Source: Patescibacteria group bacterium
GTDB lineage: Bacteria; Patescibacteriota; Gracilibacteria; UBA1369; PNNO01
Direction of reading: 5' to 3'
DNA length: 64,000 bases
Assembly (NCBI GenBank): GCA_042568575.1
Contig: JBHPIO010000001.1
Span: forward strand, 1-64,000
The notes under the pieces were generated by a model, which was given only the letters and a program-made list of their open reading frames with translations, was not told the origin of the DNA and ran no database searches. Position 1 is the first letter of the stretch. Every line of letters begins with the position of its first letter. Positions 1 through 64,000 of the stretch are shown here, in pieces. A program made the position numbers and the translations under genes.

Positions 1-116
1 CCTACATATTCTAGGCCAGCTTTATGCGCTTTTTCTTGCGCTATAATTAAAGCCTGCTTGGCTTCTTTAGTAAATTTTTCAAATTGATTCGATTCATTCA
101 TATTATTCATAGTCAT
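1..116 (-). CDS. 5' end of an ATP-dependent Clp protease ATP-binding subunit (ClpC/ClpB-type, Clp_N domain); runs off the window
   Basis: Manual translation MTMNNMNESNQFEKFTKEAKQALIIAQEKAHKAGLEYVG matches the Clp_N start pattern (F.KFT..A..AL..AQE.A); CIRCE lies upstream. Confidence 0.85.
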   Translation of the reverse strand, partial: MTMNNMNESNQFEKFTKEAKQALIIAQEKAHKAGLEYV

Positions 117-254
117 TATGTGAGTTATCGTTATAATATATCGTCTATATAGTCTAACATAAATTGACGGTTTAGTGCATGCTTACATACCTTTTTTCGC
201 TTTACTTATGGCCGTAAACATGTTGTACAAATTTATTGTCCAAACTATACTAAA

Positions 255-281
255 TTAGCACTCCTTATTATAGAGTGCTAA
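255..281. promoter_or_regulatory. CIRCE element (HrcA operator)
   Basis: Perfect TTAGCACTC-N9-GAGTGCTAA (ttagcactc cttattata gagtgctaa). Confidence 0.97.
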
Positions 282-295
282 TGGTTTGAAGTCAA
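267..295 (-). promoter_or_regulatory. sigma70 promoter of the clp gene, overlapping the CIRCE
   Basis: Minus strand reads TTGACT-17 nt-TATAAT; the -10 box lies inside the CIRCE spacer. Confidence 0.85.
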
Positions 296-316
296 TATGT
301 AAATCAACAGAGAAGT

Positions 317-2086
317 TTAGTTTGCTTCTATGCTAGCGGCAATATCAATTATATATGATTCGTAACCTGTTGAGCCGTGCACTTTATATAGTTTCCCATC
401 CTCGCGTTCTATGTAAATTGCCACGTTGTCACCAGAATATACCTTAACTCCACTGTGCGCTCCAACAGAAATAGGGGATCCACTAGGAAGGCTTCCAGAA
501 ACGATATCAACACTTACAAGTTCATTTCCATCTTCAACTGGATCATCACTAAATCCATAATGATGACTTACATCGCCTGATCCTGAATATCCACTAAAGT
601 ACCAGTTAGTTGGATACTGGGCTTGAAAGTCATAAGGGAGACTTTCAAAGTATCTGTATCCTTCTTTTACAACAGCAGCTTCCTGCGCTCCTTCGTCACC
701 AATTGTAATTACTGTTTTTTCACTTGTAGCAACTGGATTGTCACCAGATACTCTTTCCCATGAAGTAGTTTCTCCTGGTTCAAAATATCCAACAACATCT
801 GTCTCAAACTGAGTTCCCGATTGTTCGTAAGTTAAAAGGACACGTCTAGTTTCAGATCCATCAGAGTAAACAGTATAAACATAATTTGGTTCTACGAATT
901 CGAATGAGTTTGTAGACCAACTTCCTGCATCTGAACTTTCTGGAGCAATAGAATCGATAGTTTCGCTAATATATTGCGCTATAAGGCCGTAAGAAGAACT
1001 TGAAACTGTTGGTTCCGGCTTGCTTTCAGGAACCTCGGCAATGTCGGTTTCTGGTTTTGTTTCTTCTGGTTCTACGTATATATCCTCGGTAGGGTTGTTT
1101 GCAACGTCATCTTCAAATACCGGGTTGTCTGATTCTGTTATAAGCTTTGTTTCAACGTCGTCCTCTTCGTCGTCTTCTGTGGCCATTCCGATAAATTGGA
1201 AGCTTGCTACCATACTAAAGAAAGTGTTTCTATTTGTGATCATGTTTTGGTTGTCTGTTCCTACAAAACTTAGATGATATACAGCTTCGTCTCGTGTTAG
1301 ATAAAGGTCGATAGCCTGCAAATCTGCACTTTGCTTTTTTAGACCTTCTAACTGATCTGTACCTATAGTAGTTTGAACATAACCTAGAGTAATAAGTTCA
1401 TTTGGATCTTCCGGAAGACTCAAGAAAGCTTCGATACTCTTTTTTTGAGGGTTACCAAGTTTGGTTATAATAACCATGTCTTGTTCATCTTCTGCTGGTG
1501 CTGTCATTACCTCTTCTTCTTCGTCCGCATCTTCATCATCTTTGACTTCTTTTTTAACAACAGGAGAAGTGAAAGTCACATTCCCTTCGTCTTCCTCTAC
1601 TTTCCAACTATCCATATATGTTAGCTTGAAGCCTAAATCAGCGTTTTTGTACTCGGTCTCTCTTCCTTTTTCAACTTGGCCTTCATCTTCTTCATCTTCC
1701 GATAAATCGATGCTTGTAACTTCCATTAAATCTTTTCCATCGCTAGCAGTTGTAATAGGACCTCTAACTTCAACCTTTTTTGAAAGATATTTTTCTTGAT
1801 CAAGATCAATATTAAGACTTCGTAGTCTAAGAGTTGTCCCGTCAGACATTTCCAGAAGATGAGTCCCGTCTCCGATGCTCATTCCTCCAAGTGATCTTAA
1901 AACTCCAGAACGTTTTTCTTGAACCATTTCGTTTGTTTGGAGATCACCGTCGCCTCCACCAAACCATGTACATGAAGAAGCAAATAGGGGAAAGATAATA
2001 AGCGTGGCAAGAAGCATCCCTTTTTTAAGGATTGACCGGTTAAACATAGTTAGATTATTAAAGTATACATAATGCAGGCTACTCAA
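317..2086 (-). CDS. Secreted acidic (lipo)protein, possibly with PsbP-like domains; true start probably near 2047
   Basis: Basic-hydrophobic signal ending FASSC; D/E-rich linkers; YKNADLGFKLTYMDSW and YDFQAQYPTNW PsbP-like motifs. Confidence 0.6.
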   Translation of the reverse strand: MSSLHYVYFNNLTMFNRSILKKGMLLATLIIFPLFASSCTWFGGGDGDLQTNEMVQEKRSGVLRSLGGMSIGDGTHLLEMSDGTTLRLRSLNIDLDQEKYLSKKVEVRGPITTASDGKDLMEVTSIDLSEDEEDEGQVEKGRETEYKNADLGFKLTYMDSWKVEEDEGNVTFTSPVVKKEVKDDEDADEEEEVMTAPAEDEQDMVIITKLGNPQKKSIEAFLSLPEDPNELITLGYVQTTIGTDQLEGLKKQSADLQAIDLYLTRDEAVYHLSFVGTDNQNMITNRNTFFSMVASFQFIGMATEDDEEDDVETKLITESDNPVFEDDVANNPTEDIYVEPEETKPETDIAEVPESKPEPTVSSSSYGLIAQYISETIDSIAPESSDAGSWSTNSFEFVEPNYVYTVYSDGSETRRVLLTYEQSGTQFETDVVGYFEPGETTSWERVSGDNPVATSEKTVITIGDEGAQEAAVVKEGYRYFESLPYDFQAQYPTNWYFSGYSGSGDVSHHYGFSDDPVEDGNELVSVDIVSGSLPSGSPISVGAHSGVKVYSGDNVAIYIEREDGKLYKVHGSTGYESYIIDIAASIEAN

Positions 2087-2164
2087 AATTGTGAGCCATC
2101 GGGAATTATATCAACTTGGAAGAGAAAAATCAAAAGATATAGGGGGGAATCTGTGAGGTGGGGA

Positions 2165-2722
2165 TTAAGATGCACGAACTTGGATTGGCTCAATTGTTAT
2201 TTCTGCATCTCCATAAAATTTTGAAAAGAGATCTGAGAATGGATTTTTCTTAAAAATAGCCAAATCATTGGTGTCTTTGATTGTATAACAAACTTTTTGA
2301 GCATATTTAGTCGCACCGTTGGCCTCCAAACTTAGTATTGCAAGCTTCATGTCATATGAACTAATACCACATTCGTCTTTAGGGCGCATTTCTAAACCAC
2401 GGTAGTAAGCATAGCCTGCCGCCCTTTTTTCCAATGGTCTGCAACCATTAGCATATTCTGTTGCAATGTATCTTTTTGTATCTACTGTTATTCGTACTTG
2501 ATGACCAGCCTTAAGACATTCTTCAATAAATCTTACAGCTTCATCTTCATTATATGTTTCTCCAGAATATTCTAATTTAGCTGCTTTCTCAGGATTTAGA
2601 TAATAATCTATCGCGGCTTGTAGCTCATCGAGAGTTCTCGCTATTTCTTCGTCTTACATATGCGCTGCTTGCGTTTCACATCTAGCAAGTGGGAAAGCCT
2701 CCATTGCATTTGATTCAGTCAT
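2165..2722 (-). pseudogene. Hypothetical gene (about 185 codons) interrupted by one in-frame TAA
   Basis: ATG at 2722 is in frame with the 2165..2434 ORF; the only stop is TAA at 2654-2656 (codon 23). Confidence 0.6.
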
Positions 2723-2798
2723 TAATATTAGTTTTTAACAAATTCAAGGTGAGATATTATCGCAACCTTCGTCTTTGTGTCAATGGAATCTGGCCTTA

Positions 2799-3833
2799 CT
2801 ATTGCATTTCATGCCCCAAATGATCGTATGCCGCTGGGGTTGCTGTTCGGCCGCGGGGAGTTCTTTCGAGGAGGCCGATTTTTAGAAGGTATGGTTCGTA
2901 TACTTCTTCTAGCGTGCTTTGTTCTTCTGAGGTAGCGGCTGATATTGTGTTTAGACCAACAGGTCCACCGTCAAATTTTGTTATCAGGAACTCTAGAATG
3001 TCGCGATCTGCCTGGTCTAGCCCTAAATGATCTATTCCAAGTGATCCAAGCCCGCTTTTAGCAATTGCTTTAGATATTCTTTTTTCATTTTTTACTTCAG
3101 CAACGTCGCGAATTCTTCGCAAAAGTCTGTTTGCTATTCGTGGAGTTTGGCGAGCCGCTTTGGCAATTTCCTTTGCTGCCTCATCGTCGATCTCAATTTT
3201 TAAAATAGATGCTGTACGTTTGATGATTTTAAAAATATCCTCATTTCCATAAAAACTTAATTTAAATACATTCCCGAATCTATCTCTGAGTGGTGACGAT
3301 AAAAGGCTAACCTTTGTTGTTGCACCAATTAATGTAAATGGGGGAATAGATAAACGAACTGAACGAGCAGATGGTCCCTGACCAATAATAATATCAATTC
3401 CAAAATCTTCCATCGCAGTGTAAAGGACTTCTTCTACTGCTGGTCTTAGTCGATGCATCTCATCGATAAAAAGAATGTCATTGTCTTTAAGATTTGTAAG
3501 TAGGGAAGCCAGATCTCCCTGTTTTTCAAGCGCAGGCCCGGAAGTCATCTTAATGTTTACATTCATTTCATGACTAATAATGTGAGCTAGCGTTGTCTTT
3601 CCTAAACCTGGAGGACCATGTAGCAGAATATGCTCAAGTGGTTCTTTTCGTTTCTTTGCTGCCTGGATTGCAATGCTTAAATTCTTCTTAACTTCTTCCT
3701 GGCCAATATATTCACCTAAACTTTGAGGACGTAGTGTTATTTCTTGCGTACGCTTAACCTTTGAAGCTTCACCTCCTTCAATAACTCGTTTTGGAGTTTT
3801 AGTGTTTTGTTTTGCTTCTCCTTGTTCAATCAT
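2799..3833 (-). CDS. ruvB: Holliday junction branch migration helicase RuvB
   Basis: LRPQSLGEYIGQ, Walker A GPPGLGKTT, LFIDEMHRL, LIGATT, RTPRGR. Confidence 0.98.
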   Translation of the reverse strand: MIEQGEAKQNTKTPKRVIEGGEASKVKRTQEITLRPQSLGEYIGQEEVKKNLSIAIQAAKKRKEPLEHILLHGPPGLGKTTLAHIISHEMNVNIKMTSGPALEKQGDLASLLTNLKDNDILFIDEMHRLRPAVEEVLYTAMEDFGIDIIIGQGPSARSVRLSIPPFTLIGATTKVSLLSSPLRDRFGNVFKLSFYGNEDIFKIIKRTASILKIEIDDEAAKEIAKAARQTPRIANRLLRRIRDVAEVKNEKRISKAIAKSGLGSLGIDHLGLDQADRDILEFLITKFDGGPVGLNTISAATSEEQSTLEEVYEPYLLKIGLLERTPRGRTATPAAYDHLGHEMQ

Positions 3834-3848
3834 ATTTTGTTTTCAGTT

Positions 3849-4424
3849 TTAAGAATCAGTAGAAGGAGTTGGAGCCGGTGCAGGCGCTGGCGTAGCAGCG
3901 GCAACAGGAGTTGCAGATGGCGCAGGGCAATCCGCATCAGGGCGGCATGCATTAATGTGATCACTTAAGAATGCTTTAATCCCTTCAGGATCTGGTGCTT
4001 CTGTAAATATAACAGTCGTTTTAGAAGAGGCAGTTTCAAGCCTAATTACTCCATAATCAAATAAATATAATGCTGCAAGAAGTCCTTTTTCTTGTGTATG
4101 AATGTCCTGAATATCAAAAAGTAGCGCTTCGCCTTCATCTCGTTTTGAGAGTAATTTCCAATCTATATGCACAATTCTGTTACTTGTAATCACTAATTTG
4201 TCGAGCCAGTAAATAAGTGCAAGATAAATGATGACAAGACTGAATAAACCTATTATTATAAAATTAGTGATAATGACTTGCTGTGATGTAAGAGCTCCCG
4301 AAATCAGAAACAATAAAAAGAAGAAAGGGATGCTTGCTCCCACAGCTTTCACCATCTGAATGATAAACGGGAATGGGTGGTGGTGGTAAACTTTGATGAT
4401 ATGTTCATCCTGTTTTAGTTCCAT
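3849..4424 (-). CDS. Membrane protein with bacterial PH (bPH_2-like) domain
   Basis: Two TM helices, then LVITSNRIV...IQDI...FDYGVIRLETA...PDPE. Confidence 0.75.
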   Translation of the reverse strand: MELKQDEHIIKVYHHHPFPFIIQMVKAVGASIPFFFLLFLISGALTSQQVIITNFIIIGLFSLVIIYLALIYWLDKLVITSNRIVHIDWKLLSKRDEGEALLFDIQDIHTQEKGLLAALYLFDYGVIRLETASSKTTVIFTEAPDPEGIKAFLSDHINACRPDADCPAPSATPVAAATPAPAPAPTPSTDS

Positions 4425-4500
4425 TTATTTATAATTAAAGAATGGAGAGGGAGTAAATAATAAAATCAAATGCGCCCGTTGTCAATAGAAGTACGTTGAA

Positions 4501-5292
4501 GTGCTCATAAAGCAAAAAAATAATACCCCAATTTATTTAAAACCTCAAATGAACCAAGACACATCTATAAAATGGAAAGTATCAGATGTATTTAATGTTT
4601 TTGTTTTAACATTTGTCTTAGAACTGCTTCTGTATGTCCTTATCCAAGCAATAGGGCTTCCAGACTTTGTAAAAATTATTTCTGACAATATTTTATTAAA
4701 GGGCATAATTTTGCTATTTATGTATTTGTTGCAAGTTGCTGGAATGCTTTTCCCTTTATGGTTTTTTATTATCAGGAAATACGCATCTAGATGGAAAGAC
4801 TTCGCTTTTAAATGGATTGGGACAGGTAAGACGATTTTGTGGATTATAATGGCATACCTTTTCTTTCTTGGACTTAGCATTCTTTTAATAATTATCTTTT
4901 TCAGCTTAGGAATTGAGGCTCTTGGATTTGAGAAGCAGAGTTCAATTTTTGAAATATTTGGAACTGATCCATTCGGAATTTTTATAGCGGTGCTTATCGC
5001 TCTTGTTATAGCGCCAGTTGTTGAGGAGATCTTTTTTAGAGGGTTTGTTTTGCAGACTTTAGCTAAACGTATAAGTCCATTTTGGGGAGTTGTTCTTACA
5101 GCCCTAATTTTTGCGTCTGTACATTTTGAATTTCAATCGATAATGCCGCTTCTAATTTTATCTGTTGTTCTAAATGTTATTTTCGTTAAAACAAAGTCGA
5201 TTTGGCCAGGAATTCTTTTCCATGTCTTTAATAATACGATTTCGTTTATTGCTTTATATTTTATAGAAAGTGGATATTATATTGTAAGTTGA
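4501..5292 (+). CDS. CPBP family (CAAX/Abi) intramembrane metalloprotease
   Basis: APVVEEIFFRG, FASVH and HVFNN motifs; multiple TM helices. Confidence 0.93.
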   Translation: MLIKQKNNTPIYLKPQMNQDTSIKWKVSDVFNVFVLTFVLELLLYVLIQAIGLPDFVKIISDNILLKGIILLFMYLLQVAGMLFPLWFFIIRKYASRWKDFAFKWIGTGKTILWIIMAYLFFLGLSILLIIIFFSLGIEALGFEKQSSIFEIFGTDPFGIFIAVLIALVIAPVVEEIFFRGFVLQTLAKRISPFWGVVLTALIFASVHFEFQSIMPLLILSVVLNVIFVKTKSIWPGILFHVFNNTISFIALYFIESGYYIVS

Positions 5293-5329
5293 CGGTTTTT
5301 TTTATAAGATACTGCCTGACACTTAGTAT

Positions 5330-5406
5330 GCGCCCGTAGCTCAGCTGGATAGAGCGGCACCCTTCTAAGGTGAAGGTCGCAGGTTCGAATCCTGCCGGGC
5401 GTACCA
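5330..5406 (+). tRNA. tRNA-Arg (TCT)
   Basis: gcgcccgtagctcagctggatagagc...cacc ct TCT aa ggtg...ggttcgaatcc...gggcgtacca; cloverleaf with encoded CCA. Confidence 0.97.
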
Positions 5407-5409
5407 TTC

Positions 5410-5489
5410 AGTTCACCTTGCTGTGAGCGAGACCCGTAGGGGCTCGGCGAACAGGAAGGGAACTAATCTCGAGCCCGAAGGTGCTAGAT
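5410..5489 (+). repeat. tRNA-3'-adjacent structured repeat, copy 1
   Basis: Homologous to 56103-56183 (minus strand); two hairpins. Confidence 0.75.
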
Positions 5490-5623
5490 CTAGCTGCGAA
5501 GAAGAAGCGAAGCAATGCTTATACATGCGTATGAACGAAGTGAATCGGATGGATAAGTACGACGGAGTGCCTGATTGAGTAGGTAGAGAAAGTACGACGG
5601 AGTGGCGAGAGGCCTTCTTCTTC

Positions 5624-7324
5624 TTGGATCAATTTGACAAGCTTAACAAGAAAATATTATTATTCGCTCTTGTTAATTTTATTATTATGCTTGACGATCA
5701 ATTTGACCACGATCCATCTCAAACATCTGATTCTGAAGAATTATCACCCGAACAAGTTTGGGGGAAACTAAATACGCGGGTGATGCTTGGTGACTTTAAA
5801 ATGGAAATTAATATGCCTGAGGATTCCGATGGCAGTTCTGAAGTAATAACTGTTAGAATTCCAACTGAAGATTTTCTAAACTTATCCTGTTTTCCTGTTA
5901 ATCCTGATAGACCTGAACCCATTGTTATAGAAGTTGAGGACTCACGTGATGAACAAAATTTTGATATTACGGCATCTCATAATTTTAAAGCTGCTCAAAG
6001 AGTCATATGGGAAAAAAATCTTAGTGATGATTGGAGATACATAATTGAAAATAGAAGATTGCGTGATAGTCATAGGTACGCTGATAGCATTAATGAACCG
6101 GATAAGCTTCCTGAGCCAGAAGAATGGGGGAGAGATCTTAAAACTGGGAGTCCTGCACTGGCTTATCCTGCTGTAGTAACTTATGGACACGGCAATTATG
6201 TGTATCGATATTTTCCTTATCAAGATCTTGCTGAAGAAAAACAAAGACGCACAGATGCGAATATAGAGAAAAGACATGAAGAAATGATAGCAGACGTCAA
6301 AGAAGATCATGGGCTTGAAATGGCCGAGAGATTTGCACAGACAATAGAATGGGTGAAAGCACGCAGAGGATATTGCCGTCTTTTATTAAATAAAGATATA
6401 TTACTACAGCGCACAATAGAATTTGAAAGAAATCTAAAGGAAGCAAAAATTTTCTATAATAGAGACAGCGAAAGGTGGGAAGCTATGGTAGCCGAAGGAA
6501 ATAGTACAAATTTTTATAGAGTTGAGGGGTACGCGGAGAAAGGGATTCATCCTGTTACGATTATGGGTCGTAAAACTGTAAGTATTTATCCTCCTCAAAA
6601 AGATTCTTCAGAAAAAAAACATCTGATGCTCAGGCAGGCTTGTCCAACAGACGTTGTTGAAGATACAAGAAGCAGATTAAAGGAGTCTCAGGCTGCGGAA
6701 ACACCCAATGAAATGAAACAACGTGCGTTGGCTACGGAGCTAGCTAATGGAGCAATGCCAGAAGAAATAGTCGAACATAACAAAAAAGTCGAAGAAGAAT
6801 TGAGAAGATTATGGTTCCGTTCGGACTGTGATGACACATTATTCAACGACCATCCATTAATCAAGTTAGATACAAAATCAACAAGAGCAACTGTTTATAA
6901 AGATAGTGTACACTTCCATGAATTTAGATCAGATGAAAGAAATGGAGTTGAAATCGATTGGGTTGAGTTTTATATGAACATTTTACAAGAAAATGAGATT
7001 TATGATGCAAGTCTTGAAGAAGTTGTAGATGATTTTCGTCAAGGATACCTGAACGGAAAGGCGAAACTGGAGGATTTTCTGAAAGATTTTATTTCTCCTG
7101 AAAACCGTAGGCAAATTGAAGAGACTGCGCCAGAAACAATTAATGTGAATGGTGGAGAATACAATATTGCTTATACTCCAACATTTAGTGATAGTGATAG
7201 TGGAAGTTATGAACTCTTTGAAGCCGAAATATCAATGAGTAGGTCTAAATATAGAGAATTAGAATCCACACCTAGATTGCCCACAGGTCAAATGATTAAT
7301 ATAAGATATGAATCTACTTGGTAG
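5624..7324 (+). CDS. Hypothetical acidic protein (probable start ATG 5687)
   Basis: Long ORF with no confidently recognised domain; TTGACA at 5634 lies upstream of ATG 5687. Confidence 0.65.
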   Translation: MDQFDKLNKKILLFALVNFIIMLDDQFDHDPSQTSDSEELSPEQVWGKLNTRVMLGDFKMEINMPEDSDGSSEVITVRIPTEDFLNLSCFPVNPDRPEPIVIEVEDSRDEQNFDITASHNFKAAQRVIWEKNLSDDWRYIIENRRLRDSHRYADSINEPDKLPEPEEWGRDLKTGSPALAYPAVVTYGHGNYVYRYFPYQDLAEEKQRRTDANIEKRHEEMIADVKEDHGLEMAERFAQTIEWVKARRGYCRLLLNKDILLQRTIEFERNLKEAKIFYNRDSERWEAMVAEGNSTNFYRVEGYAEKGIHPVTIMGRKTVSIYPPQKDSSEKKHLMLRQACPTDVVEDTRSRLKESQAAETPNEMKQRALATELANGAMPEEIVEHNKKVEEELRRLWFRSDCDDTLFNDHPLIKLDTKSTRATVYKDSVHFHEFRSDERNGVEIDWVEFYMNILQENEIYDASLEEVVDDFRQGYLNGKAKLEDFLKDFISPENRRQIEETAPETINVNGGEYNIAYTPTFSDSDSGSYELFEAEISMSRSKYRELESTPRLPTGQMINIRYESTW

Positions 7325-7382
7325 ACTCATGCTCAATATGCTACATTCCTCTATGACATTTTGATCATATATATTTCTTCTC

Positions 7383-8708
7383 ATGCAGCACAAGAAACTA
7401 ATAGTAATAAGCGATCTCCATATCGGTGGCGAAGCTCCAATCGACGATTTTGAATGCGAAAAGGAACTCATCAGTTTTCTTGATTATTTAGATGAGAACA
7501 ATGAAAGCATCGAGCTTGTTATTCTTGGTGATTTTTTTGATTTATGGAAAATAAAGGATAAACTTGAAGGGAAAGTTGCTTATGCTATTAAGCAGCACCC
7601 TCGACTATTTGAACATCTCAAGAAATTTGGGGAGAAGCACAAAATTACTGTTTTGGGTGGAAATCACGATCATGAAATTGTTTATGAACAGAGATATCAG
7701 GATGATCTGGCTAAATACAATATGCATGTTGACAAGAATCAGTTCTTTAAACGGGAATTTTCTAATGATGGGAAATCTTTTCGAATAGTTGGTGAACATG
7801 GGAATCAAGTTGAACCGGCAACTGCGTTTACTGATTTTTCAATGAAAACAGACAGCTCGCTTTCGTATCATATAAACCAATTGTTTGTTTATGAAATGAT
7901 GAAAATGGGGACTGATAAAAAGCGTCCAAAGTGGGTAAGTGATCTGGATAATGTTGATATCAACCTCTTGTTTTATTGGTTCTCAAGCAAATATTTCTAT
8001 TACGAGCTTGGGCCGATTCTAAAAGCGATTTTAATACCAATGCTTCTTCTTTTCGGATTTGCTGTTCCATATTTTGCTTTCGATATTGCTACTGATTTTT
8101 ATCGTCCTAATTTCCTTGTGCCACTTTTAAATTTTCTAGATACAAACTGGGTAGTAAAAATACTAGTTTTTATACTCTATTTCGATATGGTAGTCGTTAT
8201 CTTGCTCTTTTTCATGTCGCTTGTCCGAAAGGACTTCCAGAAACGTTTGCGTTCGTATGGTGTTCAAAGTCTCTCGGAAGTTGTGGTCTCTATTCATCAA
8301 GCATTTAAAGATAGAGCAAAAGAAGTTTGTTCAGGAAAGAACCCTTATAAGAAAAAAGCTCATCTGTATGTAAATGGTCATACTCATATCCCGGGTCTAT
8401 TTGATTTAAAAAAAGATAACTTTGTTCATGTTGACACTGGAAGCTGGAAGAAGTTGATGAAGAGAATGCCAACATACTTTCATTTCCCGGGTGTTTTTGT
8501 TCCCTATTACGATTTAAATTATCTGTCATGCAGCCTTTCTGAAGACAAAAAAGGTGTGAATGTTGAGCTTAGATCTTGGCCGAAACAGTTCACTCCACAG
8601 CTGACTTTTTTAGAAAAACTGACTATTAAGAAAAATAAAAATATCCCAAAACCTTACAAAGAAGATACGTGTATTGAAGCAATCAACTTCCCCTTGCATA
8701 ATTGCTAA
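7383..8708 (+). CDS. Calcineurin-like metallophosphoesterase with an inserted TM hairpin
   Basis: ISDLHIG, LGDFFD, GGNHD, EHGN and GHTH motifs; two hydrophobic helices mid-protein. Confidence 0.88.
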   Translation: MQHKKLIVISDLHIGGEAPIDDFECEKELISFLDYLDENNESIELVILGDFFDLWKIKDKLEGKVAYAIKQHPRLFEHLKKFGEKHKITVLGGNHDHEIVYEQRYQDDLAKYNMHVDKNQFFKREFSNDGKSFRIVGEHGNQVEPATAFTDFSMKTDSSLSYHINQLFVYEMMKMGTDKKRPKWVSDLDNVDINLLFYWFSSKYFYYELGPILKAILIPMLLLFGFAVPYFAFDIATDFYRPNFLVPLLNFLDTNWVVKILVFILYFDMVVVILLFFMSLVRKDFQKRLRSYGVQSLSEVVVSIHQAFKDRAKEVCSGKNPYKKKAHLYVNGHTHIPGLFDLKKDNFVHVDTGSWKKLMKRMPTYFHFPGVFVPYYDLNYLSCSLSEDKKGVNVELRSWPKQFTPQLTFLEKLTIKKNKNIPKPYKEDTCIEAINFPLHNC

Positions 8709-8751
8709 AAATGTACTAAAATTCCTTCTTAATATTTAAGATAACCTCTTA

Positions 8752-9759
8752 ATGGAAGCAGAGTTTAAGCGCGCAAAAAGGCTTATGGATGGTGCGGAAA
8801 GGATTGTGACTATTGCACATCGTAAACCCGATGGTGATACGTTAGGTTCGTGCATCGCTTTAAAACACGCATTAACAAAAATGGGCAAAGAGGTAACGAT
8901 GGCTTGTATAGATGAGATCCCAGAAAGGTATTCGTTTATGCCGGACGTAAAAGACTTTATCCACGAATTTGATTTTCGCGAATTTGATCTACTTATAGTT
9001 TGTGATGCTGGAGCTTCTTACATGACCAATTATCATGAACAATATCCCGATATTTTTAAAGGTGAAGTTCCTGTTATCAATATCGATCATCATGCATCGA
9101 ACGATAATTTTGGAACAATCAATATTGTTGATACAAACGCAGCGTCGACCACAATGATCATGTACAATTTCTTTAAGTTTGCTAAATTTGATTTCAATCC
9201 ACTTATTGGAACTGCGCTACTTACTGGTCTTTATAATGATACAGGGAGTTTTATGCATCAGAATACTACTCCAGAGGCTTTGAAAATTGCCGGAGAAATG
9301 ATGGAGGCGGGCGGAAGAGTTGCGGATGTATCAAGAAATCTATTTAAAACAACCCCAGTTTCTACTTTGAAATTATGGGGGAAGGTTCTCGCGAATCTAA
9401 AAGTTAATAGTGAAAAAGTCGCAATGTCTGTTGTGACAAAAGATGATTTTGATCAGTGTGATGCGGAAATCGACGAACTCTCAGGAGCAGTAGATTTTAT
9501 TAACTGCGTTCCTAATACCAAATTCACAGTTTTACTTCACGAAGATGAACAGGGGAATGTTAAAGGATCTTTTAGAACTCGTAACGAAGAAGTTGATTTA
9601 GAAGAAATTGCTTCCAAATTTGGTGGTGGTGGACATAAAAAGGCCGCTGGATTTACACTTCCAGGCAAACTTGAAAAAGAAGTAAGATGGAAGATTGTTC
9701 CTTCAATAGAAGATCGAAAGCATAGAGCTATCAAAGGAGATATTTCTGAAATAAAGTAG
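8752..9759 (+). CDS. nrnA: DHH/DHHA1 bifunctional oligoribonuclease/PAP phosphatase NrnA
   Basis: HRKPDGDTLGS, NIDHH, DTGSF, GGGGHKKAAG. Confidence 0.92.
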   Translation: MEAEFKRAKRLMDGAERIVTIAHRKPDGDTLGSCIALKHALTKMGKEVTMACIDEIPERYSFMPDVKDFIHEFDFREFDLLIVCDAGASYMTNYHEQYPDIFKGEVPVINIDHHASNDNFGTINIVDTNAASTTMIMYNFFKFAKFDFNPLIGTALLTGLYNDTGSFMHQNTTPEALKIAGEMMEAGGRVADVSRNLFKTTPVSTLKLWGKVLANLKVNSEKVAMSVVTKDDFDQCDAEIDELSGAVDFINCVPNTKFTVLLHEDEQGNVKGSFRTRNEEVDLEEIASKFGGGGHKKAAGFTLPGKLEKEVRWKIVPSIEDRKHRAIKGDISEIK

Positions 9760-9805
9760 TAGCTGTCTAAAAACTTGTGAAGAACTTTCATTCCTGCTAA
9801 CATTT

Positions 9806-10828
9806 GTGAGCATAGAATTTGACCTACCTAATATGAAGATTCGAAAGTTTTTCGCGGGAATATTAGTCTTAATGTTCGCCATTATCACACTTCCCACCTT
9901 ATTTGTTCAAAGTATTACAAGCACTTACTTGAATGCAGGTTTTTACGAGGGGCCTGTGATCGATAAATCGTACGATTATTTGGCTTCATTCCTGAATAAC
10001 GAGATATCAAAAGATGATGAAGTAACAGAATATTTGGCTTCTTCAGACGTTAAAGAGATAATAGAACAATATTTTCCAAAACAAGCTTTCCAGGAGATTG
10101 CACAGGATTTCGTCTCACAATTAAAAAGTGTTAATGATGAAAGACGTGCCGAAGACATAACGGTCTCCCTTCTTCCATTAAAAGAACATATTGACGACTT
10201 GGCCGCAGATGTTGCTTATCGCGTAGTTGATTCAATTCCTACTTGTGAAAATTTTGATGAAGAAGATTTGGCTACATTTACGCAACAAGATGGACTTCCT
10301 TCATGTATCCCTCCTCAAATTGAGCGCAGTGAACTTGAAGATCCAATGAGGCGTGAAATTAAAAGAGCAATGCAGGAAAGTATTCCGGATAGATTTTCTC
10401 CTGTTGTTGAAAGTAGTGGAGGAGGTGGTGAAGAGGAAGTTGGCTTACATCAAGTAGTTTCGGTATTTCAATATATCCATTTGATTCTGCCTTTATTCCT
10501 TCTCATTCTGCTTCTTTTGATAATGCTTATTATTTATAAGCCATATACGTCGATAATGAAATTTGTTGGAAGTGCACTTGCACTTGGTGGAGTATTTGGA
10601 TTGATTGCTGCTCAACTTATGTCGCAGATTCCAACTTATATTTCTGAATATGCTTATGACGAAGCAGAGATAGATAAATTGCGTGAACTCTATAAGTTCC
10701 TATTTGCTTTTGTGACAGATAAAATGACGATCTACTCTATATTCTTTGCGGGATGTGGAGCTTTGATTATTTTCTTTGGAATTTATCTAAAACATCATCA
10801 TTCAGTTCAAAAATCATTAGATGCCTAA
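9806..10828 (+). CDS. Hypothetical membrane protein
   Basis: N-terminal TM helix, extracytoplasmic domain, three C-terminal TM helices. Confidence 0.7.
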   Translation: MSIEFDLPNMKIRKFFAGILVLMFAIITLPTLFVQSITSTYLNAGFYEGPVIDKSYDYLASFLNNEISKDDEVTEYLASSDVKEIIEQYFPKQAFQEIAQDFVSQLKSVNDERRAEDITVSLLPLKEHIDDLAADVAYRVVDSIPTCENFDEEDLATFTQQDGLPSCIPPQIERSELEDPMRREIKRAMQESIPDRFSPVVESSGGGGEEEVGLHQVVSVFQYIHLILPLFLLILLLLIMLIIYKPYTSIMKFVGSALALGGVFGLIAAQLMSQIPTYISEYAYDEAEIDKLRELYKFLFAFVTDKMTIYSIFFAGCGALIIFFGIYLKHHHSVQKSLDA

Positions 10829-11387
10829 TATTGAAGAAGTAAACAAAGAGGTTCGTGAGTGCACAAAATGTGGTTTGTGTAAGACCCGAACTAATGCGGT
10901 GCCCGGAGATGGGAATCCAAATGCCGATATTGTTTTTATTGGTGAAGCTCCTGGTAAAAACGAAGATCTTGAAGGAAAGCCGTTTGTTGGAGCTGCCGGT
11001 AAATTTTTAAATGACCTTCTCGCCTCGATAGGACTAACACGCGAAGAAGTTTTTATTACAAATATTGTTAAATGTAGGCCTCCTGAAAATAGAGATCCAG
11101 AAGATAATGAGATTAAGACATGTTGGCCTTATCTAGAGCGTCATCTTAAAATAATGAAGCCAAAATTGATAGTTACTTTAGGCCGACACGCAATGAATGC
11201 GTTTTTACCTAGCCTTAAAATCTCACGAGTTCACGGTGAGGCTAAGAGATATAGGGGGATATGGAGTGAGAAACAAGTTTACTTTCCGATGTATCATCCG
11301 GCGGTGGCTTTGTATAATGGTTCGTATAGAAAAATTCTATTGGAGGATATGCAAAAAATTCCGATAATTCTTTCAAAGATTGATTGA
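10821..11387 (+). CDS. Family 4 uracil-DNA glycosylase (Fe-S)
   Basis: CTKCGL, GEAPG, PFVGAAG, KCRPPENR, YHPA. Confidence 0.95.
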   Translation: MPNIEEVNKEVRECTKCGLCKTRTNAVPGDGNPNADIVFIGEAPGKNEDLEGKPFVGAAGKFLNDLLASIGLTREEVFITNIVKCRPPENRDPEDNEIKTCWPYLERHLKIMKPKLIVTLGRHAMNAFLPSLKISRVHGEAKRYRGIWSEKQVYFPMYHPAVALYNGSYRKILLEDMQKIPIILSKID

Positions 11388-11431
11388 GTGTGATAATCTC
11401 ACAAATGTTTTTAATGTTTTAAACGTCAGAA

Positions 11432-11809
11432 ATGACCCATAATCGATATCTACTAATTGTTGGAATTGCGGGGCTCGTAAGTTGGGTCGCGTGGTTTATA
11501 GTGTTGAACAAATTAGACCCATTTGAATCGATGGGGATTTCATTGAGCTTATTCTTCTTGAGTATGTTCTTTGCCTTAAGTTGTACTTTCACAATAGTTG
11601 GATTCTATTTTCGACTTTGGCTCAACAAAAACGAAATATATTCTCAACATATTGCTATTGCGTTTAGGCAGGGGATTGAACTAACTATTATTGCCCTTGG
11701 TTGCATCTTCTTCTTAATACTTGGAGTTCTAACTTGGTGGTCAGGTTTTCTTTTAATATTATGTGTTTCCCTAGTAGAGCTATATTTTGTCGCTCGTCAG
11801 GAAGGATAA
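11432..11809 (+). CDS. Hypothetical 4-TM membrane protein
   Basis: Four hydrophobic segments; AFRQG motif. Confidence 0.75.
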   Translation: MTHNRYLLIVGIAGLVSWVAWFIVLNKLDPFESMGISLSLFFLSMFFALSCTFTIVGFYFRLWLNKNEIYSQHIAIAFRQGIELTIIALGCIFFLILGVLTWWSGFLLILCVSLVELYFVARQEG

Positions 11810-11830
11810 ATTTTATTATTGATTTGGGAA

Positions 11831-11893
11831 GGGGACGGTCGTTGCTTTGTTGTAAATCGATATTGCATCGATAAGCAACGAGCCGTCAATCCC
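11831..11893. terminator. GC-rich stem-loop between convergent genes
   Basis: gacgg tcgttgctt ... aagcaacga g ccgtc with an inner atcgat/atcgat stem. Confidence 0.6.
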
Positions 11894-11952
11894 TATGAGA
11901 TATCCCGTTTCAGCACAGATGTGCGATTCAGGATGATATGTGGATGTCTAAA

Positions 11953-13770
11953 TTACTTGAGGAAGTCCAGGTATATGGACTTCTTCTTGCGCATGGGCCT
12001 TGGCTTTTGCCTACGCCTGGTTCGCATCGATGCGGGTCGTCTTCGACGACGACGTTTTCTCATGGCGGGAGGAGGATCCGGATCCATGTCCATCGCGTCG
12101 GGAGGATCCGTTGGCGTCGGTGGGAGAGCCATGGTGGGCTGCATCACAGGCTTGGGTCGTTGCATGGCCGGCGGCTTTTTCTTCGACTTATGCTTTATCG
12201 GCTTGATGACCACGTCCCTGCTCGCCTTCTTCGCCTTTGGTACCGTTACTTTCATAGGCTTGCCTGAAAACACTTTCTTTGGCTTCGAAGGCTTCGGATT
12301 GCGGTCGTATGTCGCGTAGAGCGTAACTCCCACAGCCAATAAAAGAACCAAAACCGCGACAGAAAGTATTGCCGCCTTGCTGAGCTTACTGCCGAAGATG
12401 TCGTACAGCCCGCCGTGCAGGAAGTAGAAAGCATTGGCGACCTTTTTGTAGCAGAACCAGAAGATCAAGGCCATCGCGTATGCGAAACGTGTCCACCAGT
12501 ATCCCCAGAAGTCTCTGGTGAAGGGGTTGCGGGGAGCACGAGACGAGTAGCCTCTGATTCCATCCATTGTGATTCTGTATCTCACAATGGGGTCGTCTTT
12601 CCAGTCTGGACGGTAGCCTTTACGAACTGGTGGTTGTGCACCTTGTATGATCGCAGTTTGTGCTGGATCACCACCGCCGAGAGGTTGATCGAAGGTGGAA
12701 ACATGAGGAGGAGTCAACGGCCCAGACAGAGCAGCTGCATCCTTCATCCACTCCGGGATCCGAGGACGCGCTGCAGTGTTAGTAAATGTAATCTGCGTTG
12801 GCGTCCCATCAAAGCCTAACTCTGGAGGTGGAAAGGGGATGTTGACGTGAACATCTTCGCGAAGTGCGCTGGGATCAGGTGGAGTTGTTGGGAAATTATG
12901 AGAGTTAGCCTGCCCAGGCTTACAATGGCTGGCCTGAGTGACCTCTGCTCCGGGATTTCCTTCTGCGATGATGTAGCACCCGCGCACCTTATCCCACGCT
13001 AGGTACTTTCCAGATTCGTATCGTATGTCTACCCAGGACTGACTAGGCTCGAAAACCCAGTCCGGGAGTACCAACTCGTGAGTGCTCTCGTCCCATACAA
13101 TTTCCGTTGGACGGCCATGAGTATAGAACTCAGGTGGTGGCAACGGGAACAGGATAGACACTCGTTCTCCTAGCTGCAGCGGTGGATGAGCTGGGCAGCC
13201 TTCCTGCATGCCTGGTTTGAACCACCAGCATCGTTTAGACTCTTTGTCCACCTGGACATAGCACATGACCTTGCCAGCAATCCAGAACAGGGGATCACCT
13301 TCATCACATGTTCCTGCCCTGTATATCTCGGACTCAGGTGGTGGGAGTTGAAGCTTGCTCGCTTCTGCTCGCATGGTTTCGGAGAGGTTGACCAGCGGTT
13401 CTGCGTCAGGGTCGGTTTTTTCACCGAAGTCGCCATCCACCGGTTTGCTCTCAACCTCAATGCTCCCAGCCGCACCTTTGAGGGCGCTGGCGTCGGGGAG
13501 TACCCAGGAAGGGAGATTAGGTGGTGGATTCCATTCAATTTCTGCCTCCCCACCAGGGAATGGGCATTCGTTGTTAACCTGCTCCATAAGCTCGTCGGGA
13601 AGCGGCTCATGCACAGGCACTTCGCTACTTCTCGCCGGCTTTACCCACTTGGCGGTCGTCGGGTCATCTGTGTCTACGACGATGTACATCTGCTCATTGT
13701 CGTCATAAGCAACACATTGTCCCGCACGCTTTTTCCAAGTAGATACATTGTCAATCCAGTATTGTGCCAT
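11953..13770 (-). CDS. GC-rich hypothetical membrane protein with three internal repeats, two TM helices and a Pro/Lys/Arg-rich tail
   Basis: 605-aa ORF; GGGAG RBS-like sequence before the ATG; consensus promoter upstream; visibly higher GC than its flanks. Confidence 0.8.
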   Translation of the reverse strand: MAQYWIDNVSTWKKRAGQCVAYDDNEQMYIVVDTDDPTTAKWVKPARSSEVPVHEPLPDELMEQVNNECPFPGGEAEIEWNPPPNLPSWVLPDASALKGAAGSIEVESKPVDGDFGEKTDPDAEPLVNLSETMRAEASKLQLPPPESEIYRAGTCDEGDPLFWIAGKVMCYVQVDKESKRCWWFKPGMQEGCPAHPPLQLGERVSILFPLPPPEFYTHGRPTEIVWDESTHELVLPDWVFEPSQSWVDIRYESGKYLAWDKVRGCYIIAEGNPGAEVTQASHCKPGQANSHNFPTTPPDPSALREDVHVNIPFPPPELGFDGTPTQITFTNTAARPRIPEWMKDAAALSGPLTPPHVSTFDQPLGGGDPAQTAIIQGAQPPVRKGYRPDWKDDPIVRYRITMDGIRGYSSRAPRNPFTRDFWGYWWTRFAYAMALIFWFCYKKVANAFYFLHGGLYDIFGSKLSKAAILSVAVLVLLLAVGVTLYATYDRNPKPSKPKKVFSGKPMKVTVPKAKKASRDVVIKPIKHKSKKKPPAMQRPKPVMQPTMALPPTPTDPPDAMDMDPDPPPAMRKRRRRRRPASMRTRRRQKPRPMRKKKSIYLDFLK

Positions 13771-13866
13771 GGTTCAAAACTCCCGCACACTTCTTGATGA
13801 AGCACGCTGCAAATTGTTGTCGTTTCTTTGTTGTCACTCTTGAAAACGCTGCCAACTACGGCTGCG

Positions 13867-13970
13867 CCTTGATTTTTTTAGACATCCACAGAGAGATGTC
13901 CTATCTGCAATGCTAAAAAGCATGCAATAGGATAGGACCCTCTCTGCGTTTGTTTAGACTAAATTTCAAG
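13867..13970 (-). promoter_or_regulatory. Long stem-loop in the 5' leader of the GC-rich gene
   Basis: ccttga..tagaca..cagagag..gtcctatc..atgct / agcat..gataggac..ctctctg..tgttta..tcaagg. Confidence 0.7.
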
Positions 13971-14022
13971 GATCAATAGCGTCACAATAAAAAATGTGGC
14001 ACCACAAAAACATGAGATGTCA

Positions 14023-14051
14023 ATTTTAAGTGAAATTGGAGTTTTTGTCAA
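14023..14051 (-). promoter_or_regulatory. sigma70 promoter for the GC-rich gene
   Basis: TTGACA-17 nt-TAAAAT on the minus strand. Confidence 0.75.
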
Positions 14052-14070
14052 TTAAAAAGCGGACAAAACG

Positions 14071-14931
14071 CTATTCGTAACTTGGTTCATCAATAACTCT
14101 TACGTATTGAACCGGCCATAAAACTACCCATGCTTTTCCGGAAATATTTTTCTTAGGTAAAAAATATTCTTCCTCACCTCGACAGCCACCTTGGAAAGGA
14201 TCTCTAAAGCAGCTTCGTGAGTCAACACTTTGCATACGATTATCTCCAAGAACAAAATATTCATCATCTCCTACAGTAAATGTAGTGATTCTGTTACTTG
14301 TACTTGGATTAGTATTTCCGGCATTATTCTCGTTCAAATAATCCTCTTTGAGCTGACGCCCAGTTGGATATTCATCGTTGAAAATATAAATACTTCCATC
14401 GATAAGCTTAACCGTATCTCCTGGAAGACCGATAATACGCTTAATGTAGAATTGTTTGTCTGTATGTGGCGGGTGGAAAACGATAATGTCACCACGCTCC
14501 GGGTCGCTCAAACTCCATCCAAAAAAGTCTTTATATATCAGCTTATTTACAATGATGTATTCCCCGTATCCGGTCATACAAGTATCTTCAATATAGTTCA
14601 GCGTGTTGCACATTGAAGGTCCGTAAACTTTAAATGGTGAAGCAATAAAAGTTTGAATAACATAAACAAGTCCAAAAACAATTAAGAGATTTAAAGCAAG
14701 ATCTAAAACGAATGTTATTAGACGTCCGCCACCTTTCTTTTTTGCATTCATCGCATGTTCTTCAAGAGGAGCTTTTGGTTCCTCGGTAGGCTCTGCAGGC
14801 TTCTTGGCTGGAGTTGCTGCAGGCTTTGTAGTAGGAGCTTTAAAGATTTCAGAAACGTCTCGCGTATCTGCGTTATCCTTTGGTGGAACCGGTTGTTTTG
14901 ATGTTTCATCGTTCATAAACAGGCGTAACAT
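14071..14931 (-). CDS. lepB: Signal peptidase I
   Basis: PFKVYGPSM (catalytic Ser), RGDIIVF, YIKRIIGLPGD (catalytic Lys), GDNR..S.DSR. Confidence 0.95.
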   Translation of the reverse strand: MLRLFMNDETSKQPVPPKDNADTRDVSEIFKAPTTKPAATPAKKPAEPTEEPKAPLEEHAMNAKKKGGGRLITFVLDLALNLLIVFGLVYVIQTFIASPFKVYGPSMCNTLNYIEDTCMTGYGEYIIVNKLIYKDFFGWSLSDPERGDIIVFHPPHTDKQFYIKRIIGLPGDTVKLIDGSIYIFNDEYPTGRQLKEDYLNENNAGNTNPSTSNRITTFTVGDDEYFVLGDNRMQSVDSRSCFRDPFQGGCRGEEEYFLPKKNISGKAWVVLWPVQYVRVIDEPSYE

Positions 14932-14988
14932 TCTTACAAACTTTACCTTAACTTATCCAAGATTCGCAATAGAAAGTAACAGATATTC

Positions 14989-16938
14989 TTATCCCGCATG
15001 CAGTTCAAGTTCATTGATAAGATCTGCGGTGAATTTACTAGCACCAGTTTCCTGAAGTACTTTAATTCTATAAATAGCTTCTGCAACTTCTTCACGTTTC
15101 ATTTCAGCTGCAGGGTCGAATTTGTTATTTTCAAGTTCAATGATATTTGCATCAACTGCGAATTGAACATATGGTGCAAACCAATCTGCCTCGTCGACAT
15201 CTCCTACTTTAAAGCTATCGTGAATAATCGGGTCTATATCAATTTGTGAAGCCTTTATAAGCATCTTTAAGAATTCAGCTCTATTAACTGAATTTGTAGG
15301 CTTGAACGTTCCATCTAAATATCCTTGAACAATCCCAAGGTTTTTTGCAGTGTATAGATAATCAGCATACCATTGCTCTGTATCAGTATCAGTGAATGAA
15401 AGATGTTGTACTTTATCTAAGTCTGCATCTATTCCTTCAAGAATGAATTTTATTACTTCAACACGTGATACATCATTTTCTGGCTTGAATGACCCATCGG
15501 GATATCCCTGAATAACGCCCTCATCCTTCAAGAAACTAATCGCATTAAAATGTGGGTGAGCCGTTCCGATATCAACAAAGATTCCTGGTGATAATAGGGG
15601 ACTTTCTTTGATCACAGTATCAGTTGCTAGTTTTATTTTTACTGCCGCGTTGCCTTTCGGAGTTAGTGCAATTTTAGCGATACCATTGCTGAAATCATCT
15701 GCATTAAGACGACGTGGGCTTACTGTAGCTGAGCCCTGAATCACTTCGACTCTTACAGCAGTTTCAGGAGCGTAGTTTGTAATTCTGCTTCCACTTCTAT
15801 CAACTGCCTTAACTACGATTTCTTTTTCTTCGTTTGGAGTGAAAGTATCTCCACCTGTATGAATTTCAAATGTTATATATTCTCTTTCAGGATCTTCAAC
15901 CGTTGTTGTTGTGTCGTCAACTATTACATCATCGATTGTTGAGCTTGTTGATGTTGAACTCGAAGTTGTTGTACTTGATGAAGTGCTGCTTGTAGTATCG
16001 TTACTTGTATCATCAGCTACATAAACTGCACCGCTTTTAAAGTTCTGTACGTACAGCATAGGGTTGATTGTATTTTGTATAGCAATATCCTGGTTTAGAC
16101 CTCCATTAACCGCCTGGCTAAATGACATCCCAGCATCTGAGGCTTCTTTTGAAGTAAATGGCCAAAATGGATGCCATGGTGCTGAGTCTGTATCAATTTG
16201 AAAGTGAAGATGGGGAGTCGTTGAAGTTCCTGTACTTCCAACATAACCAATTAAATCACCTTTACGAACTACTGCTCCTTCATTAACTTTAATAGAGAGT
16301 AGATGCGCGTAATTTGAGTAATAAGTAGTGTTTGTGTTTGAATTATTGTATGCAGGGAAATTCTTATGTTCTATTACGATGTGATTCCCAAAACCTGAAC
16401 TCTGAGTTGAAGTCTTTGAAACAATACCATTTCCAATCGCATACACAGGAGTTCCACTTGGAACTTTGATATCAACAGCCAAATGGCTTCCAGTATACTC
16501 TTTTCCGTCCAAAGCATAACTTCCCATATATGGCACAGAATAAGTTATTTTGGCGTTTCGTACTGCATCATCTTGTGGATCACCCCACTGTAGAGAATCA
16601 GTTGAAAGTTTTAATTTATTAGGATTATAAACAGAAATGTTTTCAATTTTACCTGAAGGCATTGCTGAATATGAGTTATTCCATTCAGCACTTGTTAAAG
16701 CCACCCAGTCGGGAGCTTTTTGAACTGGCAAGACTGTTCCATCAAAAGCAGGCGCTTGCTGAGTAGGGATAATGCTTGCTTGGAAGGTTGTGATATTTTG
16801 TTCTACTAAATAAACCGCACTTGTTAAGAAGACAATTAGAGCAAACCATGCAAAAAATCTTTTTATAGCAGCTTCCTTATGATGCGGATGTTTTCTATAC
16901 TTAAAATGATGAGGTTTTTTTTGTTTTTGTTGTGCCAT
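14989..16938 (-). CDS. M23 family peptidase with Ser/Thr linker, Ig-like region and C-terminal SLH domains
   Basis: HLAVD, YAHL, GTSTTPHLHF; SLH motifs IQGYPDGSFKPENDVSR and VQGYLDGTFKPTNSVNRAE; start moved to ATG 16938 to avoid collision with the tsaE start. Confidence 0.9.
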   Translation of the reverse strand: MAQQKQKKPHHFKYRKHPHHKEAAIKRFFAWFALIVFLTSAVYLVEQNITTFQASIIPTQQAPAFDGTVLPVQKAPDWVALTSAEWNNSYSAMPSGKIENISVYNPNKLKLSTDSLQWGDPQDDAVRNAKITYSVPYMGSYALDGKEYTGSHLAVDIKVPSGTPVYAIGNGIVSKTSTQSSGFGNHIVIEHKNFPAYNNSNTNTTYYSNYAHLLSIKVNEGAVVRKGDLIGYVGSTGTSTTPHLHFQIDTDSAPWHPFWPFTSKEASDAGMSFSQAVNGGLNQDIAIQNTINPMLYVQNFKSGAVYVADDTSNDTTSSTSSSTTTSSSTSTSSTIDDVIVDDTTTTVEDPEREYITFEIHTGGDTFTPNEEKEIVVKAVDRSGSRITNYAPETAVRVEVIQGSATVSPRRLNADDFSNGIAKIALTPKGNAAVKIKLATDTVIKESPLLSPGIFVDIGTAHPHFNAISFLKDEGVIQGYPDGSFKPENDVSRVEVIKFILEGIDADLDKVQHLSFTDTDTEQWYADYLYTAKNLGIVQGYLDGTFKPTNSVNRAEFLKMLIKASQIDIDPIIHDSFKVGDVDEADWFAPYVQFAVDANIIELENNKFDPAAEMKREEVAEAIYRIKVLQETGASKFTADLINELELHAG

Positions 16939-17012
16939 GACTGGTTGTATGTTAGTTTTTGTTTTGATTTTATTATTATGCTCTATTATACCAAATTTTG
17001 ACCTTTTAATCA

Positions 17013-17468
17013 ATGACTGAAAACAGCATTAAAAGTGAGCAGTTTGAGTCTTATTCGGAAGATGAAACTAAAGAGATTGCCGCAAAAGTTGCAAATAATC
17101 TTAGTGAAAGCAAAATTTTGCCAATTTGTTTGAAAGGAAATCTTGGAAGTGGGAAAACTGTCTTTGCGAAGGGGTTCTCCGAAGGTCTCGGTATTGATGT
17201 TTCTAATGTTAAAAGTCCAACTTACACGTATTTACGTAAATATGAAGTTTTAGGTAGAAACATTTATCATTTTGACTATTATCGTCTTGAAGAAGCCGAC
17301 AACTTGGTGCTGCAGGAGTTGGATGAAATAATTCATCATCCAAATGCTTATGTTTTAATTGAATGGCCAGAAAAAATTGAACATATTCTCCCAAAACCAT
17401 ATATAGAGATCCATTTTGAAGTTGGAGAGAATCCAAATGAAAGAATAATTACTATTCACCATAAATAA
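17013..17468 (+). CDS. tsaE: tRNA t6A biosynthesis ATPase TsaE
   Basis: LKGNLGSGKT, VKSPTY, HFDYYRL, LIEWPE. Confidence 0.95.
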   Translation: MTENSIKSEQFESYSEDETKEIAAKVANNLSESKILPICLKGNLGSGKTVFAKGFSEGLGIDVSNVKSPTYTYLRKYEVLGRNIYHFDYYRLEEADNLVLQELDEIIHHPNAYVLIEWPEKIEHILPKPYIEIHFEVGENPNERIITIHHK

Positions 17469-17470
17469 TT

Positions 17471-18076
17471 ATGGATCAGTCAGAGATTCAAAAATTATAT
17501 GAATTGTATCGTACACCTGAGCATATTAGAGAGCATTGCAGCAAGGTTGCTTTGGTTGGAGGAAAAATAGCAAAAAGTATTAGCGAAAAGGGGATTGAGA
17601 TCGATGTAGATTCTGTAATTCATGCTGGATTATTACACGATATCCTAAGAGTGGTAGATATAGATGGAGATCACTACAAAGAGCTTTGCAAAAAAGCTCC
17701 AAAACAAGATGTTTTGGTTTGGAATGCCTTAAAAAAACAATTCAATAATCTTGAACATCCTTATGCGATTTATAGGATGCTTATGTCTTGGGGTGAGGAG
17801 AAAATTGCTTCCATAGTAAGGAAGCATCAGTTTGAAGCGATTATAAGTCCGGAAGAGCTCCCGTTTACACTAGAAGAGAAAATCATGACGTATGCTGACA
17901 AAAGGGTTCTACATGCAAAAATCGTGTCGTTAAAAGGGCGTTTTGAAGATGGTGCAAAAAGATACCAAGAGGGTACCGAAGCAAAGAGAATTTATGATAA
18001 ATATTTTGAATTAGAGAAAGAGCTTTTTGCCTTACTACCTTTTGCTCCGGAAAGCATAAGCGAGGACACTCTATAG
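17471..18076 (+). CDS. HD domain phosphohydrolase
   Basis: HIREHC, AGLLHDI, EEKIMTYADKR. Confidence 0.88.
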   Translation: MDQSEIQKLYELYRTPEHIREHCSKVALVGGKIAKSISEKGIEIDVDSVIHAGLLHDILRVVDIDGDHYKELCKKAPKQDVLVWNALKKQFNNLEHPYAIYRMLMSWGEEKIASIVRKHQFEAIISPEELPFTLEEKIMTYADKRVLHAKIVSLKGRFEDGAKRYQEGTEAKRIYDKYFELEKELFALLPFAPESISEDTL

Positions 18077-19747
18077 TAGAGCATTTAAAGCTTCTCTTGT
18101 TTGAGGACCCACATTTCCTGCTCCAGTATCATTCACTGAGCTGATTAAGCCTTTATCGAGCTGGAAATCAACAACTGCATCTTCGGTTATACTACCGTAA
18201 TAATCAGTTGTGAAGCCTCCATTATAGAATCCTAGACCTTTTAATGTCTTTTGAAGTAATGCGACTTGTTCTCCACGGCTTCCAATACCTAATTCTGCAG
18301 TGAATGCAGAAGTTTTCACTTCTTTTGCTACAGGTTCTTCTGTACTTTGAGCAAGCATTTTTCCTTCTTCCTTAAATGATGCTGTTTTAGAAGCGATGAT
18401 TGCTTTTGTATTCGCCCTATATCCTAAGATACCATTAATTGCACCTCTTGTTCTTGGTCCGAAAACACCAGCACCGGAATCATCAACAGAAGCGACAAGT
18501 CCTTTCTTTTGCTGAAATTTAAGTACGGCATGTTTTGTTAAGTCACCGTAATATCCAGTAGGTTCAATGGCGAATAAATTGAATTTTTTAAGATCTTCTT
18601 GTAAACGTCTTACGTCTTCACCTTTATCTCCTGGCTCAAGGTCGTTTGTAAATGCATCAAATTCTGCTTGAACAATCGAGGCTTCTTGAACTTGCGCAAT
18701 GGCAGTATTATCAAGGTCAGACAGTTTCTGAGAAAGAACAGCAAATGTTTTAGGCCCAAAATATCCAGCACCTAAATCATCTTGGAAATCTACTATTTCT
18801 TGTTCTTTTTGAAACTCGAATACAGCATTAATTGTATCTTCGTCATATGTGCCTGTTACTTCAACGTCGAATCCAAGTTTTTTTAGTGCTTCTTGAAGTT
18901 TTTTCACTTCGTCTCCGCTATCGTCTTTACCTAAATTCTTTTGCGGAACTAGCTCCTTTTTTCGATTTGTTATAACAGCTTCAAGCTTTAACCTTGTTTG
19001 AGGTCCAAGATATCCTGCTCCAAAATCTTCCTGCTTATCAACAATTTCTTCTTCAATCTGGAATTGAATAACAGCTTTATAGACTTCATCACCATAATAT
19101 CCATCCATTGCACCTTTATAGTAACCAAGGTCTGCTAAATACTCCTGAAGTTCTTCCACTTTGTCTCCCGAAGTTCCATACCATAAATCTTCTTTAAATA
19201 TATTTTGTTGAACTACAATTTTTCTGATAAATTTTTCAGCCTCACTGAACCCTTCCAAATATACATTTTCTTCAACATATGGGTCTATACCGTAAACTGT
19301 AGCTGTAACAGTTCTTTTTCCCCAGTTAAGCGCTCTATTTAAACCAACATCACCGTAACCCATCCATACATCTAAACGATCATACGCATGACCACGTTGA
19401 CCCGCATTCACAATAGCTCCACCACGATCATGAACCGCAACAGTTCCAATTCCAGGTATGTTCATTTTTGTGCCGAATGCATATGTTGGAGGTGCAGCAA
19501 TCATTCCAGGATAAACAGGAGTTCCATCAGCGCTATTTACACCGCTACCATTTAATCTAATATCTCCTTCATAACTTCCAGTTACATATCGCTCTTGCCC
19601 AGCTAGTGGAGAGTAATATGCAGAGATAATAAATGTTCTTTGGTAAGCAGCGTGTGCAATCTGATGCAGTGCAAAAAATGCAAGGATTGTTCCAATGATT
19701 AGAATCATTGGTTTTACATGAAAATGATATAAGTTTTTTGTATTCAT
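18071..19747 (-). CDS. 3D-domain (lytic transglycosylase-like) protein with four peptidoglycan-binding repeats
   Basis: ISAYYSP, SADG, IAAP..YAFGT, DRGGAI, RLDVWMG; repeats of the form G..V..LQ..L..LG...G.YG..T..AV..FQ...G.FGP.T. Confidence 0.88.
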   Translation of the reverse strand: MNTKNLYHFHVKPMILIIGTILAFFALHQIAHAAYQRTFIISAYYSPLAGQERYVTGSYEGDIRLNGSGVNSADGTPVYPGMIAAPPTYAFGTKMNIPGIGTVAVHDRGGAIVNAGQRGHAYDRLDVWMGYGDVGLNRALNWGKRTVTATVYGIDPYVEENVYLEGFSEAEKFIRKIVVQQNIFKEDLWYGTSGDKVEELQEYLADLGYYKGAMDGYYGDEVYKAVIQFQIEEEIVDKQEDFGAGYLGPQTRLKLEAVITNRKKELVPQKNLGKDDSGDEVKKLQEALKKLGFDVEVTGTYDEDTINAVFEFQKEQEIVDFQDDLGAGYFGPKTFAVLSQKLSDLDNTAIAQVQEASIVQAEFDAFTNDLEPGDKGEDVRRLQEDLKKFNLFAIEPTGYYGDLTKHAVLKFQQKKGLVASVDDSGAGVFGPRTRGAINGILGYRANTKAIIASKTASFKEEGKMLAQSTEEPVAKEVKTSAFTAELGIGSRGEQVALLQKTLKGLGFYNGGFTTDYYGSITEDAVVDFQLDKGLISSVNDTGAGNVGPQTREALNALL

Positions 19748-19893
19748 TTTGTGGGTTTATTTTTATATTATTTTCGTCTTTTCATCATATTATTATGCCA
19801 CAAATGGCAAATTTTTTCATTCATGATGAATAGACGCAAAAAGAGCCTTGTTGCATAATAAACTTTGCTAAAAATGGACGAAAATCGATGGTT

Positions 19894-22359
19894 TTACATA
19901 ATCGCACCAATCCTTCGAAGGATTTCTCTGTCGACGAATGATTTTTCACGTCCGTACGTGAGTCTTGAAAGCTGTTTAATGGCTACGCCAACGTCAGGAT
20001 CGCCTGTCTCTAGGTATGGATTAATTGGAGTTATACTAAAAGGTTTCGATGGTTGTGTATCAATTGATAGTTTTATGACAGCTTTAAACTTATCAAGATT
20101 GATCAAATCCTGATCTGAAAAGACAGGTGCCATTTCCTTTGCCATATACTCAGCATCTTGTGCACCTATTTTGTATGACATCATGGTTCCTACGTTACCA
20201 AACACAGCATCTCTTACTTTTGACTTACCATCATCGCCTTCAAGCTGCTTAATATATTGATGTGCAATAATAAGTCCAAGTCTATATTTTCTTGCTTCCG
20301 AAAGGATACTTTCGATACTTTCCGTAATATAGTTTTGGAATTCATCTATATATAAGAAGAAGTCTTCACGTTTCTCTTTCGCTTGAGATTGCCTTCGCAG
20401 CGCGGCCATCTGGATCTTTTGTACGATAATAAGACCAAGAAGTTTTGAGTTGATATCTCCAGTTGTACCTTTTGAAAGATTCATAAGAAGGATCTTTTTC
20501 TCATTCATTGCTTTTGCAAAATCAAAGCTCGATTTACTTTGCCCGATAATATTTCGCATCATTGTGTTTGTAACAAACTGTCCAAACTTGGAAGCAAAAT
20601 AGGGGATCATCTCCTGTTTTTCTCGCGCTCCTGTTTTAGCCATTTGATGTTCCCAGAACGATTTTACAATAGGATTCTTAACTTTTTCTACTTTAAGCTT
20701 CTGATACGCATCATCAGTGAAAAGACGCACGATGTCGGTTAATGCGCCGCCTTCAGGATCATCCATTAATGTTAAGCAACCATTACGGAAATAGTCCTGG
20801 ATACGAGGTCCAAACACTTCTTCATTAAACAGTTTAATCATGATATTCATAGCATCTAAAGCCACAAGTTCTTTTTCTTCATCAGTTTCAGCTTCGAGCA
20901 GATTAATCCCGATAGGACGCTCAAGATCGGCAGGATTAAAGTAAACAACATCATCTGCGCGTTCACGAGGTATAAAAGGGATAATATCTTCAATAAGTTG
21001 ACCATGAGGATCAACGATACAAAGTCCTTTACCCTCTTTAAGGTCTTGGCGAATCATTACTTGCATGACCGAACTTTTACCAGTACCGGTTTGTCCAATT
21101 ACGTAGAAATGTCTAAATCTATCTTCGTTTTTAAGAAGCACCTCTTTTGATTCTCCACGATAGTAATTATGTCCAATTAGGATGCCTTCGGTAGGAAGAT
21201 TTGCTGGCGGAGGGGCAACTTTAAATCTTTGCCATGCGATATGTGGAGATCTGTTATATTTGATGTTTGGAATGTGGAAAAGGCTAGCCAGTTCCTCACA
21301 GCTCATAATAGATTTTTTTTGTCTGATCCAGCATGTTAGTGATCTTCTAAAACTTCTGAAAATAAAATCTTTAATAAGTCTTCGTTCCGAATGCCATTTT
21401 GTATAAGTAAAACTATTGCCGTTTGTACTTGTATATTGCGAGAATCCGCTACGCATATTAGTTAGATGCGTTTTAACTTCACGCATTGTTTCTGATGAAG
21501 CAATGACTCTTACAATTGCTTCGTATCCTGGTTGAGAATTCTTTTCTTCAATAGCTTTAACTTCTTCCTCAGTTGCCGGCGTGGTTCTGCTCGAATCCTG
21601 CATTTTATCTTCCGTCATTTTGTCTCCGCGTACAAGCAATTCAAAAAGAGCGCTAAACCATGAAATAGGATTGAGTGGTGAGCGTCCTGATTTATTCTTT
21701 TTATTAAATGTTTCTTCTGCCATTTGTCGTCCTTTCTTTTGCCATCCATCTTTTTTAGGCCTGATCATTATTTGGATTGCAGCTCCTTCATCAGGTTGGA
21801 ATTTAGATAGAACGTTAACCATAGCGTTTAAAGGATCCGAATTAAGTCTTTGGTGAGTCTTAAAGGGGATCATCGAATTTTTTGTAAGACGCATGTAATG
21901 TCCTGCTGCTTTGTAACTGGGCCGGAAAATATTATAATCTTCAATTTTTTCAATAAAACAATCTGGGTAAAAACTCGTAAGCTGTTTTTCTACAAGACTC
22001 TCAAGAGCTCTTGGACAAACAATGAAAAAGTTAATTTCGCTGCCCAGAACAACATATTCTAAAGAAAGGAAATCCTGCCCTTTAAACTTATCTTTCATGC
22101 GACTTCCATAAATACTATGAAGCGACTGAAAGAAATGCGTCATAACCCCGGTGATTTCTTTAAAATCCTTTCCTGTAGAGAATGCTTCGCTTTCTCGTTC
22201 TCGATCTTCTTTAGATTCTTTTTGCGGAACTAAAACCTTCAAAAAAACCATATCAAGAGACCGCTGAAAGTTCCTGTAATAGCGGTACGACACGAATATT
22301 GCAATCGAAATTGCTATAATCGCAAGCACGCCCAATATTATTATCCAAAAAGCATCCAT
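19894..22359 (-). CDS. CPR-type VirB4/VirD4(TraG/TraD)-like ATPase, paralog 1
   Basis: N-terminal TM helix; DRFRHFYVIGQTGTGKS Walker A; VDPHG; LYIDEFQN Walker B; LSEARKYRL..AHQY. Confidence 0.9.
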   Translation of the reverse strand: MDAFWIIILGVLAIIAISIAIFVSYRYYRNFQRSLDMVFLKVLVPQKESKEDRERESEAFSTGKDFKEITGVMTHFFQSLHSIYGSRMKDKFKGQDFLSLEYVVLGSEINFFIVCPRALESLVEKQLTSFYPDCFIEKIEDYNIFRPSYKAAGHYMRLTKNSMIPFKTHQRLNSDPLNAMVNVLSKFQPDEGAAIQIMIRPKKDGWQKKGRQMAEETFNKKNKSGRSPLNPISWFSALFELLVRGDKMTEDKMQDSSRTTPATEEEVKAIEEKNSQPGYEAIVRVIASSETMREVKTHLTNMRSGFSQYTSTNGNSFTYTKWHSERRLIKDFIFRSFRRSLTCWIRQKKSIMSCEELASLFHIPNIKYNRSPHIAWQRFKVAPPPANLPTEGILIGHNYYRGESKEVLLKNEDRFRHFYVIGQTGTGKSSVMQVMIRQDLKEGKGLCIVDPHGQLIEDIIPFIPRERADDVVYFNPADLERPIGINLLEAETDEEKELVALDAMNIMIKLFNEEVFGPRIQDYFRNGCLTLMDDPEGGALTDIVRLFTDDAYQKLKVEKVKNPIVKSFWEHQMAKTGAREKQEMIPYFASKFGQFVTNTMMRNIIGQSKSSFDFAKAMNEKKILLMNLSKGTTGDINSKLLGLIIVQKIQMAALRRQSQAKEKREDFFLYIDEFQNYITESIESILSEARKYRLGLIIAHQYIKQLEGDDGKSKVRDAVFGNVGTMMSYKIGAQDAEYMAKEMAPVFSDQDLINLDKFKAVIKLSIDTQPSKPFSITPINPYLETGDPDVGVAIKQLSRLTYGREKSFVDREILRRIGAIM

Positions 22360-22422
22360 ATAAATATTTGTTTCTTTATATATTATAAAGGAAAATTGGA
22401 GTTTTTGGAAGTGAGTGTGCGG

Positions 22423-24795
22423 TTATCTTTTATTTCGTAGCCCTTTGACTCTTTTTTTGATTTTGTCTTTAATTCCGTCATCAAATCTTAAATCTGTTGG
22501 TAATTTCCCTTCTTCTGAAAATGCTTTATGTGTTGGTGTGTAAATTATTTTACCACTTTTTTGATCTACCCATTTGATAAATAATTTGTCCGAAGATGCT
22601 TTCTCTTGTGTATCTGGTCTTCCTTTTCTCCATGCTTCTTCATCTGAGCAAGATGGGTCTATATCTGATAACGAATCCAATTCTTCTTCGATAGTTTCTA
22701 GAGTTGTAGAATCTCCATCGATTAGTTCTATAAGTACATCTGGTTCTAGTCCATATACGCGATTTGGCTGTCCCATTGCTGTTGTGAACAAAAGTGCATG
22801 TATTTGAGTACTATTTAATTCTAAGTCGCTGACTGTTTCCAAGTCATCATCACTTTCTACATACGCCTCTTGTAGGCTTACAGGTTCCGCCTTAAGTGCC
22901 GTAAGTTTAGGTACTTTTATCAATTCCTCTGAAGCTTCCTCACCAAGTTGTCCTTTAACAATTGCAAATGCAGTTGCTACTTGTTCTGCCAGTTCAAAAA
23001 TTTGTCCTACCCCAATTTTCTTTAGTTCTGCTAGTTTTGTATTACATTGATCAGAAGCTGTCTCTATTGATCCGAGTTTCAAGTCTAAGTCTGTGTCTGG
23101 TGTGTAATCAAAGATATAGCTATATTCATCTCCCAAGATAGCCCTTGGATCAGCTCCGAATGTTTCAGTTTTCATTGTTGACCGAATGTATACATCTCCT
23201 TTATCAATATTATCATTTATTTCTTGAAGGGAAGATTGAATTTGATCTATTGCTTCTTTTAATTTCTGAATTTTTTCAAGTTCTTCATGCAGACTTTTTA
23301 TAGTTTGAAGGTATTGTTCAAACTGCTCAGCTTGATTTCTGAGTTGATCTTCAGGGGCACTTTTTTCTGCTTGTGCTCTTAATATTGCTAATTCTGAAAT
23401 CATATCAATTTGTTCATATTGAGTGGTCAGTTGCTCGATTGATTGTGTTATCCTATCGTTCATTTCGTCAATTTCGGCTCTAATGCCCGCTATTTCTTGA
23501 TTAAGTCTGTTAACTTCAATGGCTGTGGGAACTCGCAATTGATGAGATTTCTCTGCTTCACTTGCGAGACCTTCTCTAAGTCTTACGAGTGCTTGTCCTA
23601 TTATTCTAGGAGCTAAAGCAGCACCGTCGACTCTTCTCATTAACTCATTTATAGGTGAAGGTTTAGTATCTTCTGCAACTTCTAATCCATGACGTGGAAT
23701 ATCTTCTAATAACTCCTCAACATCTTCAGCTGTTCTTATATTAAGACCTCCATGATTCTGAGCGTTTGATTGGGTCGCAATAGCCTCTATTCTTTCTTGG
23801 TGAGTTTGAGCCTCAAAGCCTTTGTCCATGCTAATATAGAGGCGTAGGATAAAGTTCTCTTCTCCAGCCGATAACGGATATGGTTCTTTTTCTTCATCTT
23901 CATTTTGAGCGTGAGCAAGTTTTTTTGGAGATAACTTCCCTTGAATTTCTTCACAGCTAATTGTTTCTTCACGTGAATCATTTGTTAGTCCCCACAAATC
24001 CTGAATAGAATGCGCAGCTCCAATATACTGTCTCAAATCTCTTATTATTACTGCTTCAAATATTTCAACAACATCTCTTGTGAGTTCTTGAGGCTTAAAG
24101 TTGAATTGTCCCAATGTCTCTAAAATATGCTTCTTCAAAACTTCAAAGCTAAATTGAGGATTCTTCTGTATATGCCCAGAAATACTTGCTCGAATCTCAC
24201 CTGATACAGTGTTGAATAATTGCTTGAATTCTCTTATTTGATCTGCGGATAATTGCTCATCGAATCCAAATTTATTTAGTCCTTCAAAAAATTCTGGTGT
24301 AATACCTAATGATATCGAATTTAATTTCTCCATAATTCCCTCTACAGCGTTTTCTTCTTCAACACCACAGGCTGCTAGTTCTTCAAAAAATGCTTCTCTT
24401 TGATCTGCGGGTTCTCCTTCGGGGAGTTGAGCAAGTATTGCTGCAAATCTTTCATTTAATTCTTTTACAGCATTTTCTAGGCCTTCATCGATTAAAGTCT
24501 TTATGTCGTGACCATCTAACTGCCGCAAACTAGTATCTCGTGTTAATTCGGCTCTTATACTTTTACATAATCTAGCATGCTGAGCTTTGTCTGTTACCCC
24601 TTCAGCTTTTAAGATTCTTCGTAAAATCTTGTTGATTTTGTCAGTAAGAACATCTATTGCCTTTTTTAAAGCCCTTTCAGTACTTGAATTACTTCTTGTT
24701 TCAGCAACAGTCTCTTTTGCGGAATTGGAGATTCCTTTAACTTGTTCTTCAAAGAATTCTCTAGGAATTGTTAATTTCTCATCATTACCAGTCAT
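22423..24795 (-). CDS. Hypothetical coiled-coil-rich protein
   Basis: 790-aa ORF with E/Q/L-rich heptads; no recognised catalytic motif. Confidence 0.7.
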   Translation of the reverse strand: MTGNDEKLTIPREFFEEQVKGISNSAKETVAETRSNSSTERALKKAIDVLTDKINKILRRILKAEGVTDKAQHARLCKSIRAELTRDTSLRQLDGHDIKTLIDEGLENAVKELNERFAAILAQLPEGEPADQREAFFEELAACGVEEENAVEGIMEKLNSISLGITPEFFEGLNKFGFDEQLSADQIREFKQLFNTVSGEIRASISGHIQKNPQFSFEVLKKHILETLGQFNFKPQELTRDVVEIFEAVIIRDLRQYIGAAHSIQDLWGLTNDSREETISCEEIQGKLSPKKLAHAQNEDEEKEPYPLSAGEENFILRLYISMDKGFEAQTHQERIEAIATQSNAQNHGGLNIRTAEDVEELLEDIPRHGLEVAEDTKPSPINELMRRVDGAALAPRIIGQALVRLREGLASEAEKSHQLRVPTAIEVNRLNQEIAGIRAEIDEMNDRITQSIEQLTTQYEQIDMISELAILRAQAEKSAPEDQLRNQAEQFEQYLQTIKSLHEELEKIQKLKEAIDQIQSSLQEINDNIDKGDVYIRSTMKTETFGADPRAILGDEYSYIFDYTPDTDLDLKLGSIETASDQCNTKLAELKKIGVGQIFELAEQVATAFAIVKGQLGEEASEELIKVPKLTALKAEPVSLQEAYVESDDDLETVSDLELNSTQIHALLFTTAMGQPNRVYGLEPDVLIELIDGDSTTLETIEEELDSLSDIDPSCSDEEAWRKGRPDTQEKASSDKLFIKWVDQKSGKIIYTPTHKAFSEEGKLPTDLRFDDGIKDKIKKRVKGLRNKR

Positions 24796-24877
24796 TTGTA
24801 TTAATTAAAAATAAGATGACACTATCAAGGATAACCCCTGTTTTGTCAAGAGGGATTAGAAATTTGAACGAAATCTT

Positions 24878-26683
24878 CTAAGTCTTCTTAGGTTTCCTTA
24901 CTTCCACGTGCATTTCCGCAACTTGATCAGCCGGCATTTCAGAAGGAGCGTTTAGCATTAAGTCACGAGCTCTCTGATCTTTAGGAAATGCTATTACCTC
25001 TCTAATGTTAGGTTCTTTTTCAAATAGCATCACTATTCTATCCATTCCAAGCGCGATTCCGCCATGCGGTGGAGCACCATATTCGAAAGCTCTAAGTAGA
25101 TGTCCAAAACGTTTATCGGCATCTTCAGGAGAGATTTTTAAGATATCAAAAATCTTTGATTGGAGCTGTGGTTCATGAATTCTAATACTTCCACCTCCAA
25201 GCTCAACTCCGTTTAACACTAAATCATACGCATAAGCTCGAACTTCTTCTGGATTCTTATCCAATAACTCGAGGTCTTCTTCGAGTGGATGTGTGAATGG
25301 ATGATGTTCAGCCGAAATTTGCTGTTCCTCCGCGTTCCAGTGGAACATAGGGAAGTTAGTCACCCACAAGTAACAAAGTGCATCTTCATCGATAAGGTTT
25401 AGTTTTTGCCCGCAAGCAAGTCTAACTTGCCCTAACGATTCACATGCAACTTGGAATTGATCGGCTGCAAAAAATACGATATCTCCTTCTTTAGCGCCTG
25501 TATGTTCGGCAATTTTACTAAGTTCATCTTCTTTAATAAACTTGGTTATGCCGCCATCAGGCCCGTCTTTAGTGAATTTAATGTAGGCTAGACCTTTTGC
25601 CCTATAAGTTTTCGCGATTTCTTCAAGTTCATCGATTTCTTTGCGAGTAAATTCCGCACCACCTTCAACTTTCAAAGCTTTTACTTTTCCACCATTTTGA
25701 ATTGTGCCACTGAAAACTTTGAATTCACAATTAGCAACAACGGAGCTTACATCAACAATTTGCATTTCAAAGCGCAAATCTGGCTTGTCGCTACCGTAAT
25801 TATTCATGGCATCATGCCAGGAAATCTTTTTGAACGGCTCAAATTGGATTTTTCTGTCAGGATAAAGCTCTTTTGAAAGTGCGATCATTAAATCTGCAGT
25901 TACTTGCATTACGTCATCTTCATGTACAAAAGACATTTCGATATCAAGTTGAGTAAATTCTGGTTGTCTGTCTCCGCGTAGATCCTCATCTCTAAAACAT
26001 CGAGCCATTTGATAGTATTTATCAAAAGACGAAATCATTAGTAGTTGCTTAAGCTGTTGAGGCGATTGTGGGAGTACATAAAAATGCCCAGGAAACAATC
26101 GAGATGGAACCAAGTATTCCCGGCTTCCTTCAGGTGTTCCTTTTATCATCATTGGTGTTTCAACATCCAAAAATTCTGCTTTGTTCAAATATTCACGAAT
26201 AAAATTGAATATCTTATGACGATTAACGATGTTTTTATGTAAACGTTCGCGTCTTAGGTCGATATAGCGGTATTTTAAGCGAAGATCTTCGCCAACTTCT
26301 TTATCTTGATCAACCTCGAATGGGGGAGTCTTAGCTGTATTTAGGACTATGGCTTTAGTAACCAAAACTTCAATTGCTCCTGTATCTAAATTCTCATTCG
26401 TTTGCCCTTCCGGTCTTTTACGAACAGTTCCCTCTATCTCTATTACATATTCGGATCGACAATCATCTCCAATCTGAAAAGTATCCTTGTATTCAGGATC
26501 AAAGACAATTTGTGTAAGACCGTATCCATCTCGAAGATCAATAAAGATAAGCCCTCCGTGGTCGCGTCTGCGGTGCACCCATCCGGATAATTTTACTTCT
26601 GTCCCTTCATCGGAAGCTCTTAGTTCATTACACGTATGTGTTCTATACATATTATTAATATTAATTAAATCGTTGTAACACAT
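24878..26683 (-). CDS. aspS: Aspartate--tRNA ligase (likely non-discriminating); start probably the MYRTH Met
   Basis: RTHTC, GWVHRRRDHGG, LPQSPQ, RCFRDEDLRGDRQPEFTQLD, GAPPHGG. Confidence 0.98.
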   Translation of the reverse strand: MCYNDLININNMYRTHTCNELRASDEGTEVKLSGWVHRRRDHGGLIFIDLRDGYGLTQIVFDPEYKDTFQIGDDCRSEYVIEIEGTVRKRPEGQTNENLDTGAIEVLVTKAIVLNTAKTPPFEVDQDKEVGEDLRLKYRYIDLRRERLHKNIVNRHKIFNFIREYLNKAEFLDVETPMMIKGTPEGSREYLVPSRLFPGHFYVLPQSPQQLKQLLMISSFDKYYQMARCFRDEDLRGDRQPEFTQLDIEMSFVHEDDVMQVTADLMIALSKELYPDRKIQFEPFKKISWHDAMNNYGSDKPDLRFEMQIVDVSSVVANCEFKVFSGTIQNGGKVKALKVEGGAEFTRKEIDELEEIAKTYRAKGLAYIKFTKDGPDGGITKFIKEDELSKIAEHTGAKEGDIVFFAADQFQVACESLGQVRLACGQKLNLIDEDALCYLWVTNFPMFHWNAEEQQISAEHHPFTHPLEEDLELLDKNPEEVRAYAYDLVLNGVELGGGSIRIHEPQLQSKIFDILKISPEDADKRFGHLLRAFEYGAPPHGGIALGMDRIVMLFEKEPNIREVIAFPKDQRARDLMLNAPSEMPADQVAEMHVEVRKPKKT

Positions 26684-26792
26684 TCTACTGACAGTCGTTT
26701 ATCTACGCAACAAAACACCCAATGATTAGCACTTGACAAATGCTTCGAAATGGCCAATAATAAACTCTTACTTTAAGATTTAACACACAGAT

Positions 26793-26993
26793 ATGCATAG
26801 AATGGAAGGAAATGATGGTGGAGATTCAGGGGAAAGGCCCACAGATTATCCTGAACTTGAGTATCATACTCCTACACAAGAGCAGCCAGGGGAACCTGAA
26901 CAACCACCAGTAGGTCTCCCAGATGCAAAAGAAGATCCACGAAAAGAAGTAGAGAGATGGTTGGAAATATTTAGACATGGTTCTAACAACTAA
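26793..26993 (+). CDS. Small hypothetical acidic/Pro-rich protein
   Basis: 66-aa ORF with an upstream TTGACA; protein-like composition; 3' end overlaps the dnaE stop. Confidence 0.45.
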   Translation: MHRMEGNDGGDSGERPTDYPELEYHTPTQEQPGEPEQPPVGLPDAKEDPRKEVERWLEIFRHGSNN

Positions 26994-29900
26994 TCATATT
27001 CTGAATCTCTGATTTCAGATTTTCATCAACATTAATACCAAACGGCACTTTAATTCGCTTTAAGGAGCCGTTTGTTCGTATATGAATCTCGCATGGAGTT
27101 TCACCTTTGTTCTCTAAAAGGAGATGTTTAATTTTTTCCAGAATAGATTGGCCGCAACTAGAAGGGAGATTGATAATGAATGGATCATCATTTGGCGAAG
27201 TATCTGCCGGTTCAGTGTCTACCTTTTCAGCAACTTCCTCAATCTCTTCAGACTTTGGCTCAGAGAAATCAGGAGTAACATGCGCAATTATTTCATCTGG
27301 ATCAAATACACCATTTTTCTTTGCGTTCTCGATCATTGTTTCCAAAGAAATCGCTTTCGCTTCTTCACAAACAAGTTGAACTTGCCCGCGTTTATCATCT
27401 AGCCTTCCAGTCATAATAACAGTTTCATCCTCATCAAATAGATGCCCAAATTGTTGGTAACTTTTAGGGAAGACGATGACATTTAATTTTCCAGTGGGGT
27501 CTTCAATAACAAAAGATGCCATATATGCACCACTTTTAGTGAAAATCTTTCTGTATTGAGTTATAAGTCCACCGATTGTAATCTTCTTTCCAAGATTCTT
27601 GTGCGTCAAATTTTTAATTAAATGTGCCTTTTTAGCCATGTGCCTAGTTAATCCTTGCAGTGGATGACTCGACACATATAGTCCTAAATATTCTTTCTCC
27701 CACTTTAGCTTCTCCATATTTGTGGCAGGAGTAACGTCTTTTAACTGAAAAGATGCAACTGATTTTTCTTCACTACCCTCATCAAGCATTCCGAAGATAT
27801 CAGTTTGCCCTTCTGCTTTTGTTTTATGATGATATTTCGCATACATAGAAATCTCTTCTGTACTGTCTGCAATTTGCTTCCGCTCACCAAATTCATCTAA
27901 AGCTCCACTGTAAGCCAAAGCTTCAATAGTTTTTTTATTAACTACTTTTTGAGGAACACGATCTATGAAATCTTCAAGATTTTTAAAAGGAGTCTCTTGT
28001 CTAGCATCGATTATCTCCTGAGAAGGAGCATCGCCTATACCTTTAATTGCAGCCAAACCAAAACGGATTTTATTATCATCAACATATGTGAAATTCCTGA
28101 ATGATTCATTTAATGATGGAGGAAGTACTTTTATACCCATGTGCTCACATTCAATTATCTCAAGGACGATTTTTTCTGTATTGCCATAATCACAGCTCAT
28201 TAATGCTGCCATAAATTCAGTAGGATAATTCGCTTTTAGATATGCAGTCTTATAAGAAATCATCGCGTATGAAGTTGCGTGTGCTTTATTAAATCCATAA
28301 CCAGCAAACGGTTCGATAACTTTTTCAAAAACCTCGTTTGCAAATTTTTCTTTATGACCTTGCTCAATAGCACCTGCTGTAAACTTTTTCTGTTGTTCTT
28401 GCAAAAGTTTTGGAATCTTTTTACCTACAGCCTTCCTTAAGATATCGGCTTCTCCAAGGGAGAATCCGGCGAAATCCCTGGCTATTTGAAGGATTTGCTC
28501 TTGGTAAATAGCAACCCCACTAGTTTCTTTTAGAATTTTTTCGAATGAAGGGTGAAGATATTTAACCTTCTTAGGATTATGAGAACCCTTAATGTAACTA
28601 GGGATCCATTCCATCGGTCCAGGTCTGTACAACGAGATCATCGCAATAATATCTTCAAACTTAGTTGGCTTTAATTGTTTTAGGTATCGTTTCATGCCGG
28701 CAGATTCCAGCTGGAATACTCCAGAAGTATCGCCCGACCTAAATAGGTCATACGCTTTTTTGTCATCTAAAGGAATTTTTGCAAGGTCGATATCAACATC
28801 TTTAGTTCGCTTAATTATTTTAATAGCTGTTTCAAGAAGGGTAAGGTTCTTAAGACCAAGGAAATCCATTTTAAGAAGACCAATATCTTCAATCGGCTTC
28901 ATAGAATACTGAGTGATAACCGCATCGTTGTCAGCAGGGGAGCGTTGAAGTGGAGTGTTTTCTATTAAAGGTTTTTCTGCAATCACTACTGCACATGCAT
29001 GAGTTCCCGCATGGCGAACTGTTCCATCCAGTTTTGCCGCAGTATCAAGCAGCTTTTTTGCCTCGTGATCGCTCTCATAAACACCATTCAAGTCCGGATC
29101 ATTCTTGATGGAATCTTTAAGTAGAGCATGTTTTCCTAGAACAGTAGGAGGTATGAGTTTTGCAATTCTATCAACTTCTGCGTATGGAAATCCCATTCCA
29201 CGACCAGTATCACGTACAACCGCCTTTGCGGTCATTGTTCCAAAAGTAATAATTTGAGCTACATTTTCACGGCCATATTTTTCTACAACGTAATCAAGCA
29301 CTTCATCTCGGCGGCTGTCAGCGAAATCAATATCGATATCAGGCATTGAAACACGTGCCGGATTTAAAAATCTTTCGAAAAGTAGTCCATATTTAAGTGG
29401 ATCAATTTCTGTTATATCTAAACTATAAGCGATAATAGCTCCAGCTGCAGATCCACGTCCTGGTCCCACTAAAATTCCATTATCCTTAGCATATTTAACA
29501 AAGTCATGAACAATAAGGAAATATGTATTAAATCCCATATCATTTACCATATTAAGCTCATATTCGAGTCTTTCCAGGGCTTTAGGCATTTCTTCCTCAG
29601 AATACTTGTCTTTTAGACCTTCCACACAAAGTTGTCGCAAATATTCTTTCGGGGTTTCATTTTGAGGAGCATTGAAAGACGGAAGCAGGTTTTGCCCAAA
29701 TTTCAATTCCAGATTGCACTGATCGGCAATTTGAAGGGTATTTGTAATCGCTTCAGGTGTATCTTTAAAGACATCTTTCATTTCCTCAGGAGAACGAAGG
29801 CTGAAGTTGCCTTCATATCTCATTCTATCTGTATCTTGAACGGTTTTTCCGGTTTGAATACAAAGAAGTACATCGTGAACTTCTTTATCCTCTATAGAGA

Positions 29901-30528
29901 CGTAATGTGCATCATTTGTAGCAATTAAAGGTGCATTACACGTCTTTGAGAGCTCTTGAAGCGCACGATTTACAATCATTTGATTTTCTATCTCTGGATG
30001 ATCTTGCATTTCAAGATAGAAATTCTCCTGACCAAATATATTTTGATACTCTTTTATAGCTTTAACGGCCTCTTCTTGATTTTGCTGCATTATTAGCCTT
30101 GGTATGTGACCGGCCAAGCATGCTGTATTTGCGATCAAACCTTTATTGTGAGCTTTAAGAAGCCCTATGTCGATTCTTGGTTTATAATAGAACCCTTCTA
30201 AATGACCTTTGCTTACTAATTCAAGCAGGTTTTTATATCCTTCATCGTCTTTCGCCAAAAGGATCATGTGATATGGCTTATTTTCGGGTCCTGGGGTTCT
30301 ATCAAAGCGAGATTCAGGAGCAACATACACTTCACAACCTATAATTGGCTTAATGTCATCACTTTTAGCTGCTTTATAAAATTCTACAGCACCATAAAGT
30401 ACTCCGTGGTCGGTTAAAGCAACCGCAGGAGAGCCCTGCTCTTTAGCTGTTCTTACTATGTCTTTAGGTTTTCCTAGTCCGTCTAGAAGACTGTAATGAC
30501 TATGGACATGCGTATGTACAAATGACAT
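26983..30528 (-). CDS. dnaE: DNA polymerase III subunit alpha
   Basis: PHP motifs HTHVHSHYSLLDG and TDHG; GRGSAAG, PDIDIDF, KMDFLGL, YGFNKAH; no intein seen. Confidence 0.98.
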   Translation of the reverse strand: MSFVHTHVHSHYSLLDGLGKPKDIVRTAKEQGSPAVALTDHGVLYGAVEFYKAAKSDDIKPIIGCEVYVAPESRFDRTPGPENKPYHMILLAKDDEGYKNLLELVSKGHLEGFYYKPRIDIGLLKAHNKGLIANTACLAGHIPRLIMQQNQEEAVKAIKEYQNIFGQENFYLEMQDHPEIENQMIVNRALQELSKTCNAPLIATNDAHYVSIEDKEVHDVLLCIQTGKTVQDTDRMRYEGNFSLRSPEEMKDVFKDTPEAITNTLQIADQCNLELKFGQNLLPSFNAPQNETPKEYLRQLCVEGLKDKYSEEEMPKALERLEYELNMVNDMGFNTYFLIVHDFVKYAKDNGILVGPGRGSAAGAIIAYSLDITEIDPLKYGLLFERFLNPARVSMPDIDIDFADSRRDEVLDYVVEKYGRENVAQIITFGTMTAKAVVRDTGRGMGFPYAEVDRIAKLIPPTVLGKHALLKDSIKNDPDLNGVYESDHEAKKLLDTAAKLDGTVRHAGTHACAVVIAEKPLIENTPLQRSPADNDAVITQYSMKPIEDIGLLKMDFLGLKNLTLLETAIKIIKRTKDVDIDLAKIPLDDKKAYDLFRSGDTSGVFQLESAGMKRYLKQLKPTKFEDIIAMISLYRPGPMEWIPSYIKGSHNPKKVKYLHPSFEKILKETSGVAIYQEQILQIARDFAGFSLGEADILRKAVGKKIPKLLQEQQKKFTAGAIEQGHKEKFANEVFEKVIEPFAGYGFNKAHATSYAMISYKTAYLKANYPTEFMAALMSCDYGNTEKIVLEIIECEHMGIKVLPPSLNESFRNFTYVDDNKIRFGLAAIKGIGDAPSQEIIDARQETPFKNLEDFIDRVPQKVVNKKTIEALAYSGALDEFGERKQIADSTEEISMYAKYHHKTKAEGQTDIFGMLDEGSEEKSVASFQLKDVTPATNMEKLKWEKEYLGLYVSSHPLQGLTRHMAKKAHLIKNLTHKNLGKKITIGGLITQYRKIFTKSGAYMASFVIEDPTGKLNVIVFPKSYQQFGHLFDEDETVIMTGRLDDKRGQVQLVCEEAKAISLETMIENAKKNGVFDPDEIIAHVTPDFSEPKSEEIEEVAEKVDTEPADTSPNDDPFIINLPSSCGQSILEKIKHLLLENKGETPCEIHIRTNGSLKRIKVPFGINVDENLKSEIQNMISC

Positions 30529-30678
30529 TCATCAAAAAAGTTAGGCTTTCAAATTCTGTTGGGCAGATTTGATAATAGCTGCTCCTGTCCTTTTTTACAA
30601 TTTTAAAATTCCTTCCAAAACTGTATTATGACTGTAATTATTCTTAAATAATTAATATGTTTTTAGAATGGACAAAAT

Positions 30679-30924
30679 GCTGAAACTCATTTTTCAACAG
30701 AAGAAAAATACTTTAAAAAGTTTAATTATCCTAAAAAAGATGAACATATAGCTCTACATAGAGAATTTTCGGCTAAGATCAAAGATTTTAAAAATAGATA
30801 TAAAGATGACAAAGTTGCTATTTCCTTTGAACTTATCGATTTCCTTGAAGATTGGCTCGTTGATCATTTGCTAAACGAGGATCAAAAATACACCAGCTTT
30901 TTTAATGAGCATGACTTATATTAA
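30679..30924 (+). pseudogene. 5'-truncated bacteriohemerythrin remnant
   Basis: Manual translation AETHFSTEEKYFKKFNYPKKDEHIALHREF...FLEDWLVDHLLNEDQKY (HF..EE, H...H, WL..H....D); in-frame TAG at 30664-30666 and no start codon. Confidence 0.85.
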
Positions 30925-30959
30925 AAAAAGCGCTTCGCTTATGCTACGCGCTACTATTT

Positions 30960-31044
30960 TGGTGCCGGGAAGAGGACTCGAACCTCCACGGGTTGCCCCA
31001 CTAGTTCCTAAGACTAGCGTGTCTACCAATTCCACCATCCCGGC
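30960..31044 (-). tRNA. tRNA-Leu (TAG)
   Basis: Reverse complement gccgggatggtggaattggtagacacg ctagt ct TAG ga actag ... ggttcgagtcc...cggcacca; long variable arm. Confidence 0.97.
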
Positions 31045-31164
31045 GTGTCAAAGTACATAGAAATTAGCAAAATAGAGGCCCTGAGTCAACATTATCTATA
31101 AATAGCCTTGAAAGGCTTATTAGTAGCAAAAAACCCTAGCATTACAATTATAATAAAAAAACAT

Positions 31165-31193
31165 TTGACAAATATGGAAATGTGGATTACTAT
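31165..31193 (+). promoter_or_regulatory. sigma70 promoter upstream of the sigma70-r4/HARE-HTH gene
   Basis: TTGACA-17 nt-TACTAT. Confidence 0.7.
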
Positions 31194-31318
31194 TTGTCAC
31201 CTCTTAACCAATTAGTTCTTTTAAAATAATTTTGCAACATAATCAACTTTCTTGCTTGACATATTATTTTAGAACTAATATCGTAAGATCACTTTAGAAC
31301 TCTTATCCTTAAATACCT

Positions 31319-32413
31319 ATGAATACAACTACATCTAAACAGGGCTCACGCAGCGTTTCACTACGCAATGTGAACTTGTCAGAAATACTGGAGGACATGT
31401 TTATGGTCCTTAGCACTAAAGAGAAGGATGTAATAGTTAAGCGTTTTAGCCTAAACAACAAGCCCAAGATGACTTTAGAGAAGATAGGGCAGGAATTTTC
31501 TGTTACAAGGGAGAGGATCAGACAGATAGAGAAAATAGCTCTTGGAAAGCTTAAAAGAACAGTGAAAAGTACACAATTAAACGAGATAAGCATTCTTGCA
31601 AAAGAACTTATGGGAAATAAAGGAGGCGTTAGTACAGAAGAATCATTAATTAGTGGAATTCTAAACCTTATAGGAAGTACAGAGAAACTGGACGCTTATA
31701 TTATTCGTCTAGCTTTAAACATTACTCCTGACCTAGAAAAAACTGATAAAAGTAACTTGTATTACCCATTCTGGCGTTTAAACGATATTTCAGAGAAAGA
31801 TGTACGAGTAATGATTGATACAGGAATTTCTATCCTTAATAAGAAAGGTGATGTTCTAGGAGAACAAGCTCTTGCAAAACAACTGGTTGCTGCAATTGCT
31901 CCAAAAGGACTTGAAGCTTCTAAAGAAACAGTTACTTCAGCTCTTGAAGTTGATCGTCGAGTTAAAAGAATGAAAGATGGAAACTTTGGACTAATGAGTT
32001 GGAGACATATCAACCCACGAAGTATTAGAGATAAAGCGTTTATTGTTCTTAAACAATCAAATGCACCTCTACACTTCATTGAAATTGCCAATAAGATTGC
32101 CGAATCAGGCTTTGATAAGAAAGTTGTTACTACACAAGCAGTTCACAATGAACTCATCCGATACGATCAATTCGTATTAGTTGGAAGAGGTCTTTATGCC
32201 CTTAAAGAATGGGGTTATAAAAAAGGAACTGTTGCTGATGTTATTAAAGAACTTCTTGCAAAGAAAAGCCCGTTAAGCAAACAGGAAATTATCCAAGGCG
32301 TTCTAAAACAACGTCAGGTTAAGAAGGGAACAATCTCTCTTAATCTCCAAAAAAATGCACATTTTGTTCGTGTAGGTCGTGCAATGTACGCACTAGATAT
32401 GAGCAAAAAATAA
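31319..32413 (+). CDS. sigma70 region 4 HTH + HARE-HTH (RNAP delta-like) protein, paralog 1
   Basis: LSTKEKDVIVKRF..MTLEKIGQEFSVTRERIRQIE; IRDKAFIVLKQ..PLHF.EI; AVHNELIR..FVLVGRGLYALKEW. Confidence 0.85.
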   Translation: MNTTTSKQGSRSVSLRNVNLSEILEDMFMVLSTKEKDVIVKRFSLNNKPKMTLEKIGQEFSVTRERIRQIEKIALGKLKRTVKSTQLNEISILAKELMGNKGGVSTEESLISGILNLIGSTEKLDAYIIRLALNITPDLEKTDKSNLYYPFWRLNDISEKDVRVMIDTGISILNKKGDVLGEQALAKQLVAAIAPKGLEASKETVTSALEVDRRVKRMKDGNFGLMSWRHINPRSIRDKAFIVLKQSNAPLHFIEIANKIAESGFDKKVVTTQAVHNELIRYDQFVLVGRGLYALKEWGYKKGTVADVIKELLAKKSPLSKQEIIQGVLKQRQVKKGTISLNLQKNAHFVRVGRAMYALDMSKK

Positions 32414-32431
32414 TCTAAATATTCCAAGTCT

Positions 32432-32746
32432 ATGGATGATTGCCTTTTTTGCAAAATCATCAGTAAAGAAATAGATAGTGAAATTGTTCATGAAGATGAA
32501 ATATGCGTGGCTTTTAAGGATATCAATCCTAAAGCGCGTGTTCATTTGTTAATAGTTCCAAAAAAACATATCGCCAAAATTTCAGACCTTGAAGAAGGAG
32601 ATGAAAAGATTATGGGTCACTTAATAAAAGTTGCCAAAGATCTTGCTGAAGAATTTGAATGCAAAGGATATCAACTTCTTTTCAATGTAGGACGTGAGGT
32701 AGGACAGATCATTTTTCATGTCCACCTTCATTTAATGGGAAAGTAA
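32432..32746 (+). CDS. HIT (histidine triad) nucleotide-binding protein
   Basis: CLFCKI, AFKDINP, HLLIVPKKH, HVHLH. Confidence 0.95.
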   Translation: MDDCLFCKIISKEIDSEIVHEDEICVAFKDINPKARVHLLIVPKKHIAKISDLEEGDEKIMGHLIKVAKDLAEEFECKGYQLLFNVGREVGQIIFHVHLHLMGK

Positions 32747-32748
32747 TT

Positions 32749-33732
32749 TTAAACATTGCCAATTTCCAGCGATAAATCTATTGGTTGGATGTTTTGTGTT
32801 AACAAACCTAGAGAAATGACATCAACACCTGTGTTTGCGTAATCTACTATGTTTTCTTCATTGATTCCGCCTGAGGCTTCAAATAAACAAACATCATATA
32901 AAGATTCTTGTTGCAGTGCAGCTAAAGTCTTCTCGATTTCTTTTGGACTCATATTGTCGAGCATCATAACTACTTCATTAGGAAGTATTTTCTTGCTTTG
33001 ATATTGAGATATGAGTTTTGCTGCTTCAATTGCAGTTTTGGTGTCTTCAATTTCGATTTCGAAAAACTTGTAAGGATGTTTTGGGGGCTTAAATGAGGCG
33101 AAAAGCTTTTTTAAGTCATATTTGTAATAAGCAAGATGATTGTCTTTAATAAGAATTGAGTCCGCGAGATTTAACCTATGTGTTGCACCACCTGCAATAG
33201 TTACAGCCTTTTTATCAATAAGTCCCCATGTAGTTTTTCGTGTTGGAGCAATACAAACATGAGGCTTTGATTTTTTTGCCTTATCAATAATTCGTTTAGA
33301 AGTCGTAGCAATCCCACACATATGTTGAAGAAGATTCAAGATACTTCGTTCAGCCTTCAGGATATCTTTGATATCACCTTTTAATTCCATGAGCATGTCG
33401 TCCTTTTTGAATTTTTTCCCATCTTCAAGACGTTGAACAATATGAACCTCGTTAAGACGAGGTTTGAAAGTAGGATCACTTTCCAATACGAAATAATTAA
33501 TTTCTTCTCCTCCTGCCATTACCCCATCTTGGTTTGCATAAATTCTTGCTATAACTTCTTGAGAATCATGAATAAGAGAATCGCTTGTTATATCCCCATG
33601 TTCATTGAGGTCTTTCTCCAATTCAAGGAATGTATATCTAAAAACCCATTGCTTATAAAGCAGAGTTTTCACCGTTAGGAGATCTTTCTGGTTAAATAGT
33701 TTTTCTGTTAGTTGAGCACGATCTTTAATCAT
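32749..33732 (-). CDS. nadC: Quinolinate phosphoribosyltransferase
   Basis: GDITS, AERSILNLLQ..GIAT, TRKT, HRLNLADSILIKDNH, MLDNM, EASGGI, GVDVISLG. Confidence 0.93.
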   Translation of the reverse strand: MIKDRAQLTEKLFNQKDLLTVKTLLYKQWVFRYTFLELEKDLNEHGDITSDSLIHDSQEVIARIYANQDGVMAGGEEINYFVLESDPTFKPRLNEVHIVQRLEDGKKFKKDDMLMELKGDIKDILKAERSILNLLQHMCGIATTSKRIIDKAKKSKPHVCIAPTRKTTWGLIDKKAVTIAGGATHRLNLADSILIKDNHLAYYKYDLKKLFASFKPPKHPYKFFEIEIEDTKTAIEAAKLISQYQSKKILPNEVVMMLDNMSPKEIEKTLAALQQESLYDVCLFEASGGINEENIVDYANTGVDVISLGLLTQNIQPIDLSLEIGNV

Positions 33733-33768
33733 GATAATATTGGTTTCCTGCTACATTATTTTTATATC

Positions 33769-34845
33769 ATGCTTCCTGAAAAGTATAAAGCTCTATCAGA
33801 CTCGGAAACTTTCCCTTTAATTAAACAGGCCAAGGAAAAACTTGGAGACGATCTTTTTATACTTGCTCATCATTATCAACGAGATGAGGTTATTCAGTTT
33901 GCAGATGCGATAGGGGACTCATTAATGCTTTCTCAAAGAGCTGCTAAAACAAGCAGTAAATATATTGTTTTTTGTGGGGTGACTTTTATGGCAGAAACAG
34001 CGGATATAATAACTGATGATGATCAAACTATTTTGCATCCGGATTTGTCTGCAGGATGTCCAATGGCTGATATGGCTCCGGCAAGTCAGATTCGAAAAGC
34101 CTGGAAAGAGCTTGAAGAAGTTATTGGTGATACTTCAAATGTAATTCCAATTACATACATAAATAGTTATGCAGAAACAAAGGCATTTTGTGGTGAGCAC
34201 AATGGTGTTGTCTGTACGTCATCAAATGCAGATAAAATTTTAAAGTGGGCTCTTGAACAAGATAAAAAAGTCTTTTTCTTTCCAGATCAGCATCTTGGAA
34301 GAAATACAGCGCATAAACTCTCAATTACAAACGATCAGATGGCTTTGTGGCAGCGAGAAAAGGAATACGGGGGTCTAGGTGAAGAAGAACTGAAAGCAAC
34401 GAAGATATATTTATGGAATGGATGTTGCCCTGTTCATGAGCGATTTAAGTATGATGACTTGAAGGCAATTAGAGAACGTGATCCTGAAATCAAAATATTA
34501 GTGCATCCGGAAGTTCCTGAAGAGCTTGCTAATGATGCGGACTACATGGGATCTACTCAGTATATAGTAAATATGATTGAAGAGGCTCCGGCCGGATCTA
34601 AATGGGCGATTGGAACCGAGGTTCATTTAGTATCGAGACTTGCAAAGAATCATCCCGATAAACAGATATTGCTGATTGGAACGCCAATTTGTATGTGTTC
34701 GATGATGGATAGGATTTCTCCTCAATATTTATTGTGGACTTTGGAAAGTCTTGTGAATGGTGAAGTAATAAATGTTGTGAAAGTACCTGAAAATATAGCA
34801 AAAAACGCAGTCAAAGCTTTGGATAGGATGTTTGAATTAACTTAA
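33769..34845 (+). CDS. nadA: Quinolinate synthase
   Basis: ILAHHYQ, GDSL, VFCGVTFMAE, GCPMADM, TYINS, CTSSNA, HPE, C.C..M; start taken at ATG 33769. Confidence 0.95.
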   Translation: MLPEKYKALSDSETFPLIKQAKEKLGDDLFILAHHYQRDEVIQFADAIGDSLMLSQRAAKTSSKYIVFCGVTFMAETADIITDDDQTILHPDLSAGCPMADMAPASQIRKAWKELEEVIGDTSNVIPITYINSYAETKAFCGEHNGVVCTSSNADKILKWALEQDKKVFFFPDQHLGRNTAHKLSITNDQMALWQREKEYGGLGEEELKATKIYLWNGCCPVHERFKYDDLKAIRERDPEIKILVHPEVPEELANDADYMGSTQYIVNMIEEAPAGSKWAIGTEVHLVSRLAKNHPDKQILLIGTPICMCSMMDRISPQYLLWTLESLVNGEVINVVKVPENIAKNAVKALDRMFELT

Positions 34846-34846
34846 G

Positions 34847-36301
34847 CTATTTTACAGATTGCATGTGATTTTCTAAATCATCTCTAAATAAATCCTCTTT
34901 CATTTCTGTATCTAATTGCATGACACTGTTGGAAACAGAAGTTTCTTCATAATTTAGAGGAAACAATTCTCTACAACTAGGACTTTGTGTCGAATTTGAT
35001 AAAAAAGTATGCATGACTGACATATTATCCGTTGCTTGATACCATTTTCCTGTGAGGTCATAGTTGACGATTTTACAAAGATCGTAAGCATCTCTATTTG
35101 TTATCGGTTGTTCTGGATATTTTAATAGAACAAACGCAACTCTAAAACTATTAGAAATTTCCGGATAACCTTGAAGGTCTCTTTCTCCATTTCCAGTATA
35201 ATAATAATTTGGTCCTGTATTTCGGCATTGCTCCTTTGTTAACAAAAAGCTTTTTAAATCATTCAATGTAACATCTCTTCTTGTTCCGCTATATGTCATT
35301 TCTCCACTGTTGTAATCTCCACTAATATATTCAGGATCAAGGACTACAAACATTTCTTTATTCTCAAGTTCTTGTGCGGTTATTAACCCCATTTGGTATA
35401 AGTCGACATAATTAAACTCACGTTCACCTCTGTCAATTATATGTTTTGTAAATGTTCCATCATTGTTATCTTCCCATTGTCCCCAAGGAATGTCGGATAG
35501 ATCATGTAACGGAGGATTCTGGTAATACTCCCAATAATGGGTAGGATAAGCATGTGTGCTCTGATCTCCTGCTTGAAATCTCTCTGTCCAATGTCCCGAT
35601 TCAAAGAGGTCAGAAGTCCATGATGGATAACAAGAACTAGGTTGTGAACCGCTGTACCAACCTAATCCCCAATAATGTGCAATTTCATGCATAAAAGTAT
35701 CAAGGAGAAATGGGCGAGGATAAATATTAATTGCTTCATCAGTATAACTCACTTTATTTGTATATCTTAGGCGTGAGGGTATCGGACAATCTGCAATTCC
35801 AGTGAAGCTGCATGAATTAATTATACCAATATTGGCTGGACCATATCTATGAATCGCCCCACCAGTAGGTCCATGCTTAGCTTCTGCCACATTTCTTTGG
35901 TAATCAATGAAAATTATAAAATCAAAATCGTCAGGATAAGATTTATAAAATTCCTCAAGAACATCCGCTTTTTTAAGGTTACCATTTGAAAACCGTGCTG
36001 GGTCATCACTTGGAAATTCTAATACCGCGATATTGGCTTTTTTTAATTTCTGATTTGTGTCTAACTTAAACATACTTTCTGATATCTGAATTTCTTGAGC
36101 TTTAGAATCTGGGACATCTTTTTCGAGCTGAATTGATTTATCTTGAATTGTATAGGTCGGTGTTGAAGTTTGTGTTACTGGAGTACGCGAAATCTTAAAC
36201 ATCATCCCCAAGAAATAATCGCTATTATATGCAAAAGCTGCAATGATTATTACAATTGCTCCAAGTAGGAGAAGAGGAATAATAGTTTTTTTTGATTTCA
36301 T
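34847..36301 (-). CDS. Membrane-anchored/secreted putative zinc metallopeptidase
   Basis: N-terminal TM helix; FMHEIAHYWG (HEXXH); downstream GHW and DLYQMG. Confidence 0.7.
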   Translation of the reverse strand: MKSKKTIIPLLLLGAIVIIIAAFAYNSDYFLGMMFKISRTPVTQTSTPTYTIQDKSIQLEKDVPDSKAQEIQISESMFKLDTNQKLKKANIAVLEFPSDDPARFSNGNLKKADVLEEFYKSYPDDFDFIIFIDYQRNVAEAKHGPTGGAIHRYGPANIGIINSCSFTGIADCPIPSRLRYTNKVSYTDEAINIYPRPFLLDTFMHEIAHYWGLGWYSGSQPSSCYPSWTSDLFESGHWTERFQAGDQSTHAYPTHYWEYYQNPPLHDLSDIPWGQWEDNNDGTFTKHIIDRGEREFNYVDLYQMGLITAQELENKEMFVVLDPEYISGDYNSGEMTYSGTRRDVTLNDLKSFLLTKEQCRNTGPNYYYTGNGERDLQGYPEISNSFRVAFVLLKYPEQPITNRDAYDLCKIVNYDLTGKWYQATDNMSVMHTFLSNSTQSPSCRELFPLNYEETSVSNSVMQLDTEMKEDLFRDDLENHMQSVK

Positions 36302-36336
36302 CTTACAAATTATGCTTAAAGGATGCTCGTATTATC

Positions 36337-36861
36337 CTAGCTCTGCTTTTCCTTAACAAAACGCATCCAAAGATCTTTAATTAGATCTGCTGTTGCATGT
36401 GCAAGTGAAGCAAGCATTTCACGGAGTCTCCTTAGTTGTGCCATTAAAGTGTTGAGTTGATGTGCTTCAACCGTGCCCTTCTTATTCATAACTTTTTTAA
36501 TTTTCTTATGCAGGTCTTTAATCTCTCTTTTTAGTTCATGTTTAACTTGCGATTTCATAACTTTTGTTGGTGGCAGAGGTTTTAGTATTGTTGCAGCAGA
36601 CTGATCTTGTGTACCGCCTGTACCAGCTCCGGTATATTGATCTTTCGCTTTTGATTCTTTTTCACTAACTTTATCCGAAGAAGCCTCTGCAGCTTCTGCA
36701 CCTTCAGAAGTTTCAAGTCCACCTAAGTCTACGGAAACCTTAGCCTTTTCGACTTCTCTTCCATCGCTTTCACGAACCTGCGGTTTTTCAACCGTCTTGA
36801 TTCCTTCTTTCCCGGATTCCGGGTTTATGCCCATTTTGTTATCTGTGTCTGCCATCTTCAT
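36337..36861 (-). CDS. Hypothetical protein
   Basis: 174-aa ORF with disordered N-terminus and helical C-terminus. Confidence 0.7.
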   Translation of the reverse strand: MKMADTDNKMGINPESGKEGIKTVEKPQVRESDGREVEKAKVSVDLGGLETSEGAEAAEASSDKVSEKESKAKDQYTGAGTGGTQDQSAATILKPLPPTKVMKSQVKHELKREIKDLHKKIKKVMNKKGTVEAHQLNTLMAQLRRLREMLASLAHATADLIKDLWMRFVKEKQS

Positions 36862-37000
36862 AGTTAGAATGTCCTTATATTATACTAAGAAAATGGATTT
36901 AAGTCAATTTTCCAGGCCACACTTAAGCATTTATAAATTGCAGTTTGTATGGTATAAAAAATGCTGTATATCCTGTTAACGATTATAACCAAACCTTCAC

Positions 37001-39628
37001 GTGAAAGAAATAGCAAAAGCTTATACTCCCAAAGAATACGAAGATTCTATATATAAAAAATGGGAAGATTCAGGAGTCTTTACTCCAAAAGTAGACTCTA
37101 GTAAGAAATCATTCACGATATCGATGCCGCCTCCAAATGCGACTGGAACACTTCATTTAGGTCATGCCACAATGCTAGCGCTTGAAGATTTAATGATTAG
37201 ATATAAAAGGATGCGGGGATTTTCTGCTTTGTGGCTGCCAGGGACGGATCATGCTGCTATTGCCACTCAAAATAGAGTAGAGAAAAATCTTGCAGAGAAG
37301 GGGATTGATCGTCATGAACTTGGAAGAGAAAAGTTTTTGGAAGAGGTTGGGAAATTTGTTGAAGATTCGCGTGATACGATTAGAAAGCAAATAAGAAAAA
37401 TGGGATCTAGCTGCGATTGGACTCGTGAAAGATTCACTCTTGATGAAGGTCTAACAAGAGCGGTACGTGAGGTTTTCACTAGAATGTATAAAGACAATCT
37501 TATCTATAAAGGAAATCGTATTGTTAACTGGTGTCCGCGTTGTGAGTCTACACTTGCAGATGATGAAGTTGAGTATAAAGAAAAGCAGGATAAACTTTAT
37601 TGGATTAAATATGGACCGTTTACTTTGGCTACAACTCGTCCAGAAACAAAGCTTGGAGATACTGCTGTAGCAGTTCATCCTGATGATGAAAGGTATAAAG
37701 ATATGATTGGGAAAAAATATATGATCCCAGGCGTTCTTGGTGATTTTGAAGTGGTGGTTGTTGCAGATAAAGAAGTAGATCCAGAATTTGGATCAGGAGC
37801 GGTTAAAGTTACTCCAGCGCATAGTTTTGCGGATTTTGAAATTGCTCAAAGGAATAACGTTCCTTTAAAGCCAATTATTAATGAACAGGGTAGGATGATG
37901 GATAATTGTGGGAAGTATGCAGGAATGACAACAGACGAATGTCGTGAAGAAATTGTAAAAGATATGAAAAAGATGGGGCTCATCGAGAAAATTGAGGATT
38001 TTACACATAATCTTTCTGTTTGTTATAGATGTAAAACTACAGTAGAACCGCTCGTTTCTAAGCAGTGGTTTATTGCCGTTGATAAACCCGCAATTCAAGA
38101 TGGCGACAAAAAGATATCAATAAAGGAAAAAGCCCTAAAAGTTGTTAGAGAGGGAGATATAAAAATTGTTCCAGACCAATTTAATAAAACATATTTTCAT
38201 TGGATGGAAAATCTACATGACTGGTGTATCTCAAGGCAAATCTGGTACGGGCACCAGATTCCTGTGTGGTATTGCCAGGATTGTGACGAACAAATAGTTC
38301 AAACAGATGATCCTGAAAGTTGTACTAAATGTAAAAGCAAAAATATAAAGCAGGATTTAGATACTTTAGATACATGGTTCTCATCTGGGCTTTGGACTTT
38401 CTCTACATTAGGTTGGCCAGATCAGACCGAAGAACTGAAGTATTTCCACCCTACGGCAGTTATGGAGACTGGATACGACATCCTATTCTTCTGGATTGCA
38501 CGCATGATTATAATGACGACTTATGCCCTTAACGAAATTCCTTTTGAAACCGTATATCTGCATGGATTAATCCGTACTCGAGATGGAAAGAAGATGTCGA
38601 AGTCAGCTCCTGAGACATGTATAGATCCGCTTGAAATGATTGATAAATACGGAACTGATGCCTTGCGGTTGAGTTTCCTTATCGGGTCGGCTCCGGGAAA
38701 TGATATGCGTTTATATGAAGAGAAAATCGCCGGTTACAGAAATTTCGTAAATAAGATTTGGAATGCTGCAAGATTCTCTTTAATGAATATTGAAGAAGAG
38801 AATCTAGATGAGACTTTCGATCCTAAAAATCATGTAAATTCACGTGCTGATAAATGGATTCTCACAAAACTGCAATATCTGGTAAAAGATGTGACAAATG
38901 ACATTGAGAATTACAGGTTCTCGGATGCTGGAACAAAGATCTACAATTTCACTTGGTCTGAATATTGCGATTGGTATGTTGAGTTGAGTAAGGGTGAACA
39001 TTTGAACCCACATGTTTTAGTGCATGTACTAAAATCGGTTCTTAGGTTGCTACATCCTTTCGTACCTTTCTTTACTGAGGTATTATGGGAAAACTTACAT
39101 GAAAAGAAGATGCTTATCGAAGAGACTTGGCCTGAATATGATAAGTCATTAGTCTTCGTGAAAGAAGTTGAGGAAATGGAGCTATTGCATCAGGTTATTT
39201 CGGATATTAGAAGCATGAGAGCTGAATATAGCGTTGAACCGGCTAAGAAGATTCATGCGGTAATTTATGGAGGTAAATATAAGGATTTCCTTGAAGAAAA
39301 GCGCGAACCACTTATGAGGATGGCTCGTTTAGAAAATCTTGAGATCTTTGAGAAAGGGGAGAAGATTGAAAAAGCTGTTTGCTTGTTTATAGGTGATATG
39401 GAAATATATCTGCCTCTGAATGAGTTGATAGATACAGAAAAAGAACAGAAGAGACTTGAGAAAGAGCTTGAAAATCTTGTTAGTTTTGAGAAAACTTTAT
39501 CAGGGAAATTGAAGAACAAAAAATTTGTTCAGAATGCGCCGGATGAGGTAGTAGAAAAAGAAAAAAAGAGGTTGGAAGAAACTCAGGTTGGGATTAAAAA
39601 GATTAAGGAAAAGCTCTCGGAACTATAA
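37001..39628 (+). CDS. valS: Valine--tRNA ligase
   Basis: PPPNATGTLHLGH, PGTDHAAIATQ, ATTRPET, DWCISRQIWYGH, KMSKS; C-terminal coiled coil. Confidence 0.98.
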   Translation: MKEIAKAYTPKEYEDSIYKKWEDSGVFTPKVDSSKKSFTISMPPPNATGTLHLGHATMLALEDLMIRYKRMRGFSALWLPGTDHAAIATQNRVEKNLAEKGIDRHELGREKFLEEVGKFVEDSRDTIRKQIRKMGSSCDWTRERFTLDEGLTRAVREVFTRMYKDNLIYKGNRIVNWCPRCESTLADDEVEYKEKQDKLYWIKYGPFTLATTRPETKLGDTAVAVHPDDERYKDMIGKKYMIPGVLGDFEVVVVADKEVDPEFGSGAVKVTPAHSFADFEIAQRNNVPLKPIINEQGRMMDNCGKYAGMTTDECREEIVKDMKKMGLIEKIEDFTHNLSVCYRCKTTVEPLVSKQWFIAVDKPAIQDGDKKISIKEKALKVVREGDIKIVPDQFNKTYFHWMENLHDWCISRQIWYGHQIPVWYCQDCDEQIVQTDDPESCTKCKSKNIKQDLDTLDTWFSSGLWTFSTLGWPDQTEELKYFHPTAVMETGYDILFFWIARMIIMTTYALNEIPFETVYLHGLIRTRDGKKMSKSAPETCIDPLEMIDKYGTDALRLSFLIGSAPGNDMRLYEEKIAGYRNFVNKIWNAARFSLMNIEEENLDETFDPKNHVNSRADKWILTKLQYLVKDVTNDIENYRFSDAGTKIYNFTWSEYCDWYVELSKGEHLNPHVLVHVLKSVLRLLHPFVPFFTEVLWENLHEKKMLIEETWPEYDKSLVFVKEVEEMELLHQVISDIRSMRAEYSVEPAKKIHAVIYGGKYKDFLEEKREPLMRMARLENLEIFEKGEKIEKAVCLFIGDMEIYLPLNELIDTEKEQKRLEKELENLVSFEKTLSGKLKNKKFVQNAPDEVVEKEKKRLEETQVGIKKIKEKLSEL

Positions 39629-39703
39629 AAAAAATAGCTTTCTGCCTTCAAGAGACAAGCAAAATCTGTTATAATAGAAAGAAGTATTTTCTTTTTATTT
39701 AAT

Positions 39704-40624
39704 ATGAATGTGACGCTAAACCAGGAAATTAACAAGATTAAAGATCTCATTTCAAACCAAAGGTTGAAAGAGGCTTATACTGTATGTAATAAGCTCTTAC
39801 TGAATTTTCCTGAAAGTGGGAGAGTTTATAAACTTCAGAAGAGAATAGAGAAAACAGTGTTTAAACAAAACGTAGAAAGTGTTAAGAAAGATCTAAAGGG
39901 ACTAAAGCCTTTATGGGGAGAGCATAAATATGGTGAGCTTGTGGAAAAGCTGCAGGGTTTGCAAACATATGTGCCTGGTTACGCTCCAGTAGAGAAACAA
40001 CTAGAAAAAGCTACAAAGCTTTACAGCAAGTATAGTAAAAAAGAGCGAAAAGATACCTTAAACAAGTACATTAAAACTATTGGTGAGAAAATGCAGAAAG
40101 AGGAGTACGAAGAGGCAATTACGCTGTCGAAACAGATTTTGCATAAAATCCCTAATCATGAACAAGCAGCATTTCTTCTAAACAAGGCTAAAAAGCTTTT
40201 TGTTGATAAAAAGATCAATGATAACAAAGTCTTTTTGGAAAGTGATAAATTTGGCGAGATTCAGGAATTTCTTCTGGGACTTTTAAAATTTAATCCAAAC
40301 TCAAAACAGATAAATTCACTTCTAAAAAAGGCGAGAAGAAGAGAAACAGTAACACTAGAAATGGGGAAAAAGGAATTTGCTTTTAGATCTTACGAAAACA
40401 TTATTGTCCTATATAAAAAGAAAAAATACGATAAAGTGATTGAGGCACTTCAGGAACTGCTTGCAGTTGAACCCGACAACCTCAAATATCTCGAACTTTT
40501 ATCAAAAGCTAAAAAGAGATTTAGCAGACAATTAAATAGGGAAGTGATATCAAAAATATTCAAGTTACAGAAAAAATATAAGCTCGATCATAAAAAGCAT
40601 CCAAAGGAGTTTATCAGAATATAA
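39704..40624 (+). CDS. TPR-like helical repeat protein
   Basis: Recurrent A...C..LL...P / L...P.N helical repeats. Confidence 0.7.
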   Translation: MNVTLNQEINKIKDLISNQRLKEAYTVCNKLLLNFPESGRVYKLQKRIEKTVFKQNVESVKKDLKGLKPLWGEHKYGELVEKLQGLQTYVPGYAPVEKQLEKATKLYSKYSKKERKDTLNKYIKTIGEKMQKEEYEEAITLSKQILHKIPNHEQAAFLLNKAKKLFVDKKINDNKVFLESDKFGEIQEFLLGLLKFNPNSKQINSLLKKARRRETVTLEMGKKEFAFRSYENIIVLYKKKKYDKVIEALQELLAVEPDNLKYLELLSKAKKRFSRQLNREVISKIFKLQKKYKLDHKKHPKEFIRI

Positions 40625-41701
40625 CTATTTCTTTTTAAGCTTATATTGTTCACGACCAATTCTTTCGAATTGAGGCTTATTCTTAAGGTTTAAGATAATA
40701 GTTATCTTTTTAACCTGTCTCTGTTTCATCACCTCTTTAATGATATTCTCTTGTGACATAGCTTTGCCATCCTTAAGAATACCTTGAATGATGTCAGCAA
40801 CAGTACCTTCTTTGTATCCCCATTCTTTAAGGGCATAAATACCCCTACCAACAAGTACAAACTGGTCGTGCCTGATTAGTTCGTTGTGAACGGCCTGCAA
40901 ATTAATACGTTTATTATCGAATCGAAGCTCAGTGATTTTGTTAACAATTTCAACAAAATGAAGAGGTTTCTTATTTTTGTTTAGGACATAATAAATCTTA
41001 TCGCGAAGCGTTTTAGGATTAATATGTCTCCAACTTGCTAGACCAATACCACCTTCAACTGGCTTAAGTCTCTTATCAAGTGTGAATACTGATATAACTT
41101 GTGGAAGATTGCTGTGGTCAAGCTCTTTAAAGTGTTTTCGTAGTTCATCAAAAATCTTGCTATGAGTGTGAACGTCAGATTTTTTACTTAAGATATCAAT
41201 AGTCTTCTCAGTGATGTTTTTGATGTGCGAATGATCAATATCAGCGTATTTGATGTATGGCTGATAATTAATTGTGTTTGGTGTTCTTTGAAGTTCTTTA
41301 TCTAGCGTGAGTGAAAGGTTGATTGCATTTTTGTTAATCTCAACGTCATTTTTATTTAAGATATTAAATAGCGCTGCAAACAGGTTTTCTTCTGTCATCA
41401 CTCCACCTTTTTCTTTTAGGATCTCTTTAATGAATTCGTTAAGTGCATTTAGATCTGTATTTCCTACGTTCCTTTGCAATTTTGTAAGAGCATTCTTTTC
41501 AATCTGTCTGATTCTTTCACGTGTTACATTGAATTCTTTTCCAATCTCTTCAAGGGTTGCTCTATAAGTGTTATCAAGGTTAAATCGTCTCTTAATCACG
41601 TGTTTTTCCTTTTGTGAAAGCAGTATCAGGAGGTCCTGTACAATCTTTTGAGCATTTTGGAATGTCCTTACAGGTGTCTTTTGGATATTCATAGGAAGCA
41701 C
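40625..41701 (-). CDS. sigma70 region 4 HTH + HARE-HTH protein, paralog 2
   Basis: LSQKEKHVIKRRF..TLEEIGKEFNVTRERIRQIE; LRDKIYYVL..PLHF; AVHNELIRHDQFVLVGRGIYALKEW. Confidence 0.85.
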   Translation of the reverse strand: MLPMNIQKTPVRTFQNAQKIVQDLLILLSQKEKHVIKRRFNLDNTYRATLEEIGKEFNVTRERIRQIEKNALTKLQRNVGNTDLNALNEFIKEILKEKGGVMTEENLFAALFNILNKNDVEINKNAINLSLTLDKELQRTPNTINYQPYIKYADIDHSHIKNITEKTIDILSKKSDVHTHSKIFDELRKHFKELDHSNLPQVISVFTLDKRLKPVEGGIGLASWRHINPKTLRDKIYYVLNKNKKPLHFVEIVNKITELRFDNKRINLQAVHNELIRHDQFVLVGRGIYALKEWGYKEGTVADIIQGILKDGKAMSQENIIKEVMKQRQVKKITIILNLKNKPQFERIGREQYKLKKK

Positions 41702-41814
41702 TTAAATTAAAAAATATTTAGAGGTATATATCAAATCGAAAAAATCCACTTAATTATATTCTTTTGTGATTTTTCAGTGAAGCAATTAGGGTTTACTAAT
41801 TGCAGAAATAATTT

Positions 41815-42501
41815 TTAATTCACACTTTTTGATGCAGAATGCATACGGTAGCCCATGCAGTACACGGTTTCTATAAGCCGCATCTTTGGTTTGTAATCAA
41901 TTTTTTTGCGAAGAGTATTTATGTGAACATCGACAGTGTGAGTGAACAAATTTGCGTTTCTGTCCCAGACGTTCTCGAGGATCTTTTGTCTGCTTAAAAT
42001 AACGTCGGTATTGCTCATCAGGTACTCCAAAAGCTGGAATTCTTTATTCCTCAAATAGAGTTTTTGCTCGAATCTTTTCACTTCTCTTGTTTGGAGATTT
42101 AAAGTGAGATCTGCAACTTTAAGAGTTTGTTTCTTTTTGGAGGATTGTTTTTTTAGAAGATATCTCTTTATTTCAAATGCCAAGGCTCTTACAGTAATTG
42201 ACTCAGGGTAAACATATAAAGGGAGACTTATATTAGGTGCAAGAAGATCTAATGTAGATTTGTTCGCAACAATAAAGAAAGGGTAATTCCGTGGGACTTT
42301 TTGTATCTTCTCTAGTTGTATTGATGGCAAGTGAATCTTTGATGGGAACTTGCAAACAACAGCATCATATTGATTTAGCAAATATTCGTCGTCCCAATTA
42401 TCATAAAATGATTTAGGATCGCTTTGGATATTCTCGTATTTAAGACCACGTGACAGGAAGGTCGCAGCCATTGTGTGTTCCGCAAGCACGAGAGCATACA
42501 T
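41815..42501 (-). CDS. OmpR/PhoB-family response regulator with a degenerate receiver domain
   Basis: C-terminal winged helix LRNKEFQLLEYLM...SRQKILENVW...TVDVHINTLRKKI..IETV..GY; start moved to ATG 42501. Confidence 0.85.
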   Translation of the reverse strand: MYALVLAEHTMAATFLSRGLKYENIQSDPKSFYDNWDDEYLLNQYDAVVCKFPSKIHLPSIQLEKIQKVPRNYPFFIVANKSTLDLLAPNISLPLYVYPESITVRALAFEIKRYLLKKQSSKKKQTLKVADLTLNLQTREVKRFEQKLYLRNKEFQLLEYLMSNTDVILSRQKILENVWDRNANLFTHTVDVHINTLRKKIDYKPKMRLIETVYCMGYRMHSASKSVN

Positions 42502-42641
42502 AACAACGTAGTAAGGAAGATAAGGATGACAATGATAATCAATTTTATGGATTAACAATGCATAACTCTACAAATTTCCCTTTTAAATAATGAAAATAAG
42601 GTTAAAATTGTGCTGTAACTATTTGAACAACAATTCATTAA

Positions 42642-43676
42642 ATGATTGAACTAAACGAACTAAGGTCATTATTGGTAGAAAATGGGATTCCTTCTTACAG
42701 GGCGAATCAGGTTCTGCATGCAGTTTATAAAGAAGGGAAAGCCAATTATGATGATATGAAAGTCTTGCCAGCATTTGTAAAAGAATACCTTGAAAAGAAC
42801 CTACCCGTTCTTTCAATTGAAAATGTAAAGGAGGAGGTCTCGTCGAATGGAAGTACGTATAAGGCTTTATTTAGATTGCATGATGGTAAGAAAATAGAAG
42901 CAGTCTTAATGCGCTTTAAAGACGGACGAAAAACAGTATGCGTTTCAAGTCAGGTTGGCTGCACACTAAAATGTAAATTTTGTGCAACAGGTAAAAGAGG
43001 TTTTAAGCGCGACCTCACTTATGAAGAAATCACAGACCAGGTTTTATATTTTCAACATTTACTTAAAAAAGAAGACTCACATGTTGGGAATATTGTATTT
43101 ATGGGAATGGGTGAACCCTTCCTAAACTATGAGAACGTCATGAAAGCAATCTCAATCCTAAACGATCCGGTCGCCTTCAACATAGGTTTGCGAAACATAA
43201 CAGTATCAACATCTGGAATTGTTCCGCAAATAGAACAATTTGCCGAGGATGCAGGACAAGTAAATTTAGCTGTAAGTCTCCATGCTCCAAACGATCAAAT
43301 TCGAACTTCGATTATGCCAATCGCAAAGAAGTATTCATTAGAAGAGCTAATGGCAGCATGCAAGGGGTATGCAGAAAAAACACACAGAAGAGTTTCGTAT
43401 GAATACGTAATGCTTAGAGGAGTCAACGATTCTGATTCCAATGCACACGAACTTTCAAGGCTGCTCCATGGGCAGCTTTGTCATGTGAATCTGATACCGT
43501 ATAATGAAACAAACGTTAAGGGGATGAAGGGTTCAACGAAAAGTCGCACAGAGGAGTTTAAGAAAATTCTAGAGCTGCATAAGATACCTGTCACAGTTCG
43601 CATCAGTCTTGGAAAAGATATCAAAGCTGCATGCGGCCAATTGGCAGGAAAATCCTCTTGCAATTCAGGGCAATAA
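42642..43676 (+). CDS. rlmN: 23S rRNA m2A2503 radical SAM methyltransferase RlmN
   Basis: CVSSQVGCTLKCKFCATG, FMGMGEP, SLHAP, AACGQL. Confidence 0.95.
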   Translation: MIELNELRSLLVENGIPSYRANQVLHAVYKEGKANYDDMKVLPAFVKEYLEKNLPVLSIENVKEEVSSNGSTYKALFRLHDGKKIEAVLMRFKDGRKTVCVSSQVGCTLKCKFCATGKRGFKRDLTYEEITDQVLYFQHLLKKEDSHVGNIVFMGMGEPFLNYENVMKAISILNDPVAFNIGLRNITVSTSGIVPQIEQFAEDAGQVNLAVSLHAPNDQIRTSIMPIAKKYSLEELMAACKGYAEKTHRRVSYEYVMLRGVNDSDSNAHELSRLLHGQLCHVNLIPYNETNVKGMKGSTKSRTEEFKKILELHKIPVTVRISLGKDIKAACGQLAGKSSCNSGQ

Positions 43677-43715
43677 GGAGAAGCATATAGGTACATATTA
43701 TTACTAACCAACTTA

Positions 43716-43994
43716 ATGATGGCTGATGATAACAAGGGGCAGGACGACAAGAAACGTAAAATTCAAGTTAAATTTGATGCAACTCAGGAAGCTGGCGTTT
43801 ACAGCAATGCGGTTTCTGTACACCTTAAGAAAAACGAAATGGTGTTGGATTTCGGGTATATTATCCCAAATGTTGATCCAACGACCATTAAGGTTGTAAG
43901 CAGAATCAATGTGACTCACGAAACAGCAGAGAGCTTTTTGAAGGTTCTTTCAAATGCAGTTCTAGATTGGAAGAATAAACAGAAAGAAGCATGA
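43716..43994 (+). CDS. DUF3467-like small protein
   Basis: GVYSNAV.V....NEMVLDF....P....KVVSRI. Confidence 0.8.
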   Translation: MMADDNKGQDDKKRKIQVKFDATQEAGVYSNAVSVHLKKNEMVLDFGYIIPNVDPTTIKVVSRINVTHETAESFLKVLSNAVLDWKNKQKEA

Positions 43995-44443
43995 AAGCAC
44001 TAATTCAGAGAGTAAAGGAGGCATCAGTCGTTGTTGATGGTGAGACAACAGGAGCCATTGAAAAAGGAATTTTAATCTTCCTTGGAATAACGCATGAGGA
44101 TGGACCTCGAGAAATAGAAGCTCTTGTTGATAAAATCGTCAATTTAAGAATTTTTGAAAATGATGGTAAGCGGATGGATTTTTCTATAAAAGATCTTGGA
44201 GGTGACTTATTAGTTGTTTCTCAATTCACTTTATATGGAAGTTTGAAAAAAGGCAGACGTCCTGATTTTGGTGATGCAGCAAATCCAGAGAAGGCTAAAG
44301 AGCTTTACAACTTGTTTGTAGAAGAGTGTCGGAAAACTGAACTAAAGGTAGAGACAGGGGAGTTTGCCGCAATGATGGATGTGTCACTTATCAACGACGG
44401 ACCAGTTACTTTTTTACTTGATAGCAAGGATTTGCTAAGATAG
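43991..44443 (+). CDS. dtd: D-aminoacyl-tRNA deacylase
   Basis: MKALIQRV, LRIF, VSQFTL, NDGPVT. Confidence 0.97.
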   Translation: MKALIQRVKEASVVVDGETTGAIEKGILIFLGITHEDGPREIEALVDKIVNLRIFENDGKRMDFSIKDLGGDLLVVSQFTLYGSLKKGRRPDFGDAANPEKAKELYNLFVEECRKTELKVETGEFAAMMDVSLINDGPVTFLLDSKDLLR

Positions 44444-44470
44444 CATTCGTTTAGACTTTAATTTTTAAAT

Positions 44471-45859
44471 ATGGCGCAAAAAGAGCAGGATTTAATGGAA
44501 AAGATAGTTTCACTTTGTAAACGTAGAGGATTTGTATTTCATGGATCAGAAATTTATGGAGGACTTGCAAATACATGGGATTTAGGGCCGCTTGGAAGTG
44601 AGCTTAAAAACAACGTCCTAAAAGCTTGGTGGAAATTCTTCGTTCACGGTCGTCGTGACATCGTAGGTATAGACGCGGCCATCTTAATGAATCCCAAAGT
44701 TTGGGAAGCGTCAGGACATGTAGATAGCTTTAATGATGCTCAGATTGATTGTAAAGAATGTAAGAAGCGCTTCAGGGCAGATCATTTAATTGAAGATGCT
44801 GTTGAGGATGCGAAAGTTGAAGGACTAAGCACAGATGAATTAAAGAAATTGATTGATGAAAACAACATCAAGTGCCCTAGTTGTGGAGCGCAAAATTACA
44901 CAGATGTTCGAACATTCAATCTCTTGTTCCAAACTAATATTGGTCCGGTTGCAAACGATTCAGAACCGATTTTTTTAAGAGGAGAAATTGCACAGGGTAT
45001 ATTTGTAAATTTCAAAAATGTTCTTGATACATCACGCAAGAAGATTCCTTTTGGAATTGCTTCTGCAGGTAAAGCTTTTAGAAATGAAATCACTCCTGGT
45101 AATTTTATTTTCCGAACTCTTGAATTCGACTTAATGGAATTTGAATATTTCATTAAAGAGGAGATGTGGGAAGAAAAGTTTGATTATTGGCTTGAAGAAA
45201 TGCATAAATGGCTTGAGCTAGTTGGTATTAGTAAAGAAAATACTCGAGTTCGTGAGCATACTGCCGACGAACTTTCACACTATTCAAAAAAGACAGTTGA
45301 TATCGAATATAAAACACCATTCGGATGGAAGGAACTGTATGGCCTTGCATATCGAACAGATTTTGATTTGCGAATGCATATTGAAAAAAGTGGAGCTGAT
45401 CTAAATTATTTCGATCAAGCAACGGGAGAAAAATATATCCCACATGTTATCGAGCCTACATTCGGGTTAAGTAGAACGTTATTGATGGTGCTTCTTGATG
45501 CATACAACGAAGAAGAAGTTGAAGATGCTAAAGGCAACAAAGAAACTCGTGTTGTACTAAAATTAAAGCCAGAAATTGCTCCATTTAGAGCGGCTATTTT
45601 GCCATTAATGAAAAAACCGGAATTACTAGAAAAAGCAGACGAAGTATTCGAATCACTTAAAGATAAATTCTCTCTCGATTTTGATATCACTGGAAGTATT
45701 GGTAAGCGATATAGGCGTCAGGATGAAATTGGTACGCCGTATGCAATTACAATCGATTACGATACTCTAGAGGATGACTCGGTTACTGTGCGAGACAGAG
45801 ACACGTTGAAGCAGGAGAGAGTTAAAATTTATGAGTTGGAAACCGTACTAACCAAATAG
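44471..45859 (+). CDS. glyQS: Glycine--tRNA ligase (homodimeric, eukaryote-type)
   Basis: [48 protein letters not shown]. Confidence 0.96.
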
Positions 45860-45902
45860 TAATTTACAATTTTTTTATCTTCTTTTTACATGCGTATGAT
45901 AT

Positions 45903-46565
45903 TTGTTATGCATGAATTTACTTCCACGCGAGAAATTGCAACTATATGGGCCAAAACAACTGAATAATAGTGACTTGATTGCTATTGTCCTCGGTCATGC
46001 AACCAAAAAGGAGAGCGTTTTTGATTTAAGTAAGCGGTTATTGAAGGAGTATGGGCAAACCCCACTGCAATCAATGCAAAATGTAGCAGAATGTCAGAAA
46101 TTGTTTAAAATAGGACAGGCTCAGGCATCCAAAATTCTAGCTTGTTTTGAAATTGGCAGGCGTTTTTTTGGCAAGGACAAGACAAAAAACAAACTAACTA
46201 ATGCGCATGAAGTATTCTCGCACGTTAAAGATATGTTGGATCTCAAAAAGGAATATATTCGTGGACTTTATTTAAACACAAGGCATGAACTCATTTACGA
46301 CGAGGTATTATCTATCGGGACTCTTGAAAGCACATCTTTGCACCCTCGGGAAGTATTTTATCCTGCAATTCAAAGATATGCATATACCTTTATTCTAGTG
46401 CATAATCACCCCTCCGGAAACCCTGAAGCAAGCGAGGAGGATTTCTATTTAACTCAGGAGATAGTTAAAGCAGGGGATTTATTCAGAATTCCGCTACTTG
46501 ATCACGTTATTGTGTCGAAAAATGGGTACTACAGTTTTCAAGAGCATGGCACCCTTTCACCTTGA
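45903..46565 (+). CDS. radC: RadC family (JAB domain) protein
   Basis: PREKL, HPREVF, VHNHPSG, LLDHVI. Confidence 0.93.
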   Translation: MLCMNLLPREKLQLYGPKQLNNSDLIAIVLGHATKKESVFDLSKRLLKEYGQTPLQSMQNVAECQKLFKIGQAQASKILACFEIGRRFFGKDKTKNKLTNAHEVFSHVKDMLDLKKEYIRGLYLNTRHELIYDEVLSIGTLESTSLHPREVFYPAIQRYAYTFILVHNHPSGNPEASEEDFYLTQEIVKAGDLFRIPLLDHVIVSKNGYYSFQEHGTLSP

Positions 46566-46623
46566 GTTTTTGCCTTATTTTTGCTAAAATATATAGATTT
46601 AGATATAAAAACAAAAAACAAAT

Positions 46624-49161
46624 ATGTGGAATTATATTCTACAACATCCGTTCAGGACGCTTATAATTGTTGCTGTCCTCGTAATTTTATACAGATATGC
46701 AGTCTGGCTGTTTCGCTATTTGATACAACTACATTATGCGAAAAAGCTTACATACATGCGGATAACTCTTCCGCGTGAAGATACACAGAAAGATAAAGAC
46801 AAGCAGGTTGAAAAGGATTTTCGCGAAAAAATTGGTGTGATGGATCAGTTTTACAGGAATATTCATGAAATTAGAGAGCTTTCCATATCTAATCGTATAA
46901 GGAATTTCTTTCTGAATCTCGATGTAGTTTCCTTTGAAATGGTTGCGATGAGCAGAGAGGTGAATTTTTATGTAGTAACTTATCCTTTTTATCAGCATAT
47001 TATTGAGAAGCAGATTACTTCGTATTACCCCGATGCAGACATTCAATTAACTGAAGCATACACCGTTGATCCTCCAGGAAATAAACAAAGATGTTTCTTT
47101 GCACATTTAAGCAAAGACAGCTGGTATCCAATTAAAACTTACAAAAAAATTGAGAACGATCCGTTAAATGATATGACAAACGTTCTTTCCAAATTGGGCG
47201 ATAATGATAAAGCGGTATTCCAGTTTGTTGTAAGTCCACGTTCAGATAGATGGAGAAAAAAAGCTGAAAAAATGGGAACGAGACTTTTCTTAAATAAACT
47301 CGGAAAAGGATGGATACCAAAAATACCTGTACTTGGAACTTTACTTAGTTGGATATTTGGTATTTTCACGGGAATTGCATTCGGATATGATCGCATGAAG
47401 AAACAGTCTGCAAGTACGGGTGCTCCGGAAGGAAGCCAGTATGTACGTATGCTTCAAACTAAAGAGGAAGTGGCAAAGATGATTGGTGAAAAAGCCAGCC
47501 AGGTTGGATTTGATGTGACTGTCCGAATTATTGCATCTTCAAAAACAAGCAGCGATGCTTATAAGCTTGGAAACAATATGATCCTGGCGTTGAATCTATT
47601 TAAAGATGCTTCAATGAACTGGTTTCAGACAAAAAGATTATTTTTCATTGATTCAATCAATAATAAACTTATGCTTCATGCATTTAAGAACAGGCTGCAT
47701 AATTTTAAACCTTTCCCAATATTTAGTGAAAAAGAATCGATAATGGTTCCGGAAGAACTTGCTGGAATGTATCACTTTCCAAGCAGCCGGTATAATTACA
47801 CTCCAATTATTAAATGGCTTAAATATAAAGTTGTGCCAGCCCCTGTAGATACTCCGCAGGAAGGGATTTACCTTGGAGATAATGTCTATCGAGGAGCTCG
47901 AAAAAAGGTTCATATACTACGAGACGATCGAACAAGGCATCACTATATAATCGGAAAATCCGGTGCAGGTAAATCGGTATTTATTAGTTTTATGGCAAGA
48001 CAAGACATTAGAAATGGCGACGGAGTTTGTGTGGTAGATCCGCATGGCGATCTTGTTGAAGATATACTTCATTATATTCCGAAAGAAAGGGCGAAAGACG
48101 TAATTGTGTTTAATCCTTCAGATCAGTTGCGTCCAATGGGTCTTAATATTTTGGAGGCAGATACGCCTGAGCAGCAGGATCTTGCATCAAGTCAGGCCAC
48201 AGAAATTTTCATCAAACTGTTTGGTGATGAGATATTTGGACCGCGAATTCAGCACTACTTCAGAAATGCTTGTTTAACATTAATGGAAGATAAAGATGAA
48301 GGCGCAACGTTAATTGATGTACCTCGAATGTTCGTGGATAACGACTTTATGAAATACAAAGTTAAGAAGGTTAGAAACCCTGTTGTACGTTCATTTTGGG
48401 AACATGAGTACGCCAACACGGGTGAAAGAGAACGTCAGGAAATGATTCCGTATTTCTCTTCTAAATTCGGACCGTTTATTACTAATTCGATAATGCGTAA
48501 TACGATTGGGCAAACGAAATCTGCGTTTAATTTCCGTGAAGTAATGGATAAACAAAAAATCCTACTAATCAACCTTTCTAAAGGTAAAATTGGTGATTTA
48601 AATACGCAGCTACTTGGACTGATTGTGGTCGCCAGAATACAAATGGCAGCGATGAGTCGTGCCGATATGCCGGAAGATCAACGTAAGGATTTCTATCTGT
48701 ACGTGGATGAGTTCCAAAACTTTGCGACGGACAGTTTCTGTTCGATTCTTTCTGAAGCCCGAAAATATCATTTGGCGTTAATTATGGCGCATCAATATAT
48801 TAAGCAGCTGGAAAAGAAACAAGACACTTCTATCCGTGATGCGGTATTTGGTAACGTCGGAACCATGATGTCATTTAAAGTTGGTGCCGATGATGCCGAG
48901 TATATGGCGAAGGAATACGCACCTGTTTTGACAGAATCAGATGTGCTCGGAATTGCGAACTATAAAGCATACATAAAGCTAAACATTAAAAACTCAACAT
49001 CAAGAGCATTTTCGCTTGAAACTATTTACGATACAACTGGCAAAAACAAGAAGATTGCCGAGATCGTAAAAGAATATTCAAGAATGAAATACGGACGAAA
49101 GAAAGAGTTTGTTAATCAGGAAATTGCGGCTCGAATTGGTATTGATCTAAGTGAAGAATGA
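46624..49161 (+). CDS. CPR-type VirB4/VirD4(TraG/TraD)-like ATPase, paralog 2
   Basis: DRTRHHYIIGKSGAGKS, VDPHGDL, FGPRIQHYFRN, YVDEFQN, LSEARKY. Confidence 0.9.
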   Translation: MWNYILQHPFRTLIIVAVLVILYRYAVWLFRYLIQLHYAKKLTYMRITLPREDTQKDKDKQVEKDFREKIGVMDQFYRNIHEIRELSISNRIRNFFLNLDVVSFEMVAMSREVNFYVVTYPFYQHIIEKQITSYYPDADIQLTEAYTVDPPGNKQRCFFAHLSKDSWYPIKTYKKIENDPLNDMTNVLSKLGDNDKAVFQFVVSPRSDRWRKKAEKMGTRLFLNKLGKGWIPKIPVLGTLLSWIFGIFTGIAFGYDRMKKQSASTGAPEGSQYVRMLQTKEEVAKMIGEKASQVGFDVTVRIIASSKTSSDAYKLGNNMILALNLFKDASMNWFQTKRLFFIDSINNKLMLHAFKNRLHNFKPFPIFSEKESIMVPEELAGMYHFPSSRYNYTPIIKWLKYKVVPAPVDTPQEGIYLGDNVYRGARKKVHILRDDRTRHHYIIGKSGAGKSVFISFMARQDIRNGDGVCVVDPHGDLVEDILHYIPKERAKDVIVFNPSDQLRPMGLNILEADTPEQQDLASSQATEIFIKLFGDEIFGPRIQHYFRNACLTLMEDKDEGATLIDVPRMFVDNDFMKYKVKKVRNPVVRSFWEHEYANTGERERQEMIPYFSSKFGPFITNSIMRNTIGQTKSAFNFREVMDKQKILLINLSKGKIGDLNTQLLGLIVVARIQMAAMSRADMPEDQRKDFYLYVDEFQNFATDSFCSILSEARKYHLALIMAHQYIKQLEKKQDTSIRDAVFGNVGTMMSFKVGADDAEYMAKEYAPVLTESDVLGIANYKAYIKLNIKNSTSRAFSLETIYDTTGKNKKIAEIVKEYSRMKYGRKKEFVNQEIAARIGIDLSEE

Positions 49162-50342
49162 GAACACTAAATACCCAAAAACTCGTTGAACACATAAGGA
49201 ATACGAAGATTCTTTTGTATTCACTTGTTCTGGCTTTAATAATTGGGATGTTTGGACTTGGAAGCGGAATTAGAGATCTGTATGAGGAGCTTATAACAAA
49301 GGACTACCAGATTTCAGTTTTGACAGATGAGGTAGGGGAGCTTAGAGAAGAAAACACATACATGTATCAGAACCTTCTAGAAAACAGAGAGTTTTTAACA
49401 GAAAGCGTTGATGCGATCCAGAACTCGTTTGTTGGATATGTTGAAGGGAACGAATCTGAGAAAAACGAAATGCACGCGACATTCACGCAAGTTCAAACAG
49501 ACCTAGATGTACTAATAGGTGAAAAAGAAATAGCAATAGCAAGCCTGCGAGACCGAAATCAGCGCTTAAGTGAGGAAGTGGGATTTCAGGCATACTCGGA
49601 AGAAGTCGAAAATATTTTAATAGTTGGAAAAAACCAAGATCTTACAGATACGATTATTCTCGCAAGCATAAATCCCTCGCGTGAAACAGTTACACTAATT
49701 AGTATTCCTCGCGATTTGTATGTTAATGGCAGGAAGATTAATTCAATTTATGCCTCGCATGGGATTATCAAGCTTGAGAAAGATATACACATGATAACGG
49801 GCGCAACCATAGACAAACATGTGATTCTTGATTTTGCAGCATTCGAAAAGATTGTAGATATACTTGGTGGGATTGATCTGTATGTTCGTGAGCCTATTCA
49901 CGATAATGCTTTCCCAACAGCGGATAATGGATATACGGTTTATTCGATTGAAGAAGGTTCTCATCATTTGGATGGTGAGGAAGCTTTGAGATATGCGCGG
50001 AGTAGAAAGTCGACGTCTGATTTTGATAGAAGTAAACGTCAGCATCAGGTTATTCAGGCAATTCGTGTGAAATTGAAGATGTTGGATATTCTTGCCGACT
50101 TGGATAAGGCTATAGAAATTTATGAAACTGTAGTTGCAGGAATCGATACAAATATTGATGTGTTCGAAGCACTTTATTACATGGACAATTATCAAAATTA
50201 CGCTATTGAGAGCGGAAATGTGATAAGTAGTCAGAACTTTTTATATTCCACAAAATCGGTTAACGGCCAATATATCCTTTTGCCAAAGACCGGAGATTAT
50301 TATCAAATAAAGGAATACGTGTCCAATTTGATTAAAGAGTAG
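49158..50342 (+). CDS. LCP (LytR-CpsA-Psr) family glycopolymer transferase with coiled-coil stalk
   Basis: TDTII, SIPRDLYV, KINSIY, LDGEEALRYARSR, SDFDRSKRQ. Confidence 0.92.
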   Translation: MRTLNTQKLVEHIRNTKILLYSLVLALIIGMFGLGSGIRDLYEELITKDYQISVLTDEVGELREENTYMYQNLLENREFLTESVDAIQNSFVGYVEGNESEKNEMHATFTQVQTDLDVLIGEKEIAIASLRDRNQRLSEEVGFQAYSEEVENILIVGKNQDLTDTIILASINPSRETVTLISIPRDLYVNGRKINSIYASHGIIKLEKDIHMITGATIDKHVILDFAAFEKIVDILGGIDLYVREPIHDNAFPTADNGYTVYSIEEGSHHLDGEEALRYARSRKSTSDFDRSKRQHQVIQAIRVKLKMLDILADLDKAIEIYETVVAGIDTNIDVFEALYYMDNYQNYAIESGNVISSQNFLYSTKSVNGQYILLPKTGDYYQIKEYVSNLIKE

Positions 50343-50372
50343 GATTCAGGCATAATTGAGTGCGAAATAATC

Positions 50373-51005
50373 ATGTTAACTCTCTCACTCATGAAAAAAA
50401 TATTTCTACTTTCACTTGCCGCTCTTCTTTTTATGTCCGGATGTAACGGTGGTGATGATTTAAACGGTCATATCGATGTTCCTTCTGATATCGATATTAC
50501 GTATACAAAAGGAAATGCAAATGCGTCTGTTACGATTACCGAGTATAGTGACTATCAGTGTCCATTTTGTGCTCGTTTAACACTTGAAGTGCTTCCACTG
50601 CTACAAAACGACTATATTGAAACAGGGAAGGTTTTATTTGTCTTTAAAGACTTGCCGCTTCCAAATCATAGGGATGCACAAAAGGCCAGTGAGGCAACAT
50701 ATTGCGCGGGTGAACAGGACGAAGATAAATATTGGGAAATGCACGTGAAGCTATTTGAAAATCAAAAGAATTTGGCTAGAGAAGATTTATCTACTTATGC
50801 TGGAGATTTGGAATTGAACGTTGAGGCTTTCGACAGTTGTCTTGATGCTGACAAGTACAAGAACCTTGTTTTGCGAAATAGGCAGGATGGTTTAAAGGCT
50901 GGTGTTGAAGGAACTCCTACATTGTTTATAAATGATACTCCACTTGTTGGATTGCCTCAATACGATGCTTTAAAACAGGTTATCGAAACTGAGCTACGGA
51001 AGTAA
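50373..51005 (+). CDS. DsbA-family thiol-disulfide oxidoreductase lipoprotein
   Basis: Lipobox MSGC; EYSDYQCPFC; GVEGTPT. Confidence 0.92.
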   Translation: MLTLSLMKKIFLLSLAALLFMSGCNGGDDLNGHIDVPSDIDITYTKGNANASVTITEYSDYQCPFCARLTLEVLPLLQNDYIETGKVLFVFKDLPLPNHRDAQKASEATYCAGEQDEDKYWEMHVKLFENQKNLAREDLSTYAGDLELNVEAFDSCLDADKYKNLVLRNRQDGLKAGVEGTPTLFINDTPLVGLPQYDALKQVIETELRK

Positions 51006-51016
51006 ACTGCGATTTT

Positions 51017-51271
51017 ATGAAAAAACGAAAGCCAAAGTGGGATATGCTCTCTGACAAAAGGAGGCAAAAGTGCATAAACGATATTATTGGTTTTTTTGAG
51101 ACTGAGCGAGACACCAAGATAGGCGTTATTGCCGCTGGAGAGGTGCTTGATTTCTTCATGGAACAACTTGCCGAGGATATTTACAACAACGGCGTTGAAG
51201 ACGCTAAGAACGTCTTTAAAGGTAAGCTGGAGGATTTGGAGATTGACTTGGAGATGCTGGGAAGTGGGTAG
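51017..51271 (+). CDS. DUF2164-like small protein
   Basis: I..FF..ERD..IG.IAA..VLDFF..QL...IYN.GV.DA. Confidence 0.85.
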   Translation: MKKRKPKWDMLSDKRRQKCINDIIGFFETERDTKIGVIAAGEVLDFFMEQLAEDIYNNGVEDAKNVFKGKLEDLEIDLEMLGSG

Positions 51272-51315
51272 GGGGTGGGATTTGTCAGTTAACTTCCATA
51301 TTTTTAACATTTTTT

Positions 51316-51762
51316 ATGAATGAAAATATAACAATCTATATAGCAATCTATGGAGCCATATTATCCACTATTGTGCTTATCTGGAACATTATTAAATATT
51401 ACTTAGATAAAGGTAGAATGGAACTAAATTGTATGCTTGGTAATATCGTTGGCTATAGAGTCAATGATAAAAAGTTATACCTCACCTATACAGTCACTAA
51501 TAAAGGGAATAAACCAATAACGATAACTCATGCAGGAGGAATTTACGAGAATAAACAAAATTTTTTGGTTAATGCTACAGAAATCCCAAAGAAATTAGAG
51601 CATGGTGAATATGTTACTATCAAAACTCCTGATCTTGAAAATCTTAAAGATATAAAAAAACTATATGTTGTTAATTCATTAGGACAATATTGCTATCTAA
51701 AAAGAAAAAAAATTAAAAAATTAAAAGAAAGTCTTAAAAAATACGTCTTCGGTTCATCGTAA
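51316..51762 (+). CDS. Cassette-like hypothetical protein (N-terminal TM helix)
   Basis: IAIYGAILSTIV.IWN TM helix followed by a beta-rich domain. Confidence 0.75.
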   Translation: MNENITIYIAIYGAILSTIVLIWNIIKYYLDKGRMELNCMLGNIVGYRVNDKKLYLTYTVTNKGNKPITITHAGGIYENKQNFLVNATEIPKKLEHGEYVTIKTPDLENLKDIKKLYVVNSLGQYCYLKRKKIKKLKESLKKYVFGSS

Positions 51763-51829
51763 ATGCTCGTACGGTGTAGCACTTCGTGCTAACATTGTAT
51801 GAAACACACAAAATATTAATTCTTTATAT

Positions 51830-52561
51830 ATGTTAGAAAAATTTGGTCCTATAAAAAATCCCCTAACAATAATTGCTATTTTTGCTGGAATAGCAGAAGT
51901 TAGCGGAACAGCTATACTGCCATTTATTGATATTAATAACCAAAACATATTCATTGGGTTCTTAATTGTATTTCCATCAATTTTAGTAATACTATTCTTT
52001 CTTACCCTAAACTTTAATCATAAAGTACTTTATGCTCCATCAGATTATAAAAATGAAGAAAATTTTGTAAAAACACTCAAATTTGATTACAACAAATTAG
52101 AATTAAAAGAAACAAAAGAATCCAAACAACAAATTATGGAGAAGACAAAGTACGAAATCAGTATCTCAAATTTTGAAGATGCAGAAAGGCTAATTAACAT
52201 ATATAAATCACAAAATTTTCTTGCAAACTTATATATAGGTATAGGAGAAGGAGAGGATCCTGGAAATAATAGTATCCAGTCTGAACATGAGGCAATATGG
52301 CTTGGAGCTAATGTATCCGTTGGCGTAGCTGTTCCAGTAATTAAAATTGCGAAAAAGTTTTATCCACATCTCAAGTATATACACCTATCATCAAATATTG
52401 ATGGAAGTCCAGATTATATTCATGATCAAATTTTTATTGGAGGAGCCACTTCCGCTGCTAAAAGACTGCACTTGCATCAGATATCAAAAGAAGACTTTAA
52501 TAAATTAAATGAGAAAATGTCACAAGAAGATTTTCATAGTTTTATTAAAAAAATTAGCTAA
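51830..52561 (+). CDS. Cassette hypothetical 2-TM protein
   Basis: NPLTIIAIFAGIAEVSGT...FF.TLNFNHKVLYAPSDY N-terminal module. Confidence 0.8.
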   Translation: MLEKFGPIKNPLTIIAIFAGIAEVSGTAILPFIDINNQNIFIGFLIVFPSILVILFFLTLNFNHKVLYAPSDYKNEENFVKTLKFDYNKLELKETKESKQQIMEKTKYEISISNFEDAERLINIYKSQNFLANLYIGIGEGEDPGNNSIQSEHEAIWLGANVSVGVAVPVIKIAKKFYPHLKYIHLSSNIDGSPDYIHDQIFIGGATSAAKRLHLHQISKEDFNKLNEKMSQEDFHSFIKKIS

Positions 52562-52723
52562 TTTTTTGTGTGCATCATAATACAGTGCACTCTTTCGCTT
52601 TGTTCAATCGTTTATCCAAGTTTTCGATGCGGCTTTTTGTTTCGCTCATATTGTACAGCATCTCAAATTCGCATATACTACAACTGTTAAGTAGCATGTT
52701 TTTGGTCTCAAACAAATCAACTT

Positions 52724-53581
52724 ATGGTAGAAAATAAGCCAGAACCAATCAATGAAGATGACCTTCCTGAATCAATACATGCTCAGTTAGCCAAAATTAC
52801 AGATGAAGGTAAGCGGAAAAGTCACGCACGATTTGTCCTTGCAGCTTTAGGAAGTATACCTTGGGTCGGCGGATTCCTAGGCGCAATGGCAGCAAAAGAT
52901 GCTGAAAAAGAACAAGGAGGTATAAATCAGCTTCAACAGTTATGGCTACAAGAACATGAAGAAAAGATACAAAAACTCGGTTACGTCTTGTTTCAAATTC
53001 TCTCGCGGCTTGAAAAATTTGGCGAAGAAATAGAAGAAAGGATAGAATCGTCTCATTATTTAGATCTTGTTCGAAAAGGATTTAGATCTTGGGATCAAGC
53101 AGATACCGAAGAGAAACGAGAGCTAATCAAGAAATTATTAACCAGTGCAGGGGCAATCAAGCTCTGCCCAGATGATCTTGTACGACTATTTATTGATTGG
53201 ATAGATAAATACCATGAGGCTCATTTCAAAGTAATTAAAGAGATATATCAAAAGCCAGGCATCACTCGAGGCGATATTTGGGATAACGTAAAAGGTGAAA
53301 GACCGCGAGAGGATTCTGCTGAAGCTGATTTATTCAAACTATTGATCCATGACCTCAATGTAGGCCGTGTAATAAGGCAAGCAAGGGATACGGATGGAGC
53401 GGGGAATTTCTTAAAAAAAACACGTGTTAAGTCGGCACGTGGATTAAGCCCTTCAAGAACAATGGAATCCGCCTTTGAAAATTCTAAACCATATGTACTA
53501 ACAGAATTAGGTAAGCAATTCGTGCATTACACTATGGAAGAAGTGGTTACACAAATAGAAGATCAAAAACACAGTACTTAA
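52724..53581 (+). CDS. Cassette hypothetical protein (possibly Abi-alpha-like with C-terminal wHTH)
   Basis: ALGSIPWVGGFLG N-terminal motif; YVLTELGKQFV C-terminus; stop codon overlaps the R'' site ACTTAAC. Confidence 0.75.
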   Translation: MVENKPEPINEDDLPESIHAQLAKITDEGKRKSHARFVLAALGSIPWVGGFLGAMAAKDAEKEQGGINQLQQLWLQEHEEKIQKLGYVLFQILSRLEKFGEEIEERIESSHYLDLVRKGFRSWDQADTEEKRELIKKLLTSAGAIKLCPDDLVRLFIDWIDKYHEAHFKVIKEIYQKPGITRGDIWDNVKGERPREDSAEADLFKLLIHDLNVGRVIRQARDTDGAGNFLKKTRVKSARGLSPSRTMESAFENSKPYVLTELGKQFVHYTMEEVVTQIEDQKHST

Positions 53582-53994
53582 CAGCGGGCTAGTCGGTTCG
53601 CTCACTAAAATTTTTTTTATGAAAATCTTATTAAGAAAATACGTAACAGTTACACTATTACTACTAATCATTTTGACTTTAAGTGGTTGTGCATCGCAGC
53701 CGACGATCAGTGACTATGGCCCAGGTTTCTTTGTAGGATTATGGCATGGAATTATTTCTCCATTCGCTTTAATTGGGAGTATTTTTATGGACATACGTAT
53801 ATACGAATTCCCTAATTCTGGATTTTGGTATGACCTAGGTTTCATAATAGGAATAGGCTGCTGGGGAGGTGGGGCAGCCGCAGCACATGATTAAGACACA
53901 AAAAAGACAATGCTCGCTAACCCAAATTTGGCGGTGGTGCGTTAACGCGCTATTATAACCACTGCCAAGCATCGTATATGTCGAAAAGTTGTAC
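53576..53994. repeat. Split attC-like site 1 (R'' ACTTAAC ... R' GTTGTAC) enclosing a lipoprotein gene
   Basis: Left arm aacagcgggctagtcggttcgctc; partial partner cgctaaccc at 53915-53923; hairpin ttggcggtggt/accactgccaa. Confidence 0.6.
53619..53894 (+). CDS. Small membrane lipoprotein
   Basis: Lipobox LSGC; PGFFVGLWHG..SP...IYE.PNSG.WYD.GF. Confidence 0.85.
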   Translation: MKILLRKYVTVTLLLLIILTLSGCASQPTISDYGPGFFVGLWHGIISPFALIGSIFMDIRIYEFPNSGFWYDLGFIIGIGCWGGGAAAAHD

Positions 53995-54050
53995 GAAATG
54001 CCAAATTAAGTTAGCCTTACAAAGGCTAATTTCTTAACAGAATATAAAAA

Positions 54051-54371
54051 ATGGCTACATATTTAGTATTATTCACTGCTATAACATTTTCTATAATGTG
54101 TATTTCATACAAAGCATTTGCAATCCAAAAAAGATGGGCAATTGGTAAAATATTATCCAAAGATGCATCTTTTCCAATAATAGCAGCTATCGCTACAGGT
54201 TTATGGGCACTTTATAAATCATTTGTTTATTTTGAATGGTGGACTCCTTTTGCAATATTGATCCTTGCATGGATTACGTCATTTTTATTAACTATTTTAT
54301 TCAAAAAGCATACTCAAATTCTGTGTATATTAGGTATTATTCCAGCTTTAATTGCAGTTGCACTAATATAA
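54051..54371 (+). CDS. Cassette 4-TM hypothetical protein
   Basis: Hydrophobic ORF bracketed by GTTGTAC (53988) and GTACAAC (54388). Confidence 0.75.
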   Translation: MATYLVLFTAITFSIMCISYKAFAIQKRWAIGKILSKDASFPIIAAIATGLWALYKSFVYFEWWTPFAILILAWITSFLLTILFKKHTQILCILGIIPALIAVALI

Positions 54372-54447
54372 ATTAGTTTGGTACATCGTACAACAGCGGG
54401 CTAGCCGGTTCGCTCCGCTAAATAAAATTATTCGTAACATTCTTCAG

Positions 54448-54906
54448 ATGAAAAAACTCCTTTTAATTCTAACTATCTTACTACTTGCAGGTTGTAATTC
54501 AACAACATCAAATATAATGGGCGAAAAAGTAGAAATCGAAAAACCAAAAGAAAACAAAATACTATCTCAAGAGCAATATTCACTTAGTTGTAAAACTCAT
54601 TATTACACTGATATTACAATTGGAGGTGATATTATTGAAGAATCATATATAAAAATCTCAGAAGGTCATGAAAATGCAACAATAAATGTAAATAATGAAG
54701 CTGCTACTTTCTTTGGTGCGGATTTTATTGTTTTAGATGATAACCCTTCATATCTTGTTATGATGAGATACTATGATGTAAGCGGATTGACTGAAGTTGT
54801 ATCAATTAATAAAGATACTGGTATTGGTTTTGATATAAAAACTCTAACTTTTGGTTTTTCTGGTGCTCCAAATACTACTACATATTTGATTAACTGTTAC
54901 GAATAA
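54448..54906 (+). CDS. Hypothetical lipoprotein
   Basis: MKKLLLILTILLLAGC lipobox. Confidence 0.85.
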   Translation: MKKLLLILTILLLAGCNSTTSNIMGEKVEIEKPKENKILSQEQYSLSCKTHYYTDITIGGDIIEESYIKISEGHENATINVNNEAATFFGADFIVLDDNPSYLVMMRYYDVSGLTEVVSINKDTGIGFDIKTLTFGFSGAPNTTTYLINCYE

Positions 54907-54930
54907 TTTTATTTTTTAATTATTATTAAT

Positions 54931-55341
54931 ATGAAAAAAGTTTTCATTCTCCTTGTTATTTTTGCTTTATTACTTACAGGTTGTTCAAATGGTAATCCTG
55001 ATCTTTCATATAAACAAGAATGTCGCGAACTTGTTAATGATGTTAAAGATGAATTCAATAACTTTAATAAAGAATACTTTGGGATAAAAGAAAAACATCT
55101 AGATTCTATTCAATACAGTAAAAGCAAAAATACATGTATAAGTAAAATAAAGGTTTATTATACTAATGGAAGGGCTGAAACCGTTTATAGAGATGAATTA
55201 ACTTCGAAAGAATTAACCTATTTTGTTCAATCATACGATGATATATCTGTTGAAATAGCGGAGAATGAAAACATCAACTTTATAGCTGAAGAAAGTAAGC
55301 GACAAGAGGAATACGAAAAAGAGCTGCAATTAATAGAATAA
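54931..55341 (+). CDS. Hypothetical lipoprotein
   Basis: MKKVFILLVIFALLLTGC lipobox. Confidence 0.85.
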   Translation: MKKVFILLVIFALLLTGCSNGNPDLSYKQECRELVNDVKDEFNNFNKEYFGIKEKHLDSIQYSKSKNTCISKIKVYYTNGRAETVYRDELTSKELTYFVQSYDDISVEIAENENINFIAEESKRQEEYEKELQLIE

Positions 55342-55383
55342 CTAGCCCATGGCCGTTAGACGAAAGCCCTTAAAATAAAAAAG

Positions 55384-56055
55384 ATGGATGACGAATTAAT
55401 AAAAATTGTTTTTGAAGATTTGGACTATATAACAAAGGAATGGAACGCTAAGGAAATTAGTGATGCTAATTTGCGCCATTCAAGTACGATCTTAAGAACT
55501 CTTTTAATTGAGAGGAAACTATTTGATGTCGCTCGTTCATTTGATATCCAGAAAATAAGGATAATGAGCTCTAATGAAGATTCTCCATCTTGGCCAGACC
55601 CAGTGCTCCACCAAGCTGGGGGAGGAAAGCATAAAGGATTAAAAATTGATGGATTTTCTGTTTATAACAAGACATTTACTTCACAAGAAATAAAAGAAAA
55701 AAGCAAAATCGCACTAGCACGTAAAAGCAAACCAATAGAATTAAATAAATACTTAAAGAATTCAAGTATAATTATCAATGGTATTGAAATAAACAGAGAA
55801 GAAATAATTAAATATGTTAGCAACAAACTTGGTGGAGCACATTACGATAAAAAAAGAGGGGACCCACTAAATAAAGAAGGAAATATTAGCCTGGAAGGTA
55901 AATATGCACTATTAGATGATTATAAAAACTCGAATAAACTCGCTGGAAAAAACTCCATTTATTTCGAATTACTTGAAATTGGACAAAAATTGGTTAATAA
56001 CCGCGATATTCAAAAACTAAAAAAGAAAATTAAAATTTATTTACAAAAAAGATGA
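55384..56055 (+). CDS. Cassette hypothetical protein (possible HEPN-like motif)
   Basis: LR..S.ILR.LL.E and REEIIKYVSNKLGGAHYD; preceded by R' GTTAGAC. Confidence 0.7.
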   Translation: MDDELIKIVFEDLDYITKEWNAKEISDANLRHSSTILRTLLIERKLFDVARSFDIQKIRIMSSNEDSPSWPDPVLHQAGGGKHKGLKIDGFSVYNKTFTSQEIKEKSKIALARKSKPIELNKYLKNSSIIINGIEINREEIIKYVSNKLGGAHYDKKRGDPLNKEGNISLEGKYALLDDYKNSNKLAGKNSIYFELLEIGQKLVNNRDIQKLKKKIKIYLQKR

Positions 56056-56102
56056 AGGATTTTTTCACAAACCTGGACTTCTGTTGCAGAACTCCTTGGT
56101 CC

Positions 56103-56183
56103 TCTCCCCCTTACGGGCTCGAGATAAGTTCTCTTCCTACTCGTAGAACCTCAAAGAGGCTCCACTCGTAGCAAGTGGGAACT
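56103..56183 (-). repeat. tRNA-3'-adjacent structured repeat, copy 2
   Basis: Reverse complement agttcccacttgctacgagtggagcctctttgaggttctacgagtaggaagagaacttatctcgagcccgtaagggggaga is homologous to 5410-5489. Confidence 0.75.
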
Positions 56184-56185
56184 TA

Positions 56186-56262
56186 TGGTGGCAAGGGTGG
56201 GGATCGAACCCACGACCTCGGGCTTATGAGTCCCGCGCTCTAACCAACTGAGCTACCTTGCC
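56186..56262 (-). tRNA. tRNA-Met (CAT), elongator-type
   Basis: Reverse complement ggcaaggtagctcagttggttagagcgcgggact CAT aagcccg...ggttcgatccc...cttgccacca; G1-C72 paired; tRNA-Ile2 not fully excluded. Confidence 0.93.
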
Positions 56263-56318
56263 GCATGCGAAGTTTATTCTAAAAGCAGCGCGCAATAAGT
56301 GCAAGCTTTTTTCAGAAA

Positions 56319-57068
56319 TTAAAATGTTTTTATACTGAAATTAAACAAAACTCTGGCAGGTACAACCAGATTTGGATTATTTGGTGGAATTTTTTCAAGT
56401 TGTGGTGGACTGTGCATCGGTTCAAAATAATATTCTTTTCCTTCACGATAAATTCGTTTCACACTTAGGTCGCCTTTATAGAGGATGGCAAATAGCTTTC
56501 CACTGTTGTCCTCAATGTCGTTGTTTTTAATAGGCTCCATAATAATCACATCACCCAAATAAATACCAAATTCGGGATAATCTCTTATGAAGATTCGTAC
56601 GGCAACAAGCTCTTCAAGCGACTTATGATAATGCAGGGTATCTTTCATATACGACCTAGAGACGTAAATGAAATTATTGGAACTCTTTCTTAATTCATAC
56701 AGTTGCTCAAAGGTTTTATTTCGCAGCTTTGTGTTGTCGAGTAGGGGAATAGCAGCCACATCATCCTGGAAATCCCTGCTAATGTCCGTTTCTATCAAAG
56801 AAACCAGCTTGTCCCACTTCTTTGCTTTATCAACATAAGAAAGCAGGCCAGGCTTGTCCTCACCAAGGAAATAACCGATTGGTTTTTTTAGATATTCCGC
56901 GATTTTCATTAACTCGGAAATTTTAGGTAGATAGCGTCCTTTAGTGATATTCGAGACGTAGGCACGTGACTTTTGAATCATTTGAGCCAGCTCTATTTGC
57001 GAAACCTCTCGTTCTTTAAGTGCAGCCTTAATTCGCTCTGCTATAAGTTTTGTAAATTTCTCGTTCAT
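56319..57068 (-). CDS. XRE-family HTH regulator with an S24-like C-terminal domain
   Basis: ERIKAALKEREVSQIELAQMI..SRAYVSNI.KG...P.I..L.KIA; C-terminal GIYLGDVII, G.LFAI, SVKRI. Confidence 0.85.
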   Translation of the reverse strand: MNEKFTKLIAERIKAALKEREVSQIELAQMIQKSRAYVSNITKGRYLPKISELMKIAEYLKKPIGYFLGEDKPGLLSYVDKAKKWDKLVSLIETDISRDFQDDVAAIPLLDNTKLRNKTFEQLYELRKSSNNFIYVSRSYMKDTLHYHKSLEELVAVRIFIRDYPEFGIYLGDVIIMEPIKNNDIEDNSGKLFAILYKGDLSVKRIYREGKEYYFEPMHSPPQLEKIPPNNPNLVVPARVLFNFSIKTF

Positions 57069-57214
57069 GAATGTGGTCGTTTACGTAGTTTGAACATATT
57101 ATTCACTACTGCTTAATTTTTGTAAAGATCAATGATAATACTTTACATAAGCTGAATCATTTGTTAAAAATTAAATAGTTTTAGAGATCTTCTGAAGAGA
57201 AGAGAGAGGCTTCA

Positions 57215-57246
57215 CAAAAAGTACCAAATAACTTTGGTGCTTTTTG
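57215..57246. terminator. Intrinsic terminator-like hairpin
   Basis: caaaaagtaccaaa taac tttggtgctttttg followed by a T tract. Confidence 0.55.
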
Positions 57247-57321
57247 CTTTTTGTAGGGTAAACCGCAACTTTATTTCAAGGTTGTGTTATTGTTTATGTA
57301 GATTCAATAACAACATTTAAA

Positions 57322-58002
57322 ATGAAAAAACTATTTGCACTTCTAATCATTTCCCTGCTTGTTCTTTCTGGATGCGCTCAACCAAGCGAACCAATTGAGG
57401 TTGAACAGCAGCCGTCGCCTGAAGTTGTACAGCCAGAGCAACCGCTTGAAGAAGAGACAAAATCAGACAATCCTATTGTTCTTGAAGAATTTGGTTTTGA
57501 GATAAGTTATCCGGAAGAATGTAATATTAAAGAACTCGCGAGCGGGATTGATCAAGAAGCATTAATGTCATATCACTTGTTAGACTGTTCATTTAAACCT
57601 ATGTACCTAACTGGAATTTTTGTTGCAACAAGTGAATCAATCGATAAATTCGTTGAATTTAAAGATGGAAAACCTCTGTGTTTTGATGGTCCAGAAACAT
57701 GTAATCATGAATATGATTGGAATACACACAGGGAGGACTTTGATCGTTTAAAAGAATCAATCAGTCAAAATAAAGATTTAGATGTTGAAATTAACGGTCG
57801 TCAATTTACCACTGATAATCGATGGTGGCTATTTAGTGCCGAAATAATAAGAACATACGAGACATTTGTTGGTGATAAAAGGATTACTATCGTTATTGTT
57901 TGGAGTACAACAAGAGCGGAATATGAGGAGAACATGCACATTTACGATAAAGAGGCTGATGAGCTTGTTGGAAGGTTTCAGTTTGTAGAAATCCCGGAGT
58001 AG
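57322..58002 (+). CDS. Hypothetical lipoprotein
   Basis: MKKLFALLIISLLVLSGC lipobox; FGFEISYP motif. Confidence 0.85.
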   Translation: MKKLFALLIISLLVLSGCAQPSEPIEVEQQPSPEVVQPEQPLEEETKSDNPIVLEEFGFEISYPEECNIKELASGIDQEALMSYHLLDCSFKPMYLTGIFVATSESIDKFVEFKDGKPLCFDGPETCNHEYDWNTHREDFDRLKESISQNKDLDVEINGRQFTTDNRWWLFSAEIIRTYETFVGDKRITIVIVWSTTRAEYEENMHIYDKEADELVGRFQFVEIPE

Positions 58003-58014
58003 GCGTGATTCTAT

Positions 58015-58089
<75 letters not shown>

Positions 58090-58146
58090 TCAGTTATTAT
58101 ATGCAACTTTGCATCGAAGTCAAATGAAAGTCAACCATTCGTGTGT

Positions 58147-58560
58147 CTATCTCAGAGGATTATCCTCAAATATAAACACTTTCCATTTTTCCATATTTGA
58201 AAGCTTTCCTATATTCCTCTTCCCATAAGCATCAAATTCAGCTTCGGCATCATCGCCGTTTACCCCTGTATTTGAAGCGATAATAATAACTTCCTCGCCT
58301 GGATTGGTTAATCCTTTGTTTTGCTTCAAAATTTTATCTATAAAACTCTCTGAAGTAACGTAATCAAACTCTTCAATCAAACTTTCATTCTCTTTCCTAA
58401 TGCGCTCGTTCTCATTTTCAAAATCTGTAATGTATTTATCTATTTGATGACTATTATAAAAGGCAAGCGTCAACGAATATAATAGGTACGCGCTTAGGAT
58501 AATAAGCCCAATAATTATAAAGTTTGTAATATTAGATGGTTGATCGTTTTGGCCTTGCAT
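58147..58560 (-). CDS. Septum formation initiator (FtsB/DivIC-like)
   Basis: Single TM helix, coiled coil, then ..D.I.K...GL..PGEEVII. Confidence 0.8.
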   Translation of the reverse strand: MQGQNDQPSNITNFIIIGLIILSAYLLYSLTLAFYNSHQIDKYITDFENENERIRKENESLIEEFDYVTSESFIDKILKQNKGLTNPGEEVIIIASNTGVNGDDAEAEFDAYGKRNIGKLSNMEKWKVFIFEDNPLR

Positions 58561-58616
58561 GCTATGAATTTAATAACAACAATGATGTTATCATAAACTA
58601 TATAAATTACACAATA

Positions 58617-59951
58617 ATGACAAAAATTCATTGTATAGGTATAGGAGGAATCGGTCTAAGCGGCATAGCTCAAATCCTTCACGACAAAGGTGCAAAAGTA
58701 ACTGGATCTGACATTGAAGATTCACCATTAATAGAATCAATGCGAGAAAAGGGGATTGAAGTAAGCATTGGACACGATGCGGCGCTTATTACCCCAGACA
58801 TCACTAAGGTCATTTATTCTTCGGCTGTTCCTCAAGATAATGTAGAACTTGCGAAAGCAAAGGAACTTGAGATCGAGACCATAACTTTTTCTGAAGCTGT
58901 TAAAGAATTCACTCAGGATCTTTATACAGTTGCTATTTGTGGGACTCACGGCAAAACAACGGTTACAGCATTTTCGTCTTTGGCCCTAATTGCAGGCGAG
59001 AAAGACCCAACCGTTATTATCGGTTCAACTATAAAAGAGTTCAATAATTCAAACTACAGAGTCGGGAAAGGAAAATATTTCATTGTTGAGGCATGCGAAT
59101 ACAAACGCAACTTCCTCCACTACGATCCAAATGTTGTGATTATCACAAATATTGAAGCAGAACATCTCGACTACTTTAAAGATCTGGAAGATTACAAGAG
59201 CGCGTATAGTGAATTTGTGAATAAACTTCCTGAAGATGGCTTTATTATTGCCAATGGTGACGATGAAGATGTGCTTGATATAATTAAAGATTTCAAAGGA
59301 AACGTGATTTTGTTTTCTACTAAAGAAAAAAATACAGATTGGTACGTTGAAGGAAATGAAATTTATAAAGCGGGTGAGAAAGTAGGCGAGCTAGAATTAA
59401 AAATCCCAGGAGAATTCAACAAGCAAAATGCTCTTTGCGGCCTTATCCTAGGGCAAATACTGCATGTCGACCGTGAGGCAATTTTAGATAAATTCAAGGA
59501 ATATACTGGTTCATGGAGACGATTTGAACAAATTGGTAATTTTCACGGAATAAGGATGATTAGCGATTACGCTCACCATCCAACGGCAATTATAAAAACA
59601 TTGCGTGCGACTCACGAGAAATATCCCGATTCACGCATTTGCTGTATTTTCCAACCACATCAATACAATCGCACAAAGCACTTTCTTCCTGAATTCGCTG
59701 AATCATTCAAAGAAGCGGATTATGTAATTATCCCAAGCATTTACAAGGTTCGTGATTCAAAAGAGGACACAGATGCAATTTCCGTCGAAGAGCTAGTTGA
59801 AGAGCTTAAAAAACACAAGGAAAATTCATTTTATCTTCCTGAGTATGAACAAATACGCGTCTTCCTAGAAGAACATAAAGACGATATTGATATCACGTTC
59901 ATCATGGGAGCAGGGGATATCTGGACTCTTGGGGATTTTCTTTTAGGATAG
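58617..59951 (+). CDS. murC: UDP-N-acetylmuramate--L-alanine ligase
   Basis: IHCIGIGGIGLSG, GSD, GTHGKTT, VEACEY, TNIEAEHLD, DYAHHPT, FQPH, MGAGD; start at ATG 58617. Confidence 0.96.
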   Translation: MTKIHCIGIGGIGLSGIAQILHDKGAKVTGSDIEDSPLIESMREKGIEVSIGHDAALITPDITKVIYSSAVPQDNVELAKAKELEIETITFSEAVKEFTQDLYTVAICGTHGKTTVTAFSSLALIAGEKDPTVIIGSTIKEFNNSNYRVGKGKYFIVEACEYKRNFLHYDPNVVIITNIEAEHLDYFKDLEDYKSAYSEFVNKLPEDGFIIANGDDEDVLDIIKDFKGNVILFSTKEKNTDWYVEGNEIYKAGEKVGELELKIPGEFNKQNALCGLILGQILHVDREAILDKFKEYTGSWRRFEQIGNFHGIRMISDYAHHPTAIIKTLRATHEKYPDSRICCIFQPHQYNRTKHFLPEFAESFKEADYVIIPSIYKVRDSKEDTDAISVEELVEELKKHKENSFYLPEYEQIRVFLEEHKDDIDITFIMGAGDIWTLGDFLLG

Positions 59952-61325
59952 CTTCCACACAGTCCCTTCAGGCAAATCTTCGAGGATAACTCCCTTTTCT
60001 TTAAGTGTATCCCGAATTTCGTCGGATTTCGCCCAATCTTTAGATGCACGAGCTTCCTCACGCTCTTTAATAAGTGCCATCAGTTCATCCGGCAATTCCT
60101 CTTGTTCCTGAGGTAAAAGTACTCCAAATACTGCATCAACTTTTTTAAGGAAATCCAAAATTGTTTCTTTGTCGGTCACAGTTAATTGATTTTTTCCCGC
60201 AAAAACATTTAGTTCTTTAACTAATTCAAAAATTGCAGCTAGTGCCTCTGGTGTTTCAAAATCATCATCCATACTTTCCTCAAATTTCTTCTCAGCTTCT
60301 TTAATAAAATCAACAACCTCTTTATGCGCGTCTCCTTCATCACTAACTCGTTTGATTGAATTAACAAAATCGTGAAGACGAGCAATACTGTTTTTTGACT
60401 GCTCTAATAAATCGTCAGTAAAATTAATAGGGGAGCGATAATGAGTTTGAAGATAAAGATATCTGATAATATCACCAGAATATTTATTCAAAACATCACG
60501 AAGGGTTATAAAGTTGCCAAGCGACTTCGACATCTTTTCTTCATTGATGTTAATAAACCCATTGTGAAGCCAATAATTTGCAAAAGGCTTAGAATGCGCT
60601 TTTTCACTCTGAGCAATTTCACATTCATGATGAGGGAACATAAGATCCGCTCCTCCTCCGTGAATATCAAAAGTTTCGCCAAGTAGCGATGAACTCATCG
60701 CACTACATTCTATATGCCAACCTGGACGACCCTTTCCCCATGGACTTTCCCATGCTGGCTCACCTGGTTTTTCCTTTTTCCACAAAGCAAAATCTTGAGG
60801 ATTCCTTTTGTCCTGATTCACTGCAACTCGAGCACCCATCTGCAAGTCCTCCAATTTCTGGTTCGACAATTTACCATATTCAGGAAACGCCTTTATATCA
60901 AAATAAATTCCATCTTCAAGTTCATAAGCGGCTTCTTTTTCTTCTAATTTTTGAATAAGCTTTATGATTTCCGCTATATATTCCGTAGCGCGTGGAGCAT
61001 GATCCGGCGGCATAATCTTTAATTCTCCATAATCTTCAACATATTTGGGAATAACTTCCTCAGAGAGGTCAGAAACGCTAATGCCCTTTTCCTCGGCTCG
61101 TTTAATCATCTTGTCGTCCACATCTGTATAGTTTGAAGCGAAAGTCACATCAAAACCTTTGTAGATTAAATATCGTCTAATTATATCGAAAGAAACCGCG
61201 CTTCTTCCATGTCCTAGATGCGCACTATCGTATACAGTTGGCCCACACAGATAAAAGCTAACCTTACCCTCGTTTAAAGGTTTAAGATCTTCTTTCTGCC
61301 TTGTGAGAGTATTGTAGAGTTTCAT
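59943..61325 (-). CDS. cysS: Cysteine--tRNA ligase
   Basis: YLCGPTVYD..HLGH, DFALWK, GRPGWHIECSAM, FPHHECE, KMSKS. Confidence 0.98.
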   Translation of the reverse strand: MKLYNTLTRQKEDLKPLNEGKVSFYLCGPTVYDSAHLGHGRSAVSFDIIRRYLIYKGFDVTFASNYTDVDDKMIKRAEEKGISVSDLSEEVIPKYVEDYGELKIMPPDHAPRATEYIAEIIKLIQKLEEKEAAYELEDGIYFDIKAFPEYGKLSNQKLEDLQMGARVAVNQDKRNPQDFALWKKEKPGEPAWESPWGKGRPGWHIECSAMSSSLLGETFDIHGGGADLMFPHHECEIAQSEKAHSKPFANYWLHNGFININEEKMSKSLGNFITLRDVLNKYSGDIIRYLYLQTHYRSPINFTDDLLEQSKNSIARLHDFVNSIKRVSDEGDAHKEVVDFIKEAEKKFEESMDDDFETPEALAAIFELVKELNVFAGKNQLTVTDKETILDFLKKVDAVFGVLLPQEQEELPDELMALIKEREEARASKDWAKSDEIRDTLKEKGVILEDLPEGTVWKLS

Positions 61326-61591
61326 TACATGAGAAGGCTAACAATTATTGCACGTGCAAAATCAATAACCAAAAAGGCTATAATAGGGGAGATATCGAAC
61401 ATTCCAAGTCTAGGGATAATCCTTCTGAAGAAGGACAAAACCGGCTCAGTGATTTCAAACACAAATGAAAAGAATTTACCTCTATTCCCAGTCGGCCTGA
61501 TCCACGACATAATTACTCTAATAAAGATCGCTGCGACCAATAGATCGGCAAAAATATTAACAAATTGAATAATAAAACCTCGTATCTCCAT
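61325..61591 (-). CDS. YggT family membrane protein
   Basis: RVIMSW, ITEPVL..FRRIIP..G.FDISPI. Confidence 0.93.
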   Translation of the reverse strand: MEIRGFIIQFVNIFADLLVAAIFIRVIMSWIRPTGNRGKFFSFVFEITEPVLSFFRRIIPRLGMFDISPIIAFLVIDFARAIIVSLLM

Positions 61592-61628
61592 GATTAACTA
61601 CCTTTCTAAATTATAACACGAGGAGATT

Positions 61629-63815
61629 TTAGCACACTTTCTTTCGAAATCTAAAGTAAAGCTGTGCAATAAAGAATGAAGCTAGTAAAACCCAAAGTGC
61701 TTCAGGTCCCGGATCACCATATACTTTTGTAGTCGGTCCTATTTGCTGAAGGACTGGAGGTTGAGGTTTTTCCGGAGGGACAAATGTTGTCGCCTTAAGG
61801 CTAAATGGAATCGAACTTGTGATGCTGCTTTTGTTGTCACTTTCATTACCAGTATCATCCATTGCAGCAACAGCAAAGAAATATTCGTTTCCGTTTTGTA
61901 AATTTGGAATATACCAAGTTGGAGTGTTATCTATTGTATCTACGATAACGTTTAAGTTTGTTGGAGTAAGTCCATAATAAATTCTGTAATTAACCACTTC
62001 TGAATCATCTGTAGCAGGCTGCCAAGAAAGAGTAATTTTTTGATCCGATGAGTCCGCTTTTAATCCAAATACATCGCTTGGTGCTTCGTCCGCAGGCTCT
62101 TCTTCTACTGGAGGTTCTTCTTCCATTGGTTCTGTCTCGCTTCCTCCGTCGATTGCGCCATCACCGTTTTCTGTTATTTCAAGTGAAGCAATTGCTTCGT
62201 AAGTTCCTTCATTTCCAAGTTCATCAACCAAGATAACGTCGATAGGATATACACCAGCTTCAGCCGGAGCTTGTATTGATGTTAAATAATGACTTGGTTC
62301 TGTTGGATCCTGTTCTAGCTCAGCAATCTCAACATTAAATACAACTGCACCTTGGAATACGCTAGATTCGGTAACTACAACTATATCAATAACATCTCCG
62401 GTTTTAATGTTACTTGCCGGAGAAAAGATAATATCTTCAACTGTCGGAGCAGCTACATCCACTGTGAATGTAACCTCGTCAGATGTTTCTATAATTGTTC
62501 CTCCGCTATCAAGACCCACAACAAATACGGTGTGCTGTCCCGTTTCTAAAATCGAAGGTTGGAATGTAAATGTTTGATCAACATCAGGTGAAGTCGATCC
62601 AATGTTCTGATCGTTATCAAAAACCTGCACAGTTTGAACTGCAACTGGTGCAACACCTGTTATTTCTAATTGATTATCACTATAAGTTCCTGAAGTCGGA
62701 CTTGTAATCGCTAAATCACTTGTTGATCCGCTTGGAGTGCCGCCATCCGGTGGAGTAGTTGAACTAGCTCCAACAACAACTTCAAGCTCGCCTCTAATTG
62801 TAAAGTCGCTTAAGTCTGTTGCTACAACTGTGTATGTTCCTTCTTGAGAAAAGTTTAACGAGTTAACTCCGCTAAATGTGTGAGATCCCGAATCAAGATC
62901 AACGTCAAAAGTGTAATCGTTTGGTAGGGAAGCATAAACACTATTAGAACCTTCTGCAGAGAAATGAACCGTTCCAGCGTAGTTAGGAACTGTGTCTCCT
63001 TCTGAATCGAATGCAGAAAGTGAAAAACTTACATCTGCGTTTGCAGAAATGCTTGAAGGTAAATCATCAAACTCAAGTGTTCCAACTTCTCCTGCTGCAG
63101 CAAATGCAGTAGGGATGAATCCGCCTTTACCGCCTTCGGTATAGGCTACTTCAAGCCTGTAATCTAAAACTGTATTTGAAGTTGTATCTAAGAACGAATA
63201 AATTGAAACTCCGTTTTCTGTTGATGATAATGCGAAAATTAGAGTTCCATCCTCATTTGTATATGTTTTTTCTGAAATTCTTTGTACTTTATCTTCCGAT
63301 CTACTAGGAATTACTTCAAGGATATGTCCTTGAATAGGATTTTCATTGTTATCAGTCAAAGTAACTGTTGCATAAATTTTATCTATACCGTCTGATGATG
63401 CAAGAAGTTTATTTGTTTCTACTGTCGATTTCATTTTAGAAACTTCGTCTGCAAATACTGTCATTGTATGTGATTTTCCATATTCACCATCTTCCAGCTT
63501 TGCCCATAATGTATATAATCCAGCTTGTTTCGTATGATAATCATATAATTCAAATTCTGCGACTCCTGTGTCATCTGAAGTTGCAGGAATAGTTAGATTA
63601 GTTCCGTTTGGTTTCTGTACAGCAAATGTCACATCTTTATTTGGAAGTGTCTTAGAAGATGTAATGTGTGCCGAATAACCTGAAATTGTATCTATCCCGT
63701 ATGCCTCAGGCAAAAATGGCGATGGTGCTACGTTAGAAGTAGCAGCCATTGCTGCATTTGTAGTAAAGAAAGTGAATAATAACGTCAGTATTGTGCTTTT
63801 AATAAGGATTTTCAT
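61629..63815 (-). CDS. Surface protein with Ig-like and fibronectin type III domains and a C-terminal membrane anchor
   Basis: Signal peptide; Big-like VTLTD.N.NPI.G; FN3 ITLSW..ATDD..V.NYRIYY..LQNG.EY.FAV.AMD; terminal TM helix plus RFRKK. Confidence 0.85.
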   Translation of the reverse strand: MKILIKSTILTLLFTFFTTNAAMAATSNVAPSPFLPEAYGIDTISGYSAHITSSKTLPNKDVTFAVQKPNGTNLTIPATSDDTGVAEFELYDYHTKQAGLYTLWAKLEDGEYGKSHTMTVFADEVSKMKSTVETNKLLASSDGIDKIYATVTLTDNNENPIQGHILEVIPSRSEDKVQRISEKTYTNEDGTLIFALSSTENGVSIYSFLDTTSNTVLDYRLEVAYTEGGKGGFIPTAFAAAGEVGTLEFDDLPSSISANADVSFSLSAFDSEGDTVPNYAGTVHFSAEGSNSVYASLPNDYTFDVDLDSGSHTFSGVNSLNFSQEGTYTVVATDLSDFTIRGELEVVVGASSTTPPDGGTPSGSTSDLAITSPTSGTYSDNQLEITGVAPVAVQTVQVFDNDQNIGSTSPDVDQTFTFQPSILETGQHTVFVVGLDSGGTIIETSDEVTFTVDVAAPTVEDIIFSPASNIKTGDVIDIVVVTESSVFQGAVVFNVEIAELEQDPTEPSHYLTSIQAPAEAGVYPIDVILVDELGNEGTYEAIASLEITENGDGAIDGGSETEPMEEEPPVEEEPADEAPSDVFGLKADSSDQKITLSWQPATDDSEVVNYRIYYGLTPTNLNVIVDTIDNTPTWYIPNLQNGNEYFFAVAAMDDTGNESDNKSSITSSIPFSLKATTFVPPEKPQPPVLQQIGPTTKVYGDPGPEALWVLLASFFIAQLYFRFRKKVC

Positions 63816-63941
63816 GCTTGCTTCGTGTTTGTTTTTAAATTCTCTATATTATAGCAAAAAAAGCGCAAACGTACAAGCATCCTTGAGTTTTTTAGCGCAT
63901 TTTGGTAAGATTCCCGTTGAATTTTAATCAAGATAGCTAAT

Positions 63942-64000
63942 ATGGATACAGTTGATTACATCTGGATGAATGGAAAGCATATCCCTTGGGGTGAAGCCAA
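63942..64000 (+). CDS. ilvE: 5' end of a branched-chain amino acid aminotransferase; runs off the window
   Basis: Manual translation MDTVDYIWMNGKHIPWGEA resembles the IlvE N-terminus (YIW.NG....W..A). Confidence 0.7.
   Translation, partial: MDTVDYIWMNGKHIPWGEA

What the first reader, a model, noticed from the sequence alone, without database searches (positions are those of the whole stretch)
53576..55361. Split attC-like sites with lipoprotein genes nested between their arms (cassettes within cassette sites)
Seen: two cassette ends (R'' ACTTAAC 53576-53582; GTACAAC 54388-54394) each run into the same left arm, AACAGCGGGCTAG(T/C)CGGTTCGCTC (23/24 identical). Instead of a short loop, a lipoprotein gene follows. 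In site 2 the matching right arm CTAGCCC-ATGGCC-GTTAGAC (55342-55361) appears only after two lipoprotein genes, so the site spans 974 bp. In site 1 a degenerate partner (cgctaaccc, 53915-53923) follows one lipoprotein gene and then joins a different hairpin ending in GTTGTAC (53988). All three nested genes have lipoboxes (LSGC, LAGC, LTGC); the other array genes have none. Established: attC sites recombine as folded single strands with a variable terminal loop, and are normally well under 200 bp and non-coding. Inference: this may be a two-tier system in which surface-lipoprotein genes ride inside the loop of the recombination site, or a second element family that inserts specifically at cassette ends, diversifying the surface of a CPR cell.
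Basis: partly seen in the sequence, partly recalled or inferred. Interest (0 to 1): 0.9.

Follow-up and report, generated by a model that had tools for sequence, protein, structure and literature searches.

The report
Genes nested inside integron-like recombination sites
Two gene-shuffling recombination sites in this tiny bacterium's genome each carry whole small genes inside their own folded structure, and the same odd design recurs in its relatives, pointing to an undescribed variant of the integron gene-capture system.

Summary
The 24-nt repeat (53580, 54392), the R'' cores before it, the lipoprotein genes after it and the right arm at 55342-55361 are all present.

It belongs to an integron-like cassette system found in 93 of 151 genomes sampled from this order. 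Arrays of 112-170-nt structured sites lie beside a divergent tyrosine recombinase, which in this family is short and XerA-like, without the IntI-specific insert. The sites fold as three-way junctions. R'' of each site matches R' of the previous one, as a crossover at G|TT predicts.

The genes are mostly unrelated and are usually closed by their own 14-21-nt inverted repeats. Three further gene-filled sites in another genome carry Fic and HicAB modules. Empty and filled copies of one site type coexist there.

The window's copies sit in a 5.2-kb recombinase-less island between dsbA and tRNA-Met and are decayed: site 1 is chimeric and site 2 has lost its central hairpin. The link to lipoproteins does not hold generally. 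How genes enter the sites is unresolved.

The parts
51006..56185 (.). 5.2-kb island of co-oriented cassette-like ORFs, inserted between the dsbA-like gene and the 3' end of tRNA-Met. It holds no recombinase gene, so it is CALIN-like.
   Evidence: In G001 (same genus) the dsbA stop lies 10 nt from tRNA-Met. GC is 0.29-0.34 over most of the island, against about 0.37 in the flanks. The tyrosine recombinases of G000 lie only on C12, C6 and C2.
52571..52698 (+). Degenerate normal-size site. Its R' GTTAAGT lies at 52686-52692, and its L boxes no longer pair.
   Evidence: Model R1 scores it 19.2 bits. The fold z-score is -0.24.
52724..53581 (+). Cassette ORF (285 aa, no Pfam family). Its stop codon overlaps R''.
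   Evidence: A 25-nt inverted repeat joins the cassette start and end (I2).
53576..53605 (+). Site 1 left arm: R'' ACTTAAC, AG, L'' CGGGCTAG, then GGTTCGCTCAC (first half-motif).
   Evidence: The same arm occurs in 8 other loci.
53619..53894 (+). Nested gene of site 1: a 91-aa lipoprotein (LSGC).
   Evidence: No Pfam family.
53912..53994 (+). Site 1 right module: second half-motif GCTCGCTAACCC, central hairpin, L' TATATGTCG (not complementary to L'') and R' GTTGTAC (53988-53994). The site is chimeric.
   Evidence: Model R1 scores it 23.2 bits. Only 8 of 12 L-stem pairs form.
54051..54371 (+). Cassette ORF (106-aa membrane protein).
   Evidence: A 26-nt inverted repeat joins 53988-54013 and 54369-54394 (I3).
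54388..54418 (+). Site 2 left arm: R'' GTACAAC, AG, L'' CGGGCTAG and the first half-motif.
   Evidence: 14.8 bits.
54420..54439 (+). Left copy of the 20-nt inverted repeat that closes the first nested gene.
   Evidence: I6: 100% complementary to 54895-54914.
54448..54906 (+). Nested gene 1 of site 2: a 152-aa lipoprotein (LAGC).
   Evidence: No homologue in 204 other genomes of the order.
54895..54914 (+). Right copy of the closing inverted repeat. It overlaps the stop codon of nested gene 1.
   Evidence: I6.
54931..55341 (+). Nested gene 2 of site 2: a 136-aa lipoprotein (LTGC). It occupies the place of the second half-motif and central hairpin.
   Evidence: compared with relatives.
55342..55361 (+). 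Site 2 right arm: L' CTAGCCCA, spacer TGGCC, R' GTTAGAC.
   Evidence: Homologous to CTAGCCCG-CGRCC-GTTRRRY in relatives. 9 of 12 L-stem pairs form.
55384..56055 (+). Last cassette-like ORF (223 aa, no family). No recognisable site follows it.
56186..56262 (-). tRNA-Met. Its 3' end abuts the island.

Best explanation
The two sites are decayed members of a class of gene-bearing, attC-like recombination sites. They belong to an integron-like cassette system that is widespread in this CPR order.

A normal site is 112-170 nt long. It reads R''(..AAC)-AG-L''-first half-motif-short linker-second half-motif-central hairpin-L'-spacer-R'(GTT....). As a single strand it folds into a three-way junction: the R/L stem, a central hairpin and a linker arm.

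In some sites the loop of the linker arm holds one or more complete genes. In one case the loop of the central hairpin does. The genes are bracketed by their own inverted repeats, which would zip the insert shut and bring the two halves of the site together.

The upstream cassette gene, the site and the nested gene then behave as one cassette, exchanged at G|TT of R' by the array's recombinase. That recombinase is IntI-related. In this family it is short and XerA-like.

In the window the sites lie in a recombinase-less island. They have lost L-box complementarity (site 1) or the central hairpin (site 2), so they are probably fossils.

Shown: the anatomy, its conservation, the covariation and the cassette logic. 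Inferred: single-strand folding in vivo, catalysis by this recombinase, and passive carriage of the nested genes.
For: 1. The site family is real and structured.
- In 23 normal sites, 9 of the 12 L''/L' pairs show compensatory changes.
- A normal 162-nt site folds as a three-way junction with z = -6.2.
- Model R1 finds sites in 93 of 151 genomes of the order, and 11 on G000:C12.

2. The layout is that of an integron platform.
- A homologous recombinase lies divergently within 1 kb of the first site in 11 of 25 fetched loci. The same holds on G000:C12.

3. The crossover falls at R'.
- R''(n) matches R'(n-1) at 5.4 of 7 positions. It matches its own R' at 3.45 and random pairs at 3.42.
- 26 of 40 consecutive pairs match at 6 or more of 7, against 8% of random pairs.
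- The chain runs through the gene-filled sites in L016 (by eye) and in the window.

4. The type-D arm always encloses a gene.
- This holds for all 10 copies, with spans of 296-974 nt.
- No empty copy was found in 205 genomes of the order or in three public collections.

5. Gene-filled sites outside the window still pair across the insert.
- They keep 11-12 of 12 L-stem pairs over 296-895 nt, with compensatory changes in L035a and G100.

6. Closing inverted repeats are present.
- 10 of 13 sites score 11 or more. The mean is 13.6, against 9.5 for 156 cross-site controls.
- Window site 2 has a perfect 20-nt repeat.

7. The arms are more conserved than the cargo.
- In G010 versus L035b the ORF is 68% identical. 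The left arm is 25 of 26 identical and the closing repeats are 14 of 16 and 16 of 16. The central hairpin differs, but both versions form a stem.

8. Gene-filled sites fold as predicted.
- z = -3.8 for the 304-nt site and -5.8 for the 340-nt site. In both, 0 of 100 shuffles fold as well.

9. One site type occurs both empty (121-133 nt) and filled (614 and 895 nt) within a single array.
Against: - No recombination product, circle or read evidence was available. No run was listed.
- The window's own sites fold no better than shuffles: z = -0.24 and -0.60. They score only 9-23 bits with model R1.
- The recombinase of this family lacks the IntI-specific insert. In integrons that insert is tied to recognition of folded attC, so single-strand recombination is an assumption here.
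- Passive carriage does not explain one pattern. Nearly identical frames hold unrelated genes: in G010, L029 and L033 the left arms are 94-100% identical and the right modules 96-99%, yet the inserts are unrelated.
- The gene-filled sites were found with motif-guided and strict-pairing scans, so their frequency is poorly known.
Confidence: 0.62

Rival explanations
1. Two-tier mobility. The nested genes are independent modules. A dedicated site-specific reaction inserts or swaps them at the hairpin loops of the site, for example at the repeated G(T/C)TCGCTCAC core flanked by the inverted repeats. The recombination site would then act as a docking pocket for a second layer of cassettes.
For: - The frames are the same while the cargo is unrelated. 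G010, L029 and L033 share 94-100% identical left arms and 96-99% identical right modules around unrelated ORFs.
- The 10 type-D copies hold at least 9 unrelated genes.
- Inserts start with TAAA.. and end with ..TTTA(C), with terminal inverted repeats inside a 10-11-nt direct repeat.
- Empty and filled copies of one type coexist.
- Inserts occur in two different hairpin loops.
Against: - No extra recombinase or mobility gene lies in or beside the inserts.
- The two half-motifs are also present in empty sites, so they are not a target duplication.
- They are not always identical to each other: 7-10 of 11 positions by eye.
- The inverted repeats differ from insert to insert.
- No solo or circular module was seen, and no insert was seen in two different frames.
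- The one homologous insert pair sits in homologous frames, which indicates co-inheritance.
Confidence: 0.27
2. Ordinary decay. The arrangement comes from deletions and fusions of halves of neighbouring sites between independent cassettes, with no functional meaning.
For: - Window site 1 joins a type-D left arm to a right arm of another type, with 8 of 12 pairs.
- Site 2 lacks the second half-motif and the central hairpin.
- The island has weak model scores and no recombinase.
Against: - Eleven gene-filled sites outside the window keep matching arms, with 11-12 of 12 pairs and compensatory changes.
- They also keep closing inverted repeats and significant folds.
- The design recurs in three families of the order (f1, f17, f19) and in independent assemblies.
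- Two precise deletions per site would be needed each time.
Confidence: 0.08
3. The conserved 24-35-nt motif is a promoter, leader or terminator element for small envelope-protein genes, and is not part of a recombination site.
For: The motif lies 15-60 nt upstream of an ORF start in every copy.
Against: - It is always preceded by an R'' core that pairs with the previous R'.
- It has a complementary partner downstream of the gene.
- Promoter-like and terminator-like sites are not enriched: 24 found against 23 expected, and 2 against 2.8.
- No Rfam family matches.
Confidence: 0.03

Closest known systems
Sedentary chromosomal integrons (IntI with attC cassette arrays)
   Same: - Long arrays of co-oriented, mostly orphan small ORFs are separated by imperfect-palindrome sites.
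- The sites have ..AAC / GTT.... cores and a covarying L''/L' stem.
- A divergent tyrosine recombinase sits at one end of the array.
- R'' of each cassette matches the start of the same cassette, as a crossover at G|TT predicts.
- Toxin-antitoxin cargo is present.
- The terminal structures are branched, as reported for chromosomal integrons (PMC5027507, Introduction passage).
   Different: - The recombinase of this family is 273-295 aa. It lacks the IntI-specific insert and scores best as XerA-like.
- A 324-aa form from another family of the order aligns over its full length to IntI.
- The sites have a conserved central hairpin, two half-motifs and a large one-sided bulge.
- No obvious extrahelical bases were seen.
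- Sites reach 296-974 nt and contain whole genes. The reported ranges are 57-141 bp for attC (PMC5027507) and 3-100 nt for the terminal structure (PMC7439510).
CALIN (cluster of attC sites lacking an integron integrase)
   Same: The window's island is a short run of cassette-like ORFs with degraded sites and no recombinase nearby. [quoted passage not shown]
   Different: It lies in a 5.2-kb insertion next to a tRNA gene. The genome's intact array is on another contig.
IS1111-attC insertion sequences and group IIC-attC introns (elements that target attC sites)
   Same: Extra DNA sits inside a cassette recombination site. For PMC3001079 and PMC7923331 I saw only the search listing and the start of the abstract. 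Details of their insertion points are recalled.
   Different: Those elements encode their own transposase or reverse transcriptase. The inserts here are ordinary small genes or toxin-antitoxin pairs with no mobility gene.
Xer-dependent dif/pdif modules of Acinetobacter plasmids
   Same: Gene modules are bounded by inverted sites and served by Xer-type recombinases.
   Different: Those sites are simple 28-bp double-stranded dif-like sites. Here the sites are 112-170-nt structured elements with integron-type cassette logic.

Membership tests
Integron (IntI + attC) | Integrase carries the IntI-specific additional domain around patch III | tested here: not met
   - All four tyrosine recombinases of G000 miss positions 183-236 of model TIGR02249.
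- The array-linked recombinase scores 195 bits against a cut-off of 265.
- 0 of 13 genomes of the family score over the cut-off.
- 1 of 205 genomes of the order does, on a GC-rich 4.1-kb contig without sites.
- A 324-aa form in G049 aligns over its full length but scores 231.8 bits, below the cut-off.
Integron (IntI + attC) | Sites with R''(RYYYAAC)-L''...L'-R'(GTTRRRY) and paired L boxes | tested here: met
   AAC and GTT are invariant, and 9 of 12 L-stem pairs show compensatory changes in 23 sites.
Integron (IntI + attC) | Crossover at G|TT of R', so each cassette's start matches its own R'' | tested here: met
   R''(n) matches R'(n-1) at 5.4 of 7 positions, against 3.4 for controls, over 40 consecutive pairs. 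Both pairs in the window match 7 of 7.
Integron (IntI + attC) | Site length within the known range (57-141 bp) and non-coding | tested here: not met
   Normal sites are 112-170 nt. Gene-filled sites are 296-974 nt.
Integron (IntI + attC) | Extrahelical bases that mark the recombined strand | tested here: inconclusive
   The consensus shows a 1x1 mismatch in the L stem, a spacer asymmetry of 1 nt against 4 nt next to the R box, and a large one-sided bulge. No conserved single bulged base was identified.
Integron (IntI + attC) | Recombination of the folded bottom strand by the integrase | not testable with these tools
   This needs a recombination assay. No sequencing run was listed for read evidence.
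CALIN | Two or more sites clustered with no integrase nearby | tested here: met
   Four recognisable site remnants lie in 52571-55367. No tyrosine recombinase is on this part of C1.
XerA-type recombinase (NF040815) | Score over the curated cut-off of 220 bits | tested here: inconclusive
   The G000 protein scores 220.8 bits and the G010 protein 209.9 bits.
Bacterial lipoprotein | N-terminal signal peptide ending in a lipobox L-[AS]-[GA]-C | tested here: met
   LSGC, LAGC and LTGC follow hydrophobic N-termini. Pfam LPAM_1 gives only weak hits, E = 0.04 and 0.008.

The most novel reading that the evidence does not exclude
This CPR order runs a two-layer gene-capture system. An IntI-related recombinase that has shed the IntI-specific domain shuffles cassettes at G|TT. 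The hairpin loops of the recombination sites themselves serve as docking pockets, where a second layer of gene modules is inserted and exchanged. These modules include envelope proteins and toxin-antitoxin pairs.

Such pockets would show a natural route by which a gene becomes physically joined to a recombination site. How cassettes arise is an open question in integron biology.
Probability: 0.27. Interest if true: 0.92.

Novelty: new variant of a known kind. Interest (0 to 1): 0.8.

Why it matters
Integrons are the textbook gene-capture device of bacteria. Their recombination sites are regarded as short and non-coding, and their integrase is defined by a special domain.

Here a whole order of ultra-small CPR bacteria carries arrays that obey integron cassette logic. 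The recombinase mostly lacks that domain. The sites are three-way junctions, and some house complete genes.

If the sites are active, three things follow:
- The limits of what a structure-specific recombination site can be are widened.
- Standard integron finders may miss such arrays. I could not test this.
- Cassette genesis becomes testable: one can ask how a gene comes to be joined to a site.

Four full-text searches and passages of the archaeal-integron and IntegronFinder 2 papers gave no description of integrons in CPR bacteria. The library lacks most subscription journals, and supplements were closed, so prior description cannot be excluded.

Tried and rejected
Steps that led nowhere, and readings I rejected:
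- Rfam gave only tRNAs in the window. On the strong array L016 it gave one weak chance hit, so no described RNA or DNA family covers these sites.
- Folding the window's own sites gave no significant structure. The structure became clear only from relatives.
- The promoter and terminator scan showed no enrichment.
- No sequencing run was listed for the island, so circles and excision could not be examined.
- Viral contigs gave 0 matches to the left or right arm.
- The right-arm pattern with up to 3 mismatches, searched in 205 genomes, gave 15 places. Only G006 and G010 are type D. G179 is a normal 144-nt site of another type. The other 12 have no left arm, and the reversed-pattern control gave similar numbers.
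- The 152-aa nested lipoprotein has no homologue in 204 other genomes of the order at E <= 1e-5. Its context elsewhere therefore could not be compared.
- I considered a tRNA-fragment origin for the 24-nt motif by eye and dropped it, because the resemblance to tRNA-Met was not convincing.
- My loose pairing scan gave 262 candidate pairs. Of these, 112 were longer than 200 nt and most were noise from A+T-rich sequence and allowed G-T pairs. I kept only those that showed the conserved modules on inspection.
- The stricter filter dropped most real sites (57 kept), so the chain test rests on 40 pairs.
- The ORF finder in my scripts read only the cassette-sense strand.
- The canonical IntI hit in G142 lies on a 4.1-kb contig with GC 0.47-0.55 and no site. 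I take it as probably mis-binned.
- The names 'type D', 'half-motif', 'linker arm' and 'central hairpin' are my own labels.
Full report
OBSERVATION

The 24-nt repeat lies at 53580-53603 and 54392-54415. The two copies are 23 of 24 identical. In one search, 0 of 100 shuffles gave two matches, and these are the only two copies in the 1.2-Mb genome.

Each repeat is preceded by an R''-type core: ACTTAAC at 53576 and GTACAAC at 54388. Each is followed by a lipoprotein ORF: 53619-53894, then 54448-54906 and 54931-55341. The right arm CTAGCCC-ATGGCC-GTTAGAC lies at 55342-55361.

Each R'' is 7 of 7 complementary to the R' of the preceding site (GTTAAGT at 52686 and GTTGTAC at 53988). The complementarity extends to 25-26 nt (I2 and I3). 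One detail is wrong. 'cgctaaccc' is not a partner of the left arm but a conserved motif that precedes a central hairpin.

WHAT THE SURROUNDINGS ARE

The segment 51006-56185 is an insertion. In G001 (same genus) the dsbA-like gene ends 10 nt from tRNA-Met. The flanking LytR-like, DsbA-like and XRE-like proteins are 78-93% identical to those of the window.

The island is A+T-rich. It holds six co-oriented ORFs without Pfam families, plus a DUF2164 gene. It has no recombinase. The four tyrosine recombinases of the genome lie on contigs C12, C6 and C2.

THE SITE FAMILY

The 24-nt motif also occurs in two genomes of the same family, G006 and G010 (3 of 61 genomes including G000). There it sits inside long arrays of structured repeats of 112-170 nt.

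An alignment of 23 normal sites gives this order of parts:
- ..AAC, then AG
- a 9-nt L'' box
- CGG and a first half-motif
- a 3-4-nt linker, or a roughly 40-nt linker hairpin
- a second half-motif ending in CCCA
- a central hairpin
- ..TCG and an L' box
- a 4-nt spacer
- GTT....

RNAalifold finds the L stem. Nine of its 12 pairs have compensatory changes. A 162-nt site folds as a three-way junction with z = -6.2.

A covariance model of these sites (R1) gives these results:
- G000 has 11 strong matches, all at C12:64015-70142 on the minus strand.
- 93 of 151 sampled genomes of the order have matches.
- G006 has an array of about 24 kb.

No Rfam family matches these sites.

THE RECOMBINASE

Next to the arrays and divergent from them lies a tyrosine recombinase. 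Its positions are G000:C12:70602-71456, L017:1316-2137 and G006:C1:1182392-1183192. Homologues sit next to the arrays in 11 of the 25 loci I fetched, plus one cut off at a contig end.

In this family the protein is 273-295 aa long. It aligns to the integron-integrase model only at positions 2-182 and 237-313, so it lacks the IntI-specific insert. It scores 188-195 bits against a cut-off of 265. Its best match is the XerA model: 220.8 bits for the G000 protein and 209.9 bits for the G010 protein, against a cut-off of 220. Its best solved relatives are archaeal XerA-type proteins, followed by IntI4.

In another family of the order (G049) the site-adjacent recombinase is 324 aa long. It has an insert at the IntI position, aligns over its full length to the IntI model (231.8 bits) and has IntI4 as its best solved relative. 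Long IntI-like and short forms therefore both accompany this site family.

One canonical IntI hit in the order (G142) lies on a GC-rich 4.1-kb contig without sites and is probably mis-binned.

CASSETTE LOGIC

If the crossover falls at G|TT of R', the start of each cassette should be complementary to its own R''. I tested this over 40 consecutive site pairs:
- R''(n) matches R'(n-1) at 5.4 of 7 variable positions.
- It matches the site's own R' at 3.45 positions.
- Random pairs match at 3.42 positions.
- 26 of 40 pairs match at 6 or more of 7, against 8% of random pairs.

In L017 the same cassette follows two different sites. Identity begins at the spacer next to R' (D1). The system thus works like an integron, although a defining feature of IntI was tested and not met.

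GENES INSIDE SITES

Exact-pattern scans of the public collections added these loci:
- L029, which is nearly identical to L036
- L031
- L033
- L034, which is nearly identical to L035

A pairing scan added L035b and a covarying variant in G100.

In all 10 distinct copies the left arm is followed by an ORF. Only after the ORF come the second half-motif, the central hairpin and the matching right arm CTAGCCCG-CGRCC-GTTRRRY or a near variant. Spans are 296-974 nt, against 112-170 nt for normal sites.

No empty type-D site was found in any of these searches:
- 205 genomes of the order
- Genome contigs
- Metagenome contigs
- Viral contigs

The nested proteins are unrelated except for two pairs: G010 with L035b (54% identity), and two HicB-like proteins. 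They include lipoproteins, small membrane proteins and a zinc-ribbon peptide.

A different genome (G086, another family) has three more gene-filled sites of other L types:
- One holds a Fic-family gene plus a small ORF in the linker hairpin.
- One holds HicA and HicB in the linker.
- One holds HicA and a HicB-like gene inside the loop of the central hairpin.

In that array the same site type occurs at least seven times empty (121-133 nt) and twice filled (614 and 895 nt). A linker hairpin closed by GGCATTTT/AAAATGCC holds 26 nt in one normal site and about 800 nt in the filled one. Sites of about 210 nt with non-coding expansions also exist in G006, so site size forms a continuum.

EVIDENCE THAT GENE-FILLED SITES ARE UNDER SELECTION AS STRUCTURES

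- Outside the window, gene-filled sites keep 11-12 of 12 L-stem pairs across 296-895 nt, with compensatory double changes in L035a and G100.
- The inserts are bracketed by their own inverted repeats. Ten of 13 sites score 11 or more. The mean is 13.6, against 9.5 in 156 cross-site controls, which are inflated by a shared A+T-rich motif. Window site 2 has a perfect 20-nt pair at 54420-54439 and 54895-54914 (I6).
- Between G010 and L035b the nested ORF is 68% identical. The left arm is 25 of 26 identical, the closing repeats are 14 of 16 and 16 of 16, and the central hairpin differs in sequence but keeps its stem.
- The 304-nt and 340-nt gene-filled sites fold with z = -3.8 and -5.8 into the predicted three-way junction, with the gene in one arm.

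THE WINDOW'S COPIES

Both copies are decayed.
- Site 1 joins a type-D left arm and a nested lipoprotein gene to a right module whose L' (TATATGTCG) does not match (8 of 12 pairs). It is chimeric, probably through recombination between sites.
- Site 2 keeps a perfect closing repeat around its first nested gene. A second lipoprotein gene has replaced the second half-motif and the central hairpin, and the L stem is reduced to 9 of 12 pairs.
- Model scores are 9-23 bits, against 75-114 bits for the sites on C12.
- The folds are not significant.

The island is best read as a fossil, CALIN-like piece of array.

MECHANISM AND RIVALS

Best supported: the nested gene sits in a hairpin loop of the site and travels as a passenger of the upstream cassette. 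Its closing repeat preserves the fold.

The main unexplained fact is that nearly identical frames hold unrelated genes. In G010, L029 and L033 the left arms are 94-100% identical and the right modules 96-99%. I found no second recombinase, no solo module and no insert in two different frames.

Ordinary decay explains features of the window's copies but not the class as a whole. A purely regulatory role for the motif is contradicted by its R'' core, its downstream partner and the scan.

COMPARISON WITH WHAT IS KNOWN

The closest known system is the sedentary chromosomal integron.
- Published ranges are 57-141 bp for attC, with branched terminal structures in chromosomal integrons (PMC5027507, Abstract and Introduction passages).
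- The terminal structure is 3-100 nt in natural class 1 sites (PMC7439510, passages).
- The archaeal-integron preprint states that archaeal IntIs have the additional domain. It does not mention CPR or Patescibacteria: 0 occurrences of either term (passages).
- The IntegronFinder 2 passages that I saw do not report CPR integrons.
- Full-text searches for integron and attC with Patescibacteria, with Candidate Phyla Radiation, with CPR class names or with XerA found nothing relevant.
- Elements known to insert into attC sites (IS1111-attC and group IIC-attC introns; search listing only) carry their own mobility genes, unlike these inserts.

Supplements were closed and may hold relevant tables.

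VERDICT

I file the system as a new variant of a known kind: an integron-like system with gene-bearing recombination sites and a recombinase that lacks the IntI hallmark. The specific copies in the window are decayed.

Noticed in passing
G000:C12:64015-71456 (outside the window): This is the genome's intact integron-like platform. Eleven strong sites (75-114 bits) lie on the minus strand, next to a divergent 284-aa XerA-like recombinase.
   Followed up: partly
L029 (genome contigs record titled by the tool as a Promethearchaeota archaeon MAG contig, 6.8 kb); nearly identical to metagenome locus L036: A contig binned in an Asgard archaeon MAG carries CPR-type sites, including a gene-filled type-D site. 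It is either mis-binned or a sign of cross-domain spread. Asgard MAGs were reported as enriched in integrons (passage).
   Followed up: no
window 11953-13800: This segment has GC 0.51-0.55 in a genome of about 0.37 GC. It holds a 605-aa ORF on the minus strand and overlapping plus-strand ORFs. There is no Pfam family and no Rfam hit.
   Followed up: partly
window 46624-49161: An 845-aa protein with type IV secretion coupling-protein domains (TrwB/TraG-like) lies 2 kb upstream of the island.
   Followed up: no
window 56056-56185: A 130-nt non-coding stretch lies between the last island ORF and the tRNA-Met 3' end. It has several short hairpins, no site match and no counterpart in G001.
   Followed up: no
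L031 5893-6031 and 6900-7032: A repeated ORF-less cassette of about 130 nt ends in a shorter site variant (about 77 nt) that lacks the bulge.
   Followed up: no
L082 (G049:C73) 1339-2313: A 324-aa site-adjacent recombinase carries an insert at the IntI-specific position (231.8 bits to the IntI model, best PDB hit IntI4). It is a possible intermediate between IntI and the short form.
   Followed up: partly
L037 (G006) 4240-4450, 5035-5244, 6200-6412, 7073-7282: Four sites of about 210 nt have A+T-rich non-coding expansions of a hairpin loop. They are intermediate in size between normal and gene-filled sites.
   Followed up: partly
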